Below, in pieces: positions 1 through 64,000 of a stretch of 64,000 bases of DNA (position 1 is the first letter of the stretch; each line of letters begins with the position of its first letter). The notes below the pieces were generated by a model. The model was given only the letters and a program-made list of their open reading frames with translations, was not told the DNA's origin and searched no databases. Where the stretch lies: IMG/VR virus record IMGVR_UViG_3300048854_000232, positions 230,600 through 294,599 of that record, one strand, 5' to 3'. The position numbers were made by a program, and so were the translations under genes. Source of the DNA: a virus.

Positions 1-54
1 GCCGCTGTTGGATAAAGTGTTCGACTGCTTTGTCCCCCTTACCAGGATCTCGTA

Positions 55-681
55 ATGTTCATCAACGCAAGCAGTATCGAGAACTTCGACCATCGCATTG
101 TCGAGGGTGTTCACGTCACACACAAGTTCGGCGGGCATGTGTTCAAGGTTCTCAAGGCCGACCACTCCAGTGCCGTCTTGACCGTGGAGTGCGTGCATTG
201 CGAGGAAGACTGCTGGATGAAAGTCGGCGAGACCGAGGACAACCTCATCCGCCGTTACAGCTACCTGACCCCACTGGAGGCTGAGATCATGATGGGATTG
301 AAACCTACCTCGAAACCGGAACCGCCGGTGAAGCCCAACACGATCCAGTTCCGCTGGCATCGCGGTACGCTAGACGAATCGATGGCCACGGCCGTCCAGA
401 TCGAACCCACGATCGCCGCCCTGATGGCGGTGCTCAACAAGGACGCTCTGGTGCAGACCGTGGTCACGGAACTGCAGATTGAGTTCTACGCCTTCGATGA
501 GCGCATCCAACAACCCCTGTACATGGTCAGCAGTAAGACGCAAGGTGTGTTTGGTTGGCTCGACCATCCGTTGCGCGACTTTGCCACCACGCCGTATGTT
601 CCGGTCGACGAAACCGCGACGATGGCCTCGTCATTTCAGTCGATGCTACGAGACCTCGTTAATCGACAAGCAACCAAGTGA
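55..681 (+). CDS. hypothetical phage protein
   Basis: 208 aa ORF with AGGA upstream; C-terminal FRWHRGTLDESM segment resembles small phage proteins. Confidence 0.7.
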   Translation: MFINASSIENFDHRIVEGVHVTHKFGGHVFKVLKADHSSAVLTVECVHCEEDCWMKVGETEDNLIRRYSYLTPLEAEIMMGLKPTSKPEPPVKPNTIQFRWHRGTLDESMATAVQIEPTIAALMAVLNKDALVQTVVTELQIEFYAFDERIQQPLYMVSSKTQGVFGWLDHPLRDFATTPYVPVDETATMASSFQSMLRDLVNRQATK

Positions 682-697
682 CCAGGTAACCGAAACT

Positions 698-724
698 GTT
701 TCAACCACACATTACCCTTGTACA
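698..724 (+). promoter_or_regulatory. putative phage early promoter (TTTCAAnnAyACATTAC motif)
   Basis: GTTTCAACCACACATTACCCTTGTA in an intergenic gap; near-identical copies at 3865, 22143, 42781; resembles the phiKZ early TATTAC motif. Confidence 0.6.
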
Positions 725-747
725 CACCAGAGTCCTAGGGAGCGACT

Positions 748-1371
748 ATGAACGACAATGTGATAAACATGGGTGATGCGCGCGCTGCGTTCCAGCACGC
801 CTCTGCTCATCAGCGGTTGAAAGGGTCGGGCATGCCGGACTGGCTGATCGATGCGGTGATCGCCTACGGCAAAGCACACAACTCGGAACTGGCCAAGCAT
901 CTCAAGGTCACACCGTCGGATGATCCCCTGGTTGCGTTTAACATCCAATCGGAGGCGGACGACGACCAGACCTGGATGTTTAGCGTGCTGGGCGCGGCCG
1001 AGGGCGACGATGACGAACTCAGGGCGTTTACGCTGCGAGTCATCCAAGAAGGAGAGATGGACTTCGTCAACACTGACGTGGTGCATTCGGGTCGACTGAC
1101 CGACGGGGAAGAGATCATGCAACCCCTTCAGCCGTACTTCGATTGGCTGACGACCGCGGTGGGTGAAGGCGGCGTCCCCTCGTTGTTGGGCACTCTCCCG
1201 GCGCTGTTTGCATACATGATGGTTTACAGTCTCGTCATCCGCAAGCGCATGGAATCCAACGGCGAATTCACCATGTTCTTCTGGCGCACAGAGTCCGTCA
1301 GTGGCAGGGGCGACTTCTTGGAAGTCCGCGTTCATTTCGACACCATCGAAGCGCTTAATAACCGCACTTAA
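748..1371 (+). CDS. hypothetical protein
   Basis: 207 aa ORF with GGGGAG RBS, downstream of the promoter motif. Confidence 0.75.
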   Translation: MNDNVINMGDARAAFQHASAHQRLKGSGMPDWLIDAVIAYGKAHNSELAKHLKVTPSDDPLVAFNIQSEADDDQTWMFSVLGAAEGDDDELRAFTLRVIQEGEMDFVNTDVVHSGRLTDGEEIMQPLQPYFDWLTTAVGEGGVPSLLGTLPALFAYMMVYSLVIRKRMESNGEFTMFFWRTESVSGRGDFLEVRVHFDTIEALNNRT

Positions 1372-1413
1372 CGATAACCTTTCGGGCCACCTGGCCCATC
1401 ACTGGGAAGCACC

Positions 1414-1965
1414 ATGCAACACGATACGACTCAAGGGACCACTCGCGTAGAACGGATCAATTACGCGGCGATGGTTGAAGAGCTGAGTGTGAAATCCGCA
1501 CAATATCGCCAACGGCTGCTCGCCGATGACCCGACTAATTTCGAAATTATCACGCGCCGCGACTCCGATTACCTCAGCATGTACGGTATTGGGGTGACGG
1601 GTCCCCGACAGACAGGTAAGACGTTCCTGGCCTACGACATGATGTTGGAAGATTCCGACACCCTCATGGTCGTGGTAAATTCCCTGTTTGCTACGGCGGC
1701 GATAGATAACATCGTGCACCTGTCCGCAGACAGTCTTGATCTGGATCGACTGAAGTGGCGGATTGCGACGGGACGAGATGTTCTGCGCGTCAATGCCTTC
1801 GCCCAGTCTAACCCGTTGGACCCAGACAACCCGCTACACACGGTCAAGCGCGTGGTGGTGGATGAGGCCTATTACATCCAGGACAAATGCGGCGCTACCT
1901 TGCGCGACATCGCCCACTGGGCGCGTCTGGGTGGACAGAGTCCCGAGATCGTTATCATCAACTGA
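1414..1965 (+). CDS. small P-loop NTPase (terminase/helicase ATPase-like)
   Basis: Walker A GPRQTGKT and Walker B VVVDEA in 183 aa. Confidence 0.65.
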   Translation: MQHDTTQGTTRVERINYAAMVEELSVKSAQYRQRLLADDPTNFEIITRRDSDYLSMYGIGVTGPRQTGKTFLAYDMMLEDSDTLMVVVNSLFATAAIDNIVHLSADSLDLDRLKWRIATGRDVLRVNAFAQSNPLDPDNPLHTVKRVVVDEAYYIQDKCGATLRDIAHWARLGGQSPEIVIIN

Positions 1966-2040
1966 TTCGCTTTTAGGAGCACCACCGACACGGTTGTCAA
2001 AACCCTTCTGCTGTCTAAACATAAACAAGGAACATGTCAC

Positions 2041-2490
2041 ATGCAGGAACTCATTACCGTTCGCACCGGCATCAGCCACGAGCACATCGGCACCGAGCTG
2101 GTCGAACTCATCGCCCAGCAGCTGCAGATCGAAGGCGGTAACGCGGACCAGGTCGTCCAGGGCGATTTGCTCTTCGGCATGACGATCCCCTCGATCCGGA
2201 TCGAGTACGAAGCCTCGTACAACATCGTCAGCAGCGATGGTGCGTACACCTTCGCCCAGACGGTCAACCTCGCCGGCGAAGGCGACGACGAAGACGCCGT
2301 ACCGCTGCGTCTGATGGAACTGCGTGCCGCTTGGCTCAACCGCAGCTACCGTGACGTCATGCGTGGTATCGCCAACATTGGCGCCGCCATCGAGAATGGC
2401 AGTCACGTACTGCCGGCCGGTACCTCGGCTGCGAAGTACCTCAGCGACCTCGCATACGCCGCGGTGGACGCATTTCCCGCGTCGAACTGA
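2041..2490 (+). CDS. hypothetical protein
   Basis: 149 aa ORF, AAGGA RBS, strongly biased codon usage. Confidence 0.75.
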   Translation: MQELITVRTGISHEHIGTELVELIAQQLQIEGGNADQVVQGDLLFGMTIPSIRIEYEASYNIVSSDGAYTFAQTVNLAGEGDDEDAVPLRLMELRAAWLNRSYRDVMRGIANIGAAIENGSHVLPAGTSAAKYLSDLAYAAVDAFPASN

Positions 2491-2503
2491 TCGGGGCATA
2501 ATG

Positions 2504-2530
2504 CGCTAGCCCTTCGGGGCTAGCGTTCTC
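2504..2530 (+). terminator. hairpin terminator
   Basis: CGCTAGCCC-TTCG-GGGCTAGCG, preceded by GGCATA. Confidence 0.6.
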
Positions 2531-2547
2531 ATTCAAGGAAGTTTGTC

Positions 2548-3213
2548 GTGCAAGTACCTCTGATTCTGTTTTCCGGTGGTCTGGACTCCACCTACCTGCT
2601 CAACTTTCGTTTGAAGCATGCGCCCGCCGACACGCTTTATGTCAGTGGTGGCCAGCATCCGTTGAAGATCGAAGCAGAGACCAAAGCATCCGCCAAGATT
2701 CTCAAGTTGATCGAAGCCGATCAGCCGTACAAAGTGCGCAACCGTCTGACCCTCGATTCGCTATCCTTCGCCGGCGCTCCTGCAACGGGCTTTACCCAAG
2801 CCCCTGCGTGGTTGTTCGCCGCGTTGTACCACGCCGATCCCGAGGTCCATAACGCGGTCGACATTGCCTACGTGATGGGTGATGAGATCACTGGCTGCAT
2901 CCATCAACTGGAGCGTGCCTGGGAAGCGCTGTGGTCGGTGGGCAAGCAGGGTCCGTTGGTTCCGCTACAGTTCCCGCTCAAGATGCACCGTAAGGCGCAG
3001 TTTCTCCAGGAGCTGCCGCAGAAGATCCTCGACGAGGTCTGGGTGTGCGAGGTGCCGACCAAGCCCGGTAAGACCATCAAGGCCTGCGGTCAATGTGCGG
3101 CATGCGTTCGCTCGTTCCACGAGTGGAGCCGTTTCAATAACCGCGCCACCATGCGCGCGGTCCCATCAGGCTACCGGAAGTTGGACAAAGATCCGCAAGT
3201 CATTGAGAGGTGA
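2548..3213 (+). CDS. queC: QueC-like PP-loop ATPase (7-cyano-7-deazaguanine synthase family)
   Basis: N-terminal FSGGLDST PP-loop; C-terminal Zn motif WVC...CGQCAACVR. Confidence 0.8.
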   Translation: MQVPLILFSGGLDSTYLLNFRLKHAPADTLYVSGGQHPLKIEAETKASAKILKLIEADQPYKVRNRLTLDSLSFAGAPATGFTQAPAWLFAALYHADPEVHNAVDIAYVMGDEITGCIHQLERAWEALWSVGKQGPLVPLQFPLKMHRKAQFLQELPQKILDEVWVCEVPTKPGKTIKACGQCAACVRSFHEWSRFNNRATMRAVPSGYRKLDKDPQVIER

Positions 3214-3216
3214 GTC

Positions 3217-3543
3217 ATGTTCCTTAAGAAGGTGATCCCTAAGACCGTTCCCAATACCGATCCGCGTGTTCGCGATCAGAACCCCGAACGGATGATGTCG
3301 CCGATCGAGCGCGAAGCCGTGGCGATTCGATACTACGGTTGGGCACCGCATCCGCCCTTTGGTGCCCGCCTCGTTATCGCCGACCGCGATATCTTGAAGT
3401 CGGTCAACAATCGGGACATTCCCGACGAGGTACCGCATCACCTGATGGACCTGACGCCGGAACAGCGTGCGTGGGTTCTCGCACTGCCCTACGAGATACG
3501 GGTCAACTACGACCTTCCCCTCAACGAACAATTACCGCCTTAA
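3217..3543 (+). CDS. hypothetical protein
   Basis: 108 aa ORF with GAGG RBS, directly after the queC-like gene. Confidence 0.6.
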   Translation: MFLKKVIPKTVPNTDPRVRDQNPERMMSPIEREAVAIRYYGWAPHPPFGARLVIADRDILKSVNNRDIPDEVPHHLMDLTPEQRAWVLALPYEIRVNYDLPLNEQLPP

Positions 3544-3610
3544 GTAACACCCGTTTGGCAGGTCACGGTGTCTGGGAGCGCCCGGACACCTTAAGAGGAA
3601 AGACGAAACA

Positions 3611-3865
3611 ATGAAGCTGTTGCTGTTAGCTGTAATTTGGATCGGTGGAAGCTTGACATTGTTTATCGACGGCTATCGAAACCCTAAGCCGGGCACCCTT
3701 CCGCAGTTCCTTCCCCTGTTGTTCGCCGCGATCCTCTGGCCACTGCTGTGGCTGACTACGGCGACCATTCTTTTTTTGGCAGGCGTGTGGTCGCTCCTTT
3801 ACACGCCCTACCTCACCTGGAAGCTTCGCCGCGAAGCACGCCCCAAGCGCCGAAAGCGTAAATAG
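3611..3865 (+). CDS. small membrane protein
   Basis: two hydrophobic segments and a basic C-terminus. Confidence 0.65.
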   Translation: MKLLLLAVIWIGGSLTLFIDGYRNPKPGTLPQFLPLLFAAILWPLLWLTTATILFLAGVWSLLYTPYLTWKLRREARPKRRKRK

Positions 3866-3893
3866 TTTCAAATATACATTACCCCTTGGTAAG
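3865..3893 (+). promoter_or_regulatory. putative phage early promoter
   Basis: GTTTCAAATATACATTACCCCTTGGTAA matches the recurring motif. Confidence 0.6.
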
Positions 3894-3921
3894 CTCCGCA
3901 TTGACGCACCCGCGTCTCCTG

Positions 3922-3950
3922 GCCCTTCCCTTTTCGGGAGGGGCTTTTGT
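3922..3950 (+). terminator. intrinsic terminator
   Basis: GCCCTTCCC-TTTTC-GGGAGGGGC followed by TTTTGTT. Confidence 0.7.
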
Positions 3951-3993
3951 TCGCTAACCCTCCTCACGTAAACCATCCATCAGGAACCCCTCG

Positions 3994-4563
3994 ATGTCCG
4001 ACCCGGCAATCTATACCCGGCCCTTGCTGCCGATCTATATCAAGAACCATTCGCGCAACACCTTCCTGATGGACAGTCGCGTCCCGGATCGGGTGGTGAC
4101 GACCGAAGCAGGAACCTTCCGCACCCGTCCCCTGAAGTTAGGTGGCATCGACCTCTTGGGTGCATGCGCCGTGCACGAGATCGGTGTGCGCTATCCCACC
4201 TACAGCACCGACTGCCTGGGGGTGGGTACGCTCAAAGTCCGCTCCGTGTTCGTGGTCAACCCGCGCGGTGAGATCATCGAGGTGGAAGTGAACGTTCCTT
4301 TCACCAAGTCGACTGAGGGTAACTACATCGATCAGCAGGTGTGGGCCACCGTCGCCCTGCCGGTTAAGTACGGCGAGCCCTGGGTGGCGGATTCCCGCCT
4401 GTCGGCGAAGGTGAACCCCGAAACGGGCATCCTTGCCTGGGCCCTGGCGCCCAGTAAACGACACGATGGATGGGCCGCCGTCGGCATCGTCCTGGACGGG
4501 GAGATCTGGTCGCATGACCGTTACGAGCAGAAGTACACCTACGCGGGAGACGCGCATGTCTAA
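3994..4563 (+). CDS. stand-alone homolog of the major capsid protein insertion domain, copy 1
   Basis: colinear motif matches to MCP aa ~230-447 (TRPLKLGGIDLLGA vs TAPLAMGPTVDLLGI; FTKSTEGN vs FVKSIEGN). Confidence 0.7.
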   Translation: MSDPAIYTRPLLPIYIKNHSRNTFLMDSRVPDRVVTTEAGTFRTRPLKLGGIDLLGACAVHEIGVRYPTYSTDCLGVGTLKVRSVFVVNPRGEIIEVEVNVPFTKSTEGNYIDQQVWATVALPVKYGEPWVADSRLSAKVNPETGILAWALAPSKRHDGWAAVGIVLDGEIWSHDRYEQKYTYAGDAHV

Positions 4564-5101
4564 GCGCCTGGATCGGGTGGTGTATATCACCCCACGCTAT
4601 CAGTCCCACGGCAACGGCGGGCTGTTCTTGACGGACACGCGCGTGCCGGACCAGTACATGACCACGCAGGACGGCGAGGTCATTATCACCCGCCCGGTCC
4701 GTAACAACGTCAGCCTGATCAATCTGTCCCGTGATGAGAGTTGGCACGCCAAAGACGGCGACAACGTGACCTACGAGCTGTGCATGGATACGTTGCGCAT
4801 TCAGTCGGTGTATCTGCTGACCCCCAATCAGCAACTCATCCAGGCCTCTTCTCCCTACCCGATGGGGTTCACCCCGACCAGTGAGGACCTCATGAAGGGG
4901 TACATCAGGGGCGGTCTCAAAGTGCCGCGTCACTCGCCGCCGACGCGGTACGACGGCTTCGTGTCAGTGGGGGTGGACATGACGGTCGATTGCAACGAGG
5001 GGATACTCCACTGGGATCCGGATGTCGGCCATGGCTTCCGTCTGCTGGCTGTGGATGCGATCGGTGAGATCCTGGTGCGCAGTCGCTCGGTGTTTTCCTA
5101 A
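4556..5101 (+). CDS. stand-alone MCP insertion domain-like protein, copy 2 (more diverged)
   Basis: paralog of 3994-4563 (FLTDTRVPD vs FLMDSRVPD; TLRIQSVYLLTP vs TLKVRSVFVVNP); ATG at 4556 with GGGAG RBS overlaps the upstream stop. Confidence 0.6.
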   Translation: MSKRLDRVVYITPRYQSHGNGGLFLTDTRVPDQYMTTQDGEVIITRPVRNNVSLINLSRDESWHAKDGDNVTYELCMDTLRIQSVYLLTPNQQLIQASSPYPMGFTPTSEDLMKGYIRGGLKVPRHSPPTRYDGFVSVGVDMTVDCNEGILHWDPDVGHGFRLLAVDAIGEILVRSRSVFS

Positions 5102-5125
5102 ACGAACCTAACAAGGAGTAAGACG

Positions 5126-5611
5126 GTGGACTCGATAGTAACCGAACCAACCTACGAAGTTATCGAGTCTACCGCTTCCTTGGACTGGAAAGCGTTCTAC
5201 CGCATGTTGATTGCGAACCGGGTACATGACACCTACTGCGCCCGAGTCCGTAGCTTTCTGTGGCGTGCTTACACCTACGGACGGCGTGGCGAGGTCCCGG
5301 TCTTTCTCTACCATCTACTGGCTCGCGTCGATGGGGAGCTCGCAGGTATCGCCTGCGTGGGCGATAACGGTAAAGGGCAGCCTTACGTGAACCTCTACGT
5401 GCGCCCTCGGTTTCGCCGTCAAGGCTTGGGTGAGGCATTGCTGTCGAAGGTGATCGCTGCCTGTCCGGACGTGTGCGCGTTTCCTACGCCTACCTCCCGG
5501 GCGTTGTACGTAAAGCATCGCCTGGAGCTCATCTCGCTCAAGCAAGCCAGCCGCGCCCTCAAAGGCATCCAGTTCCGCGCTGAGATGCGTGGACGTCCCG
5601 ATTATTTCTAG
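5126..5611 (+). CDS. GNAT-family acetyltransferase
   Basis: motif A NLYVRPRFRRQGLGEALL; AAGGAG RBS with GTG start. Confidence 0.8.
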   Translation: MDSIVTEPTYEVIESTASLDWKAFYRMLIANRVHDTYCARVRSFLWRAYTYGRRGEVPVFLYHLLARVDGELAGIACVGDNGKGQPYVNLYVRPRFRRQGLGEALLSKVIAACPDVCAFPTPTSRALYVKHRLELISLKQASRALKGIQFRAEMRGRPDYF

Positions 5612-5651
5612 GATGAACATGAACGATATCGTCATACCCGCTGAAGGTGAA

Positions 5652-6212
5652 ATGTCACGTCAGCACCGAATCATACTGGGTAGCAACTATTACGGCCTCT
5701 ACGTACTGGGCATGGCGTCCACCGACTTCGAGCGAACCGATGAAGACTGCGGCATGGACAACATTGGCGTTCCGCGCCGGTACGAGGACCTCACGGAGAA
5801 ACATCGGGAGAAGCTCCTGAGCGTGTTGGCCAACGAGGCGGAGCTGAAGAAGATGCTGAGCGAAGGCCGGCCCGTCACGGTGGCGCTGGATCCACAGCCA
5901 CCGATCGATGTTTCCGACTGGACCGGGAAACCCACCCTCAAGCTGTTCGTGTACGAGTCGCCCTATGCAGGGGAGCACCATGCGGCCGTACTTGCCTTTA
6001 CCAAAGAGCAGGCGTTGGCGTTGATCAACGCGGCGAAGGTGAAACGTTTCAACGAGGACTGGGCGGCGAAAGAGAAAGAACTTCTCGCTCGCACACCCGT
6101 CCCGTCGTACACGCCGCCCTCGTACATTTCCGCACGCGATGACGTCAAGCTCGAAGAGATCAATGAAGTCCTCGTAGGTGCGGTGCAACTTTTCGATTCC
6201 GGATACGATTAA
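5652..6212 (+). CDS. hypothetical protein
   Basis: ORF fills the gap between the GNAT and recJ; start uncertain (5613/5619/5652). Confidence 0.65.
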   Translation: MSRQHRIILGSNYYGLYVLGMASTDFERTDEDCGMDNIGVPRRYEDLTEKHREKLLSVLANEAELKKMLSEGRPVTVALDPQPPIDVSDWTGKPTLKLFVYESPYAGEHHAAVLAFTKEQALALINAAKVKRFNEDWAAKEKELLARTPVPSYTPPSYISARDDVKLEEINEVLVGAVQLFDSGYD

Positions 6213-6223
6213 TAGGATCCCTC

Positions 6224-7933
6224 ATGGCAAAGCAAACCATCCGTCGTCGTACGGTATCTGCGACCTCGGCGGCATGGCCGCAGCACGTCCATCCCGTCTT
6301 GCAGCGTATCTACGCTGCCCGCGGTATCGAGAACCCTTCCGACATCGAGCATCGCCTGGCCCGCCTGCTAAATCCCAACCTCTTGGGTGGGATGGACGTG
6401 GCGGTCGATATCCTGATCAAGTCCATCCAAGCGAACAAGCGCATCACGGTGGCCGGTGATTATGATTGCGATGGGGCCACAGGCGCCGCTGTCGCTGTCA
6501 GAGGCCTGCGTCTATTGGGGGCGACCGACGTACACTTTATCGTCCCCGATCGCTTCGTACACGGTTACGGGCTGACTCCCGAGCTGGTCAACGCGATGGA
6601 CCCCGGCACCGAAGTCATCGTCACCGTCGATAGCGGCACCTCGAGCTTCTCAGGCGTCAAGGCGGCAAAAGAAAAAGGTCTGACCGTGGTCATTACCGAC
6701 CATCACCTTCCCGGTGAGGGTCTGCCCATTGCCGATGCTATCGTGAACCCGAACTTGGATGGGGAGACTTTCCCTTCGAAGATGTTGGCGGGTGTGGGCG
6801 TGATGTTCTACCTGCTGATCGCCATGCGTGGGGAGATGCGTAACCGCGGGATCTTCTTGGATGCCGGTCCGGATCTGTCCACGCTGTTGGATCTGGTCGC
6901 GTTGGGTACGGTGGCCGATCTGGTGCCACTGGACTTCAACAACCGGATCTTGGTTGATGCGGGATTGCGCCGGATTCGCAGTGGTCAGGGTAACGCCGGT
7001 ATCAAGGCGTTGATGGAGATTGCCGAACTCCCCCCGGAACGACTGATTGCCAGTAACATCGCCTTCGGTATCGCCCCACGTCTGAATGCAGCCGGTCGGC
7101 TGGAGAACATGTCACTCGGCGTAGAGACCCTCCTGTCTGATGACTTGGGTCAGGCCCGGGTCATGGTCCGTCAGCTCGATGCGATCAACAAAGAACGCAA
7201 AGAGATGCAAGCGGAGATGGTCAACGAAGCCGAACGCATGGTCGCCACAGCTGAACACATCGACAGCATCGGCGTGGTGGTGTTCGATCCGTCCTGGCAT
7301 GCCGGTGTAGTAGGTCTGGTCGCCTCCAAGCTGAAAGAAAACCTGCATCGTCCGGTCATTGCGTTTGCGCCGGCTGGTGAAGGTAGTGATGAGGTGCGTG
7401 GTTCGGGTCGTTCGATCTCGGGCTTCCATCTGCGTGATGCCTTGGCCGTGGTCGATGCGAAGAACCCCGGTCTCATGCCGAAGTTCGGTGGGCACGCCAT
7501 GGCCGCGGGTTTGTCGTTGAAGATGGCTGACGTACCGCGCTTTGCCAAAGCCTTCGATGAAGTCGCCACCAAGATGCTGGATGAGGAGACACTGCAAGCA
7601 GTTCTCTTCACCGACGGGGAACTGCCGGCCGGACACATCAACATCCACATGGCCTACTACCTGCGTGAAGCCGGCCCGTTTGGACAGGGCTTTCCCGAGC
7701 CGATGTTCGACAACGAGTTCGAGGTAGTGGCCTGGCGTACCCTGGGTGCGAAAGGTATCAGCCTGGCCCTGAAAGATCCCCGCGATGGCGCGGTGGTCTC
7801 CGGGACCATGTTCTTCGCCGACGGCAATATCCCTCCACCGACTAAGGTGCGCGCAGCTTTTGAAATTCAGATAAACACCTGGATGGAACGGGACAGTTTA
7901 AAACTCCTCATTCGTCACCTCGAACCGATCTAA
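6224..7933 (+). CDS. recJ: single-stranded DNA exonuclease RecJ
   Basis: DHH-family motifs GDYDCDG, TVDSG, ITDHH, LGTVAD, PRLNAAGRL, RGSGRS, GGHAMAAG, PFGQGFPEP. Confidence 0.95.
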   Translation: MAKQTIRRRTVSATSAAWPQHVHPVLQRIYAARGIENPSDIEHRLARLLNPNLLGGMDVAVDILIKSIQANKRITVAGDYDCDGATGAAVAVRGLRLLGATDVHFIVPDRFVHGYGLTPELVNAMDPGTEVIVTVDSGTSSFSGVKAAKEKGLTVVITDHHLPGEGLPIADAIVNPNLDGETFPSKMLAGVGVMFYLLIAMRGEMRNRGIFLDAGPDLSTLLDLVALGTVADLVPLDFNNRILVDAGLRRIRSGQGNAGIKALMEIAELPPERLIASNIAFGIAPRLNAAGRLENMSLGVETLLSDDLGQARVMVRQLDAINKERKEMQAEMVNEAERMVATAEHIDSIGVVVFDPSWHAGVVGLVASKLKENLHRPVIAFAPAGEGSDEVRGSGRSISGFHLRDALAVVDAKNPGLMPKFGGHAMAAGLSLKMADVPRFAKAFDEVATKMLDEETLQAVLFTDGELPAGHINIHMAYYLREAGPFGQGFPEPMFDNEFEVVAWRTLGAKGISLALKDPRDGAVVSGTMFFADGNIPPPTKVRAAFEIQINTWMERDSLKLLIRHLEPI

Positions 7934-7943
7934 AGGAAGACCG

Positions 7944-8456
7944 ATGCATTTTGGGCTTATCTACAACGGCAAAACCTACCAGCTGCAATACCCGAACTTG
8001 ATCCTCGACCCCAACCAGGTCAAGCCAAAGCCAATCACTCCGTCGGATGGGGAAGTTCCCTCCAAGCCACGGCGTCCGCTGGCATGGGAACCGGTGCGTG
8101 AAGAGACCACGCACTTCTTCGATTTTATCTTCAACGATTCCAAGTGCCATCCACTCACCCTCGAACTGCAATACGCCGACGATAAGACGGTTGTGCCGGC
8201 AACCGCGGAAACGGAAGAACTGAACTTCGCCCGCTTCGTGATTTGGATGGCCCAGTACCTGAACGGCCAGTTGTACGCCACCGGAATCGATCTTCGGATC
8301 ATGTACGTCGACCAGAACAGCAGCGAAGAGCGCGAGAACGGTGGGTTGGCCACCCACCGGTGCCGCTATCCCGTACCCGCGGAGGCCTTCCAACTTGGCG
8401 CAGGCCGGATAAAGGTGACCTTGCCCCTGCAGCCGTATAACCCACCCCGGGGCTGA
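7944..8456 (+). CDS. hypothetical protein, YLxGQ paralog family
   Basis: 170 aa; contains MAQYLNGQLYA. Confidence 0.7.
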   Translation: MHFGLIYNGKTYQLQYPNLILDPNQVKPKPITPSDGEVPSKPRRPLAWEPVREETTHFFDFIFNDSKCHPLTLELQYADDKTVVPATAETEELNFARFVIWMAQYLNGQLYATGIDLRIMYVDQNSSEERENGGLATHRCRYPVPAEAFQLGAGRIKVTLPLQPYNPPRG

Positions 8457-8457
8457 T

Positions 8458-8844
8458 ATGAAAATCATCACTGGTGAAGAACTCCTGACCTATCCGGCAG
8501 GGACCGTGTTTTACGTGTACGACCACTACACCTTCGAACGACTGGCCATCAAACGAAGCCCGCCCGAGGCCTTTGATAAGAACGGTTACAACGCGTTCAT
8601 GCTCCAGTACCTGGGTGACTACATCTCACTCGAAGGCAGCGATCACACGGGCGAGATGATCGAGCAGATCGACAAGGCCATCGAGACGGGCGGGGAACTG
8701 CGCGTGGACCGTGAAGTCACCGAGCGTTGGATCCTGGAAAAGATCGAGCTGCAAAAGTTCGCGGTGTTCGACAGCGCCGATACCCTCGCTCTGATCCAAG
8801 TGCTCCAGGCCACACTTCCGAAAGAGGTAGAGCATGTCCTCTGA
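8458..8844 (+). CDS. hypothetical phage protein
   Basis: N-terminus MKIITGEELLTYPAGTVF resembles the N-terminus of 9257-10195. Confidence 0.7.
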   Translation: MKIITGEELLTYPAGTVFYVYDHYTFERLAIKRSPPEAFDKNGYNAFMLQYLGDYISLEGSDHTGEMIEQIDKAIETGGELRVDREVTERWILEKIELQKFAVFDSADTLALIQVLQATLPKEVEHVL

Positions 8845-9247
8845 ACAACCCCAAGACTGGTGGGCCCTGAACCTACTGATGCTGCACAACCACAGTGGCT
8901 TTCGTAAGCTGGGCGATGCCCTGACCGAAGCCGATGCCAACCGACTCATGGGGGAGGACGACCTCCTCCTCGCTCGGGGCTCCATGGTCGATGAAGTGAC
9001 CCAGATCCTCGCGAGTGAGGATGCCCCGTTCAAAGTTTACCTCTTCGAAGCTGAAGGCGTGGATGAGGGCGAGTACTGCCAGCTATCCGGCCGGTGGCAG
9101 TTGACGGCGATCGGCGATACGAGCATGACCGAGAACCAGTTGGTGGCCCAACGGATGAAGCACCGCAAGTTTGAAGAGTCGGCCCTGGTCTGCCTCTACG
9201 ATGGCGAAACCGCTCGTCGCATCTTCAAGAAAATCACTACTCAGTAA
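8834..9247 (+). CDS. hypothetical protein
   Basis: 137 aa; GAGG RBS; overlaps the upstream gene. Confidence 0.7.
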   Translation: MSSEQPQDWWALNLLMLHNHSGFRKLGDALTEADANRLMGEDDLLLARGSMVDEVTQILASEDAPFKVYLFEAEGVDEGEYCQLSGRWQLTAIGDTSMTENQLVAQRMKHRKFEESALVCLYDGETARRIFKKITTQ

Positions 9248-9256
9248 GGATACCCC

Positions 9257-10195
9257 ATGCGCGTCGTTGACCGTGATACGTTCCTGACCTTGCCTCCGGG
9301 CACGTTCTACCAGAAGTTCTACTACACTCCCAAGGACACCCCGTACCGCGGTCAGCTGTTCGACGCGCTGCACATCAAGGGCGACACCCTGGTGACGGGC
9401 GAGCTGGAGGCAAGTACGTTCCAGACGTTCCCTTTCCCGGGGGTGAATTTCGAAGGGATCACCACCGCTAGCTACGAGGCGGTGCTGGAAGATCTGGCGA
9501 ACAATCGCAATGCCACGTATTCGCTGGTCTTCGGCGTCTGGTACGCCGATCATACTTACGATCAGCAGCCGCTTCGTAATGAGGACGGTCCGCTTTTTGC
9601 TGTGTGGGATCGCCAGGATGTCGTGCGCCTCGTCCTTCGTGCCACGGCGGCTCTGAAAGAAGGCTACGCGCTGGACATCAACGACAACCCGTTCGTCGAG
9701 CCGATCGAAGAGCCCAAGCCCGTCCACCCCCAGAAGGTCATCAACGAGCTGATCCTTCCGGAGGTACACTTCGACACCAGCGACCCGAGCTTGTCGGCTG
9801 TGGAACGCGCCAACGATCGCGCTCCCCTGCGGCGGTTGCAATGGCGCACCTGCGCACCGCACAACCTGATGTTCTGGTTCGTCTTCAACTACCTTCCGCC
9901 CGAGGACCTGACCACGATACATTTCGGCAACGAGATGTCGGGCAGTTTAGCGTTGGAGCTGATCGATCTCATCACCGGTGAGCGGGTGGCGCTCAGCGAT
10001 AAGCATGACTGGCGTGCCATGACGCAGGAGCTGGCGGCGTACTTCGACGGGCAGTTCGTCAAGCAGGGCTCCAAGCTACGTACCTCGTTCCTGGACGCCA
10101 AACCGTTCAGTACGGGAATCGAGCGGGTGTACTTCACCAGCCAGGCCTGGCGTGACGCCCTGGATGGCCGCAAGCCAAGCATCTACCTACGTTAA
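9257..10195 (+). CDS. two-domain hypothetical protein (8458-like N-terminus fused to a YLxGQ-family domain)
   Basis: MRVVDRDTFLTLPPGTFY N-terminus; C-half has LRRLQW...LAAYFDGQ. Confidence 0.7.
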   Translation: MRVVDRDTFLTLPPGTFYQKFYYTPKDTPYRGQLFDALHIKGDTLVTGELEASTFQTFPFPGVNFEGITTASYEAVLEDLANNRNATYSLVFGVWYADHTYDQQPLRNEDGPLFAVWDRQDVVRLVLRATAALKEGYALDINDNPFVEPIEEPKPVHPQKVINELILPEVHFDTSDPSLSAVERANDRAPLRRLQWRTCAPHNLMFWFVFNYLPPEDLTTIHFGNEMSGSLALELIDLITGERVALSDKHDWRAMTQELAAYFDGQFVKQGSKLRTSFLDAKPFSTGIERVYFTSQAWRDALDGRKPSIYLR

Positions 10196-10201
10196 GGACT
10201 C

Positions 10202-10444
10202 ATGATGGCCGACCTCACCGCACTACAGTACCTGATCCAGGTACACACCTACGGCGCAGGTCGGTTCTGGTCGGTGGAGAATCCGAAGAAGGCAGCCAGT
10301 AATTCGGAGCTCCGCCGCTGGATCGACCAGAAGAGCCTGTATATCAACGGCCGTCCGGTGACTTGCAATGAAGTCCTGGACTACGACTTCGACAGTGTGA
10401 TCTTGTTCCCTAAGAATGCTCGTCGTCGCGTCACGCTCGTCTAA
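10202..10444 (+). CDS. small S4-like RNA-binding domain protein
   Basis: SNSELRRWIDQKSLYINGRPV resembles the S4 motif SxSEARRxIxQGxVxING. Confidence 0.55.
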   Translation: MMADLTALQYLIQVHTYGAGRFWSVENPKKAASNSELRRWIDQKSLYINGRPVTCNEVLDYDFDSVILFPKNARRRVTLV

Positions 10445-10455
10445 AAGGTAACTCC

Positions 10456-11010
10456 ATGTCAAGCGACAATCTCGTTGAATCAGAACCATCCGCCTTGCGC
10501 CTGAAGCTGGCGGGTTTGAAGCCCCGTGCGATGGCCGCGTACTTACCACCCTCGCGTAAACCGGAGAGTGCCTCCCGACTGCATCTGGTTCCTTTGCGGG
10601 ATGGTTGGGAACCGGACGTCGAGATCCACTTTATCCGCGGTAAGCGCGGGGGTGTGCAGGAACGCGAGACCTTGCGGTACTCGCTTCATCGGCAACCGCA
10701 TGCGTTTTTCAGCACGCACAAACCCAACAGCGCCGGTCACTTCGAACGCAGCCCGGTACCGCGGGATGACGACGATAACATCGCTCCCGAAGCGAAGGTC
10801 TTTTTCCGCGACCAGATCAACCGCATGGTGACTCACCTGCGGGGCCAACTTTACGCGATGGACCCTACCATCAAGCTGATGCACGTGGCGCTGTGGACCG
10901 TCGCTTATGGCACCGGCTTGCGCACACCGCAACTGCAGAACACCTGGGCGTCGGATTTCGAATCCGGTCTACGTGGGGACGAGCAGTGTGGGCTCTTCTA
11001 CAACAACTAA
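10456..11010 (+). CDS. hypothetical protein, YLxGQ paralog family
   Basis: contains MVTHLRGQLYA. Confidence 0.65.
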   Translation: MSSDNLVESEPSALRLKLAGLKPRAMAAYLPPSRKPESASRLHLVPLRDGWEPDVEIHFIRGKRGGVQERETLRYSLHRQPHAFFSTHKPNSAGHFERSPVPRDDDDNIAPEAKVFFRDQINRMVTHLRGQLYAMDPTIKLMHVALWTVAYGTGLRTPQLQNTWASDFESGLRGDEQCGLFYNN

Positions 11011-11031
11011 CTTTCCGCCCGGGAATCCAAC

Positions 11032-11376
11032 ATGTCCATTGAAGTACGCATTCAAGTTGAACCGCAGTTGCTTGCCGCCCTGAAAGAGAAGCCTGTCCAC
11101 CTGGTCGACGTGATCGAGCAGGCTATCGAACGGACGGTGGGACGGGAGAACATGAACCCGTGTCTCATCCGTTGCGAACCGTTCGGTGTCGACATGCTGG
11201 GGTCAGACAAAGAAGAACTCACTGATCTCGTCGCGACGAAGACGTGGTTCGATCGGATGGGCATCGACTACGACATCCGCCCAACAGCAACAGGCGGGTG
11301 CGACTTGTTGGCTCTCATGCATACCTTCACCTTCGATAGTGCAGGTAAGCTGATCGAAAAGTGCTTTACAGACTAA
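11032..11376 (+). CDS. hypothetical protein (paralog of 11395-11763)
   Basis: MSIEVRIQVEPQL...FTFDSAGKLI. Confidence 0.7.
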   Translation: MSIEVRIQVEPQLLAALKEKPVHLVDVIEQAIERTVGRENMNPCLIRCEPFGVDMLGSDKEELTDLVATKTWFDRMGIDYDIRPTATGGCDLLALMHTFTFDSAGKLIEKCFTD

Positions 11377-11394
11377 TAACAAAGGAACGCGCAC

Positions 11395-11763
11395 GTGACC
11401 ATTGAAGTACTTATCACCGTCGATCCTCAGTTGCAGGACAGTCTGCTGGATCGGCAAATCTCTCTCACCAGTGAAGCCTACAAGGCCTTCGAAAAGGTTT
11501 TGGCCCCGGAGGAACTGGCGCCCATCCATCTTGGCTGTGAAGCCACGTTGGACGGGAAGATTGAGAAGCCCACCGAAGAGTCCATGATCCGTCAGGCCAT
11601 GACTCGCATCGGGCAGGTCAATACCGGACAACCGTGGTGGCCGGATTTGTACAGCTTCGCACCCGGGGCGACCTCGTCGCTGGAAGTCTCGATCAGTGGC
11701 CTGGCGTCGACGTTCTTCTTCGACGCCAACGGTAAGCTCCTTCACCTCAACCAGGATTACTGA
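11395..11763 (+). CDS. hypothetical protein (paralog of 11032-11376)
   Basis: MTIEVLITVDPQL...FFFDANGKLL. Confidence 0.7.
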   Translation: MTIEVLITVDPQLQDSLLDRQISLTSEAYKAFEKVLAPEELAPIHLGCEATLDGKIEKPTEESMIRQAMTRIGQVNTGQPWWPDLYSFAPGATSSLEVSISGLASTFFFDANGKLLHLNQDY

Positions 11764-11765
11764 CC

Positions 11766-12062
11766 ATGACCATCGTCATCAACATCGTTTCCGACCAGCC
11801 GCGCGAAGGTAAGACCTCCGTGGCCGCCGTGATCGCTCGTGCCCTCAAGCAGTCCTTCCCGGATAACGAGATCGTCGTGGATTGTCAGGACGGTGACTTC
11901 GACAAGAAGTACAGCATGCGCGACATGGACATGAAGATCTTCAGTCCTATCCATATCAACGACAACAACGGCCACGGCGGTGCGGCGGAGCACAAGGTCG
12001 TCCGCACCCGCGTCAACGAGCAGTTCCCCGCGTTGGAGCAGGTCGATGAATCGGTGGGTTGA
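11766..12062 (+). CDS. small protein with a P-loop-like motif
   Basis: IVSDQPREGKTSVAAVIARAL; only 98 aa. Confidence 0.55.
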   Translation: MTIVINIVSDQPREGKTSVAAVIARALKQSFPDNEIVVDCQDGDFDKKYSMRDMDMKIFSPIHINDNNGHGGAAEHKVVRTRVNEQFPALEQVDESVG

Positions 12063-12723
12063 TCAGACCCAGCTCTACCAGGATTCACCCCGGCAGTACG
12101 GGAACTGCGTCCAGGCCTCGGTCGCCTCACTATTGTTCCTGCCACTGGAGGCTGTCCCGGCCTTCCACGAAGCCAATGGCAATGCGGGGATGTTCTGGGA
12201 GAGCCTCACTCGCTTTCTGAACAGCCAAGGTTACGAACTGCAGTCGAAGTATCCCAGTCACGGCCAACGTCCCGCTCATCCCGATGGCCTGCACTTGGTC
12301 TCAGGACCCACCGAGCGATCAGCGTCAGGCTCCGGCGATCACATGGTCATCTACCGGGGTAAGGAGCTGGTCTTTGATCCGCATCCCTCACATGCGGGCT
12401 TGACCGACGTGTCGGCCGTGTATTTGCTACTCCCCTTAGATCCGGCGGAGTTCAAGCGCGAACGGATCCTGGCCAGTGAAGATAAGGAACCCGGTGTGGA
12501 CTGGCCGATCCATGAGACCTATCCCAAAGTCCGACTCCTGGTAGGTCCGGGCTATGCGGGAGTATACGAGATCATCCGGTACCCACGCTTTGGAGTAAAA
12601 GAGCATTGGAACCCTGATGGCTGGTCGCTTAGCAGCACTACGCCGCTGGATCGTGAAAGCGCCAACGAAATCTGCGAGACCCTGTGCTTGCAGCTGGGCC
12701 AGTCCACGCTGATGGATCTGTAA
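12046..12723 (+). CDS. putative papain/C39-like cysteine peptidase-fold protein
   Basis: Q...GNCVQASVASLL, HMVIY, FDPHPS give a candidate Cys-His-Asp triad. Confidence 0.5.
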   Translation: MNRWVDQTQLYQDSPRQYGNCVQASVASLLFLPLEAVPAFHEANGNAGMFWESLTRFLNSQGYELQSKYPSHGQRPAHPDGLHLVSGPTERSASGSGDHMVIYRGKELVFDPHPSHAGLTDVSAVYLLLPLDPAEFKRERILASEDKEPGVDWPIHETYPKVRLLVGPGYAGVYEIIRYPRFGVKEHWNPDGWSLSSTTPLDRESANEICETLCLQLGQSTLMDL

Positions 12724-12794
12724 CCCGCAGCACCCCTCGTTCTAAGGCGGACGAGGGTATTCATCCTGTACGTTCGACATCAAGGAATACAAAG

Positions 12795-13202
12795 ATGACC
12801 ACCGAAAACCAGGCGCTGATCGATGCGTTTGAGCTGCCCACGATCACCGTGAACGAGGGCGCCCCCGCCATGGGTCTGCGCCGCTTGGCACACGATGCGG
12901 AAAACCCGCAGCTCGTCGCTCAGTTCAGCGATGGTAGTACTCTGCCCTTTGAGGTGTTTACCGTCGATGACGATACACGCTTCGAAGTCGCAGACAACCC
13001 GTACGCCCTGTCCCAGATCCAGATCTCCTGCGCCGGCTATTTCAAAGGCCAGGCGCTGAAGGCGGGCCTGGACATTACCGTCAACCAGGTTGACCACACC
13101 TACCAGGTCGAAGGCAACTGGATCACCGCCGCCGCGGTCACCAGCTACTCCTACCTGGAGCGCGGCTACCACGGTGAAGCGGCCGAGATCCCCTACGCGT
13201 AA
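12795..13202 (+). CDS. hypothetical protein, YLxGQ paralog family
   Basis: LRRLAH...CAGYFKGQ; AAGGA RBS. Confidence 0.65.
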   Translation: MTTENQALIDAFELPTITVNEGAPAMGLRRLAHDAENPQLVAQFSDGSTLPFEVFTVDDDTRFEVADNPYALSQIQISCAGYFKGQALKAGLDITVNQVDHTYQVEGNWITAAAVTSYSYLERGYHGEAAEIPYA

Positions 13203-13203
13203 C

Positions 13204-13240
13204 ACGGCATACCGCCCCTCCCCGTTTGGGGAGGGGTTAA
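13204..13240 (+). terminator. hairpin terminator with ACGGCATA leader
   Basis: ACGGCATA..CCCCTCCCC-GTTT-GGGGAGGGG. Confidence 0.6.
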
Positions 13241-13270
13241 GCGGCGAGGTTTCTTTTTGCATTCGACCGG

Positions 13271-13298
13271 GTTTCAAACCTACAACATCCAGGGGTAA
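13271..13298 (+). promoter_or_regulatory. putative promoter, variant of the early motif
   Basis: GTTTCAAACCTACAACATCCAGGGGTAA; similar to 34373 and to the ACATTAC motif. Confidence 0.45.
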
Positions 13299-13327
13299 GA
13301 CCCACCACGACAACAACTGGATGTGAC

Positions 13328-13624
13328 ATGGCAAACGACTTCAGCAAAGAGCTGCCGACCCATCGGCAGGTCAAGAGCGCGATCGAACAGATCCTGCTGC
13401 CCAACAGCGAGTTCCTGACCAAACACCTGGACCCGTTCGACTACGACGATCTGGAGATCACCTCCACCAAGCAGTACCTGATCGTCAAGGCGTACGCACA
13501 GGGTACGTTGGCCGCGGAGCTGGTCCTGACGCGAAAGAAGCGCGAAGGATTCACGTTGACGGTCAAGGCCTACCAGAAGGTCCGTGTGACCAAGACCCCC
13601 ATGAAGACAGGTGCCGCTAAATGA
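13328..13624 (+). CDS. hypothetical protein, first gene of the Ntn-hydrolase operon
   Basis: 98 aa; stop overlaps the next ATG (ATGA). Confidence 0.7.
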   Translation: MANDFSKELPTHRQVKSAIEQILLPNSEFLTKHLDPFDYDDLEITSTKQYLIVKAYAQGTLAAELVLTRKKREGFTLTVKAYQKVRVTKTPMKTGAAK

Positions 13625-14385
13625 CAACGATCACATGGGATGGTACAATACTCGCCGCCGACAGCCGAGGGGCAATCAATGGCACGGATCTCGTCTCAGA
13701 CAACCGTTTTAAGATCCGCACGCTCAAGCAGCCGATGTATCTGGCTAACATTGAGCGGGACGCCCCGGAAGCAGATAAGAAGGTCCTGATCACGCACATC
13801 GCCGGTGCGGGAGCAGGTGGGGCGATCAAAGCCGCGATCGAAGCGATGGAAGCTGCACCGCTGAGCTTTTTGGACTTCCATCGTAAGTTGAAGTCCTCCA
13901 CCCTGCAAGATCCTCGCCGTAGCTTTACCCTGCTGTTGATTGCTGAAGGGCGCGCATTCACGTTCCGAGCAGGCGAGTCGCACTTCCGCGAATCGCGTAC
14001 CAGCTTAGAGCGCGACCTGCCCTTGCGCGTGTCGATCGGCAGTGGCTCGGATGTTGCCCAGTGGTTGATGCGCTCCTTCGATGTTCCGCCGCACTTGGCG
14101 GTGGCCGGCGCGTCTTTGACCGACCCGCATACCGGCGGCGTGATCCACGTTCGTAAGTTCAAGAAGGGTGCAGTCGTTCGCGAAGAAGAGATCTACTACG
14201 GCGACATGAACAAGCTACGGCGGGAGCTGCAACGCTGGATCGCTAAACACCCGGTGGCCAAAGAAGTTCAACTGGCCTCGCAGTACCATCACAAGCGGGA
14301 AGACCGCGACAGCCGCCTGTTCCGATTCTGGTTCGAGAAGCCGACCCCCAAGACCGACGACAAGCCCACGGAGACCAAAGCATGA
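13621..14385 (+). CDS. proteasome beta-subunit/HslV-like Ntn hydrolase
   Basis: M-TTITWDGTILAADSR (Thr1 nucleophile), FKI lysine, SIGSGS, DPHTGG. Confidence 0.75.
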   Translation: MTTITWDGTILAADSRGAINGTDLVSDNRFKIRTLKQPMYLANIERDAPEADKKVLITHIAGAGAGGAIKAAIEAMEAAPLSFLDFHRKLKSSTLQDPRRSFTLLLIAEGRAFTFRAGESHFRESRTSLERDLPLRVSIGSGSDVAQWLMRSFDVPPHLAVAGASLTDPHTGGVIHVRKFKKGAVVREEEIYYGDMNKLRRELQRWIAKHPVAKEVQLASQYHHKREDRDSRLFRFWFEKPTPKTDDKPTETKA

Positions 14386-15191
14386 CGACGTTGATGTGGC
14401 ACACGAACGCGGTCTACGCCGACACCCGGATGGTCAAGGGCGATGAGGTCTTCTCCTCCATGACCAAGATCCACGGCCTGAAGAAGCCGATCGACTTTAT
14501 CAGCGAAAAGCGCGAGATCACTGATCGGATCTTCGGCTGGTACTGCTCCGGTGCGGTGATCTGCGGTCAGGCGCTGTTCGAGTACCTTGAGAACGGCAGT
14601 CCCAACGTGGACCTGGCCCTCCAGGCGCTGATCATGGCCGAACGCTTTAACCTCGCCAATTACGACAACTTCTTCGAGCTCATCCTGATCGGTGAGAAGG
14701 CGAACTACTCAGTGGGTTGGCAGCCCGGCGGGCATCGACTGGAGGTCTACGAACACGACCGACCCTTCGTGTTGGGTAGCGGGAAGAACATCCTCCTGGA
14801 CTTGTTGGAGACCACGCCTGACATCCATCCGCTGCGGGCGATGTACGCGACGTTCTATCGGGATCGCATGTCCGGTGGGATGGTCGAGGTCTGGCACCTG
14901 GAACCCAAGAGCGAGCATAGTGACACCCGGTTCTATCGCCTGGGTATCGGCGAAGAACGGACCGACGAAGAGATCGCTCCGTTGTTGCTGGATCTGACGG
15001 CGCCGATGCCACTGGACTTTATCAAGCCCACCGACCGGATGCGGGCGGTGCTGGAGTTCCTCGAAAAGAAGGACGCTGAAAAAGAAGCGGAAGAGAAAAG
15101 TAAAGCGCAAGCGAAGAAGGCACGCAAAGCCGTTCGCCACAAAGTCACCACCGTGATCACTCCGAAGAAGAGGAAGAAGAAACATGAGTAA
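14382..15191 (+). CDS. second proteasome beta-subunit/HslV-like Ntn hydrolase
   Basis: M-TTLMWHTNAVYADTR, TKI, VLGSGK, DRMSGG; basic C-terminal tail. Confidence 0.7.
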   Translation: MTTLMWHTNAVYADTRMVKGDEVFSSMTKIHGLKKPIDFISEKREITDRIFGWYCSGAVICGQALFEYLENGSPNVDLALQALIMAERFNLANYDNFFELILIGEKANYSVGWQPGGHRLEVYEHDRPFVLGSGKNILLDLLETTPDIHPLRAMYATFYRDRMSGGMVEVWHLEPKSEHSDTRFYRLGIGEERTDEEIAPLLLDLTAPMPLDFIKPTDRMRAVLEFLEKKDAEKEAEEKSKAQAKKARKAVRHKVTTVITPKKRKKKHE

Positions 15192-15546
15192 GCCCAACAG
15201 CTTCATCGCGCATCTGACCAAGCTCGTCGATGAAGGCAACAACCGCAAGCTGGTCGGTCAAGCCATCGGCGTCGATGCGCTCTCGGCCGTGATCAACGGT
15301 GAGCGCCCGCTCTCGGCCGACCAGGCGGTGAAGATCGCCGGCATCCTGGGCACCACGGCCAAGAAGCTACTGAACAAGCAGACCGAAAGCCAGCTCCAGG
15401 AACTGGAGGGCATGGAGACCAAGCCGGACAAGCGCACGGTCAAGGTGACCACCACCGGCGGTGAGGCCTCCAAGAGCCCGATGGGTCCGCGCCCGGTCTA
15501 CTCCGGTCGACGCCTGCTCGGCTTCAGCACCCCGACCCGCAAGTAA
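15184..15546 (+). CDS. XRE/HigA-like HTH protein
   Basis: GQAIGVDALSAVINGERPLSADQAVKIAGILGTTA. Confidence 0.7.
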   Translation: MSKPNSFIAHLTKLVDEGNNRKLVGQAIGVDALSAVINGERPLSADQAVKIAGILGTTAKKLLNKQTESQLQELEGMETKPDKRTVKVTTTGGEASKSPMGPRPVYSGRRLLGFSTPTRK

Positions 15547-15554
15547 GTCCACGC

Positions 15555-15590
15555 CAGCTAGACCCGTCGCGGGGTCTAGCTGCTTATTCA
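15555..15590 (+). terminator. hairpin terminator
   Basis: CAGCTAGACCC-GTCGCG-GGGTCTAGCTG. Confidence 0.6.
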
Positions 15591-15608
15591 CCCAACGAGA
15601 CCAGACTC

Positions 15609-16127
15609 ATGGGCTTTGAAATCCGCCGGATCAAACCCGGTTTTGAACATCCCAAAACGGGTGACGGTCAGTTCCTTTCCCTGTTTCCCTCAGGAAAGAG
15701 TGAGTTCGAGTTTCGCGAGCAAGAGGCATGGAGTCGCGGCTGGGCTTGGAACTACGAAGCGTTGCATCGCCTGGATAATCCCAAGCCGGGTTGGCGGCCT
15801 CTTAACGAGCGTGAGAGGGCCACAACCTACGCCATAGATAACGATCCGCCGGTGTCGCCCTATTTCTGTATGCCGATGTGGTCACCCCAAGAAGCCACGC
15901 ACTTCGCCTGGTATGAAACGGTGTCCGAGGGTTCCCCGGTCTCTCCGGTCTTCGCCACGACAGAAGAGATGGCGCGCTACACCCATGCTCATGCGAATCC
16001 CACCCGCCATGTGAGTCGGCAGCAGACGCTCGAGGAAGAAATCAAGCAGGCCAATAATCCGCGCAATTACGCGATCGACTACTGGGCCTGGCTGCAAGTA
16101 CCTATTCCGGAGGTGTCGCGTGGGTAA
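15609..16127 (+). CDS. conserved hypothetical phage protein
   Basis: MGFEIRRI...EHP and YETVSEGSPVSPVFAT, a pattern recalled from phage hypotheticals. Confidence 0.7.
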   Translation: MGFEIRRIKPGFEHPKTGDGQFLSLFPSGKSEFEFREQEAWSRGWAWNYEALHRLDNPKPGWRPLNERERATTYAIDNDPPVSPYFCMPMWSPQEATHFAWYETVSEGSPVSPVFATTEEMARYTHAHANPTRHVSRQQTLEEEIKQANNPRNYAIDYWAWLQVPIPEVSRG

Positions 16128-16539
16128 GCCCAAGTTCGTCTTTCATCGCGAGTTCAGCTGGGCTGCCACACCTCTACCAAACACCCAGGTCATTCGCCCA
16201 CGCCGATCCTTGGCAGCTAACCTCGACTACATGTGCGGTTTGAATGCGGCCAAGACGTTCATGGCCATGACCGGTTACCCGGATGATGAATCCTTCGCCA
16301 AAGCGGCGCCCAACGTTAAGGCCGTACTGACCTATATCCAATACAACACCATTCACCGGTGTGACTTACGCCCCGGGGTTGACATCAATCGATTCCTGCT
16401 GCTCTTGGCGGACGGGTTTGGGCATCGCCTGAAATTGGGCATGTTCGCGCCGGAGTTCCCGATCAGTACCATCGCCTACGTGGACCATGGCGTGTCCGAA
16501 TGGCTGAAGGTAAACCGCAATCCTCCCTTGTCTTCGTAA
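16120..16539 (+). CDS. hypothetical protein
   Basis: GGAGG RBS with GTG start. Confidence 0.65.
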   Translation: MGKPKFVFHREFSWAATPLPNTQVIRPRRSLAANLDYMCGLNAAKTFMAMTGYPDDESFAKAAPNVKAVLTYIQYNTIHRCDLRPGVDINRFLLLLADGFGHRLKLGMFAPEFPISTIAYVDHGVSEWLKVNRNPPLSS

Positions 16540-16553
16540 AGGAAACGTGTTAC

Positions 16554-16940
16554 ATGGCCATCCGTCATTGCGGCAGTGCAGGCAACCTCAAGTTGGATGA
16601 GGTTGTGCGGATCAATCATCGCGACATGAAAGTGATACTCCACCGAGCGTCCAGTCGCACCAGTATGTTCCGGGTGTTCCTGGCCAAACCCGCCACGCCG
16701 CCGGCTACGGCGTTGAGCTGGCTGCATGTGAGCGAACGCGTGCATGGCACTGGTTGGACGTTGACGGCATCCAGCATGCCCGAGGCGATGCGACAAGTGA
16801 TCCGGGACTTCCTGGCTCATCGAAACGATCACGACACCTACTACATCGAGGAAGCGGACGCCGGCAAGCTGGTGGCCCGTCTACGCGCAACCCAAGACCG
16901 TGCTGCCAAGCAGGCAGCCCTTACCAAGGAACTGGCATGA
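16554..16940 (+). CDS. hypothetical protein
   Basis: AAGGA RBS, ATG at 16554. Confidence 0.6.
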   Translation: MAIRHCGSAGNLKLDEVVRINHRDMKVILHRASSRTSMFRVFLAKPATPPATALSWLHVSERVHGTGWTLTASSMPEAMRQVIRDFLAHRNDHDTYYIEEADAGKLVARLRATQDRAAKQAALTKELA

Positions 16941-17287
16941 ACAACGAACGCAATACCGACGACGAAGAACAGGCCCTGAAGATCCAGCGCATGGTCCGCG
17001 CCAATACCGCCGTAGGGGCACAGGGACGCTTTCGTACCCTGTTTACCGCCGAGCAGGCCGCGGAAGCCATTGCTGCACGGGAAGCGGGGAACCTGGACAA
17101 CGAACAGCTCAAGCGCATCGGCAAGTTGTCGAACTACCCCAATCGGGACATCCTGTACATCCACCAGATGACCCACTCGACGCCGGTACGTGATGCCCCG
17201 ACACGCACCACGCTTTTCAAGACCGGTGGTCACGACAGGTTGACCAAGGTCTGTCGCGATGCGGTCCGCCAGATCAACAAGCCGTAA
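16937..17287 (+). CDS. hypothetical protein
   Basis: ATGA overlap with the upstream gene; AAGGA RBS. Confidence 0.65.
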   Translation: MNNERNTDDEEQALKIQRMVRANTAVGAQGRFRTLFTAEQAAEAIAAREAGNLDNEQLKRIGKLSNYPNRDILYIHQMTHSTPVRDAPTRTTLFKTGGHDRLTKVCRDAVRQINKP

Positions 17288-17298
17288 GGGGACAGGTC

Positions 17299-17916
17299 AT
17301 GTGGTTTAACAAGAAAGCCTCACCCGAGCCGGAACCCGAAGTCGTCAAAGAGCCGGGCACGGAAGTCGTGGTCGATTACGTACACCGGGTCTTTACCGGC
17401 GGTCTTCCCTTCACCTTGGATGCGCTACCTCGCACGGGTGTGCACGAGCACGTGCTGCTCGTGACCAAGGAAGAGGCCGAGCAGGTCGAGAACCACGTCG
17501 TCCTACAGGTTCGCCATAAGGACGATCACATTCCTGTGGTGCCGATCTACCTGATCAGTCGGCGCACTGAGGATGGCTCGGAGGGTCGGGCCTTCTGGAC
17601 CTACCGGCCGACCAGTAACACTCTGAGCCACGTTGACAATACCCGCCGCGCTGACTGGCTCAAGCTGCTGGTCGATTACCTGAATGGTCAGTTGGTCCCG
17701 CAGAATTGGCGTTGCATGAGTGGTGAGCTCGTGGACCGCTACGCTGCGGACGAAGCCGAAGAGAAGGGTGATAACCATCGCCTCTCCAAACACACAAGCG
17801 TGAGCATGCGTTATTTCCGCGAAGACCGATGGCGCTTTGATTTCCCAGCCCGACCCTGGGAAGCCGGCGTGCACAAGGTCGATGGCTTTCTACTGAAGCT
17901 CGACGGTTACGACTGA
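17299..17916 (+). CDS. hypothetical protein, YLxGQ paralog family
   Basis: contains LVDYLNGQLV. Confidence 0.65.
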   Translation: MWFNKKASPEPEPEVVKEPGTEVVVDYVHRVFTGGLPFTLDALPRTGVHEHVLLVTKEEAEQVENHVVLQVRHKDDHIPVVPIYLISRRTEDGSEGRAFWTYRPTSNTLSHVDNTRRADWLKLLVDYLNGQLVPQNWRCMSGELVDRYAADEAEEKGDNHRLSKHTSVSMRYFREDRWRFDFPARPWEAGVHKVDGFLLKLDGYD

Positions 17917-17949
17917 CCCCCTCTTACCACTCAACAAGGAAGCTACCCG

Positions 17950-18354
17950 TTGAAAACCAATCTCTACACCACCCCGCCCTTTGGGCCTCACCTGATCTCG
18001 CCGGGTACACCGCCCATTGGTGGGTTGATTTGGATCGATCGGCACATGCCGGTCCCCAAGCCTCCGGGCTCGATGCGGTTTCGCATGGCCTATGTGAACT
18101 ACCTGCTGACCGGCGATCGCTCCTACCTCAATTCCATCGAACGTTACGAGATGGAGCGGAAGTTGGTCTTTCCCGATCAGAAGACGCTGTCACCGACCGA
18201 CGCGGCTGAATCGCGTCAGTCGATCTGGCGGCAGAACTTCGATCACATGGAGTTGGAGCTGGTCTTGGATCACGGTCGAGAGATTCGTCTGATCCAGCAC
18301 AACCTCAAGTACATCAAGCTGATCGTCGGCGTTTGTTTGGAACGCACTGAATAA
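17950..18354 (+). CDS. hypothetical protein
   Basis: AAGGA RBS with TTG start. Confidence 0.6.
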   Translation: MKTNLYTTPPFGPHLISPGTPPIGGLIWIDRHMPVPKPPGSMRFRMAYVNYLLTGDRSYLNSIERYEMERKLVFPDQKTLSPTDAAESRQSIWRQNFDHMELELVLDHGREIRLIQHNLKYIKLIVGVCLERTE

Positions 18355-18381
18355 TCCACCACACAAGAAGGAAACCATCCC

Positions 18382-18723
18382 ATGGTCAATCGTGCTATGC
18401 CGCCGCATCCGGGTAAGGTGCTGAAAGAAGAGTTCCTGGAGCCGCTGAAGCTCTCCCGCGCCGAAGTCGCTCGTGAGACGGGCATTCCGTATGTGACCCT
18501 GACCCGCATCGTGGCGGGCAAGCTGGGTCTGAATGCTGACCAGGCCTTGCGTCTGGGCCGGTACTTCAAGAACGGCGAGCGGTTCTGGTTCGACCTGCAG
18601 TGCGAGTACGAGATCCGCCTGGCCAAGCGTGAGAGCTGGCAGGAGATCAAGGGCGAGGTCGCCCCGATCCTTTACTCGGTGGTCAAGAAGGCCGCCCGTG
18701 AGAAGGTTCGCCTGGAGGACTAA
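18382..18723 (+). CDS. higA: HigA-family antitoxin-like HTH protein
   Basis: PPHPGKVLKEEFLEPL...ALRLGRYF...FWFDLQ. Confidence 0.85.
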   Translation: MVNRAMPPHPGKVLKEEFLEPLKLSRAEVARETGIPYVTLTRIVAGKLGLNADQALRLGRYFKNGERFWFDLQCEYEIRLAKRESWQEIKGEVAPILYSVVKKAAREKVRLED

Positions 18724-19127
18724 TGGCCATGACTCGTCCCTCCATCCCTGTCATCTTAACACGGAGTTCCGCTGTGGCCACCACCAAGTCCAAGGTCAAG
18801 CCTTTCCCGAAAGCCAGCTACACCAAGCGGTACGGCTCCAACGTCCGTCCGGTCCATCCGGGGGAAATCCTCAAAGAGGAATACTTAGGGGAGCTGGGCA
18901 TCACGACCGACGAGTTGGCTCAGGCCATCGGCATCAGCGTGTTCGCGGTCAAGAGCATCCTGTTGAAGAAGCGCAAGGTCACCACGGAAATCGCGTTCCG
19001 TCTGGCCCGCTACTTCGGCACCACGATCGACCTGTGGATCAACCTGCAGGAAGCCTACGACGTGCGACGCTTCGAGCTGAACGCCGACTCGATGCAGGAC
19101 ATCCTGAACATCACTCCACGGAAGTAA
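18723..19127 (+). CDS. higA: second HigA-family antitoxin-like HTH protein
   Basis: PVHPGEILKEEYL...AFRLARYFGTTIDLWINLQEAYD. Confidence 0.85.
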   Translation: MAMTRPSIPVILTRSSAVATTKSKVKPFPKASYTKRYGSNVRPVHPGEILKEEYLGELGITTDELAQAIGISVFAVKSILLKKRKVTTEIAFRLARYFGTTIDLWINLQEAYDVRRFELNADSMQDILNITPRK

Positions 19128-19130
19128 CCC

Positions 19131-19598
19131 ATGGCCATTTCGCGTGCCAGTATCGAGCAGCTGTACCAGTTGTTTCGAAACACGGTAAACGAGGAGGCCA
19201 TGCCGACGTTCATGGCGGCTCTGGGGTACGCCCCGGACCGCCAGTTGGCGTTCTTTGATGACCATCCTTCCTGCATCTCCACGTTTTTCTTCGCCAACCT
19301 GGCCTGGGACCTCCGGATCCCAAAAGACAAACAGGCGGCGTTCGTCCAGCAGTTCATTGACGGTTTCAAGGCCAAGCGTGCCGAAGGTTTCTTTGTCACC
19401 GACGCGCTGACGATCTCCAAGCGAGTGGAGGTGCCGTTGGATACGTTCAACGAGTACCTGTTCGTCATGACCGGGTACGAGCAGCATTACCCGAAGATCT
19501 GGCACATCCAGCGCGAGAACCGCGGACTGTTGATGAATCGTATCTTGTCCAGTACCCGTAGCGGTCGCCGTCTTTACCGCCCACCTACCTACTATTAA
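19131..19598 (+). CDS. hypothetical protein
   Basis: 155 aa ORF directly after the higA pair. Confidence 0.65.
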   Translation: MAISRASIEQLYQLFRNTVNEEAMPTFMAALGYAPDRQLAFFDDHPSCISTFFFANLAWDLRIPKDKQAAFVQQFIDGFKAKRAEGFFVTDALTISKRVEVPLDTFNEYLFVMTGYEQHYPKIWHIQRENRGLLMNRILSSTRSGRRLYRPPTYY

Positions 19599-19610
19599 AA
19601 GGGATTTACC

Positions 19611-19847
19611 ATGAGCGAGTCTTTCACGATCTCTGCCGAGGACATGGCGTTGATTCACGATGCGCTGGACGATGCCCACCAGAACGCCGTCAATCGCGTC
19701 CTGGCGGTCAAGTTCGGTCCGGAGATGCCTTACCTGCGCTCCCAGGTGCCGAAGATGCGTGAGGCGCTGGAGCGGCTGGAGGCACACCTACCCGAAGAGG
19801 GACGTTGGCTCCTCAACGGTCGCAACCGTGAGGAAGCCGGCGTATGA
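19611..19847 (+). CDS. hypothetical protein
   Basis: 78 aa ORF with AAGGGA RBS. Confidence 0.6.
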   Translation: MSESFTISAEDMALIHDALDDAHQNAVNRVLAVKFGPEMPYLRSQVPKMREALERLEAHLPEEGRWLLNGRNREEAGV

Positions 19848-20113
19848 ACTACATCGACAAGCGGAACCTGCTCTGGGGACTCTTCTTCTTGGTGTTCTTT
19901 TTGATCTTGATCCTGATGCTGACGATCAAGACCAACAGCGTGCGAACGGTCTCTGATCCGGCCATCGCCAAGGAGATCTTCACCGCCTGCTCGGAGGGTG
20001 GCCAGAACAAAGACTCCGGGGTCTATGTCTCACGGAACCTGGAAACCTGTGCCGACATCGCCGTGCGGTTAAGTCAACGGCCCTACGATGAAGTGCCAAG
20101 GAAAACACCATGA
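19844..20113 (+). CDS. membrane-anchored small protein
   Basis: N-terminal TM helix and two Cys. Confidence 0.6.
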   Translation: MNYIDKRNLLWGLFFLVFFLILILMLTIKTNSVRTVSDPAIAKEIFTACSEGGQNKDSGVYVSRNLETCADIAVRLSQRPYDEVPRKTP

Positions 20114-20403
20114 AGGCCGGTAAGTTCTTGCTCAAGTACATGACCGCATTCGTGGCCTTATGCGCGATGGCTTTCGTGGTGGCGGTCTATGGCACGCCTT
20201 CCCAGGCGGCGCTGTTGGCCGCCGAACAAGACGCGATGCGTAACCAACACTGGACCCTGGTCATCGTCAGCGGTCGAGCAACGAGCGACAACTCCATGGC
20301 GACGGTTCCGGGCTTTTCTACCGGTAAGCAGTGTGCCGCTCAGGTGCCGGTGGTGATGGCGCGCCCACGTACCGCCGACGCGTACTGCGTCTTGGTCCAA
20401 TAG
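20110..20403 (+). CDS. exported small Cys-pair protein (paralog of 21781-22089)
   Basis: signal-like N-terminus; PGFSTGKQCAA...AYCV. Confidence 0.6.
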   Translation: MKAGKFLLKYMTAFVALCAMAFVVAVYGTPSQAALLAAEQDAMRNQHWTLVIVSGRATSDNSMATVPGFSTGKQCAAQVPVVMARPRTADAYCVLVQ

Positions 20404-20411
20404 GAGTACCC

Positions 20412-20774
20412 ATGAGCATTGCTAGCATTCGTCGGTATTTCAAGGCCGGACAAACGTTGGAGCCGCTGCAGTGGTCCTGGTTCCAAGCCAGTGTGGGTCT
20501 AGCGGCTGTGTTGATCGTGCTTTCGCACTGCTTTGTGATCATGTCCTCCGCGGCCATATGCCAGGCCTGGGTGGACATGTTCACTCACGTGCCCCAGAAC
20601 CTGAAGATCACGGACTGGTCGCCCCATGACGGCGTCGTAGCGGGGGCGCTGAAGCTGTTCGCTGTGGTCGTCTACGCGATCGGGATGTTCTGCCTACTGG
20701 TCGGTGCCTTTGTCATGATCATCCTGCCCTGGATGTGGTGGACGAACTACCGCAAGCGTTACAAACCACGATAA
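20412..20774 (+). CDS. membrane protein
   Basis: two TM segments; AGGAG RBS. Confidence 0.65.
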   Translation: MSIASIRRYFKAGQTLEPLQWSWFQASVGLAAVLIVLSHCFVIMSSAAICQAWVDMFTHVPQNLKITDWSPHDGVVAGALKLFAVVVYAIGMFCLLVGAFVMIILPWMWWTNYRKRYKPR

Positions 20775-20784
20775 CTCGGCAAAT

Positions 20785-20825
20785 GCCCCTCCCCATTTCG
20801 GGGAGGGGCCTGCTATGACTTTTTC
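20785..20825 (+). terminator. hairpin terminator
   Basis: GCCCCTCCCC-ATTTC-GGGGAGGGGC. Confidence 0.55.
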
Positions 20826-20913
20826 CTATTTGGCCTTTCGATGATGCTATGAGATGGAATGTCTCCACTCGCATCAAACCCGGCGTTTCTCGTACGCCAG
20901 AGGATCGATAGCC

Positions 20914-21693
20914 ATGCCCAAGCAGTCCACCAAACAGAAGCAACCCTCGTCCGACAAGTCGCGCCGTAGCACGCGCAACGGGCGCAAAGGGAGTGACAAT
21001 GTTGTCCCGATGGCGGCGTACGCGCCTTCCGAGGCAGCGAACGAGGATCGATCCGGTCCGCCCAAACTGAAGCCGATGAACAAGGCCCAGGGGCAGTACC
21101 TGACGACGATCCAAAGCAATCTGTTGACCCTGGGCACGGGCCCGGCGGGTACGGGCAAGACTTACGTGTGCACGGCGTACGCCGCCGAGCAGCTCATCGA
21201 CCGCAAGATCAGCAAGATCATCGTCACTCGTCCGGCGATCGAGGCCTCCGGTAAAGGTATGGGCTTTCTGCCCGGTTCGATCGAAGAGAAGTTCGCGCCG
21301 TATTTCGAACCCTTCCGTCGGATCCTGGTGAGCTACTTCGGCGAATCGAACCTGGAATACATGATCAAGAAGGGGCGCGTCGAGATCGCGCCGCTGGAAT
21401 ACCTTCGTGGTCTGACCTTCGAGAATGCCTTCGTGATCCTGGACGAGGCCCAGAACACCACCCCGGCGCAGATGAAGCTTTTCCTCACGCGCATCGGCGA
21501 GTACTCCACGGTGGTGGTCAACGGCGACACCGACCAGAAAGACATCAAGGGCCTGTCGGGCCTGGAAGATGCGATCCAGCGCCTGGGCGATTGCCCTGAC
21601 GTGGCACAGTTCGAGTTTACCGAACTGGATATCGTGAGAAGCGGTTTGGTCCGCGAGATCCTCAAGCGTTACCGCGTTGCGGCCAAGGCTTGA
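20914..21693 (+). CDS. phoH: PhoH-like ATPase
   Basis: GPAGTGKT, TRPA, GFLPG, LRGLTF, LDEAQN, FLTRIG, GDTDQ, IVRS. Confidence 0.95.
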   Translation: MPKQSTKQKQPSSDKSRRSTRNGRKGSDNVVPMAAYAPSEAANEDRSGPPKLKPMNKAQGQYLTTIQSNLLTLGTGPAGTGKTYVCTAYAAEQLIDRKISKIIVTRPAIEASGKGMGFLPGSIEEKFAPYFEPFRRILVSYFGESNLEYMIKKGRVEIAPLEYLRGLTFENAFVILDEAQNTTPAQMKLFLTRIGEYSTVVVNGDTDQKDIKGLSGLEDAIQRLGDCPDVAQFEFTELDIVRSGLVREILKRYRVAAKA

Positions 21694-21705
21694 TCGCTGT
21701 CACTT

Positions 21706-21735
21706 AAAAGCCCATCCTTTGGGGTGGGCTTTTTT
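21706..21735 (+). terminator. intrinsic terminator
   Basis: AAAAGCCCATCC-TTTG-GGGTGGGC followed by a T6 run. Confidence 0.8.
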
Positions 21736-21780
21736 GACGTCACTGTCTTTTGGTGTGTATGTAACCACTAAGGATGTTTC

Positions 21781-22089
21781 ATGGCAGCGCGCAAACCCTC
21801 CGGCTTCATAGTCGGACTGATCTTCCTCCTCCTGGTCATGATCGGCTGTGCCATCTCGATCGGTTGCTCCAACCGGGTGGCGGTAGTTGAACCTGCCTCA
21901 CCGGTGACGGTGGACGATGGTCCCAGCGACAGCGTGGTGACCTACACCCTGTTCGCCTACACCAATTCGGCCGGCGTCCTGACCTCCGATCCCGGCTACA
22001 CCAGCAAAGCGCGTTGTCTGGCGGCTGTTCAGGACCTCCAAGGCCAGCTCGACCGCGTTATCTTAACGGCGTGCGTACAACACCGGTAA
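21781..22089 (+). CDS. putative lipoprotein/exported small protein
   Basis: hydrophobic N-terminus with Cys; PGYTSKARCLAA...TACV. Confidence 0.6.
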   Translation: MAARKPSGFIVGLIFLLLVMIGCAISIGCSNRVAVVEPASPVTVDDGPSDSVVTYTLFAYTNSAGVLTSDPGYTSKARCLAAVQDLQGQLDRVILTACVQHR

Positions 22090-22095
22090 CCCGAG

Positions 22096-22131
22096 AGCTT
22101 GCCCCCTCGTGGGGCAGGCTTTTTTGCCGGT
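22096..22131 (+). terminator. intrinsic terminator
   Basis: AGCTTGCCCC-CTCGT-GGGGCAGGCT followed by TTTTTGCCGGT. Confidence 0.75.
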
Positions 22132-22142
22132 AGCTTTAAACG

Positions 22143-22170
22143 GTTTACAGACACACATTACCAAGAGTAA
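22143..22170 (+). promoter_or_regulatory. putative phage early promoter
   Basis: GTTTACAGACACACATTACCAAGAGTAA. Confidence 0.6.
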
Positions 22171-22188
22171 CCCACTAGGAGAGAATCT

Positions 22189-22614
22189 GTGTTCGAGATC
22201 CATCCGATCCATCCCAACGACATTGTTGAGCAGTGTCCGATCTTGCTGACCTACGAACTCTACGACGCTTCCTACGGCTTTGATGGCGTGGGCCTGAAGC
22301 AGGAGTACATGAGGGCTATCGACAGTGGGCAAAGCCCGCTGAACGCGATGTGGGTGGCCTACATGGGCCGTTACCCGGTCGGTGTGGCCACGGTGCAGTA
22401 CCTGGGGGCCGAACCGGTCTTGAATGTCTATGTCTCGGAAGCCTATCGGCGCCGCGGCTTGGGGAAACAGCTGATTGACCTGGCCAAGGGGTATTTGCCC
22501 CAGGTGGCGATGTACTACACCCAGACATCCGCCAACCTGGGCTTCACCTTAGGGGTGCCAATGGCCCAGCAGCAGCTCGAAGAACGTCAAGCCCGGCAAG
22601 CAAATCCCCGGTAA
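22189..22614 (+). CDS. GNAT-family acetyltransferase
   Basis: NVYVSEAYRRRGLGKQLI; AGGAG RBS with GTG start. Confidence 0.8.
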   Translation: MFEIHPIHPNDIVEQCPILLTYELYDASYGFDGVGLKQEYMRAIDSGQSPLNAMWVAYMGRYPVGVATVQYLGAEPVLNVYVSEAYRRRGLGKQLIDLAKGYLPQVAMYYTQTSANLGFTLGVPMAQQQLEERQARQANPR

Positions 22615-22804
22615 ACATACCCCCTCGTCTGTAAATTTCCTCCGACGAGGTCAATAGTTTGCCACTATGATCTGGGCGCTTTCCGCGTCCAGCCCCACCG
22701 AGGCGCTCTAGCTGACATTGTCGCTGGAGGCCTAACCCCACGTTTGCCCCACCACCCCTGGCAGATAGTGGACACACCTAAAACGTACAAAAGGAGCAAT
22801 ACCC

Positions 22805-22879
22805 ATGCCGACTCCGATTGGTAAGAGAATACCCTTACTGGTTGGATGTTTTGCACGCAAATCCCGAACTGCGAGATGA
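22805..22879 (+). CDS. possible 24-aa upstream ORF / leader peptide
   Basis: AAGGAG RBS then MPTPIGKRIPLLVGCFARKSRTAR*, ending 14 nt before the hydrolase ATG. Confidence 0.35.
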   Translation: MPTPIGKRIPLLVGCFARKSRTAR

Positions 22880-22893
22880 AGGATAATCATCCC

Positions 22894-23517
22894 ATGAAGC
22901 TTTTCTTTGTATCTTTGGCTGCGCTCCTTCTATCAGCGTGTGCACCCGTTCAATCCAAGTCCGTCAGCGATAAGCCGGTTGCCAATACGGTCACCCTGAC
23001 CCCGACCCTTCCTGCGATTCAGCCCGCCGTTGTCCAGGCTGTCCTAAAGGAGTCCATCACTCCTGTCCTCACGCTCCAACCTCCTCCACCCTCTGCGCTG
23101 AATTCGCGCGAAGTGGAGTGTATGGCTCAAGCCATGTACCACGAAGCCCGAGGAGAGGGCGATGTGGGAATGATTGGCGTCGGTTACACCGTCGTCAACC
23201 GCATGAAAGACTCCAAGTTTCCCGACACCGCCTGCGGGGTGGTCTACCAAGGGAAGCGCAACAAGGCGGGACGGCTACTCCCCCGACAATGTCAGTTCAA
23301 TTGGGCCTGTGACTCCAAAACGGATAAGCCCAAAGATCTGGCGACCTACCAACGGTCCACAGAACTTGCCAAACTCGTTCTCCTGGGATACGCGCCGAAC
23401 CCGATCGGGAAGCTGAAGTATTTCCGCGAAGCGAAACTGAAGTCCCACCCCAAGCAGCGCTATGCGTACCAAAAGCGCCTGGGCAATCATCTCTTCTACG
23501 CATTGGCCTCACGATAA
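22894..23517 (+). CDS. SleB/Hydrolase_2 cell wall hydrolase, probable lipoprotein
   Basis: CMAQAMYHEARGE, VVNR, FPDTACGVVYQ, CQFNW, LGNHLFY; lipobox LSAC. Confidence 0.9.
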   Translation: MKLFFVSLAALLLSACAPVQSKSVSDKPVANTVTLTPTLPAIQPAVVQAVLKESITPVLTLQPPPPSALNSREVECMAQAMYHEARGEGDVGMIGVGYTVVNRMKDSKFPDTACGVVYQGKRNKAGRLLPRQCQFNWACDSKTDKPKDLATYQRSTELAKLVLLGYAPNPIGKLKYFREAKLKSHPKQRYAYQKRLGNHLFYALASR

Positions 23518-23550
23518 GCAGCCCAAGCGGTAAAGAAGACAACGTACCCG

Positions 23551-23593
23551 AGTCCGTCCCTCCCCAGTTGGGAGGGCGGGCTTTTATACCGTT
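23551..23593 (+). terminator. intrinsic terminator
   Basis: GTCCGTCCCTCCC...GGGAGGGCGGGC followed by TTTTATACCGT. Confidence 0.7.
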
Positions 23594-23681
23594 AGCTGAT
23601 TATGTGCACCACCACGACCGACCAGCATAGTGCCTGGAGCCGGCGTGTACCTAGCAACACCTGATCCCCAATGAGAGAGCC

Positions 23682-24674
23682 ATGAAGAAGAAACCGAGTT
23701 ACCTGCATCTGCCTACCCGCTATCTGGCCTACCAGACTGACGCCTGGCATCCGCATCGCTTGATGTACAGCCTCCCTATCCGCGATCGCGGGTATTTGCA
23801 AGGTACGGATGTCGATTCCCCGCCAGTGATGATCCTGGACTGGATGGCCTCCGAGATGGAGCCGGGCACCCGAGCTCACGGCTACCGCTATGTCAAGGAC
23901 CGTGGGGGCATTGACCTTATTCACAACTTCCGTTTGGTCCGCTTTGAGACAGGCGAGTGCGAGGCGGAGTTCGAAACCTTCCAGGAGATGGTCTGGAAGT
24001 TCAAGCGCAACATCATGGAACTGCGCGATACACGTAGCAACGTGGTCTTCGCCAAGTGGCTGCGTCGCGAAGATCCCGCGCATGGGCCCATTTGGGTGCT
24101 GGAATGGGAGCTGACCAAGCAGACCAATCACCGGCTCGACGAACACCCCTCGACCTTGGCCGGTGAGATCTTCTCGCAGATGCGCTACCTGCTACGTCAA
24201 GTGCCGGCGGATAAGTTCGACTATGCCGACACACCCTACAACGGCGCGCAGGTGATCAATAGCTTGCCGCCGGCAGTGCACTTCTTCTGGCGCGATGTCT
24301 TCGGCAGCGATCCTCGCTTTTGCCATTGGCAGATCTTCGGCGGTCGCGATCACCAGGTCCCGGCCACGCCGGGTCAGCGCATGGTCTTCGCCTATCTGAA
24401 GATCCTCTCCGATCCGTACTGGCGTGCGCGTCACAGCGGTCTGACCCGCGAGGCGATGCAGGAACGCTTCTCTGTCATGATTCCGGTGAAACTGCGTAAG
24501 CTCATCGATGACTGCAAGGCCATCATGCAGCTTCATGATCCAGTGCCGGCCAACGCGGAGAGTCTCTTTCCTATCACCGCCAAGCGACCGAACGTGGATC
24601 CGTTCAACGGCGTCACCGACGATGCGTTGAGCGGGAGTCTGCCCGACTTCCTGACCCAGAACAATCGCTGGTAA
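23682..24674 (+). CDS. hypothetical protein
   Basis: 330 aa ORF between two terminators. Confidence 0.75.
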   Translation: MKKKPSYLHLPTRYLAYQTDAWHPHRLMYSLPIRDRGYLQGTDVDSPPVMILDWMASEMEPGTRAHGYRYVKDRGGIDLIHNFRLVRFETGECEAEFETFQEMVWKFKRNIMELRDTRSNVVFAKWLRREDPAHGPIWVLEWELTKQTNHRLDEHPSTLAGEIFSQMRYLLRQVPADKFDYADTPYNGAQVINSLPPAVHFFWRDVFGSDPRFCHWQIFGGRDHQVPATPGQRMVFAYLKILSDPYWRARHSGLTREAMQERFSVMIPVKLRKLIDDCKAIMQLHDPVPANAESLFPITAKRPNVDPFNGVTDDALSGSLPDFLTQNNRW

Positions 24675-24681
24675 CCCATAA

Positions 24682-24716
24682 AGCCCCTCCCTTTCCGGGA
24701 GGGGTCTTTTGCCGTT
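24682..24716 (+). terminator. intrinsic terminator
   Basis: GCCCCTCCC-TTTCC-GGGAGGGGT followed by CTTTTGCCGTT. Confidence 0.7.
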
Positions 24717-24772
24717 ACGTGAATCTCTACCGCCATCGCAAGATGGTACGACACTACCCAAGGACCGTTTCC

Positions 24773-26530
24773 ATGACCACGCCGTTTTCCACGCATATCG
24801 CCCAAGACATGGGTGACGTGCAGATCGATTCCCAGTTCCATGCCCTGGTCGACGCCATGCGCACTCGCGCCGTCGAGCTCCTGGAGAGCAACCACGGTCT
24901 CGTGTTCCAGACCCAGCTGCCGGGCCTGACGCTGGACAACGTGGAGTTCCATCCCGATGCCGCGAACCACCTGACGCCGGGTATGGAAGTGATGAGCGGC
25001 CGTGAGCGAATCATGGGCGTCTTCCTGGGCGCGCTCGATGAGAGCCTGCGTCAGCAGTACAACTGCAATGCCTGCGCCTCGTTCATGAAGAACTACGGCA
25101 ACCTGGCCATTGTCGAGTACGGTACCTGCCGCCTGCTCCCGCTGCTGTGGGATGTCGAGACGGCGCCGGAGATCTTCAAGCCCGGCGTACAGGCCGTGAT
25201 CAACCTGTTCGAAAAGGCCAAGATCGTCCGGGTGTTCTACACCGACGCGGAGTTCCTGGGCGAGCCGGTCAAGGGCGGTCACGAGCACATGGCCATTCCC
25301 ACCGGGGCCATGCGGGCGAAGCCGCTACGCTCCAAGACGGCCGGGGCGAACATGCAGGACAGCATCCAGACCCGAGAGCTCTTCGCTCGCTCGATCGGTC
25401 AGTTCTCCGATGAGCTGCTGGCCTCGGCCCTCAACCTCTTCCAGAACGACAAGCTGCTGATCTGCTACCCGCAGTTCGGTCAGTACCTGTCGACGTTCAT
25501 CCACTTCAAGGGCATTCTGCAGAAGGCCAAGGCCCCGGACCAGCCGGTGGGTACCTACACCCGTGCGATCTGGGCGGCGGTAGGCATGCTCCCGACCGGC
25601 GTGCTGCGGATCAAGAACTCGGTGCTGGGTCGCTTCTTGGAAGACCTCTCCAACGGCAAATCCATGGCCGAGTGCGTGAAGTCGTTCGGTGAAGATGTCC
25701 ATCCCTCGCAGTACAAGCGTCCGCAGGTGGCCCCTTCAGAAGGTACGATCGAGCAGGCTGAAAAGATCATTGCCGAGCTGGGTCTGACCACGGCCCTGGA
25801 ACGCCGCTTTGCCACCGAAGCGGATCTGCCCGATAGCGAAATCTTCTGGCGTCCGACGGTGGAAGCGTTCGCCGAAGCTGCACCGGCCCGCGTCTTCGGT
25901 CACCTGCAGGCCAAGGATGCGACGCCCAAGCCGGTCGGTGGTGCCCACGTCACCGATGCCGGGAAGATCACCTGGGAGCGGTTCCGTACCGAGATCCTGC
26001 CCAAGGCCAAGACCCTCGCGGTGGAACTCAGCCCGATCCGTCCCTACGCCTTCGGTGGCCTGTTCACCGCGGTCCATGCCGATGCCGGCCTGCTGCTCTC
26101 CTACGACCGCGACGAGCAGCGTAACCCGGTGAGCATGTACCTGTATGCCAACGGCGTACCGCCGCGGGCCATCGCTCTGGAAAGCTCCGGTGCAGGGATC
26201 ATCACCGTCCCGGTGCGTGCGATCATGTCCCGTCCGGAAGGCTGGTTCGGTGTGGAGAACCATCGCGAGCAGATGGACTTCCTGCTCCTGGAAGGCGCCC
26301 GTGAAACCAACAACGTCGGCTTGGGCCTGTTCCCGGATATCCTGCGTCGGGATCTGCATGGCGTGCGTTCGGTGATCGAGGCCTACTCCAACGGCGGTAA
26401 GCCGGACAACGTCGAGGACTCGATTGCGGGGCTGTGGTTGTCCCGCATCGGTGGCGAGATCGGCATTGAGCTGGTGATCACCAACCTGGAAGGCTTCAAG
26501 GTCCGTTACACTATCGACCGTTCCGTGTAA
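24773..26530 (+). CDS. large conserved hypothetical phage protein with CxxC
   Basis: RQQYNCNACASF, YKRPQ, ALERRFA, LHGVRSVIEAYS; AAGGA RBS. Confidence 0.8.
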   Translation: MTTPFSTHIAQDMGDVQIDSQFHALVDAMRTRAVELLESNHGLVFQTQLPGLTLDNVEFHPDAANHLTPGMEVMSGRERIMGVFLGALDESLRQQYNCNACASFMKNYGNLAIVEYGTCRLLPLLWDVETAPEIFKPGVQAVINLFEKAKIVRVFYTDAEFLGEPVKGGHEHMAIPTGAMRAKPLRSKTAGANMQDSIQTRELFARSIGQFSDELLASALNLFQNDKLLICYPQFGQYLSTFIHFKGILQKAKAPDQPVGTYTRAIWAAVGMLPTGVLRIKNSVLGRFLEDLSNGKSMAECVKSFGEDVHPSQYKRPQVAPSEGTIEQAEKIIAELGLTTALERRFATEADLPDSEIFWRPTVEAFAEAAPARVFGHLQAKDATPKPVGGAHVTDAGKITWERFRTEILPKAKTLAVELSPIRPYAFGGLFTAVHADAGLLLSYDRDEQRNPVSMYLYANGVPPRAIALESSGAGIITVPVRAIMSRPEGWFGVENHREQMDFLLLEGARETNNVGLGLFPDILRRDLHGVRSVIEAYSNGGKPDNVEDSIAGLWLSRIGGEIGIELVITNLEGFKVRYTIDRSV

Positions 26531-26578
26531 GGCTATGTCAGGGAGAGGGTTGTCCTCTCCCTGGTTCACTGGAGAACC

Positions 26579-26740
26579 ATGATGCCCGTTGCATTCAGTT
26601 ATTACCAGCGCGTGGATCCGAAGGACAAGGCCAAAGCCGTGGCTGAGATCCGCGCCCATTTGATCGGCCGTGGAATCCCGGAGGACTGCAATAAGTTCGA
26701 ATGGATCCTGCACCGCAAACTTCGCCAGCGCTTTGGCTAA
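26579..26740 (+). CDS. small hypothetical protein (53 aa, not in the ORF track)
   Basis: GGAG RBS; MMPVAFSYYQRVDPKDK...RQRFG*. Confidence 0.55.
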   Translation: MMPVAFSYYQRVDPKDKAKAVAEIRAHLIGRGIPEDCNKFEWILHRKLRQRFG

Positions 26741-26801
26741 GGAAAAATTACAGGCCAACACCATCGGATGTATTGGCAGATAAAAACGAGGTGACGTGCC
26801 C

Positions 26802-27125
26802 ATGAGCGCACCTAGACCCGAACAGGTGCGGCAGGACCTCAATCGGATGAAAGACATCATTGTGGGGCTAACCGGTAGTAACTTACCACCCCACACGCTC
26901 AGTGAGTTGGTGAAAATCCGCACGACGTTCAAACGGCTGGCGTTGGCGTATGGCATCGATCTTCTCGGTGAGGACGGTCCCGACCCGCGCGAGGCGCAAT
27001 GGAAAGCCTTGGCCGACAAAGGCGATTACATCGCCGCGATTAAGTTGTATCGCGAGATCGCCGATTGCGCCATTTTTACCGCCAAGGACGTGGTCGAACA
27101 GTACATTGGCCGCAAGCTCCGTTAA
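26802..27125 (+). CDS. protein with a ribosomal L7/L12 C-terminal-like domain
   Basis: YIAAIKLYREIADCAIFTAKDVVE resembles KIxAIKxxRExxxxGLKEAKDxVE. Confidence 0.55.
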   Translation: MSAPRPEQVRQDLNRMKDIIVGLTGSNLPPHTLSELVKIRTTFKRLALAYGIDLLGEDGPDPREAQWKALADKGDYIAAIKLYREIADCAIFTAKDVVEQYIGRKLR

Positions 27126-27153
27126 TACCACCACCAAAAGGACCCTTCCAGAA

Positions 27154-27393
27154 ATGTCCTATACCGCTTCGCGATGGGAACAGTTTGTAGACCTCGCTGT
27201 CGTTGTCGTTTTTCTTATGCTGCTATTAGGTGTGGGGTATTTGCTCCTGCCCGATCCGTTTGTGTTCTCCCGCGATGCGAAGATCGTCGGCGCCTTCTTG
27301 CTGATCCTGCTCCTGTACTCAGTGGCCTTAAGTGGCACGGTGTACAATCGCACGATTGTCAAGTACCAGCGTCGCCTGCGTAGGCCTCGGTAA
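27154..27393 (+). CDS. small two-TM membrane protein
   Basis: two hydrophobic helices; basic C-terminus. Confidence 0.6.
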   Translation: MSYTASRWEQFVDLAVVVVFLMLLLGVGYLLLPDPFVFSRDAKIVGAFLLILLLYSVALSGTVYNRTIVKYQRRLRRPR

Positions 27394-27396
27394 GTT

Positions 27397-27765
27397 ATGG
27401 CTACTGCCGAGACCTTTCGCATTCCAACACCGGAGTCGGCCCGTGCCCGTCTGTTGGACGAGCTGTCGAACAAGATTGCCAAAAGTACCTACCCGCTGTT
27501 TACCGCGAAGGAACTTAAGGACAAAGTGAAGCTGACCGAAGAGGAATGGTTTGTACGGTCTACCGGGTTTGTCGAAGATGCCAAGAACGGGTTCCCGAAT
27601 ACCGGTTTGGTGCGCGATTTGACCCGTGGCCTCCTGACCAAGCTGTTCACGGCCCATTTGGGTCAGCAGACCGTTGCGAAGTTTGCCACGGTGGTCAAAG
27701 ACGCCCCTCTACCGAAGAAGTACAAGGGACTGGGCACCCCGCGTAACCCTGATGCTGCGAGTTGA
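27397..27765 (+). CDS. hypothetical protein
   Basis: 122 aa ORF in a tight operon. Confidence 0.65.
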   Translation: MATAETFRIPTPESARARLLDELSNKIAKSTYPLFTAKELKDKVKLTEEEWFVRSTGFVEDAKNGFPNTGLVRDLTRGLLTKLFTAHLGQQTVAKFATVVKDAPLPKKYKGLGTPRNPDAAS

Positions 27766-27771
27766 CCGTCG

Positions 27772-28116
27772 ATGGACTATAAAGCACTGACGCGAACCCC
27801 ACGCCGCTTGAGCGTGGTTCCTCTTTTTCTGGCCTGCGCGCTGGCCTTTGGTCTGGTGTTCTTTCTGGACCAGCTGAACCTGAGCCTCTTGGCCACCGCT
27901 TTGCTGCAAGCAGGGATTGCGTTCTGCTTACTGGGCGTGGCTATCGTGATAACGCGTTACCAGACCGCTTCCAAGCGCGCCTGGCGGCTTCGCCAGTTGC
28001 CGGAGCACCAACGTAGCCAAGTAGTGGAGGAACCTCCCTACCGCGGCGTGGAGCGCCGGCGTCGATCGGATCAATCGCAGCCGATCGTGAGCCCGCAACC
28101 CCTATGGGAGGAGTAA
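27772..28116 (+). CDS. membrane protein
   Basis: two TM helices; C-terminal YRGVERRRR. Confidence 0.65.
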   Translation: MDYKALTRTPRRLSVVPLFLACALAFGLVFFLDQLNLSLLATALLQAGIAFCLLGVAIVITRYQTASKRAWRLRQLPEHQRSQVVEEPPYRGVERRRRSDQSQPIVSPQPLWEE

Positions 28117-28121
28117 GAGCG

Positions 28122-28427
28122 ATGGATGATCAGCAATGGGGTACCCGTGTACCACCGGAGCAGCGCTCCCGCGCTCCCTTGCCCGCTCCCAGCACCAAGC
28201 TGGTGGAACGGCGCCTGGAAGCCATCGCCGCACGACTGGGCCGCGACGTCATGACCCTGCCGATTCCCACTTTGCAGGATATCTGCACCAAGTTCCACAA
28301 CGAGAGCAAAGCCAACGCGGATGTCGATGAAGAAGCGTACATCTTTGCCGTGGACCGTCACAACGACTACGCTCTGGCCATCGAACTGCGACAGCGGATC
28401 GAACACCTGGCCGTGCCCACTGCCTAA
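28122..28427 (+). CDS. hypothetical protein
   Basis: GGAGGAG RBS. Confidence 0.6.
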   Translation: MDDQQWGTRVPPEQRSRAPLPAPSTKLVERRLEAIAARLGRDVMTLPIPTLQDICTKFHNESKANADVDEEAYIFAVDRHNDYALAIELRQRIEHLAVPTA

Positions 28428-28491
28428 GTACGTTCCCTGAGAGCCTTCGCCGGTTCTCAGGGAATTGTGCCCTTACCCCTGGAGTTTTTGG

Positions 28492-29160
28492 ATGACCTAT
28501 AACCCCAACGATGAACTTTCCCCAGAAGCTGCTGCCATCTGGCAAGAGACGCTGGCCAAAAAGAAAGCCTTCGAGAAGGAGATGTCCACTGACCCGGTCC
28601 TGTTCGAGGAATTCCGTCAGGTCTGGCTCACTACCTTGGAAAAGCTGGAACGGGACAAGGACACCACCTTGGTCGACGCGGACTTGAAACTGTCCCTGAT
28701 CCTGCTCAACCGTATCCCCGACTTAGTCACGGTCGAGAGCGCCCGCTGCCACCCGGAACATAACCTGGAGGAGAAAGGTAAGCACAAGCCACTATCGATC
28801 ACCATGGCCTTCCGTTACCCGGCACTGAAGACGTTGCAAATGCTCGTCGGAAGCCTGGTGGCCAGCTGCAACACCACGGTGGGTAAACACATGCCCATGG
28901 GCCACGGGGTGCGCCTGGTGACCTCGATGAAACGGCTGCCCCGGGCCATGGATCGAGGCCGTGACGAACGCGTGCTGTACCGGCGGATTAGCCTGCAGGT
29001 CCATTTCAGTCACTTCCCCGAAGTGGCGATCAAGCAGCAGGTCGAATTTATCCGCTTGCTCGAAAATACGTTGGTGTCAGTGCTGTTGTATCTGAAAGTG
29101 GACATCACCGGCCTGGTCGAACTCATCGCCGATCGCGAAATGTCGACCGATCGCAAGTAA
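28492..29160 (+). CDS. hypothetical protein
   Basis: GGAG RBS; LNRIPDLVTVESARCHP. Confidence 0.7.
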   Translation: MTYNPNDELSPEAAAIWQETLAKKKAFEKEMSTDPVLFEEFRQVWLTTLEKLERDKDTTLVDADLKLSLILLNRIPDLVTVESARCHPEHNLEEKGKHKPLSITMAFRYPALKTLQMLVGSLVASCNTTVGKHMPMGHGVRLVTSMKRLPRAMDRGRDERVLYRRISLQVHFSHFPEVAIKQQVEFIRLLENTLVSVLLYLKVDITGLVELIADREMSTDRK

Positions 29161-29347
29161 AAGGTAGAAATATACCTGGGCCGGTAATTTAGTGGCAAAC
29201 CGGCTTAAGTACGACGTCCCAGAAGTCTTAGAAGAAGCGTTATCCCGACCATACCGATCGCGCGATAGCGTCTTTTATAAGCTCCGGACGGCCACCCGCC
29301 GTCTAGGAGCGATTATGCCGCCATTCTCTCATTGCAAGGAGTTGCCC

Positions 29348-29761
29348 ATGTCTTCGTTCCCTAAATTCTCCCGTGTCCGCGACTACCAGTTCTGGTTTAC
29401 CGTGTCGCTGATCCTGGGTCTGTTCCTGCTACTCCTGAGCTTCGCCTTACCCGTCTTGGCCACGATCCCGGTGTGGTATGCCTGGACTCACTGGATCAAT
29501 CCCCAGGACCTTTACGCCCCTTCTGCGTTCGGACCGCGGATTCCACGTGGCATTCCCACGTTCTTGTTGTTCGGCATGTATTACATGCTGGTGGGATTTG
29601 CCAGTTACCAAGCGCAGAAGTGGTCGATGAAGCTCAACGGCTTGTGTCGTGAACTGAATTACCACCGCAAGTACCTGTCGCCCTCAGCGGTTCCGTCGCT
29701 GGACATCACCGCCGAAGACGTGGCCGAGATGGTCGACAAGGCCTCCACCCTAAGGACCTAA
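29348..29761 (+). CDS. membrane protein
   Basis: AAGGAG RBS; two TM segments. Confidence 0.65.
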   Translation: MSSFPKFSRVRDYQFWFTVSLILGLFLLLLSFALPVLATIPVWYAWTHWINPQDLYAPSAFGPRIPRGIPTFLLFGMYYMLVGFASYQAQKWSMKLNGLCRELNYHRKYLSPSAVPSLDITAEDVAEMVDKASTLRT

Positions 29762-29762
29762 G

Positions 29763-30188
29763 ATGTCATCACCGTATCGCCGGGACAGTGTTCCCCTCAT
29801 CGTGGGTCAGTCCTACGCGATCTTGGAGAAGATCGACATCCACTCCTTGGACCAGGTAGGCAAGCTGATGGTGGTGGAGGTGAACATGGTCACCACGGCG
29901 GGTAAGTATTTCCCCACCTACCCGGCGCCTCGGGACATGGCCACGTTCGGTAAGTACTACCCCACCCCGGACGCGCTGGATCCGGACCGGAACGCCTTTG
30001 TTGGTGGCCTCTTGGGCATTGTCCCAGGCGTACCCGGTGAGTTCTTCGTCAACCTGCAACTGATCTACACCCCGGCGACGGGCCAGCTCGATACCAGCTT
30101 CAGCATCGACAGGGAAGACCTGTCGTGGTTGGAACGGATCGAGCTGGTGGTCGGCGCCAAACTCCCCTATCGAGGTAAAGTCTCATGA
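29763..30188 (+). CDS. hypothetical protein
   Basis: 141 aa ORF; AAGGA RBS. Confidence 0.65.
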   Translation: MSSPYRRDSVPLIVGQSYAILEKIDIHSLDQVGKLMVVEVNMVTTAGKYFPTYPAPRDMATFGKYYPTPDALDPDRNAFVGGLLGIVPGVPGEFFVNLQLIYTPATGQLDTSFSIDREDLSWLERIELVVGAKLPYRGKVS

Positions 30189-30376
30189 TGTCCAACGATG
30201 GTACCCCCGTTAACCAGGACTACGACCAGCCCGTCACACCGGCTCCGGATGACGACAAGCTCACCGACGACGACCTGGCGCGGTTTCGCGAACAAACCCA
30301 GATTCACCGTGAATCCACGGTCTCCGGCGTTGCCGGTAAGCTCTGGGACAAGATCAATCCGTTCGGAAGAAAGTAA
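30185..30376 (+). CDS. small acidic protein with an amphipathic C-terminus
   Basis: 63 aa; ATGA overlap; ends KLWDKINPFGRK. Confidence 0.55.
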   Translation: MMSNDGTPVNQDYDQPVTPAPDDDKLTDDDLARFREQTQIHRESTVSGVAGKLWDKINPFGRK

Positions 30377-30377
30377 C

Positions 30378-30839
30378 ATGCGCTCGACCGTCAAGGCTTT
30401 CACCGCCCCTTTGCGGGAATGTCAGCAACGCTGGTTCCAGCGGACCCGCAAAGGCCTGTTCGCGAACCTGGTGCTGCCGCAAGTCTTCGAAATCCGCGCG
30501 CTGGGCGAGATCGACGGCGACAAAGACTACATCCTGATCCAACTTCCGGATCGGATGTCCTTTGGGGATCTTCGTTTCGCACTCCAGGCCATCGCCGAGG
30601 TGCCGGGAGAGATCCTCCCCATGGAGCGCATCCTCACCTACGTCGGGTTACGGGTGATGCCACCGCGTCGGGTCAAGCGACCGACGCCCGCCGAGCGCGC
30701 AGAGACGGAGTTGTACTTAGAATCCATGCGCAGTTTGCAGTTGTGTTTCGTTACTTTCCGGGAAGCGTTGCGTGAGGGCTTGGTCTACACCCTCACCGCC
30801 GAGGAAGGCATCGCTGTTATCACCCTATCTCGACCATAA
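30378..30839 (+). CDS. hypothetical protein
   Basis: ATG 1 nt after the upstream stop. Confidence 0.65.
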   Translation: MRSTVKAFTAPLRECQQRWFQRTRKGLFANLVLPQVFEIRALGEIDGDKDYILIQLPDRMSFGDLRFALQAIAEVPGEILPMERILTYVGLRVMPPRRVKRPTPAERAETELYLESMRSLQLCFVTFREALREGLVYTLTAEEGIAVITLSRP

Positions 30840-30871
30840 GAGTCGAGACCAAGAATAAGGCAGGTATTCCC

Positions 30872-31402
30872 GTGTCCCAAATCAATCTTTTCTCCGGCCG
30901 TATTACCCGAGAGTCCCATCCGGACTTCGTTGAGTATCTGAACACGTTCAAAGACGGCGCCTTGCTGCCGATCTCGGCCGTGCGCATGCTCACCGAAAAG
31001 CCCCATCCCCATGTCCGCTTCGAAAAGAACGGTGTGTCCGATTACATCGTCTTCGCGGTGGAGAAGCCGCTCGTGGTCGACCACATCTCCTGGCTGTATC
31101 GCCGCGTGCTGATCGAGACAGACAAAGAGCCGCCGGATCGCAACGAGTTCTACGAGTACCTGTGGTCGGTACTCTTCCCCAAGACCCCCCGGCATCGGCG
31201 TTCCGAAGCTCAGTGGGAAAAGATCAAGGAAGCCCGTCAGCATTTCGAGATCCCGCACCTGGCCTTCAAGCACTACGCGGCAACGCAGAAGGAAGGACGC
31301 GGTGAAGAAGTGTTCATCGAGCGTACCCACGGCTTTGTGGTGATCGAATACAACAAAGCGCCCGTCAAGACCCCTGAACCGGCCGACGAGGCTGTTGTCT
31401 AA
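30872..31402 (+). CDS. hypothetical protein
   Basis: 176 aa; GTG start. Confidence 0.7.
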   Translation: MSQINLFSGRITRESHPDFVEYLNTFKDGALLPISAVRMLTEKPHPHVRFEKNGVSDYIVFAVEKPLVVDHISWLYRRVLIETDKEPPDRNEFYEYLWSVLFPKTPRHRRSEAQWEKIKEARQHFEIPHLAFKHYAATQKEGRGEEVFIERTHGFVVIEYNKAPVKTPEPADEAVV

Positions 31403-31417
31403 AAAAGGAATGCGCAC

Positions 31418-31951
31418 GTGTCTACCGTACATTTGTTTATCGACAACTACTCAGAACGGCAGCGTGCCCGGATCGCCTCGCATAACGAGGGGGAACTGGC
31501 CACGGTACCGCTGATGGTGGGAGCGACAATCGGACGTAATACCCGTATCCTGGATCGACGCGACGATGAGATTATCATCACGGCGGTTCCACGGGGCACC
31601 GAGAAGCGAACCATCGCATGGCTCTATCACAACGTCGTGGTCCTGCGCAAGGACCTGCTGTCGTTGGATGAGTATTACCATCACGAGGTGGAAGAGGCCT
31701 TCGCTGAGCACTCGGCGACGAACTACGCCACCTCCTCGGGAATGATGATGGAAGTGGATTCCCGGCAGGTCATGAAACGGCTCCGGCAGTTGACGCCCTG
31801 CATGCAGGCGTTCAGCAAGTTTGCCTGGACCCTGGCCACCCGTCGGCTGTCGCTACCGGAGAACGAGCGTTTGCTCACTTCGGTGTCGATGGCAGACGAT
31901 GTAATCATCCTGCGTATCAACCGCACCGTGGACGCGCTGCTACCGGCCTAA
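31418..31951 (+). CDS. hypothetical protein
   Basis: 177 aa; AAGGA RBS. Confidence 0.7.
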   Translation: MSTVHLFIDNYSERQRARIASHNEGELATVPLMVGATIGRNTRILDRRDDEIIITAVPRGTEKRTIAWLYHNVVVLRKDLLSLDEYYHHEVEEAFAEHSATNYATSSGMMMEVDSRQVMKRLRQLTPCMQAFSKFAWTLATRRLSLPENERLLTSVSMADDVIILRINRTVDALLPA

Positions 31952-32010
31952 CGGCATACGACCCCAGGAACCCTTTGCGGGGTTCCTGGGGCACGTGTGT
32001 CTTTCTTTTG
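31951..32010. terminator. bidirectional hairpin terminator between convergent genes
   Basis: ACGGCATA..CCCCAGGAACCC-TTTGCG-GGGTTCCTGGGG. Confidence 0.7.
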
Positions 32011-32014
32011 TTGC

Positions 32015-33832
32015 TTACGCAGCAACCGTGATCGCGATGATGTCGTCCAGTGTACCGGTCGAACCATTGGCGTCGGTCACGATGAGGTGCAGCGACATCG
32101 TCACGCTGGTGGTGATCGGACCGGAGAGCACGCCCGTGGACGCGTTCAGAGCCCAACCCGCGGGGACGTCTTCGGACTGGGGACCCAGGGCCCAGGTCAG
32201 CGGCGCCTTACCACCGGTGACCGCGTAACCGTTGTAGGTGTAGGTGTCGCCATTGGTAGCCGCGGCGTTATCCGGCGCGTCACCCGTGACCACGATAGCC
32301 GCAGCAACAGTGATGGTCACCGAATCGGCCAGGGTCTTGACCGTACCATTCGCGTCCGTCACCTGGACCGTGTAGTTGTAGGTACCGGCCACGTTGGGCA
32401 TGGTCACCGTGCCGTCGGAGCCATTGATGGTCCAACCGCTGGGCGCTGCGCCGTTGAAGGCGTAGACCAACGGAGCCTTGCCACCGCCACCGGTGTACTT
32501 GTAGGTGGAAGAAGCGCCCGGCTTGGCCAAGGTGAGGTCCGGTGCTGCGCCGGTCAATGTGACCGCAGGCGCCGTGGTGATCACGACTGTCTCGGCCAGT
32601 TCCACCACCGTGCCGTTGGCATCGGTCAGCTGCAGGGTATAGTTGAACGTACCCGCTGTCTTGGGCATCGTGACCAGACCCGCGTTGGTGACCGTCCAGC
32701 CAGCCGGCGTCGTACCTGCCTTGAAGGCGACCGTGTACGGAGCTTTACCACCGGCCAGCGTGTACTGGTAGGTGGCCGAACCCGTGGGGGCAACCTGCGA
32801 CAGGTCCGGAGCCGTACCCGTCAGGGTCAGAGCCGGAGCGATCGAGAGCACGACCGAGTCGGTGATGCTGGCAACCGTGCCGTCGTTGTCGGTGACCTTG
32901 ATGCCGTAGTTGAACGTGCCCGCGGTGTGCGGGATCGTGACCACGCCCGTGGCCCCGTTGATCGTCCAGCCTGCCGGAGCGGCGCCGTCGAACGCGTAGG
33001 TGTAGGGAGCCGCACCACCGGAGGCCGTGTAGCCGTAGGTGGAGGTACCGGTCGGACCGACCAGCAAGAAGTCAGGAGCGGAGCCAGCCAGGGCCAGAGC
33101 CGGTCCGGAGACCATGGTGATCTGCACGGTATCGGCCAGCTGCGCGGTAGCGCCGACATGGTCGGTCACGATCACGCCGTAGCTGAACTGACCCGGAGCG
33201 TTCTGGATGGTCAGCAGACCGGTGTTATCGATCGTCCAGTTGGCCGGACCGCCCAGGCCCGTGAAGTTCACGGTGTACGGCGGGGTACCACCAACCACGG
33301 TGTACTGGAACGTCGTGGTGTGATTCGGATGGGCGTCGGTCACGTCCGGCGCATTGCCGGTGATCGCCAGGGCCAGCGGCACCGCCTTGAGCTGCAGGGT
33401 GTAGGTGCCGAAGTAGATCAGCGAAGTCGCCTTGGCCGTGATGACCTGGTCGCCACCAGTGGCGAGGGCAGCACTGGCGATGTCGTCGGAGGTCAGCATC
33501 AGGCCGTAGGCGGCGTTGATGGCCGGCAGGATATCGATCGTGGTGGTCCAACCCGGCTGCAGCTGCACGGTCAGGCCCGTGGCGCCGAAGAGGACGTTCA
33601 GATCCAGGCGGTTGTAATGCAGCAACGCCGAGCCACTCCAGGTGGTCGTGCCGTTGGCAGTGGCCGTGACGTCGGTGTTGAGGTCTTCGACCGTGCCAGC
33701 GATGGGCGCACCGAACGACATGTCGCCGAGGGTGAACTCAGTCCCGTTGGCGGCGTTGATAAGGTCAATCAGGATCTTCGGCGCAGGCTGCGCCAAGTTC
33801 TGGTTCGTTTCGGCGAGGTTCGGAAGGGACAT
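32015..33832 (-). CDS. virion-associated protein with an N-terminal phiKZ-type anchor domain and five Ig-like (He_PIG-type) repeats
   Basis: YNRLDL anchor motif; repeats of LTGxAPD...GGxAPYT...PAGWTIN..G...GTFNY...TDANG. Confidence 0.8.
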   Translation of the reverse strand: MSLPNLAETNQNLAQPAPKILIDLINAANGTEFTLGDMSFGAPIAGTVEDLNTDVTATANGTTTWSGSALLHYNRLDLNVLFGATGLTVQLQPGWTTTIDILPAINAAYGLMLTSDDIASAALATGGDQVITAKATSLIYFGTYTLQLKAVPLALAITGNAPDVTDAHPNHTTTFQYTVVGGTPPYTVNFTGLGGPANWTIDNTGLLTIQNAPGQFSYGVIVTDHVGATAQLADTVQITMVSGPALALAGSAPDFLLVGPTGTSTYGYTASGGAAPYTYAFDGAAPAGWTINGATGVVTIPHTAGTFNYGIKVTDNDGTVASITDSVVLSIAPALTLTGTAPDLSQVAPTGSATYQYTLAGGKAPYTVAFKAGTTPAGWTVTNAGLVTMPKTAGTFNYTLQLTDANGTVVELAETVVITTAPAVTLTGAAPDLTLAKPGASSTYKYTGGGGKAPLVYAFNGAAPSGWTINGSDGTVTMPNVAGTYNYTVQVTDANGTVKTLADSVTITVAAAIVVTGDAPDNAAATNGDTYTYNGYAVTGGKAPLTWALGPQSEDVPAGWALNASTGVLSGPITTSVTMSLHLIVTDANGSTGTLDDIIAITVAA

Positions 33833-33910
33833 GGACGTTCCTTAAAAGGCAATGGGCAGCTAAGAAGGAGCCCGATCATCGATCAGGTCCCGCATAGAAT
33901 GCTGAAGGGC

Positions 33911-34312
33911 TCACACCGCGGACGGGTGCACGCAGATGAAAGCGATGGCGATGTAGGTGAAGTTGTGCAGCATCTGATCGATGCCCAACGTGACCCAGAA
34001 ACCTTTGTCAGCGACCGTGTAATGGGTCAGGTGCGCCTTCCAGTAATCGACCAGCAGATGAGCCAGGAAATCGCCCACCGCTACCAGGAGCGCCAGGCGC
34101 AGCCCAGAGAAGGGTACGACCACCCAGAAGGTTAGCAGGCCGTGGATGGCGCAGTGCGCGGCCAGTGGCAACAGCCACCCTTCGGCCGCGGTCTTCTTCA
34201 GCATGTACTGACTTTGCAGGGGAAAATCAGCCAAGAAGTGCTTGAACATCAGACCAAGCAAGAGCATCAGCAAGGTCAGGAAAGGGTTACTGCTAAATGC
34301 AGAGCTCATCAT
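33911..34312 (-). CDS. DUF3307-like membrane protein
   Basis: KHFLADFPLQ, HCAIH, HLLVDYWK, LGIDQMLH. Confidence 0.8.
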   Translation of the reverse strand: MMSSAFSSNPFLTLLMLLLGLMFKHFLADFPLQSQYMLKKTAAEGWLLPLAAHCAIHGLLTFWVVVPFSGLRLALLVAVGDFLAHLLVDYWKAHLTHYTVADKGFWVTLGIDQMLHNFTYIAIAFICVHPSAV

Positions 34313-34372
34313 GGGACATCCTTACGTAGTTAACGGGTTCGTTCCTCATAGGAAACGGCAAGATTCCAGCTC

Positions 34373-34399
34373 ATTTCAAACCTATAACACCCCGATGAA
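34373..34399 (+). promoter_or_regulatory. putative promoter, variant of the early motif
   Basis: ATTTCAAACCTATAACACCCCGATGAA, like 13271. Confidence 0.45.
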
Positions 34400-34426
34400 C
34401 CTCCACCACCATTCAAAGGACCTGTC

Positions 34427-35023
34427 ATGCTCGATCAACTTCCGCACCTCACTCCGCCGCAGAAAACGGTTCTCGACCTGGCACTTGCCCGTTTGAATAC
34501 GTGGGCGCCTAAGATTGCCCTTCTCCACGGCCTCATGCTATTCGCGCCAGAAACCGGCTGGTCGGAAACCCGCTGGCGGATCTATCGCGAAGACACGACG
34601 GCCAACCCGCTCTTCGGGTATTTCCGCTTCAACCCCAATCGCCTATGGCACAGCTACGATGTCTCGGCCTTCGGTGCCGAGGAACTGAACGGCGGTCTGA
34701 CGATGGAGTTCCTCGAAAAGCATACGCGTCGAGCTTTCGAAGATCTCAAGCAAGAATTCTACACCCGCGACTGCGAGACCTTCCTGGAACTGCTGAAGCT
34801 CCTCTACGTGCCAGGCCAAATGGTCTTTAACGAGGTGGAGTTCGATAAGAAGCTCACGCGCTTCAGCGGCGACGAGGACGAAGGTGGGCTGACGCTGCAT
34901 GTCTCGGGGGCGTTTCTGTTTCCCCGTGCGGAAGTACCCACCTACACCGCCTGGCAGGAAGAGGAAGCGGAATCGGCGAGTCCGGCCCCGTACCTCATCC
35001 TTCCCTTTGAAATCGAATACTAA
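34427..35023 (+). CDS. hypothetical protein, paralog trio member 1
   Basis: C-terminal LHVSGAFLF...ILPFEIEY. Confidence 0.7.
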   Translation: MLDQLPHLTPPQKTVLDLALARLNTWAPKIALLHGLMLFAPETGWSETRWRIYREDTTANPLFGYFRFNPNRLWHSYDVSAFGAEELNGGLTMEFLEKHTRRAFEDLKQEFYTRDCETFLELLKLLYVPGQMVFNEVEFDKKLTRFSGDEDEGGLTLHVSGAFLFPRAEVPTYTAWQEEEAESASPAPYLILPFEIEY

Positions 35024-35032
35024 GGACTTGCC

Positions 35033-35527
35033 ATGCTCATCCCGACCGATGTACTGAAAGCCCATGCGAGCAAGCGGGGTCGCGAGTTGATCTACCCCCT
35101 GTCGTCGATCCCGCAAATCAAGCGGGTAGCAGACATGCAGGGATCGGCATCGCGCCTGAGTATCCACCTGGCGGCGCGTGTGATCAGTTTGCAGATCGTC
35201 GACTACGACCTGGACAAGATCGCGGCCACGCCCGATCCGATGAGCAAAGAGGCGATCAACCGCGCGCTGGGTAGTCTCTACGTGGGCGCCCCGCGCTCCT
35301 TGGTGGATTTCGCAGCCCTGTTCGGGATCATCGATGTCCTGACCAAGAACGATGCTGGCGAGATCCTTAACATCAAGTGCACTAATCACTTTTTCTCCGA
35401 CGCAGCGCAAACCAACGTGGAGATCGAGGGGTACCTCAATGTGCGTGAAGGCGATATCCCGGCCAAGTATTTCACCGGTGATGAAGCCAACGAAATGCAC
35501 GTGGTATTGTTCCACCTGATCTACTAA
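35033..35527 (+). CDS. hypothetical protein, paralog trio member 2
   Basis: VEIEGYLNV...VVLFHLIY. Confidence 0.7.
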   Translation: MLIPTDVLKAHASKRGRELIYPLSSIPQIKRVADMQGSASRLSIHLAARVISLQIVDYDLDKIAATPDPMSKEAINRALGSLYVGAPRSLVDFAALFGIIDVLTKNDAGEILNIKCTNHFFSDAAQTNVEIEGYLNVREGDIPAKYFTGDEANEMHVVLFHLIY

Positions 35528-35563
35528 TACCGCCACCTTTACCACTCTTACAAGGAATCGTTA

Positions 35564-36079
35564 ATGAACACCCCGACCATGAACCGCCAGCTCCTCAATC
35601 AGTACATGCACGAGCGCTTGACCGCGCTGCGCGCCTCGATCGCCAACCTGCCGTGCGTGGCCAGTGCGGAAGAACTGCGCACGATGCGCGAGGGCCCGCT
35701 GGAGTTCAATACCATCGAGCTGAACTTCACCTTGCAGGGTGAAACGATGTGGACGCATTTGGAAGTGTGCCCGTATCGGGTGGAGCCGGCCGAGGATTTC
35801 GGCACGCCCATGACGAACGAGCAGTGGGACGCGGCCAACACCGCCGCGTTCGGTGAGGAGCTGGCGACGGCGCCCTACTCGGCGCTGTGTGCAGTGTTGC
35901 GCAATGAGGGTCGTGCGCGGGTGTGGACGACGCGTGCCAAGCAGGTCTCCATGGCCGCCGGTCGGACCGTCGAGGTCCAGTTGAGCGGCTACCTCGTGGT
36001 CGATGCTTCCGAACTGGAAGGGCCGCTGTGGGAGGGCAAAACGGGCGAGTACGGGATTCCGTTCAAGTTTCGTTATTAA
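35564..36079 (+). CDS. hypothetical protein, paralog trio member 3
   Basis: VQLSGYLVV...GIPFKFRY. Confidence 0.7.
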   Translation: MNTPTMNRQLLNQYMHERLTALRASIANLPCVASAEELRTMREGPLEFNTIELNFTLQGETMWTHLEVCPYRVEPAEDFGTPMTNEQWDAANTAAFGEELATAPYSALCAVLRNEGRARVWTTRAKQVSMAAGRTVEVQLSGYLVVDASELEGPLWEGKTGEYGIPFKFRY

Positions 36080-36142
36080 GACTATGACCCGACTGATGTT
36101 GGGTCACACAGGGGGTTCACGAAACCGGATAAGGAGTACACC

Positions 36143-36556
36143 GTGATCGTTGCCCGAATCGTGGCAGTCTCTCTCCTCAGCGTCCTGGTCTATCTTGGTG
36201 CCTGCAGCAAGATGCCGGAACCTTCGACGGAACCAGCCCCGGCTGTCTCGGCCACTGTCGCGGTCACCACGCCCTCGGCTGTGCCTCAGGCTACCCCGGC
36301 GGAAATCAAAGCGGCTACCGGTCCGGATATCTGTCTCGTGCAGATCTGGGCAGCAACTGCCTTTGAACGCGCTAACAATCGCTCGGATGACAAGGCCCTT
36401 CTGGACCGCGTCGCCTGGTACATTGCCGTCGATCGGGTCACCAAGGCACTAACGGCCGACCCGCACGCGGATAAAGAGAGAGTACTTCGCCAGGTCGCTG
36501 CTGACCTTCAGGACGTCTACAAGACGCCTAAGCTTGCGGAATGTAAGTCGCCCTAA
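36143..36556 (+). CDS. putative lipoprotein
   Basis: signal peptide with LGAC lipobox; Pro/Ala linker. Confidence 0.65.
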   Translation: MIVARIVAVSLLSVLVYLGACSKMPEPSTEPAPAVSATVAVTTPSAVPQATPAEIKAATGPDICLVQIWAATAFERANNRSDDKALLDRVAWYIAVDRVTKALTADPHADKERVLRQVAADLQDVYKTPKLAECKSP

Positions 36557-36558
36557 CA

Positions 36559-36598
36559 GGAGCGGAGCCCTCACCGGCTCCGCTTCTTCTTATGCCGT
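36559..36598 (+). terminator. hairpin terminator followed by TATGCCGT
   Basis: GGAGCGGAGCC-CTCACC-GGCTCCGCTTC followed by TTCTTATGCCGT. Confidence 0.65.
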
Positions 36599-36627
36599 AC
36601 CCACCAACACACAAGAAGGAATTTCCC

Positions 36628-37047
36628 ATGTTCACCAATATCGTCGATTACCTGCTGCACCTCATCTTCTACCGCGGTCGCCAGGGCAAGGTCCACTTCG
36701 ACCTGTTCCAGGATCCCACCGGTCGTCACATGGAGCCGGATGGCTACCTCATGGTCCGTCAGCAGATCTCCCGCAACGATGATCGCGATCAGGCGGAGAA
36801 GAGCAAGCTGATCATGCTCTCGTTCACCCTGGAGAACCGCTGGGAGGCGCGCAAGCTGACCCGTGCCTTGGCGTTGCATATCCAGGGCGAGGCGCTCCTG
36901 CAGGGACTCAGCCCGGTACGCCTGGTCTGGCACGATGAGCGTGAAGTCACTCCGTTCGATGGCATCGAGCGTGCTCCGCTGATCCAGTCCGACCACCTGG
37001 TCAGCATGCCGCGTCCTGGCCTGCCGACGTTTATCTTCGCCGGCTAA
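36628..37047 (+). CDS. hypothetical protein
   Basis: AAGGA RBS; ATG at 36628. Confidence 0.7.
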   Translation: MFTNIVDYLLHLIFYRGRQGKVHFDLFQDPTGRHMEPDGYLMVRQQISRNDDRDQAEKSKLIMLSFTLENRWEARKLTRALALHIQGEALLQGLSPVRLVWHDEREVTPFDGIERAPLIQSDHLVSMPRPGLPTFIFAG

Positions 37048-37056
37048 GGAACCCTC

Positions 37057-37629
37057 ATGTCGCATGTACGCCGCTTGGAGATCATGACCAACGAACGGAT
37101 CTCAGGAGCTGACGTGGCTTTGATCAGTCAGCTGACCGACTTCACCCGGATCATGGTGGCTCGTACGCTGCATCCGAAGATCCCGGTGTCCGGTGCGTTG
37201 GATACCTACAGCCGGGAGACCTGGAGGTGCGGGGAAAGTCAGACGCCGATGGAGGTCTATGCGTTGAACCACACCAGCTACACCGGGATTGCGCATCACT
37301 CGATCGTGTTGCGCCTGACCAAGCTGGGGTTTCACGCTCGACCGGCCATGTTGACACGGACGGCGTTTACCCGCCTGATGGCCATGTGGGTTCAAGGCGA
37401 GACCGTCCTGAACCTTTATGGTGATCGGATGCAGGTGTTCCTGACCGCGATGGCGCACGAGGACTACGACTTCACCATGGCCCGTGACGAAACGCTTTCA
37501 CGGATCATGGATGTCATGGCCGCGATGATTACCCGGATAGGAATGTTTAGCCGGGTAGTGGACATCAAGATCCGGGACGTCCAGGGAAGCACCCTGTTCG
37601 TGATCAACTACGTGCCGGAATCGAAGTAA
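37057..37629 (+). CDS. hypothetical protein
   Basis: 190 aa; AAGGA RBS. Confidence 0.7.
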   Translation: MSHVRRLEIMTNERISGADVALISQLTDFTRIMVARTLHPKIPVSGALDTYSRETWRCGESQTPMEVYALNHTSYTGIAHHSIVLRLTKLGFHARPAMLTRTAFTRLMAMWVQGETVLNLYGDRMQVFLTAMAHEDYDFTMARDETLSRIMDVMAAMITRIGMFSRVVDIKIRDVQGSTLFVINYVPESK

Positions 37630-37692
37630 CGGCATAGCGCCTCCTCCTTCCCCAGTCGGGAAGGAGGAGGCCTGTGCGGCTTTCTTTTTTTG
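37629..37692. terminator. terminator between convergent genes
   Basis: ACGGCATA..GCCTCCTCCTTCCC-CAGTC-GGGAAGGAGGAGGC, then a T-run. Confidence 0.7.
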
Positions 37693-37702
37693 CTTGCGTG
37701 GC

Positions 37703-38059
37703 TTACGTGAACGGGGACACGATGAAAGCCAGCATCGCGTACACAAGTAGCACAGCCAATTCGGACAGCAGATGGTATTCTATCAGCTTCCGCATCGGCG
37801 CTCTTCGCTCCACGAGACAACTGACGATCAGCGCCACGAGCTCAGAGGCGAGCATTAACGAGAGCAGATGACCGGGCATGGGGTGTAGCCATCGGTACAG
37901 ACCCCCACTAACCAGGGCCTCCACGATAACCTGCCGAGTCAGATACATCCGCCAGCATCGATTGTGGGGGTTGCGGGCTTCGCTATACCCCCAGTCGATG
38001 ACATGAGCTAATACGCCGTGCTTGAAGAGCAAGAGGCCCAGAAGTACGAAGTACTCCAC
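37703..38059 (-). CDS. small membrane protein, degenerate DUF3307-like
   Basis: AGGAGG RBS; LLLFKHGVLAHVIDW resembles LMFKHFLADF of 33911-34312. Confidence 0.6.
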   Translation of the reverse strand: MEYFVLLGLLLFKHGVLAHVIDWGYSEARNPHNRCWRMYLTRQVIVEALVSGGLYRWLHPMPGHLLSLMLASELVALIVSCLVERRAPMRKLIEYHLLSELAVLLVYAMLAFIVSPFT

Positions 38060-38109
38060 GGCGTCCTCCTGGAAGCGCGGTGAGCCTTAGGGCAGTTCTA
38101 CCGAGATCC

Positions 38110-39651
38110 TTAGGCCGCTGCGGCGAACCAAGGTACCTCGTCGCCACTGCCGATCGCACCACCACCCGCATGCTTGCGAGTCGTATCCTTGCCATGGATG
38201 TCGTCCGGAATCGAACCGACGGCGCAGAAGGGCAGTACGATGAAGAGGTCCTTCTCCGGGGTGGGACGCAACTTACGGTGCTTACCACGTTGCATGGTCA
38301 GGAACGAGGCGCCGTTGATCTTCACGATGTGGATGTACAGTTCCATGTCCACTTCTTGATCGATCGTCTTGCAGCTGTCGTAGTATCCCTTGTTGGCGAT
38401 TTCCTGCACGAAGTTCTCCACACCCTGTCGAACGAGACCCTTGGCCTCGGTAGAGAGCTGGTGGGGGGTAATGAACGCAATGGCATGTTCGGATGTGAAA
38501 TTGCGCATCCGACGGAACAGATCACGGACTTCAAAGCCGGCGGGACCGACCTGGCAGCCTTTCTTGTTGATCATGTTGAGGTAATCCACCACCATCAGGT
38601 GAACCTCATATCCTTCCGCTTCCAGACGCAACACGTAATCCTGGATCGTGTGGAAGGACACGTCCGAGGGATTCATGCGGCACATCTTGATGTGGTAGCC
38701 GGTCGCGGACAGCCGCTCGTGCACGTAGCGGGTGGCCTCGTTGATATCCACCGCCGACAGATCGCATTCCTGCCCGGTCTCGTTTTCCTTGAGGTTGGCG
38801 TACAGCCACATGACGTTTTGGGTGAGGGAGTTCTCCGTGGAGATATGCAGCAGCAGCGGCTTCTTCTTCGGATCCTTCATCCAGGGTTTATTGTAGAGCG
38901 CGGCCTGCTTGAACATCGAGAGGGTGCAACCCGTCTTGAAGTTGTGCTGCAGCGCACCGACAACCCAGGACTCCCCACGCACGATCCCGCAGTGCTCACC
39001 GGTCATCCGGTTCAAGCCCTGCCAGCCAAACTGAATCACGCCCTCCGGCGAGGCTTCCGCGCGGGCACGTTCCATGAGCGAGGCCATCCCTGCCTGATTA
39101 GCTGTATCGATCTCATCGACCATGCCCTCAATCTTGTCGTGGACACCCGACATGGTGAAGGGTTCCAACTGGGAGGCGATATCCCGGACCAGCTCCCGCA
39201 AGTTCTGTTCCCCGCCGCCGGTATTGAAGGCGGACTTATGGTAGGCGCGCTTGATAATGTCCTTGATGCGGCCTTCGTCCATGTAGCTGCGCAGTTCGTG
39301 ACGGGCGTCCAGGATCTGCTTTTTCAGCATGTCCTCTTCGGTCACCTCGTCTAGGCCATACTCCACGGCCAGGTACAGGGCTTCGTCGTCCCCCACGTTC
39401 ACACGTATTCTTTGAAGCAGTCCCGCCCGGTCGTATTTATGATCGACGGGGTTCTCACACATCCACAGGGCCGTGGCGCGCAGCGATTGCATGTTTTCCC
39501 GGGTAGAACCGAAGTCCATTCCACCTTCAGGAAACTTAATCGTATTGATGACCTGTTTTACGAGGTCACTCGACTGCGACGTCGCGTCCATTGACTGACT
39601 CTCCTTATAAAGGAGGGTGATAGCTTTCACGAGAAGCAGTTTGGGGTCCAT
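38110..39651 (-). CDS. dnaB: DnaB-like replicative helicase (phiKZ gp118-like)
   Basis: GALQHNFKT Walker A variant typical of phiKZ-like DnaB; ISTEN, VVDYL, TPHQLS, QRGKHR. Confidence 0.9.
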   Translation of the reverse strand: MDPKLLLVKAITLLYKESQSMDATSQSSDLVKQVINTIKFPEGGMDFGSTRENMQSLRATALWMCENPVDHKYDRAGLLQRIRVNVGDDEALYLAVEYGLDEVTEEDMLKKQILDARHELRSYMDEGRIKDIIKRAYHKSAFNTGGGEQNLRELVRDIASQLEPFTMSGVHDKIEGMVDEIDTANQAGMASLMERARAEASPEGVIQFGWQGLNRMTGEHCGIVRGESWVVGALQHNFKTGCTLSMFKQAALYNKPWMKDPKKKPLLLHISTENSLTQNVMWLYANLKENETGQECDLSAVDINEATRYVHERLSATGYHIKMCRMNPSDVSFHTIQDYVLRLEAEGYEVHLMVVDYLNMINKKGCQVGPAGFEVRDLFRRMRNFTSEHAIAFITPHQLSTEAKGLVRQGVENFVQEIANKGYYDSCKTIDQEVDMELYIHIVKINGASFLTMQRGKHRKLRPTPEKDLFIVLPFCAVGSIPDDIHGKDTTRKHAGGGAIGSGDEVPWFAAAA

Positions 39652-39683
39652 TGCTCTATGTCCAACTACAAGGGTTGAAAACG

Positions 39684-40217
39684 ATGAAGATCATCTACGT
39701 TCCCGACTGGATGCGCGCTGCGCTGGCAGCGGCTGACGCTCCGGTCCAGAACCTCTATTCGGTCGATAAACTCTTGGGCACACTATCCCCGGAGGATGTC
39801 GCAAATTACATCTTTCTGAACGAAAACCTGCCGAAGTTCCTGCCCGAACCCATCGTGGGCTCCTTCGAGCTGATCAATCTCTCCGGTCAGTTGGAAGGGG
39901 ACGAGTGTCCGTCCTTCAAGCAGGTTGCGAAAATCCTCGGTGACTACAAGGTCAACGAGATCGGCCCCTCGCTGGATGCGGACGGGAAGCAGCTTACCTG
40001 CGATCTTATGGATGAGTATTCCATCCGCTTCACCCATGTCCCCCTCGCCGAGGGCGATGCCACCGACGAGACCGCACGCGGCGAAGCGGGTCTTATGGAC
40101 CGCGTGATTCGCCAGCTTTACTCCTTCACCCCGTTCCACGAACTGGCCCAGCTTCCCCTCATGGCCGGGTACCTTACGGCAGCCCAGCAGAGCCTGGCCC
40201 CCACCTACGTCAGCTAA
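39684..40217 (+). CDS. conserved hypothetical protein (phiKZ gp119 position)
   Basis: lies between DnaB and MCP as in phiKZ-like synteny; MKIIYVPDW start. Confidence 0.65.
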   Translation: MKIIYVPDWMRAALAAADAPVQNLYSVDKLLGTLSPEDVANYIFLNENLPKFLPEPIVGSFELINLSGQLEGDECPSFKQVAKILGDYKVNEIGPSLDADGKQLTCDLMDEYSIRFTHVPLAEGDATDETARGEAGLMDRVIRQLYSFTPFHELAQLPLMAGYLTAAQQSLAPTYVS

Positions 40218-40445
40218 TCCCCGTTTGTAGTGTGCATAATCATTTGGTAATGCTCGCGTTGCCAGGCCATATCCGGTCGCAGACCCCATTCTGCAATGGT
40301 ATGGGCACTACGTAGCGGCGGTCAGGAAGTTGTCGACACAGCGGTAGCTTGTCCAACCCACGTTAGACCAGCGCGATAGTATGGCGGTGGACGTCAAGGC
40401 TACTACTGCTGCCCTCTCAAAACAGTCAAGCAAGGATTTATTTCC

Positions 40446-42674
40446 ATGGCACTTCACAAGAATCACGGCGACCTCCGTCACCGCAAGCTCCTGGACCAGG
40501 TCAAGTCGACCATCGACACCCAGGCCGATGATCTCGCGACCGATGCCCAGACCCAGGGTCTGATCTCGCTCGAATCGCTCGATCCGGCGACCTTCAACGC
40601 ACTCGACCAGCACGTCGAAGGCGTGGAGCGCTCGATCGAAGGCATGCTCACCTCGATCGGTTTCGAGGGCTTCGACGACTCCACCGTCATCGGCAAGCGC
40701 GTCAAAGCCAACGCCCTCAAGGCCGGCGCGATCGTCGCCATGGCTCACGGCAACCCGGTCGCCTACGCGCGCCAGGGTTACGAAGGCCAGGCCAAGGCCA
40801 ATGGCAGCATCAAGATCGGTGAAGTCATCAGCGGCGGCGTCGCCGGCTCGATGGACTACCGCGACGCGATCGGCCTCGAGTCGTTCGACGAGCGCGAACT
40901 GCGCGAGTACCTGCCGTACTCCGTCGTCTTCAACGTTTTCGCCAACCGCCAGGACGACTTCTCGGAAACCCTGTTCCCGACGACCGTCGTCACTCCGGAC
41001 GCTGCAGGCCTCGACGTCTCCGTCAACCGCTCGCTGGTGTTCCAGGAAGTCCGTCACGCCATCACCGGCCAGCCGGCGAACTTCAAGAAGAAGAACCTCA
41101 TCGACGCCGCGGTGGACTTCACCATCCTCGCCGACGAGACCACCCGCCTGATCCCGGTCCGCCAGACCGACGGTTCGAACGCTTCGTTCTTCGTCGACCC
41201 GGCCGTCATCGCTCCGTCGTTCGCCGCCCTCTCGGGCGTGTCGATCCCGACCGCACCGCTGGCCATGGGCCCGACGGTCGACCTGCTCGGTATCTCGCAG
41301 TTCCCGGCCCTCATCGGCGCCGGTATCATCGACAACACCGACTCCATCGACGGCCGCATCACCCTCGAGAACGTGTACATGCTCGCCGAAGCTGGCGAAG
41401 TGGGTATCAAGTTCCCGACCAAGAACCTGCCGCGCAACAACTTCGTGAAGTCGATCGAAGGCAACGGCCGCGAAATGAACCTCCAGTTCAGCTCGCGCGA
41501 CCTCGTCCTGAACGCTGCCACGGTTCACGCCGACGGCACGACCCCGACCAACACGGCGCTCGCGCTCATCCGTACCAGCAACTACACGGTTCGCGTGTCG
41601 GTTGCTATCAACGGCGTGGCCAACGTCGAGTTCGGTAACGTGCAGGTCTACACCTCGCCGCTGCAGGTGGTCTCGATCACCGACGCGAACGGCGTGGACG
41701 TGTCCCTCACGCAGGGTAACGGTCAGACGATCGCTGCTGCCATCGCTGGCATGAAGCTGGTCGGTTACGACCTCCACGTCAACCGCACCAACCTGAACCG
41801 TCGTACGCGCGGCCACCTGCTCGACACGACCTGGGAAACCGAGCGTTACCCGATCTCGCTGGGCAGCCCGCTCTCCATCCCGTCGCCGGCAACGGCTACC
41901 AAGGATGCCGCCGACCTCAAGACCCTGATCAACGCCGCTCGCGTGCGCAACTCGAACAATGCCGTCACGGCGCTGTTCAACATTGCCGACGCCCTGCGCG
42001 CCTACGTCAGCGGTCCGAAGCCGGCCGATGGTTCGATCCCGAACGTCGGTGGCATGGGTCGCTTCCTGGTCCAGCCGTTCTACGAAGAGCGCAACTTCGA
42101 CCTGCTCCTGGCGATCAACAACGTCAAGTCGCAGGATCGTGCCCAGGACGTGCAGAGCGCCCTCGTCAACGTCTGCCGTGACGTCTCGTACCGCATGTAC
42201 CGCGACACCCGCATCCAGCCGGCCATCGACGCTCTCAACGGCTCCGCCGGCGAGACCCCGACGCTGTTCGTCGGTTGCGACCAGGTGCTCGAGCGCCACC
42301 TCATGGTGACGGGCGACACCCGCACGTTCGGCACGGCCTTCGACAAGTTCGAAGTCAAGTCGACGTTCGACAAGCGCATGCGCAACAAGATCGTGCTGAC
42401 GTTCATCCGTCCGCAGGTCTCCGGTCCGGATCCGCTCTCGTTCGGTACCCACGCCTGGATCCCGGAGCTCACCTCCTCGATCATGGTCAACCGCAACGGT
42501 GCGACCATCAAGGAAGCCATGGTCCAGCCGCGTACGCTGCACGTGAACAACCTCCCGGTTCTCGCGGTCATCAACGTGCTGAACCTGACGGCAGCGCTGT
42601 CGCAGAAGATCGACACCGGCCACTTCGCCGATGCGATCGGCCAGGGCAACCTGGGCGGCATCAACTATCCGTAA
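40446..42674 (+). CDS. major capsid protein (phiKZ gp120-like)
   Basis: 742 aa; extreme codon bias; RQDDFSETLFPTTVV, NLNRRTRG, VQPRTLHVNNLP; synteny after DnaB; S/G-x-E protease sites in the N-terminus. Confidence 0.92.
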   Translation: MALHKNHGDLRHRKLLDQVKSTIDTQADDLATDAQTQGLISLESLDPATFNALDQHVEGVERSIEGMLTSIGFEGFDDSTVIGKRVKANALKAGAIVAMAHGNPVAYARQGYEGQAKANGSIKIGEVISGGVAGSMDYRDAIGLESFDERELREYLPYSVVFNVFANRQDDFSETLFPTTVVTPDAAGLDVSVNRSLVFQEVRHAITGQPANFKKKNLIDAAVDFTILADETTRLIPVRQTDGSNASFFVDPAVIAPSFAALSGVSIPTAPLAMGPTVDLLGISQFPALIGAGIIDNTDSIDGRITLENVYMLAEAGEVGIKFPTKNLPRNNFVKSIEGNGREMNLQFSSRDLVLNAATVHADGTTPTNTALALIRTSNYTVRVSVAINGVANVEFGNVQVYTSPLQVVSITDANGVDVSLTQGNGQTIAAAIAGMKLVGYDLHVNRTNLNRRTRGHLLDTTWETERYPISLGSPLSIPSPATATKDAADLKTLINAARVRNSNNAVTALFNIADALRAYVSGPKPADGSIPNVGGMGRFLVQPFYEERNFDLLLAINNVKSQDRAQDVQSALVNVCRDVSYRMYRDTRIQPAIDALNGSAGETPTLFVGCDQVLERHLMVTGDTRTFGTAFDKFEVKSTFDKRMRNKIVLTFIRPQVSGPDPLSFGTHAWIPELTSSIMVNRNGATIKEAMVQPRTLHVNNLPVLAVINVLNLTAALSQKIDTGHFADAIGQGNLGGINYP

Positions 42675-42720
42675 GGGTAGGCCGGAAGGCAAAAGTCAGT
42701 AGTAGCCTACTGCAAACAGG

Positions 42721-42763
42721 GCAGTCCAGGACCTTCGGGTCCTGGACTGTTTCTTTTGCCGTT
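42721..42763 (+). terminator. intrinsic terminator after MCP
   Basis: CAGTCCAGGACC-TTCG-GGTCCTGGACTG followed by TTTCTTTTGCCGTT. Confidence 0.85.
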
Positions 42764-42780
42764 ACCGAGGATTCTAAAGA

Positions 42781-42808
42781 ATCACAGACATACATTACTA
42801 ACCTGTAA
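42781..42808 (+). promoter_or_regulatory. putative phage early promoter
   Basis: ATCACAGACATACATTACTAACCTGTAA upstream of the operon containing the nvRNAP subunit. Confidence 0.65.
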
Positions 42809-42843
42809 CACCAACCGTGGCCATGGCTTGAAGGGTACGCGCT

Positions 42844-44043
42844 ATGCCATCACTAGAAACTAGCCAAGCGTCAAACTTCGTACCCGATATCATCCTCGTA
42901 GGCGGTACACCCACTGTTGAAGGTCTACCCCAGTCAGAACTGGGCTACAGCTTCTACAATGGGTTAGGGTGTACCGTGACCATCGTCACGCGCACCGGAG
43001 TACAGCTGCACATCCCCCCTGTTCAGGGGCGTGCACGCGGGTTTGTGATCAGGAGTACGTACCGTGTCGGACACGGAGTAATTGTTAACACCCACGACCT
43101 ATTGAATGATCAGGGGCTAAAAACCTCCAAGGAAGCCACAGCGATCGAGCAGGCGCTGTATCGGGAAGAGGTACGGATTGGTCGGGGACGCCGGGAGGTG
43201 GCCACCGTCGACTACGTACTGAACAAACAGGACTTCGACCGTAATGGCGGGTCCGTCTATCTGACCAATCTGGATTTGACGGTTTCTACGTTGAATCAGA
43301 ACTATGTCCCGAAACACCCCTATTCCCTCGTTGGTCAGCGCCTAAGGCTGATCGACGGCAATATGGCCCTCAAGGGCGGGGTAGGCCTGGCGTACGAGAT
43401 ACGGATCGTCGACCGGAACAACCGGTTTGGGGATCGGTTCATCAATATCGCTGGGACGGTGTATCGGATCGTGGCCAGTCCCGATGCTGAACTGCAAGAT
43501 GGCGTGTACTTGACCTCGAACATCCCGGCCAATGGGACCAACGATGTGGATATGCCCCGCTCGCTTTACTACTCCTTCGAGGAGGCTGTAAAGGAGCTGC
43601 GCCTGTACAACACGTATAACGAGGCCAAGACGCTCGGGGATCCGGATGCCGAAAGGGATCGGGAGCTGAAGGACTGGGCCCACCGGCTTAAGTCTGAAGA
43701 GCACCTCCAGCGGCAAGAGAAGCTCCGACGGGAATCTGAAGCAGACAGTAGCAAGCGAGAACTGGAGCGCGAACGGGAAGCCGTTCGAATCCTCCAGCAA
43801 GGGTACGAGGAACGGGCTCGCCTTCACGAGGCAGCAATGCGGGAACGCGGCCACAACCTCGATCGCCAGGAACATGAGTTCAAACTAAAGGAGCTGGAGC
43901 TGCGCAAGGAGAACCTCCATCTGAAGGAAGCGCTCGAACGTAAGTCCCAGAACCGCAAGGATCTGGCTGAAACCGTCAAGTACCTGCCCCTCGTCATCAC
44001 CGGACTCGGTGCGGTGTGGGCGGTTATACAGAAGTTCAAGTAA
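42844..44043 (+). CDS. conserved phiKZ-like protein with a C-terminal coiled coil and hydrophobic tail (gp122 position)
   Basis: synteny between MCP and the nvRNAP subunit; long charged helix; terminal hydrophobic segment. Confidence 0.75.
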   Translation: MPSLETSQASNFVPDIILVGGTPTVEGLPQSELGYSFYNGLGCTVTIVTRTGVQLHIPPVQGRARGFVIRSTYRVGHGVIVNTHDLLNDQGLKTSKEATAIEQALYREEVRIGRGRREVATVDYVLNKQDFDRNGGSVYLTNLDLTVSTLNQNYVPKHPYSLVGQRLRLIDGNMALKGGVGLAYEIRIVDRNNRFGDRFINIAGTVYRIVASPDAELQDGVYLTSNIPANGTNDVDMPRSLYYSFEEAVKELRLYNTYNEAKTLGDPDAERDRELKDWAHRLKSEEHLQRQEKLRRESEADSSKRELEREREAVRILQQGYEERARLHEAAMRERGHNLDRQEHEFKLKELELRKENLHLKEALERKSQNRKDLAETVKYLPLVITGLGAVWAVIQKFK

Positions 44044-44057
44044 CGACAGGTGATTCG

Positions 44058-45668
44058 ATGGATAACAAACTCTTCGATTTGGTGGCATCGCAAACGCCCA
44101 AGTTCAATGACGTCATCGTCAATGGACTGGCGGTCCGCGAAATGAAGTACGTGGAAGGCTATGTCGACCGAATCATGCGTGCTGCTTCGGCCGATTTCCC
44201 TCCAGGACTTTCCTACGAGACATATCGCCGCTGCACCCCGCAGGAGGAGCAAGCCATCAACACGGAGCGGTTGTCCGGCCAGTCCACCTTGGAATTGGCC
44301 CGATCCGACGTGTACATGGTGAAATACTTCTTCAAGTTCAATGGCGAAGAACTCAGGCCGTGTTACCTGAACCTGCCCTTCGTCAACGATGCGGGTATCA
44401 TTCATATCCGCGGAAGCGTGTTCTCCATTGCCCCGGTCATGGCCGACAAGGCGATCTCCGTGGGCTCGGACAACATCTTCATCCCGCTCAATCGCGATAT
44501 GCTGACGTTCAATCGGCAGATCCAGCACTTCTACCGCAACGGGGAACGTGAGAGCGTGTACGTGGTCTGGTCGCCGATCTACCACCTGAAGAAAGTCCCC
44601 GGCCGTACGCAGTTGCGTGCGCCGGTCAAGGGGTTCACCACCCTCATCCACTACCTCTTTGCGAAATACGGCCTGCGCCGTACGTTCGCGGAATTCGCCA
44701 ACGCCACGGTCGAGGTGGGTGAGGGTGATGAGATTAACCCCGAGAAGTTCCCGCCCTCGGAATGGGTCATCTGTACCTCGACCCAACGCAAGCCCTTGGG
44801 CGTGCGTGATAAGTACTACGTGGGCACCAACACCCGTCTGGCCATTCGCAAAAGCGACTACAACCTGACGACGATGAACCTGATCGGTGGCTTCTTCTAT
44901 ATCGCCGACCACTTCCCCCAGCGCGTGCAGGCCGAATACGTCGATGAGACGATCCTTTGGCGGGTCTTGCTGGGCCACCTGATCTTTGGCGGTCACGGTG
45001 GTGAGGGTAAACTGCAGGTGGATGTGGATAACCACCTCAAATCGCTGGACGGCTATCTCGACAACGAGGCCAAGCTGTACCTGCGCTCGGATGACATCTA
45101 CGCTGAAGACATCTACATGCTCTTCATGTACATCATCGATAAGTTCAGCCACCTGGTGACCCAGTCCACAGGTGCCGTCTCCTCGATGTACGACAAGCGA
45201 CTGATGATCCTGCGGTATGTGCTGAAGGATATCACCCGGGGCATTAACAAGTTCATGTACCGGCTGAACTCCAACACCAAGAAGGCCCTGACGGCCAACG
45301 ACATCCGCAAGACGATGGAACGGTTCCTGAAACCGAACCTGATCATGGGCATCAACAAAGGTCACGGGGAAGTTTCCTCGGTGTCCTCACCCGGCGACAA
45401 CAAGTACTTCAAGATCACCTCGGCCGGGATTCCCCAGACCGATTCCTCCGGTGGACGCAGCCGTTCCAAGACCTCGCTCGATGACCCGGCGAACCACCTC
45501 CACTCCTCCATCGCCGAAGTCGGCAGCTTCCTCACCCCGGGCAAATCCAGTCCCACGGGACGGGGTAAGCTCAACCCGTGCCTTCGGATCGCCTCCGATG
45601 GTCTCATCGTCCGTGACCCGGACAAGCAGATCCTCTTGGACAAGGTCCAGCGTCGCATCCAGCGTTAA
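44058..45668 (+). CDS. non-virion RNA polymerase beta-like subunit (phiKZ gp123-like)
   Basis: synteny; LELARSDVYMVKY, YLNLPFV, HYLFAKYG, HSSIAEVGS, PTGRGKLNP. Confidence 0.85.
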   Translation: MDNKLFDLVASQTPKFNDVIVNGLAVREMKYVEGYVDRIMRAASADFPPGLSYETYRRCTPQEEQAINTERLSGQSTLELARSDVYMVKYFFKFNGEELRPCYLNLPFVNDAGIIHIRGSVFSIAPVMADKAISVGSDNIFIPLNRDMLTFNRQIQHFYRNGERESVYVVWSPIYHLKKVPGRTQLRAPVKGFTTLIHYLFAKYGLRRTFAEFANATVEVGEGDEINPEKFPPSEWVICTSTQRKPLGVRDKYYVGTNTRLAIRKSDYNLTTMNLIGGFFYIADHFPQRVQAEYVDETILWRVLLGHLIFGGHGGEGKLQVDVDNHLKSLDGYLDNEAKLYLRSDDIYAEDIYMLFMYIIDKFSHLVTQSTGAVSSMYDKRLMILRYVLKDITRGINKFMYRLNSNTKKALTANDIRKTMERFLKPNLIMGINKGHGEVSSVSSPGDNKYFKITSAGIPQTDSSGGRSRSKTSLDDPANHLHSSIAEVGSFLTPGKSSPTGRGKLNPCLRIASDGLIVRDPDKQILLDKVQRRIQR

Positions 45669-45741
45669 ACCTACCCGCCCAGGTGGTGCGAACCAATAAA
45701 ACTAATCGCACCGGACTTATCGCCTTTAAGGAGTCTCCCAG

Positions 45742-48066
45742 ATGCATCCCAACAACCAGTCGCTCCCGGTCAATCCGACCCAGATCGACGGCGCCTCGTG
45801 GATCCCACAAGGTCTGCCCCATCAGCCCCCGTTCGTCCCTTCGATCAATGCCGGTCAGCTTCAGCCGCTGCTGCCGTTGATTACCGGGATGGCCATTCTG
45901 GTCCTGCAGAACAACGCCCAGAAGAACCCGCTGCGTACGTTCAACTACAACCTGTGCGCTCGTAACCAGTTCCAGAACGAGGACTTCCAGTCCTTCCTGG
46001 GCGCGGCGATCGAGTACTCGGAGTTCATCATCGCCACCCAGCGGATGCCGCCGGAACAGGCCGTGGAAGTAGCGTGCGAGGAACTGGGTGCGATCTTCGT
46101 CGCCCTGAACGCTCGTAAGTACCCGGCCCTGGGCCAGTACATCCATCCGCAGTTGAAGATCGAGCTCGACGGCCTCATGCAGCGCTTCGAAGAGATCCGT
46201 CGGAACATCGACGGCTACCAGAAGGGTGCCGCCCCCACGGGTCCGGCTCAGCACTACCAGGCTCACAACCCGCACGCCAACGCGGGCTATCGTGCCGCAC
46301 CGGCAGCGCCCACCTACGGCTACGGTGGAAGCAATGCCGGTTGGAACAACAACTGGGCTCAGCCCCGTCCGATGAACCCTGCCTATCCGGGCGGGGGTGG
46401 ACCGGCTTACGGTGGTGGTGCGCCTGGCTATGGTGCCGGGTATCCCGCGCCGGCGGGCTATGGTGCTGGTCCGGCAACGGGCTATCCGGGCATGCCGATG
46501 GGTGGTCACGGTTATGGTCAGCCCCGTCCGGGCGTGAACATGAGCGGGAACAACCTGTTTGTCGGTGGTCCGGCGGCAGCCCACAATCCGCTGCCGGGTT
46601 CGACGCCGTCCTTTGGCATGGGACGTCGCAAGAACCAGGTCCCGCCGCCGCCCAGCGGTACGATGGAAGAGGTCTCGATGGGCCACAACGAGCCGACCAG
46701 CTCGCGTAAGGTCTTCATCCCGCCCGCTCCCAAGGACGACTACGGTCAGCTCCAGCCGGTCCGTTCGGCGTTCAAGAGCGAAGTCGCCTACACCCCGCCC
46801 GCACCGGAACCGATGGAACTGCCCGAGGACACGTTCGTCTCGGTCGGCGATGTGAGCGAGTACCCGAAGGTGCGTGATCTGAGCCGTCCCTACGATGCAA
46901 TCCAGGTCGAAGAGGGCGTCGAACTGCGTCCGGCGTTCAAGTCCGGCTGGAAACTGTCCTTCAACGAGGAGAACCCGTACCCCACCCTGTACGATCCGAC
47001 CACCCACATTCTCTTCCATCTGCGTAAGGCCGATGGGAAGGTGGTGGAAATCGTCAAAGCGAGGCAACCTGACATGAACTACCTGGACAACGAGATCGAT
47101 CCGAAGCTCCGTGCCCAGCAGCGTACGTTGGAGAAAGACGGCAAGACGGTGGTGCCCAACCATGCACTGGTGGTGAAGATGCGTCCGCATCCGAAGCTGC
47201 CCATTTCCACGGTGGTCGAAAATACTGACGAGGAGGGTATCGAGGACGTCTCCAAGCTGCCCGAACCGGTGGTGGTCGAGAACGCGGTGCAGGGTCACTC
47301 CCTGCAGGAAGTGGAAACCAAGGTCTCGCTGCGTCTGCCCGAGGGTGAGCACCTGAAGTCCGGCCGTAACCCGGTGGAGTACTACGCTGACCTGGTCACC
47401 CCGGTGGAAGCCAGCCCGAACGAGATCGCTACGATCAAGTCCCTGGCCGGTATCCAGAACTTCGAAGAGTTCAAGATGAAGCTCCTGGCTGCCCAGACCC
47501 AGGAACAGATCAGCTTCACCGTGTTCGATACGATCGATAACCGGCTGGCCAATGCCATCAACGTGGCGCTGGCTAAGAACATGAACCTGCCGGGCTGGTC
47601 GATCGAAAGCTTCATCGAAGACTTCGTCGAGCTGTGCCAGATGCTCACCGAAACCTACAGCAAGAACCTGGTCGAGACGTTCAAGCGTCATGCGGCCGAG
47701 ATCATTGCCTCGTCGGTGTCGGTGCTCTCGGGCGACGCGTTTGCTAAGTACCTGAAAGCCATGGGCATCGAGGACCATCAGGCCCCGCCCAAGGTGGTTG
47801 TATTCCGTGAACGCTGCTCGGTGACACACGTGCCGTGGGATCTCGAGACCATCATGGCCACCGTGGAAGACGGTGGTATGGTGAAGGAATCGGAGATGCC
47901 TAACCTGTACGCGGCGGTCAAGGCCATCATGGTCCGGACCTCCGATCAGACGGTGCCGTTCGCCAAGCGCTTCCTCGCCACCAATAATGGCGAGCAGCTG
48001 GAAATCCGCAAGGGTTTCTTCGGCGTTGAAAGCTACCTGCTGTATAAGGTCTCCAATAACTCGTAA
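45742..48066 (+). CDS. conserved phiKZ-like protein with a G/P/Y/N low-complexity region
   Basis: 774 aa; AAGGAG RBS; follows the nvRNAP subunit gene. Confidence 0.8.
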   Translation: MHPNNQSLPVNPTQIDGASWIPQGLPHQPPFVPSINAGQLQPLLPLITGMAILVLQNNAQKNPLRTFNYNLCARNQFQNEDFQSFLGAAIEYSEFIIATQRMPPEQAVEVACEELGAIFVALNARKYPALGQYIHPQLKIELDGLMQRFEEIRRNIDGYQKGAAPTGPAQHYQAHNPHANAGYRAAPAAPTYGYGGSNAGWNNNWAQPRPMNPAYPGGGGPAYGGGAPGYGAGYPAPAGYGAGPATGYPGMPMGGHGYGQPRPGVNMSGNNLFVGGPAAAHNPLPGSTPSFGMGRRKNQVPPPPSGTMEEVSMGHNEPTSSRKVFIPPAPKDDYGQLQPVRSAFKSEVAYTPPAPEPMELPEDTFVSVGDVSEYPKVRDLSRPYDAIQVEEGVELRPAFKSGWKLSFNEENPYPTLYDPTTHILFHLRKADGKVVEIVKARQPDMNYLDNEIDPKLRAQQRTLEKDGKTVVPNHALVVKMRPHPKLPISTVVENTDEEGIEDVSKLPEPVVVENAVQGHSLQEVETKVSLRLPEGEHLKSGRNPVEYYADLVTPVEASPNEIATIKSLAGIQNFEEFKMKLLAAQTQEQISFTVFDTIDNRLANAINVALAKNMNLPGWSIESFIEDFVELCQMLTETYSKNLVETFKRHAAEIIASSVSVLSGDAFAKYLKAMGIEDHQAPPKVVVFRERCSVTHVPWDLETIMATVEDGGMVKESEMPNLYAAVKAIMVRTSDQTVPFAKRFLATNNGEQLEIRKGFFGVESYLLYKVSNNS

Positions 48067-48085
48067 AGGCGAGGAGACTCGTGAG

Positions 48086-48171
48086 GGCATAACGGGAGTC
48101 CCCTGACCTTGCGGTCAGGGGACTCCTATGCCGTTTCTCACACGGGAGCTAACACTCCCGTTTTTTTTTTT
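48086..48171. terminator. double hairpin bidirectional terminator
   Basis: GGCATA..GGAGTCCCCTGACC-TTGC-GGTCAGGGGACTCC-TATGCCGT, then ACGGGAG/CTCCCGT hairpin and T11. Confidence 0.8.
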
Positions 48172-48177
48172 GTGCCC

Positions 48178-51100
48178 TTAGCGCTTGGGCGGAGGCGGCA
48201 CGGCCAGCTTGGGCTTGGTCTTCCCCTGGAGGTGTTCATCCAGATTCAGATCCTCATCCGCCGGAGGCGTCTCCTCTTCCTTCGCAGCCGGCGCAGACGC
48301 TTCCAGGTGCTTGTCCAGACTCAGATCCGGGTTATCCCCTTCGGCGGGCTCTTCGGCAGGCGCCGAGGGCTCTTCAGCAGGGGCAGCCGGTTCGTCGGTC
48401 TGGATATTCGCCACGTGGTCGTCCAGGTTCAGCTCTGCATCGGCATCCGGGGTCGGTTCCTCAGCCGGTTCGGCGGGGGTCGTCTCCTTGGTCTCGTCCG
48501 TATCCGCGGCAGCGACATGATCATCCAGACTCAGGTCCGCCGTGTCTTCGGTCGTATCCGCCGGGAGGTCGGCCGTGGGGCTCTCTTCCGTGGTAGTGCT
48601 GGTGTCCGTATCACCCGTGGCCGAAGCCTCGGTATCGGTCGCACCGGCATCGGCCATGTGATCGTCCAAGGACAGATCCGCAGATTCCCCCGTATCAGCA
48701 CCAGTGTCACCACCGGCGTCCAGACCCGAGGTAGCGTCGTCCAGACTACCGAAGTCGTCCGAACCACCGCCACCGCCTGCATCCAGACCACCCAGGCCAT
48801 CATCCCCACTACCGCCCATGCCACCGTCACCGCCACCCATGTCGCCCGCACCGCCGGCAGGTGCCGTGGTGCCGTACTTCTCATCAACCTTGGCCAGCCG
48901 TTCGTTGCGCTTGGCAGTCATGGCCTTCAGATGGGTGATGTACGACTCGATCGAAGCGCCCAGGGATTCCAGGTGGGCCTCGTTGGTTTCCATGAGGTTG
49001 AAGGCGGGAGACCCGTCATCACCCAGCGTGGTCAAGTCATCCAGCTCCGCCAGTACGTTGTTGTTACGCAGCCACTGACGGATGTAGTGGGCTTTGATCG
49101 CGGCCTTGGTCGGTTCGATGTACTCGGCCATCTCGCCCATTGCCGAGGCATCCATGAAGGAAGCATCGATATAAGCGGCGATCGCCTTGTCCAGAGCTTC
49201 GACGTACTGATCGTAGGCCTTCATCTGGTTTTCGAGCGTGGAGGTATCCGGTGCCGGCAGGGTCACCCGAATGGCAGCGATGAATTCCAGCAGCAGGTGT
49301 TCCAGACCCAGTTCGATCGAACCATCGTCTGCTTCGCGACTACCCTCTTCCTGATCCGGGCGACGACGTTCGAGCTTGTCGGAGTGCTTGAAGATGTCGT
49401 TGCTGACTTCCGCCTGACGATCCTCCGCACGACGGGCCACGGGACGCTCGCTGCTGCGCTGAACCTGATCCTTCTGCTCGTTGGTGAGCTTCTCCTTGTT
49501 CTCCTCCATCACCTCACGCAGCTCGTCCATCAAGTAACCGGAGTTCAGGATGTACTTCTGGATGAAGTCGGACAGGAACGAGACCAGGAGCTGCTGATAG
49601 ATCAGCACGCGCTTGGTCAGGAGCAGGTTGTTCTGGATGATCGTCGTAGCGAACTCCGCACCGGCACCGGCGGTCACCGTTTCCGGGGACAGGCCCATCG
49701 ACATCAGGTGACGATCGCGCAGGGAGTTTTCCAGTTCCTGATCCGGCTTGGCACGGTTGGAGGTTTTATCCTCCACGTCCATCTTGGTTTCCGGATAGGC
49801 GGTGTTACCCGACACGGCCACATCGATCGAGGCATTCTGCAAGAACGAGACCAAATCGATCGGGCTACTCGCACCCAAGGGGTACGAGGACTGACGGGTC
49901 TTGGCATGCTCGTGCATCAGGAACTCGACCGTGGAGGACGGATCCGGATCGTTGGGGTCCAGCTGGATGTTCAACCGCGTGCGACCGACGGAGTTCTTGA
50001 TGTCGGCCATGGTGTGCGCGAAGAGCAGCATGGCACGCATGCCACCGATGATCTTCGAGTTCTGCAGCAACGAGGTGCCCACGCCGTACTTGTTGTAGTC
50101 GAAGGCGATGTAGGTCATGAGTTCGCGCGGGATGTACAGGGCTTGGGTATGCATCCGCGCCGCCGCACGGGCGAACATGATCCGGTAGGCTTCCTGCGGC
50201 TTGGCCACGGCCACATTGTCGCCGTAAGCGCCGTGGTGCAGGCGATGCAAGAGCTCTTCTTCGATGAGGTCCGAGTAGATCCGGTTGAGCTCATCGATGT
50301 CGTTTTCCTTGTTCGTCTGCCGACCCTGCTCCATGCGCTTGGTGGTGGCCAAGAGCTGGGTAACCATCTCGTTGTTGCCGTTGATGTTTGTCGACAGGTC
50401 CGTGTAGTAGTCGGACTCCTGCTGATGCATCAGGGGGTTGCCCTGTTCATCCAGCAGTACGAAGTAACCCAGATGCTCTTCCGGGTTGGACGGCATGTGC
50501 ACCGGGATGACGCACTCGGACGGTAGCTTCATGACGAGCGGGTGACCGACCGTCTTCTTCTTAAGGTGCGAGGGCGGGGTGATCGCCAGCACCGGCACGG
50601 CCTTGTAACGACGGTGACGGTAGAGCGAGCCTTTGTCCCGGGTCTGGCCCTTGTGGCTTTCGATCGAGACCGCGTCCTGCCGGACCTTGATGCCCATGTT
50701 GCGCGCGCCGAGAAGATCGGCCACGCGGTCCTGCTGCATCTTCGACCGCAGCATCGGGACCTTCAGGATCGAGGGATTATCGGTGATCGAGAGCATCGGA
50801 TCGAAGCCGCCCTTGTGGGGGTTGACCTTCGGCTCGTACGAATCCGTCTGGTTGTAAGCACCCCAGAGGGATTCCATACCAGTTTTCTGACCCGGACGGG
50901 ATTGACCCAGGATCCCCAGGTGCACGGTGCGCCCATCGATACCGACCTGATCAGACACCGACTCCATGGTCACTCGCGCAGGCGAGTTGATCGCATCGTC
51001 GATCGAGTTCTCCGGCAGGATCACCAGCGGATAGGAACCCGTATAAAACAGGACGTCCTGCAAGATCTTCGGCAGGATGTCGGTAATTTTATAAGAGTTG

Positions 51101-51513
51101 TCAAAGTACTCTGTGATCTTTTCCAGCAAGGCACCGACGACGCCACCATCAAAGGCGGTCTGCTCGACGGTGAAGTTCAAGTCAACCTTGACCATGTCCT
51201 TGGGCGAGAGAATCACGCTGACCAGGATCTGCATGGCCAGTTCGGTATCGGGCAGCATCTGGAAGATAGCTGCCGCGTCCTGGTTGTTCGCAGCGGCGAT
51301 CGAGGAGATCTTCTGCAGCAGGCCAATGTCCGGGGCTTTCAGGCCCTTGTTGGTCATCGGCGAAGTGCCCTGACCTTTGTCCTGGCTCTTGACGAGCTTG
51401 GCCATGACAGCCGCGACGGCTGGGTCGGCGCGCTTCATGTCCACCCGGGGGAAGGACTTCTGTCCCACCGGCTGGCCGAACGTGCTCGGTAGTCCGTCAG
51501 TCGAGCTACTCAT
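48178..51513 (-). CDS. portal protein (phiKZ gp129-like) with a long acidic C-terminal tail
   Basis: LPDTELAMQILVSVILSPKDM, GHPLVMKLPSECVIPVH, HLGYFVLLD, YIAFDY; divergent from the gp128-like gene. Confidence 0.8.
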   Translation of the reverse strand: MSSSTDGLPSTFGQPVGQKSFPRVDMKRADPAVAAVMAKLVKSQDKGQGTSPMTNKGLKAPDIGLLQKISSIAAANNQDAAAIFQMLPDTELAMQILVSVILSPKDMVKVDLNFTVEQTAFDGGVVGALLEKITEYFDNSYKITDILPKILQDVLFYTGSYPLVILPENSIDDAINSPARVTMESVSDQVGIDGRTVHLGILGQSRPGQKTGMESLWGAYNQTDSYEPKVNPHKGGFDPMLSITDNPSILKVPMLRSKMQQDRVADLLGARNMGIKVRQDAVSIESHKGQTRDKGSLYRHRRYKAVPVLAITPPSHLKKKTVGHPLVMKLPSECVIPVHMPSNPEEHLGYFVLLDEQGNPLMHQQESDYYTDLSTNINGNNEMVTQLLATTKRMEQGRQTNKENDIDELNRIYSDLIEEELLHRLHHGAYGDNVAVAKPQEAYRIMFARAAARMHTQALYIPRELMTYIAFDYNKYGVGTSLLQNSKIIGGMRAMLLFAHTMADIKNSVGRTRLNIQLDPNDPDPSSTVEFLMHEHAKTRQSSYPLGASSPIDLVSFLQNASIDVAVSGNTAYPETKMDVEDKTSNRAKPDQELENSLRDRHLMSMGLSPETVTAGAGAEFATTIIQNNLLLTKRVLIYQQLLVSFLSDFIQKYILNSGYLMDELREVMEENKEKLTNEQKDQVQRSSERPVARRAEDRQAEVSNDIFKHSDKLERRRPDQEEGSREADDGSIELGLEHLLLEFIAAIRVTLPAPDTSTLENQMKAYDQYVEALDKAIAAYIDASFMDASAMGEMAEYIEPTKAAIKAHYIRQWLRNNNVLAELDDLTTLGDDGSPAFNLMETNEAHLESLGASIESYITHLKAMTAKRNERLAKVDEKYGTTAPAGGAGDMGGGDGGMGGSGDDGLGGLDAGGGGGSDDFGSLDDATSGLDAGGDTGADTGESADLSLDDHMADAGATDTEASATGDTDTSTTTEESPTADLPADTTEDTADLSLDDHVAAADTDETKETTPAEPAEEPTPDADAELNLDDHVANIQTDEPAAPAEEPSAPAEEPAEGDNPDLSLDKHLEASAPAAKEEETPPADEDLNLDEHLQGKTKPKLAVPPPPKR

Positions 51514-51564
51514 AGTGAAAACTCCTCGTTAAGTCGTTCTTTATCTGTTTACTGGAGACGCCCC

Positions 51565-53985
51565 GTGTCCAAGGCGCAATACGATATCTATATCGACAAG
51601 GTCAAAGACCTGGCGAACACATTGGTGGTAAAGAGCGAAGCTGCCGCCGATGCGATCAATGCTGATCGCAAAGAGCTGGGCTATGACGTCAACGCCGGCG
51701 ATCCAACCACGTGGAAGTATTACCTCAACGTGTCCGGGCAGTACCATAGTTCCGACACACCAATGACGGTGATTTCGCTCGATACGCTTCAAACGATAGA
51801 CTTCACCAAGGACAATTTGCAGATTCACCTGACTACTGCCCGTGAATACACCTACGGCAGTCGGTACTACAATGATCTGCTCTCCCGTTTCCCTGAGCAG
51901 GAGCTGCTCATCCAGGGTATTCTGCACCCGGTGGATCTGACCAAGGCGATCAATGCGCCGGACGCGGCGATCCTCTGGTTCGATACGACGCTGGTGGAAG
52001 ATAATGAGGAGAACCTCATTGCCGAGCTGCAGGACTGGATCAACCGGTTCATGGTCCGTTGGGATGTCCCAGCTTACCGGCTGGCGGACGACCTCTACGC
52101 GGCTTCCCAGCTGGCGATGCTCTACCTGGGCATCGTGCTGGAGATCCTGAACATCCGGCTGGCCAACTGCAAGACCCGCTTTGCGCACAGCTACCACATC
52201 CGCGAGTACCTGGCCTCCAACGGCCGGCTGGACGCGTACGTGGACAACCTGACCAAGAAGCAGATGCTCTGGCTGTACCGGAACATCCTGTATATCCAGC
52301 GTAACGCCGGCAAGCAGGATACGTTCCAATCGCTGACCAAGAACATCCTGACCGACCGCGGCCTGCCGCTGGTGGGTTGGAACATGCGGCACAACTTGAC
52401 CCACATGCCAGATAACCTGGTTCCGGATATCGAGTTCGAACGGGCACCGATCAACTACGGGCTGTCCAGTGCCGGTACGGATACGCGGACCGTGGGCCAG
52501 TTGCTGGAAGCGGAAGTGGATGTGGCCAAGGGCAACGCCCGGGTCGAGCTCGACGCTGAGACCACGATCACCGAGCAGATGGAACTGTCCTTGAATGACC
52601 GGTTGCAGACGAAAGTCTTGGAATCGGCGATTCTGGATCTGACCGACTCCTCGCCGTTCACCCTGTCCGATGCGTTGCTGAACCACTGGATGTACTTTGC
52701 CAAGCTGGGCTTCTACAACGCGATCATCACGGTGGACAACCCGCACACCGGTGGCACCTACACCTTTAACATGCTCGATGCGTTTGTGGTCTGGCTCTAC
52801 GCTTACAACGCCTCCCACGGGATCGTGTTGCAGACGTTGCCAGTCTTGCAGGCCATCCATGTCCGTCGGATTCCGCCGCCGACCAAGGCTGAGCTCCTGG
52901 GCATCATCGATCAGAAGTGGGTTGATCCCACCCTGGTGGATGCCGCCTTCCAGAACCTACCGCCGGTAGCCAACCACTATATCTCGACCGAGGGCTTCTA
53001 CAACGCCGCGCTCGCGATCCATGACGGTGAGCTCTACCATCGGTTCCTCTATGCCACCCAGGAGCATTACATCGCTCGGGGCCAGGTCGAACAGATGACC
53101 CAGCGCTTCTACCAGGACTACACGGTGGATCTGGGCGGGCAGACCTACACGGCATGGTTTGCCGAACGGGGTCTGGATATTGCTTCGCTGACGGACCTGG
53201 AACAGGACCTGTTGGCTACGCAGGTCCTTTCGGTGGCCACGGGTGCGAACCTTAAGAAGTCGCAGAGCCTGAAAGAAATGCAGGCGGCGATGCTGGCGAT
53301 CATGACCCAGCTGTCCTCGTACTCGGTGCAGTACCTGCAGTCGATCAACTCCGATCCCATCCGCGTGCCGGACTCCCCGGTCATTCGTCTGGGCGATACC
53401 CACGTGCATGCCGGGGACCTGGTCCCAGTGGATGCCTTGGACGTGCGAGTGGTCGACACCGACGGCTCGGCGTCCGCGCTGTACGATCTGGACTTGGCCG
53501 AATCGTTGGTGGATTACACCGCCTCGGTCCGCGCGCATCGTCTGGAGCAGGCCGACTTCACGTTGGACTTCACTTACAGTGGCTTGATCGAGCTGCGTGA
53601 GACGATCCCGCTGGCGGACTTCCGCATCCTGCGGGTGATCGAATCGACCTACCAAGCTTCCGATGTGACGGTGACCCGGACCAACGACTACGTTCCGCTG
53701 ACGGTGCAGCCGTTGACCGAGGCGTTCACGTCGCTCCAGTCGCCCAACTACACGCTGACCAGCGCCGAACGGACCACGCTCGCCACCCGTTGGCAGGCGT
53801 ACCGCGATGCCAGTGGTCCGCTGAAGGAGCCGTTGGACGAAGTGATCGCTGACAAGGACCTGCCGGGTCTGACCTATCCGGAACTGATCACCCTGCGTAA
53901 CACCGACCTGGGTGGGCTGACCTACCCCGTACCGGTGGAAGGCGATCCGGACTTGGATGGCTTGACTTACCCCTTCACTGACTAA
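51565..53985 (+). CDS. virion structural protein (phiKZ gp128-like)
   Basis: TWKYYLNVSGQYH, HSYHIREYLAS, LWLYRNILYIQRNAGKQ, QLSSYSVQY. Confidence 0.8.
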   Translation: MSKAQYDIYIDKVKDLANTLVVKSEAAADAINADRKELGYDVNAGDPTTWKYYLNVSGQYHSSDTPMTVISLDTLQTIDFTKDNLQIHLTTAREYTYGSRYYNDLLSRFPEQELLIQGILHPVDLTKAINAPDAAILWFDTTLVEDNEENLIAELQDWINRFMVRWDVPAYRLADDLYAASQLAMLYLGIVLEILNIRLANCKTRFAHSYHIREYLASNGRLDAYVDNLTKKQMLWLYRNILYIQRNAGKQDTFQSLTKNILTDRGLPLVGWNMRHNLTHMPDNLVPDIEFERAPINYGLSSAGTDTRTVGQLLEAEVDVAKGNARVELDAETTITEQMELSLNDRLQTKVLESAILDLTDSSPFTLSDALLNHWMYFAKLGFYNAIITVDNPHTGGTYTFNMLDAFVVWLYAYNASHGIVLQTLPVLQAIHVRRIPPPTKAELLGIIDQKWVDPTLVDAAFQNLPPVANHYISTEGFYNAALAIHDGELYHRFLYATQEHYIARGQVEQMTQRFYQDYTVDLGGQTYTAWFAERGLDIASLTDLEQDLLATQVLSVATGANLKKSQSLKEMQAAMLAIMTQLSSYSVQYLQSINSDPIRVPDSPVIRLGDTHVHAGDLVPVDALDVRVVDTDGSASALYDLDLAESLVDYTASVRAHRLEQADFTLDFTYSGLIELRETIPLADFRILRVIESTYQASDVTVTRTNDYVPLTVQPLTEAFTSLQSPNYTLTSAERTTLATRWQAYRDASGPLKEPLDEVIADKDLPGLTYPELITLRNTDLGGLTYPVPVEGDPDLDGLTYPFTD

Positions 53986-53994
53986 AGGTGCACT

Positions 53995-54468
53995 ATGACC
54001 ACCAGTTGTCTGGCCCTGTTGGCCCTGCCTCCTGAGGCAGCGTTGACACAAATGGTCCAAGACGCATTGGTGTCGGGAGTGGTAGCGACGGACTTGGCCC
54101 TGGGTAGCCCAACGGCTACCCAGGGCCTTTCCATGGCGCTGCCTATTTCGATTCCTGCTGACACGATCTCCAAGCCGGAGTGGGACTACTTCGGCTCAGC
54201 CGTTTTGAACTACACCCGTCTGGACTTGGCGGACACCTTCACCGGGATTGACCTGGCGTTCAAGGTGACCCTGCCAACCACCAGCGACATTTTGGCTCAG
54301 GAAATGGCCACCGCCTTTGGCATCGTCTTCGAAGAGGGCGATTATGTCCAGGAGGCAGTGAACGTTGCCCCTGGGCAGATCTACCTGTTCCGTGCAGCGT
54401 CCACGAGCACCCGTTGGAAGGGGAGCGTCGTGATGACCCTGTACCCGACCTTCGGCCAAGGAGCCTAA
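53995..54468 (+). CDS. virion structural protein (anchor-domain only, gp130-like)
   Basis: YTRLDL motif shared with the tail proteins. Confidence 0.7.
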   Translation: MTTSCLALLALPPEAALTQMVQDALVSGVVATDLALGSPTATQGLSMALPISIPADTISKPEWDYFGSAVLNYTRLDLADTFTGIDLAFKVTLPTTSDILAQEMATAFGIVFEEGDYVQEAVNVAPGQIYLFRAASTSTRWKGSVVMTLYPTFGQGA

Positions 54469-54469
54469 G

Positions 54470-57400
54470 ATGGACGAGACCGAAATCTTACTGGGCCTAC
54501 GTCCAGAGGACGCGATCCTGCGCATGGTCAACCGGGCGAACGATGTCCGGTTCTGGCCGGGGGCGTTCGACTACGGTCAACCCGCGCAGGTCTCCGGACG
54601 TGCTACCAGTATCCGCCTGTCGGCTCGCCCGCCGGTGTCCTCGCTGGATGATCAGAAAGTCACCGGTACGATCGACTTCACCTACAACCGTCTGAACCTG
54701 GCCACGCACTTTGCCAGCGTGTTGGATGGGCTGACGGTGACGTTGCCGACCAGCACCCAGGTGATCTTGAACATCCTGACCGAGCGCATGGGTCAGGACT
54801 TCTACCTGGAGGACATTGTCCTTGAGGAGATCACCCGCGGCAATGCGGCGAACTACCTGATCAAGGCCAAGACCGAGTCCTTGCGCTGGATGGGTCAGCT
54901 GGAAGTCAGCCTGATCACCCTGATCGATCTGCCGACCTTGGTGGCCAGTGGCTTGCCCACGGTCTCCCCGCAGTTGGGCACGTTGGCGCAGGACCCGGTG
55001 CACTTTGCTCCGGAAGTGGCCATCCCCGCGATCAACGGCACGGCCTACCGTGACGAGCTGAAAGCACTCACGGCAGGTGAACGGGTGCAGGACCATCTGG
55101 ACATCTTGACCCTGGTCAATGACATCGTCCCGCCGCCCAGCCATCGCATCGAAGAGAACCTCGATCCGTGGGTAGTCAACAACGGACCAGCGGCCTTCAA
55201 CCTGCAAAACGCCACGGTCCTGGGGGTGAAGGCACAAGCGCCGCTGAGCATCAATAAGGTCAGTCCGCTCCTGAACACCGCGTTGGTGCTGTCGTTGGAC
55301 CAGAGCCAGATCACCAACTTCGCCGGTGGCAAGCTGACGATCCCGTTCTACAACGGCACGTTCGAGGACTCCGACTTCACCGACAAGCCGCGTTTGACGC
55401 AGGTCGGTATCGTCTCCATGACCGACGCCAGTGCGTTCGCTACGTTCATGAACCAGTTCAAGCTGGGCGACATCATCACCGACTTGAATGTGGCCGGTGA
55501 TTTCGAGATCGAACCGGGCGTGGTCTGGGTGGCCGATCCGGTCACCCCGAGCCGGACCAACCTGTATAACGCGGTCGTCCAGTACAACGGACAAAAGCGT
55601 GGTCAGGACATCACGCCTGCACATCAGGGGCTCGACCGGGTGATGGTGGTCTCGTTCAGCGAGTACAACACCGCCTACCGCGGTAATATGGCGATCTTCT
55701 ACACTTCGCCGATCCAGTTACCCCTGACCATCCCGACAGGCACCGTCGGTTCGGCCTACAGCTTCCAATTCGTTCCCAATGGAGGCGTGGCGCCGTACAG
55801 CTTCGCAATCACCAGTGGTGCCGTCGAGGGAGCCACCACGTTGGATCCGGTCACGGGGCTGCTGACGGGTATTCCGGCTACCGGCGGTACGTACCAGTTC
55901 ACGCTGACGGTCACGGATGCGGCAGGCTTGGTCGTACCGTTCAACTACACCTACACGGTGGGGACGGTGATCAACCAGCTCCAGCTGACGGGTACGTTGG
56001 CTGCCGGGCGGGTAGGAGTGGCCTACACGGGCTTCATCAACATCAACGGTGGTCAAGCACCGTACACCAACCCGCGGGTGGTCGGCGGCAGTCTGCCGGA
56101 TAACATCGCGCTGGCGATTGTGGGGACCAGCCTGCGCTTTAGTGGTAACTGGCCCGCTGCCGATACCTTCAACTTCACCGTCGCGGTGGATTCGGCGGAC
56201 GGACAGACCGCGCAGAATACCCAGCAGGTGCTGGTCTCGCAAGGACTGCTTCTGACGGGTGCGCCGACCACGGTCACGGCGGGTACGGCGTACACCTACG
56301 ACTACCAGATCACCGGTGGCGTGCCGCCTTACACCAACCCGCGTCTGAGCGCCGGTAACCTGCCGACAGGCTTCAGCTTGCAGGTGGTAGGCTCGGCGTT
56401 GCGACTGACGGGCGATACCACCACGGTAGCAGGCGTCTCCTCCTTTACGGTCGCGGTGTCCTCTTCCGATGGTCAGAGTGCGTCACGGGCCTCCTCCTTG
56501 GTGGTCAATGAAGCGCAGATCACGCCGCCGGATCCGGTGGTGCTGATTGGTGCCTTGCCGGCCGGTAAGATCAACACGGCCTACGCCGCGGCACTCTCGG
56601 TCACTGGGGGTAACGGGACCTACTCGAACCTGCGTGTCAATCAGGGCATGCTGCCCGATGGCTTGTCAGCCACGCTCTCTGGGGGCACGGTGCACATCGC
56701 CGGTGAACCCACGATCGCCTTCAACGGGCAGATCGGTTTGGCGGTGGACTCCGGGACGGTGCAGGGCAGTACGGTGCAGCCGCTGGTGATTGTTGATGCC
56801 GCGGTCCAGCAGTACCAGCATTGGAAGTACATGCTGACAAGTCTTTCGGACACGACGGATTGGTCACCGCTGCATGCCGATGACAGCAGCTGGCTGGAGG
56901 GTGCAACGCCCTTTGGCAATGCGGATGATTTCGTCGATGGCGTGCTCAGCGAGCCTACGGCGTTCGATCCCCGGTTCCAGGACACGATCGCTACCCGGAT
57001 CCCCTTGAACCAGCGGCTGTGGATTCGTCGCACCTTCGTTATTGATGAGATGCCCGAAGCAGGCTTCAAGCTCACCGGTTACATGGACAACAGCTTCGTG
57101 CTGTACGTCAACGGGGTGCAAGTCGTCACCGGGCAGACCACCAGCGGCGTGGGTACCACGGCAGTGATTCCGGCGCGCTACTTTGTTGTGGGGACGAATA
57201 TCATCGCGGCACGTTGCGATGACGATGCGTTCTCCGGTCACCCGGATGCGTGCTACTTCGACTTCCTCTTCGACGGTTACACGTTCGATGAAGCGGTCTC
57301 GGTGGACATGCCCTTCGACGGCTCCGACGGCTCGACGAGTTTCCTCGATAACAAGGGGACGGTGTGGACGGCGCATGGCAATGCGATGATCTCCAACGGC

Positions 57401-58615
57401 AAGGCTCTAACCAGCAATGGCGTGGCCGGGTACTTCGATGGTTCGGGCGATTACCTGCAAGCTTCCTCACCGCAGGGTGCCAACTTCGGTAGCACGGACT
57501 TCACGGTCGAGACCTACGCCTGGGTGAACAGTGCCTCGGCCGTGGGCATGATCATGGGCGTGTACTCCGATGCCGATGGCCGTTCATGGATGATGGGTGT
57601 CAACACCGATCAGGGTCGACCCAACCTGATCACCAGCTGGGCCCTGAACCGCTCCGGCTACGATCCGTCACGCGATCTGTCGATCAACAACAAGTTCCTG
57701 TTGAAGACCTGGGTTCACTTGGTCATGCAGCGCTACGGCAGCACGTTGATGGTCTTTGTCAATGGCGTGTTGGTTGCCTCGTACAACATGGGCACGGACA
57801 CACTGGCCGACACCACCGGTAGCATCTTCAAGATCGGTGGCAACAGTCAGGGACAGTACTTCAACGGGTACCTGAAGAATCTGCGCATCACGCGTGGTGT
57901 GGCACGGTACCCGACGAACTTCACCCCGCCGCTCCTGCCGAGCTTGCCTGCACCGGTGGCCAACGTCCCCTTCAGTGGTGCTAACGGCTCGATTCTGTTC
58001 CCGGATACCGCAGGTGCTATCTGGACCCGCAACGGTTCGGTAGCGATCACCAACGCGTTCGTAGACGGCAACGGCGATGGCGTGGGTGCGCAGTTTGGTC
58101 TGACCGACCAGGACTACTTGACCACTGCCTCCACCGATGCGTGGAACTTTGGCAATGGCGACTTCACCTTGGAGTGCTATCTGCGCCTGACCAGCGCGGT
58201 GACCGCCAGCTACGCGGCGATCGTCAGTAAGCATCAAACCAACGATGTGTCGCGCGGCGGGCTCTCGTTCCTGTTCGGACTGGCCAACGGCAAGCTGGAC
58301 ATCACCTTGTACAACCCCTCGACGTCCAAGGAGCTCACGCTCACCACGGCGTTCCCGGTGGGCGTGCGGACCAAGATCGCGGCGCAGCGCTGGGCCGATA
58401 CGCTGTACCTGCTGGTCAACGATGTGGTCGTGGGTACCCTGGATGTCACGGGATTGACGCTGGGCTTCACCAACGGTAACCCGATTTACTTGGGCCACGT
58501 GATGCGCGCAGAAGGTGTGGAGCCTGGGCTGGCCTTGCCGGGTGTGATCGAGAAACTCAAGGTGTACGCCGCCGCCAAGTACGGCGACAACGGTACGCTT
58601 CGCTTCTTAACTTAA
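54470..58615 (+). CDS. tail fibre/receptor-binding protein (gp131-like N-terminus, Ig repeats, sugar-binding jelly roll, two LamG domains)
   Basis: YNRLNL anchor; GGxAPY Ig repeats; WLEGATPFG/DNSFVLYVNG domain; DFTVETY...FNGYLKNLRITRGVARY LamG. Confidence 0.85.
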   Translation: MDETEILLGLRPEDAILRMVNRANDVRFWPGAFDYGQPAQVSGRATSIRLSARPPVSSLDDQKVTGTIDFTYNRLNLATHFASVLDGLTVTLPTSTQVILNILTERMGQDFYLEDIVLEEITRGNAANYLIKAKTESLRWMGQLEVSLITLIDLPTLVASGLPTVSPQLGTLAQDPVHFAPEVAIPAINGTAYRDELKALTAGERVQDHLDILTLVNDIVPPPSHRIEENLDPWVVNNGPAAFNLQNATVLGVKAQAPLSINKVSPLLNTALVLSLDQSQITNFAGGKLTIPFYNGTFEDSDFTDKPRLTQVGIVSMTDASAFATFMNQFKLGDIITDLNVAGDFEIEPGVVWVADPVTPSRTNLYNAVVQYNGQKRGQDITPAHQGLDRVMVVSFSEYNTAYRGNMAIFYTSPIQLPLTIPTGTVGSAYSFQFVPNGGVAPYSFAITSGAVEGATTLDPVTGLLTGIPATGGTYQFTLTVTDAAGLVVPFNYTYTVGTVINQLQLTGTLAAGRVGVAYTGFININGGQAPYTNPRVVGGSLPDNIALAIVGTSLRFSGNWPAADTFNFTVAVDSADGQTAQNTQQVLVSQGLLLTGAPTTVTAGTAYTYDYQITGGVPPYTNPRLSAGNLPTGFSLQVVGSALRLTGDTTTVAGVSSFTVAVSSSDGQSASRASSLVVNEAQITPPDPVVLIGALPAGKINTAYAAALSVTGGNGTYSNLRVNQGMLPDGLSATLSGGTVHIAGEPTIAFNGQIGLAVDSGTVQGSTVQPLVIVDAAVQQYQHWKYMLTSLSDTTDWSPLHADDSSWLEGATPFGNADDFVDGVLSEPTAFDPRFQDTIATRIPLNQRLWIRRTFVIDEMPEAGFKLTGYMDNSFVLYVNGVQVVTGQTTSGVGTTAVIPARYFVVGTNIIAARCDDDAFSGHPDACYFDFLFDGYTFDEAVSVDMPFDGSDGSTSFLDNKGTVWTAHGNAMISNGKALTSNGVAGYFDGSGDYLQASSPQGANFGSTDFTVETYAWVNSASAVGMIMGVYSDADGRSWMMGVNTDQGRPNLITSWALNRSGYDPSRDLSINNKFLLKTWVHLVMQRYGSTLMVFVNGVLVASYNMGTDTLADTTGSIFKIGGNSQGQYFNGYLKNLRITRGVARYPTNFTPPLLPSLPAPVANVPFSGANGSILFPDTAGAIWTRNGSVAITNAFVDGNGDGVGAQFGLTDQDYLTTASTDAWNFGNGDFTLECYLRLTSAVTASYAAIVSKHQTNDVSRGGLSFLFGLANGKLDITLYNPSTSKELTLTTAFPVGVRTKIAAQRWADTLYLLVNDVVVGTLDVTGLTLGFTNGNPIYLGHVMRAEGVEPGLALPGVIEKLKVYAAAKYGDNGTLRFLT

Positions 58616-58628
58616 GAGGAGACCCTCC

Positions 58629-59204
58629 ATGAGCATGAACCTCTTGGGCCAAACGGCGCTCGATTGTGTCACCGCGCAGTTCCGTGCGGTGTTCACCGAA
58701 ACGATCGATGAGCGGTATGTGAAGTACTCGCTGGATGCCCCGAACAGTCGTCTGCAGATCCAAGCCCTCTTGCAGGGCACGGACGGCTCGACGGGTATCT
58801 ACGAGAACAACGCCAGTTGCACGTACGCCAAAGCGAACTTGGGCGTGTTGGTTCCTTACCCCGTGGTTTATGACGGGGCGTGGCCGACGACCTACCGGTT
58901 GCTGAAAACGTACTTGCAGTCCCGTTACGGCTTCCTCTTGGAAGATGGCGAATTCACCATCGCCAGCAACCTGGTGACCACTCCACTGCAAGCGGACGAT
59001 GCGGTCAATGCAACACCGAACCCCATGACGGGCGAAGTAGCGTTGACCGCGGTACCCGCCTCGGGACGGTGGAAAACCGGGACGAGCTTGCGCCTGGTGA
59101 TTGCCGCATCCAACGGACCGACGCGCTTGACGGCGTTGGTGCCCACTTCGGTGACCCCGCAGTTGGCTGCCTTGACTGATGTCGGTGACAGCCACACCGT
59201 GTAA
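58629..59204 (+). CDS. virion structural protein (homolog of the N-terminus of the next gene)
   Basis: LKTYLQSRYGFLLEDGEF matches LKTYLQSSYDYLVEDGEF in the 59318 ORF. Confidence 0.75.
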   Translation: MSMNLLGQTALDCVTAQFRAVFTETIDERYVKYSLDAPNSRLQIQALLQGTDGSTGIYENNASCTYAKANLGVLVPYPVVYDGAWPTTYRLLKTYLQSRYGFLLEDGEFTIASNLVTTPLQADDAVNATPNPMTGEVALTAVPASGRWKTGTSLRLVIAASNGPTRLTALVPTSVTPQLAALTDVGDSHTV

Positions 59205-59252
59205 GGCATAACACCCCAGAGCCCTGACCGGCTCTGGGGCTTTTTTGCCGGT
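59205..59252 (+). terminator. intrinsic terminator
   Basis: GGCATA..CCCCAGAGCC-CTGACC-GGCTCTGGGG followed by CTTTTTTGCCGGT. Confidence 0.8.
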
Positions 59253-59317
59253 CATAATGTGACCTACCCGAAACATAGACGTGTCGGGCGTTTTTATCTG
59301 TTAATGAGGATTCTGTC

Positions 59318-62300
59318 GTGGCCGGGACCAAAACCATCTACAACAGCAGCACCCTCGAGTGCGTCCTGGAAGTCGTCTATCGACTACTGGGTGTCACGCT
59401 CGATGCTGACTTTGTCAGCTACAGTCTGGATCGCACCAACGCGACCTTGACGATCACGGCGCTGCCGCAAGCCGCCGACGGGCGTAAAGCGCTCTACAGC
59501 GGCACTCTGGTGGTGCCCTACACCAAGCAGGACCTAAATGCGGTGCTGCCCCAGGACATCGTCTATGGCGAGACCTACCCGATCTCCTACGACCGCCTGA
59601 AGACATACCTGCAATCCTCCTACGACTACCTGGTCGAGGACGGGGAGTTCTACGTGGTGGGCGATACGCTACAGACCCCGTTGATGCCTGGCGCTACCAT
59701 CGGTGTGCAACCGGACGAAGAGACGGGTTTGATCCAACTGGCGACCACCGGCCATGCCGGCCGTTGGTTGGAAGGCGGTCTGTTTCCTCTGACGATCACC
59801 GCGCCGGGCGCTTTGCTGCCGGGTGAGCAGCTGACGATCTCCGGCGATGCGCCGAACGTGATGCTGGGGGTGGGCTACGACTTCACCTATGCCGCTCAGA
59901 ACGGCACGCCGCCGTTGGCCTGGTCAGTGGTGGACGGCGCCCCGCCGGCGCCTCTGGACCCCGTGACGGGCCGTCTGTTCACCAATGCCACGCAGAGCCC
60001 GGGTAACTTCACCTGGACGATTCGCTGCACCGATGCCGCAGGTCGCTTTGCCGAGTTGACGGACAGCTGTGAGGTGGAAGTCCCCGCGATGCAGTTGCCC
60101 AACCCGTACTCGGGAACTGTGACCGAAGCCAGCGCGTTGTCGCATCAGTACGCCGCTCAAGGCGGTCTGGCCCCGTACACCTACAACGCCCCGCTGGGCC
60201 TGTCCCGTGGTTTGACGTTGACCTCGCAAGGTCTGCTCGCCGGTATGTTGGATGGTGGTTCGTACACCTTCGACATCAAGGCCACGGATGCGCTGGGCAA
60301 CACGGTCACGATCCATGAAACGTTGGTCGCTACGGGCCGCGCTACCTCGGTGGTGATTGCCAGCCTGTGGAGCAAACTCGGTCACTGGTACGATTGCGAC
60401 GACGGTCCGTTGGCCGCCGGTGGTGTGGTGGTGGATCGGCATGCGGGTCTGAACCTCATTGCCGATGGCGTAATTGGTTCGTCGCTGTCGAACATGATCG
60501 CTGCACATGACTACACGGGCATCTCTGCTGCAGCCGCCTCGGGCGCTGGTCCGGCGTTCACCGACAACTTCGCCATCCTGCTCGGAGTCAAGTCTCCGGG
60601 CAGTAGCTTCAACCAAGGCGTGGTCGGTCGGATGGATTCGACCATGGCTGGCTGGATGGTCTCCTCCACCAGCGATGACGGCACGATCTTGCAGTTGCAG
60701 TACCAGGTGGGCGATACGGTCTACACGGCTCGGTCCACCGCGCCCTATGCCACCGGGCAGTGGGTCAATGCGTTGGTCCAGCGTGACGGAGCGTATTCGG
60801 ACTTCTTCTTCAATAACGGTAACCGCCAGTCGACGCCGGGCGGTGTGGGTTCCCTGACACTACCCACCGAAGCCACGCTGACGGTCGGTATGCGTACTGA
60901 CTTCACCGAAGGCACTGAGTGGACGGGTAGTCTGGAGAACATTGTCCTGTTCACCAACAAGCTCTGGGAAGACGAGCGTACCTGGCTGTGGAATGGCGGC
61001 GTCGGCCGCACCTACGCCCAGGTCAAGGCCGCGGCTACCAGCGCCACCCTGACCCCGCTGTCGATCACCGGCACGCCGCCTGCCGCCCTCCAGGGCGTGG
61101 CGTATAACTACGCCTTTGCGATCAGTGGCGGTATCGCCCCCTACAGTCGTCCGCGTCTGCTGGCTGGGCTGGTTCCTCCGGGAATGAGTCTGACCTTGAC
61201 CGGGGCGACGGTGGTGCTCTCGGGTACACCGACCACGACCGGTTCGTTCAGCTTTAGCCTGGCCGTGGATTCGGCCGACGCGCAGGATGCGCTGGTGAGC
61301 ACGACCGTGGCTGTCGGTGTGCCGTTGACCTCCAACAACCCGGCGTTCAAGGAGCTGATTCAGTTCCTGGCCCCGTCGGTGTATTACCGCTTGGGCGACT
61401 ACGCGGGTGTCGGTGGCAGTGTGGCCACTGACACGATGGGTAACTGGGATGGTCAGTACGGTCCGGCCGCGCAGCTCTCAACCGTCACCGGCTTGCTGCC
61501 TAGCGCAGACACCGACAAGGCGATGCACAACCAGGCAGGCTCGGGCAGTCCGGGGATGAACGTCGCGGCTTCAGCGTTCTTCCAGGCACCGCTGCCTTCG
61601 TTCGTCATGCTGGCAGAGTGGGACGGCACCACCTTGTTGCAGACCCTGTTGCATGTGGGCGACCGTACGTCCTTCGATATGCAGGGTTTGGACATCAACG
61701 TCAACACCGGGGCGATTGTCTTCAACTGGTGGTCAGGTTCGGTCGGTTACAGCACGGCTACCACCTCGACCAATCCCGTGACAGCTAATACCCCGTTCCT
61801 GTTGGGCGTGGATGTCTTGCCCGCTGGTAAGCTCAACGTGTTTATCAACGGCGTGCTGCTGGAAACTGTCGCCGGTGACAACCCCTACAAGGCCCCCACC
61901 AGTCCGGCCACCATGTGGTTGGCTCAGTTGCGCGGTGGTAATACCAGCAACGGGTTCCAAGGTACGTTGGATGAGGTATCGTTCTTCCCGACGAACCTGA
62001 CCGCGGCGCAGCACGCGCTGATCGGTAAGGCCTCGCGGGGTGAGTTGATCATCTTCGGGAAGCCCGCTACGGCCATCCAGAACCAGCCCTACTCCTCCAC
62101 CTTGCGTGTGGGTGGTGGTTCGGGCGCATATCAGAACCTGCGAATCTCCTCGGGGGCGCTGCCGTCCGGGTTGTCGATGGCGCTCAGTGGTCAGGTCATC
62201 TCGATCTCGGGCACTGCGGCAACTACCGGCACCTTTACCTTCTCGGTGTCCATCGATACTGCCGGTGGAGAGACGACCACCTTGGCCGTCACGCTGGTGG

Positions 62301-64000
62301 TTTCGGTTGACACCACGGGCTTGCTCCTGGCCACCTGGGATACGGCTAACACCAACGCCGACGCGTCGTTGACGACGGATCGTCGCACGGCCTCCTGGAA
62401 CACCAACAACACCACCCGTAAAGCGGTGGCTTCGGCGTACGGAAAGTCCAGCGGTAAGTGGGCGTTTGAAGTACGCAACGCCAACGCAGTCTCGGGCACA
62501 CAAACACGCCTGGCCGCAGGCTTGATCAACGACACCTTCGCCGTCAACAGCGTGGCAGGTGCCACCTACGGTATCGGTCAGCAGACCGCGCAAGGCGGTC
62601 TGTGTTCGGTGCAGTTGTCGATCGCCGATTCGGGTGTGGTCAGCACGGGCGTGGTGGCTGACTTCTACGCTGCTCTGGTGAGTGGGGACGGTACGGGTCG
62701 TCGAGTGAATCCGGCGGCTGTCAACCTGACCAACTTCAAGGTCCTGCGCGTGGAAGTGGATCTGGATGCCGCACCGCAAACCGTCAGCTGGTACGCCGGT
62801 AGTACGTTCCTTTACAGTCAGTCGCTTCCTCCGGGACAGACCTGGTATCCGGCGGCATGGTGCAATTCGGATTTCAGTCCGGTGATCAATGCCGGTCAGG
62901 ATGCGATTGCCTTCGTCAACCCGGGCTTCAATCCCGGTTGGTGGCGGGTGCCGTTGGTGAACTCCCCGTCGATCACCCGGTGGGATGTTACCACCGGCTC
63001 CAGTCCGGGCGCCTTCAGCGAGGATGCCCTGACCTACCACAGCATCAACAATGCGGCCATCTGTCGGACGACCAACCCGATTCGCGGGAAGCGCTACTGG
63101 GAGCTCACCTGCCCAGGGACCAACACCTACCAGTTCGTCTGCGGTATCACTTACCCTGCCAACAATAACCTCTTCGGCCAGTTCCAAAACGGCTACAAGA
63201 TCAAAATGACGGCAGGTGTCACCAACTGGTACGCGCTGGGTAGTACCTGGGGCGCTGCCAACGACGTGTTGATGTTTGCCTACGACGCCTCGACGGGTGA
63301 GATGTGGATCGGTAAGAATGGCGTATGGTTCTCGGGCAACCCGGCCAACGCGGACACGCCGGCATGGACACCTGCCGACGGTACCTCGATCGGTACGGAT
63401 GCCTACCCGTTCATCCAAGTCTACGGTACGGGTGAAGCCTGGCTGCGGGCCAACTTCGGCGCGACGCCGTTTGTTTACACGCCACCGGCCGGCTTCAGCA
63501 GCTTTGATGCGGGGGTGGACGATCCGATGGCTGTGGCGATCTATCAGCGCCTGGAGGCCTGGTGGCCGCTGAATGAAACCAGTGGTACGCAACTGACGGA
63601 TGTGCACAACGGACACAACCTGACCTTGCAGGGCAGTCACTACGCTCTGGGTCAGCCAAGCTTGAGTGCGGGCGGCGCTGGGTCATTACAGTGGTTGGGC
63701 AACGGGACGGTCTTTGACGCCTACGCCAAGGGCAGTATCACGCCCGGCTCATTGCAGGGGGCCAAGAACCGGTCGGTCTACACCTGGTACAAGCCCACTT
63801 CCTTTGGTGTGCAGAACACGCCGGTGGAGATCTTCGCCCCGGGCGAGGATGAAACGGCCAATGTTCAGCTGGAATTGCTCATCAGTCAAACGACGGGTAA
63901 GCTGGGCACGTTGTGGGAATACACCGCAGGGAACAATGCGACCACCGCCGGTCCGGCCGTGACCTTGAACGCAGCGTCCTTTATCGGTTACTCGATGGAT
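59318..64000 (+). CDS. large multidomain tail/virion adhesin (Ig, LamG, SPRY), truncated by the window end; absent from the ORF track
   Basis: GAGGA RBS then GTG at 59318 (MAGTKTIYNSSTLECVLE...); same frame reads ...FIGYSMD at 64000; GGxAPY Ig repeats, YYRLGD/GTLDEV LamG, GKWAFEV and GKRYWEL SPRY motifs. Confidence 0.85.
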   Translation, partial: MAGTKTIYNSSTLECVLEVVYRLLGVTLDADFVSYSLDRTNATLTITALPQAADGRKALYSGTLVVPYTKQDLNAVLPQDIVYGETYPISYDRLKTYLQSSYDYLVEDGEFYVVGDTLQTPLMPGATIGVQPDEETGLIQLATTGHAGRWLEGGLFPLTITAPGALLPGEQLTISGDAPNVMLGVGYDFTYAAQNGTPPLAWSVVDGAPPAPLDPVTGRLFTNATQSPGNFTWTIRCTDAAGRFAELTDSCEVEVPAMQLPNPYSGTVTEASALSHQYAAQGGLAPYTYNAPLGLSRGLTLTSQGLLAGMLDGGSYTFDIKATDALGNTVTIHETLVATGRATSVVIASLWSKLGHWYDCDDGPLAAGGVVVDRHAGLNLIADGVIGSSLSNMIAAHDYTGISAAAASGAGPAFTDNFAILLGVKSPGSSFNQGVVGRMDSTMAGWMVSSTSDDGTILQLQYQVGDTVYTARSTAPYATGQWVNALVQRDGAYSDFFFNNGNRQSTPGGVGSLTLPTEATLTVGMRTDFTEGTEWTGSLENIVLFTNKLWEDERTWLWNGGVGRTYAQVKAAATSATLTPLSITGTPPAALQGVAYNYAFAISGGIAPYSRPRLLAGLVPPGMSLTLTGATVVLSGTPTTTGSFSFSLAVDSADAQDALVSTTVAVGVPLTSNNPAFKELIQFLAPSVYYRLGDYAGVGGSVATDTMGNWDGQYGPAAQLSTVTGLLPSADTDKAMHNQAGSGSPGMNVAASAFFQAPLPSFVMLAEWDGTTLLQTLLHVGDRTSFDMQGLDINVNTGAIVFNWWSGSVGYSTATTSTNPVTANTPFLLGVDVLPAGKLNVFINGVLLETVAGDNPYKAPTSPATMWLAQLRGGNTSNGFQGTLDEVSFFPTNLTAAQHALIGKASRGELIIFGKPATAIQNQPYSSTLRVGGGSGAYQNLRISSGALPSGLSMALSGQVISISGTAATTGTFTFSVSIDTAGGETTTLAVTLVVSVDTTGLLLATWDTANTNADASLTTDRRTASWNTNNTTRKAVASAYGKSSGKWAFEVRNANAVSGTQTRLAAGLINDTFAVNSVAGATYGIGQQTAQGGLCSVQLSIADSGVVSTGVVADFYAALVSGDGTGRRVNPAAVNLTNFKVLRVEVDLDAAPQTVSWYAGSTFLYSQSLPPGQTWYPAAWCNSDFSPVINAGQDAIAFVNPGFNPGWWRVPLVNSPSITRWDVTTGSSPGAFSEDALTYHSINNAAICRTTNPIRGKRYWELTCPGTNTYQFVCGITYPANNNLFGQFQNGYKIKMTAGVTNWYALGSTWGAANDVLMFAYDASTGEMWIGKNGVWFSGNPANADTPAWTPADGTSIGTDAYPFIQVYGTGEAWLRANFGATPFVYTPPAGFSSFDAGVDDPMAVAIYQRLEAWWPLNETSGTQLTDVHNGHNLTLQGSHYALGQPSLSAGGAGSLQWLGNGTVFDAYAKGSITPGSLQGAKNRSVYTWYKPTSFGVQNTPVEIFAPGEDETANVQLELLISQTTGKLGTLWEYTAGNNATTAGPAVTLNAASFIGYSMD

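Follow-up and report, generated by a model that had tools for sequence, protein, structure and literature searches.

Two adjacent genes in the accessory region of a virus with a phiKZ-type major capsid protein (MCP) encode free-standing homologues of one internal part of that protein, its I domain. This assignment, already proposed by an earlier sequence-only reading of the same DNA, is confirmed by profile searches and by comparison of predicted structures. Both genes, hereafter ORF A and ORF B, belong to a real, undescribed family derived from an already known domain. Our best reading of their function, ranked ahead of a role in capsid docking or assembly, is that they act as soluble, non-virion decoys for a host immune protein that senses capsids, in the likeliest case a TIR sensor of the Thoeris type; we propose it tentatively, at somewhat short of an even chance.

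The window, i.e., the whole 64,000-nucleotide stretch that was analysed, forms the end of a virus record 294,599 bases long (G+C 59%), and the sequencing runs matching best are soil metagenomes. The two genes announced by the sequence-only reading are both present: ORF A (3994..4563, plus strand) encodes 189 aa and ORF B (4556..5101, plus strand, ATG at 4556) encodes 181 aa, the start of the latter overlapping the end of the former by 8 nt. The pair lies outside the head-gene clusters of this genome, in a same-strand accessory run where it is flanked by a QueC-like gene (2548-3213), a GNAT acetyltransferase gene (5126-5611) and a RecJ-like exonuclease gene (6224-7933). Frameshift or pseudogene status was ruled out for both, the two frames being intact, with codon scores similar to those of their neighbours. 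ORF B had been described as a further-diverged paralogue of ORF A, and direct comparison of the two proteins agrees with this (E 2e-9, 25% identity).

The parent domain is encoded in the same window. The MCP gene (40446..42674, plus strand) specifies a 742-aa protein of the phiKZ gp120 type, matched by PF25620 (E 1.5e-211), by phrog_3231 and by the MCPs of the PDB, and its closest MCP relatives are those of the Xanthomonas phages RTH11 and LucasX (~50%). Its I domain (41133..41816, plus strand) covers ~residues 230-457, equivalent to gp120 248-472. The gp120 I domain (residues 248-472) is described as an extension of the HK97 E-loop which, in the capsid, packs on the neighbour's A/P/linker junction and also forms I-domain dimers (PMC11297242). 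ORFs A and B are not MCPs: at 189 and 181 aa, against ~720-780 aa for an MCP, they have no N-arm, P or A domain, and no Pfam or PHROG MCP model matches them, in line with the earlier statement that both lack the N- and C-terminal regions of the MCP.

Compared as a single pair by BLASTP, ORF A and its own MCP share 34/113 identities (E 0.001); genome-wide, this pairwise signal is near chance (tblastn E 0.17, phmmer 0.8). ORF B has no direct pairwise match to the MCP, and each of the two proteins is ~20% identical or less to the I domain of its own MCP. Since the pairwise similarity is marginal, profiles were built without window sequences. When the I domains of 69 MCPs of other viruses served as the profile, ORF A matched at E 0.0028 and ORF B at E 0.62, and the two ranked first and second after the MCP among the 3030 six-frame ORFs of their own genome. 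A second profile, drawn from other phages and comprising 21 stand-alone copies, gave E 2.8e-8 for ORF A and 0.12 for ORF B, and the combined profile of I domains and stand-alones, likewise free of window sequence, gave 6.4e-7 and 0.011, the best score of reversed-ORF decoys against these profiles being 0.33. A profile of 56 short database relatives, which had been collected with a profile containing A and B, gave 7.2e-8 and 0.034. Single-sequence searches with ORF A returned itself only or nothing, that of the phage collection with ORF B returned nothing, and neither protein directly matches any family model. A search among short proteins with the MCP domain was also blank although such proteins do exist, so we take these blanks as a sign of low sensitivity only.

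Six of the eight motif pairs that had been matched by eye between ORF A and the MCP fall within the BLASTP alignment, and the last two are in register in our alignment A4. The colinearity claimed with MCP residues ~230-447 stands for the motifs and does not extend to the full length: two peripheral segments, gp120 ~374-392 and ~427-446, are mostly missing from both proteins, and across a partly redundant set of 82 stand-alones their occupancy is 0.1-0.4. A has lost a conserved Arg (gp120 359), and the family's C-terminal NR motif is absent from both A and B; many family members keep a C-terminal R-x-N-x-N-R motif.

The predicted folds point to the same parent. Searched against the PDB, the stand-alone profile matched four MCP sequences only at E <0.03, over gp120 247-470. 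In Foldseek, the AF2 model of ORF A (pLDDT 87.8) matched 8bfl (E 2.9e-8, TM 0.66) and 8y6v (TM 0.66-0.67), and that of ORF B (pLDDT 87.1) matched 8bfl (E 6.5e-7, TM 0.61); at E<=0.001, the PDB matches of both models were phiKp24 and phiKZ capsid chains only (TM 0.57-0.67). There is some circularity in this evidence: the family alignments from which the models were built, with 52 MCP rows for A and none for B, assume the homology. The Atlas single-sequence structure model of A was unusable (pLDDT 0.32). In predicted fold, borders and colinear motifs, A and B resemble the gp120 I domain (8Y6V; phiKp24 8BFL; PF25620), from which they differ in being free-standing, trimmed of the two peripheral segments and devoid of N-arm, P and A domains, and in that their stand-alone homologues are not seen in virion data.

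The sequence-only reading had called for a survey of relatives for similar free-standing domains, and such domains are widespread. An MCP-only profile found extra matches outside the MCP in 17/51 related genomes or records, a floor value because A and B themselves were missed by this first-pass tool. A wider profile run over 59 genomes added RP12 ORF214 (E 9e-20), which is probably phrog_36436 (229 positions), judged by length, and gave weak matches in phiKp24 (gp203), phiKZ, PhiPA3, PA7 and one further genome (G043); with this profile, no stand-alone was found in Goslar, RAY, SPN3US, PCH45, RSL2, LucasX or Xoo-sp14. The full-library search returned 977 matches at E<=0.001, the best 150 of which comprise, by a crude rule, 64 full MCPs, 7 fragments and 79 stand-alone-like proteins (counting A and B, plus some six others that were in the profile). 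Named members are 201phi2-1 gp106, whose gene lies directly behind that of chimallin, and gp282, Phabio gp274, FLC9 gp132 and gp87, and a protein of RTH11. Tandem stand-alone pairs recur in two other genomes (G002, G011), the domain borders are constant across dozens of sequence clusters, and many members carry MCP-like motifs along the whole domain. The relatives, such as phrog_36436, 201phi2-1 gp106 and the RTH11 and FLC9 stand-alones, form one uncharacterised family with A and B, with PHIKZ266 and PhiPA3 gp326 more distant; they are annotated as hypothetical. A literature search, mostly of sources open without a subscription, turned up no account of I-domain genes that stand free or of capsid-fragment decoys, and the accessible part of the Goslar capsid preprint does not mention free I-domain genes.

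Phage phiKZ itself probably has a member. Among 313 ORFs, PHIKZ266 (gp266) matches residues 12-54 of A (E 2.4e-7), and PhiPA3 gp326 was found by the ORF A structure model (E 6e-6); because profile support for the membership of these two proteins is weak (probability 21%), we consider them as probable members only. Their group has shrunk to 143-153 aa. The weak phiKZ match had at first been taken for the decoration protein gp244, and its identity is PHIKZ266. The ORF A model also has weak BFVD matches to many more uncharacterised 110-250 aa proteins of phiKZ-like phages (pEt-SU, Psa21, Noxifer, PhiEaH1, phiKp24, PhiPA3 gp366 and a second 201phi2-1 protein), and the family may have still smaller offshoots. 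Among longer architectures, one protein (L112:4782-6359, G027), encoded immediately ahead of chimallin, has a tandem of two I domains, and in another (L119:4330-5379, G013) a histone-H1-like arm rich in Lys, Ala and Pro precedes the I domain to which it is fused.

Stand-alone copies diverge far faster than the MCP of the same phage. In three related genomes (G011, G012, G016), identity between MCP I domains is 96-100% (2 pairs compared), but between stand-alones of the matching locus it is no more than 57-65%, with dS of 1.0-1.3 and dN/dS of 0.25-0.28; between RTH11 and G003, stand-alones are 43% and MCP I domains 76% identical. A second stand-alone type of the same three genomes (386 aa) is conserved at 94-97%. 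No close pair was available for A or B. On these comparisons, the stand-alone genes are kept by selection and do not track their own MCP, and the high dS may come from ordinary mosaic exchange of accessory DNA. In a quick tree, the end branches of A and B measure 2.2-2.3 versus 0.5 for their own MCP, and A and B fall together with the PHIKZ266 group and with related phages' stand-alones (SH-aLRT 88, on long branches). Since the AU test did not reject a grouping of A and B with their own MCP (p 0.775, the constrained tree being 17 log units higher), we make no claim on a single versus a repeated origin.

Several relatives are fused to, or lie beside, Thoeris antagonists. The scan for fusions covered 25 longer members, and both anti-defence partners that it found, Tad1-like and Tad2-like, belong to this class. 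A Tad2-like domain (PF11195, above cut-off) is N-terminal in P0014, and likewise in L104. P0015 carries a C-terminal Tad1-like domain (PDB Tad1 E 1e-12, phiKZ gp184 E 1e-14), and this fusion recurs in six more proteins (L103, P0007, P0012, P0018, P0041, P0150), five of the Tad1-like fusions having similar N-termini and perhaps going back to one event. The next gene after the stand-alone encodes a Tad1-like domain in FLC9, G012 and G016, and in 201phi2-1 and Phabio such a domain lies two to three genes away. According to a recent preprint, gp184 is the phiKZ Tad1, a non-essential minor capsid protein with an N-terminal anchor that is injected (10.1101/2025.11.23.690004); since it is capsid-anchored and injected, the Tad1-like fusions would fit capsid loading as well as counter-defence. 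Neither A nor B has a Tad1 or Tad2 sponge domain, which is present in fused relatives only.

Among the 83 neighbouring genes at 14 loci (84 less one cut ORF), 0 had an anti-defence Pfam, a search that also missed the Tad1-like domain. Cyclophilin genes adjoin stand-alones in three related genomes (G011, G012, G035), and chimallin adjoins a copy or is two genes from it in 201phi2-1, G026 and G027. A cyclophilin-Tad1-like fusion lies directly behind the stand-alone in G012 (L106:4109-5083), similar genes occur at L107:4162-5163 and L020:5657-6670 (FLC9 gp131), and in G035 the Tad1-like domain is on the I domain itself with cyclophilin in front. In the genome studied here, outside the window (G000:C1:169338-170496), a pair of adjacent ORFs with matches to the Tad1/gp184-like domain (E 8e-10 and 7e-9) are candidate Thoeris sponges, ~64 kb from A and B.

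Homologues of A and B were looked for in virion data, and these datasets are shallow or indirect. In 201phi2-1, gp106 and gp282 do not carry the RefSeq "mass spectrometry" note, an annotation that their neighbours carry; the list of 32 RP31 virion proteins does not include ORF211 (PMC5468394 Table S3); PHIKZ266 has no PDB chain though the capsid is solved, and no solved capsid contains a stand-alone chain, the outer surface of the phiKZ capsid holding only gp35 and gp244. The accessible text of the phiKZ preprint places orf266 within the largely non-essential orf184-304 region, the gene itself being unmentioned there (10.1101/2025.11.23.690004), and the source data of another study give PHIKZ266 a value of 0.81, from which we draw no conclusion (Fig. 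1E, PMC10449902).

The proposed mechanism is modelled on staphylococcal Thoeris, in which ThsB1 binds the major head protein via an intact E-loop and ThsB2, recruited via the P-loop, then makes the signal (PMC12578639). By analogy, A and B would be made as soluble non-virion proteins whose free I domain, an E-loop outgrowth, offers the sensor its first contact without the P domain. The sensor would be held in a dead-end complex, and not switched on, while the real MCP accumulates, and two diverged copies would cover a wider range of sensors. They would act one step before the sponges, i.e., at the sensor and not at the signal molecule that Tad1 and Tad2 bind. A non-activating decoy is our best reading, favoured by the fusions to Thoeris anti-defence domains, by the fast divergence of stand-alones relative to their own MCP, by the absence of homologues from the virion data examined, by the patchy presence of the family together with the position of phiKZ orf266, and by the E-loop contact combined with the missing P domain. 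On the first three of these grounds, all of them indirect, the decoy proposal of the sequence-only reading stands as the leading one; the examples that it cited, CapRel and Lit, which are MCP-sensing defences and exert the same kind of pressure, are triggered by different regions of capsid proteins of the HK97 type, and an E-loop-binding Thoeris sensor fits better. More broadly, nucleus-forming jumbo phages may keep a widespread capsid-domain decoy family, sometimes sponge-fused, that jams capsid sensors such as Thoeris TIR, an extension that we regard as conceivable and rather doubtful.

Other observations weaken the decoy reading. With so low an identity to their own MCP, mimicry by A and B would rest on shape, and the NR motif is lost in both and the Arg in A. 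The E-loop result comes from staphylococcal siphophages and would apply to the phiKZ-type I domain by analogy; of Sau-Thoeris ThsB1/ThsB2 (ThsB1 needing the E-loop), Avs7/8/10 and Dsr1, the source of the pressure that a capsid decoy would answer, none is known to sense a phiKZ-type MCP or an I domain, and Avs7 binds mainly the A domain (PMC13581612). Moreover, gp184 is N-terminally capsid-anchored, so that the fusions of I domain to Tad1 may be capsid-loading devices; the neighbours have no anti-defence Pfam and the virus's own Tad1-like genes are far away; and the 386-aa stand-alone type is strongly conserved.

The main rival, which we consider unlikely though deserving attention, is that the free I domain is a capsid-docking module or assembly modulator that binds MCP monomers or procapsids at the neighbour's I-domain site, chaperoning or pacing assembly, with the fused forms carrying Tad1-like or Tad2-like cargo to the head. 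The contacts and dimers made by the I domain in the capsid suit this reading, as do the retained R-x-N-x-N-R motif, the adjoining cyclophilins and the fact that gp184/Tad1 is loaded by an N-terminal anchor, a position that the I domain holds in 7 fusions. However, with 57-65% identity against 96-100% for the MCP I domain, the stand-alones do not follow the partner assumed for them; A and B are cargo-free and have lost the C-terminal motif; and many relatives that share this type of MCP lack the family, whose genes here lie outside the head-gene clusters. Such divergence, with the long end branches, the shrinkage of the PHIKZ266/gp326 group and the varied fusion partners, would also be expected of a beta-rich core duplicated long ago and exapted as a scaffold for host-facing binding or inhibition, its capsid likeness no longer needed; the MCP-like motifs along the whole domain in many members and the borders kept across dozens of clusters make this quite unlikely.

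Alleles that turn over quickly whatever the own MCP does would equally suit interference, in which the free domain poisons the head assembly of co-infecting related jumbo phages or blocks a capsid-hijacking satellite, and the low likeness to the own MCP would presumably spare the own heads; the fusions with Thoeris sponges point instead to host immunity, and we judge this reading improbable. A decoration or cement protein on the mature head, the alternative raised by the sequence-only reading, is the most improbable of all: the parent domain shares in inter-capsomer contacts and non-essential minor capsid genes can be far from head genes, e.g., gp244, but the virion data on homologues, shallow as these sets are, speak against it, with no stand-alone chain in solved capsids, no ORF211 in the RP31 list and no mass-spectrometry note on 201phi2-1 gp106 and gp282.

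Capsid gene duplication is known from T4, where gp24-type MCP paralogues keep the whole HK97 fold and build vertices. A and B keep one domain only and cannot form a shell. If they are decoys, they would represent a phage way to hide a protein that cannot change, and could serve as bait for the sensors that recognise the capsids of jumbo phages; if docking is their role, they would point to a module for cargo loading or assembly control. In both cases an origin is now assigned to many hypothetical genes, in a family whose sequence clusters number in the dozens and which likely includes proteins of three model phages of the laboratory, and PF25620 will misname some stand-alones "major capsid protein". 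In phiKZ, according to the preprint, only one anti-defence gene was previously known among >200 dispensable genes, which was called surprising (10.1101/2025.11.23.690004).

Upstream of ORF A, a 9-nt promoter-like motif (3874..3882, plus strand) is intergenic and on the coding strand. The pattern, chosen post hoc after looking, has 5 occurrences in the genome (707, 3874, 22153 and 42790 of the window, and ~128479 of the whole record, G000), 5/5 being intergenic and sense against a non-coding fraction of 0.14. We take the motif at 3874 to resemble the phiKZ-type early promoter, of which it is probably a variant; the exact early consensus, in the form presumed here, is absent from this genome, and 0 sigma-70 promoters were found. 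The genes had been said to sit just behind an early promoter: the motif is real, and "just behind" overstates the case because an intrinsic-terminator-like hairpin (3921..3952, plus strand; 10 pairs at 3921-3945 plus a T tract) intervenes before ORF A, which weakens the argument for early expression. With the same presumed consensus, 201phi2-1 gp282 and Phabio gp274 are second genes behind an early motif, and 201phi2-1 gp106, PHIKZ266 and PhiPA3 gp326 have none directly ahead.

The ~70 nt from the motif through the terminator-like hairpin (3884-3952) include a second small hairpin and could possibly form a small RNA or an attenuator leader. One RNA run, searched over window positions 1-12000, gave short contigs elsewhere and none listed on A or B, and is uninformative for these two genes; its contigs cover the GNAT and RecJ genes, with DNA carry-over possible. 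Finally, an 8-nt motif occurs in 14 upstream regions genome-wide, all sense and 0 antisense, and is probably terminator-associated.
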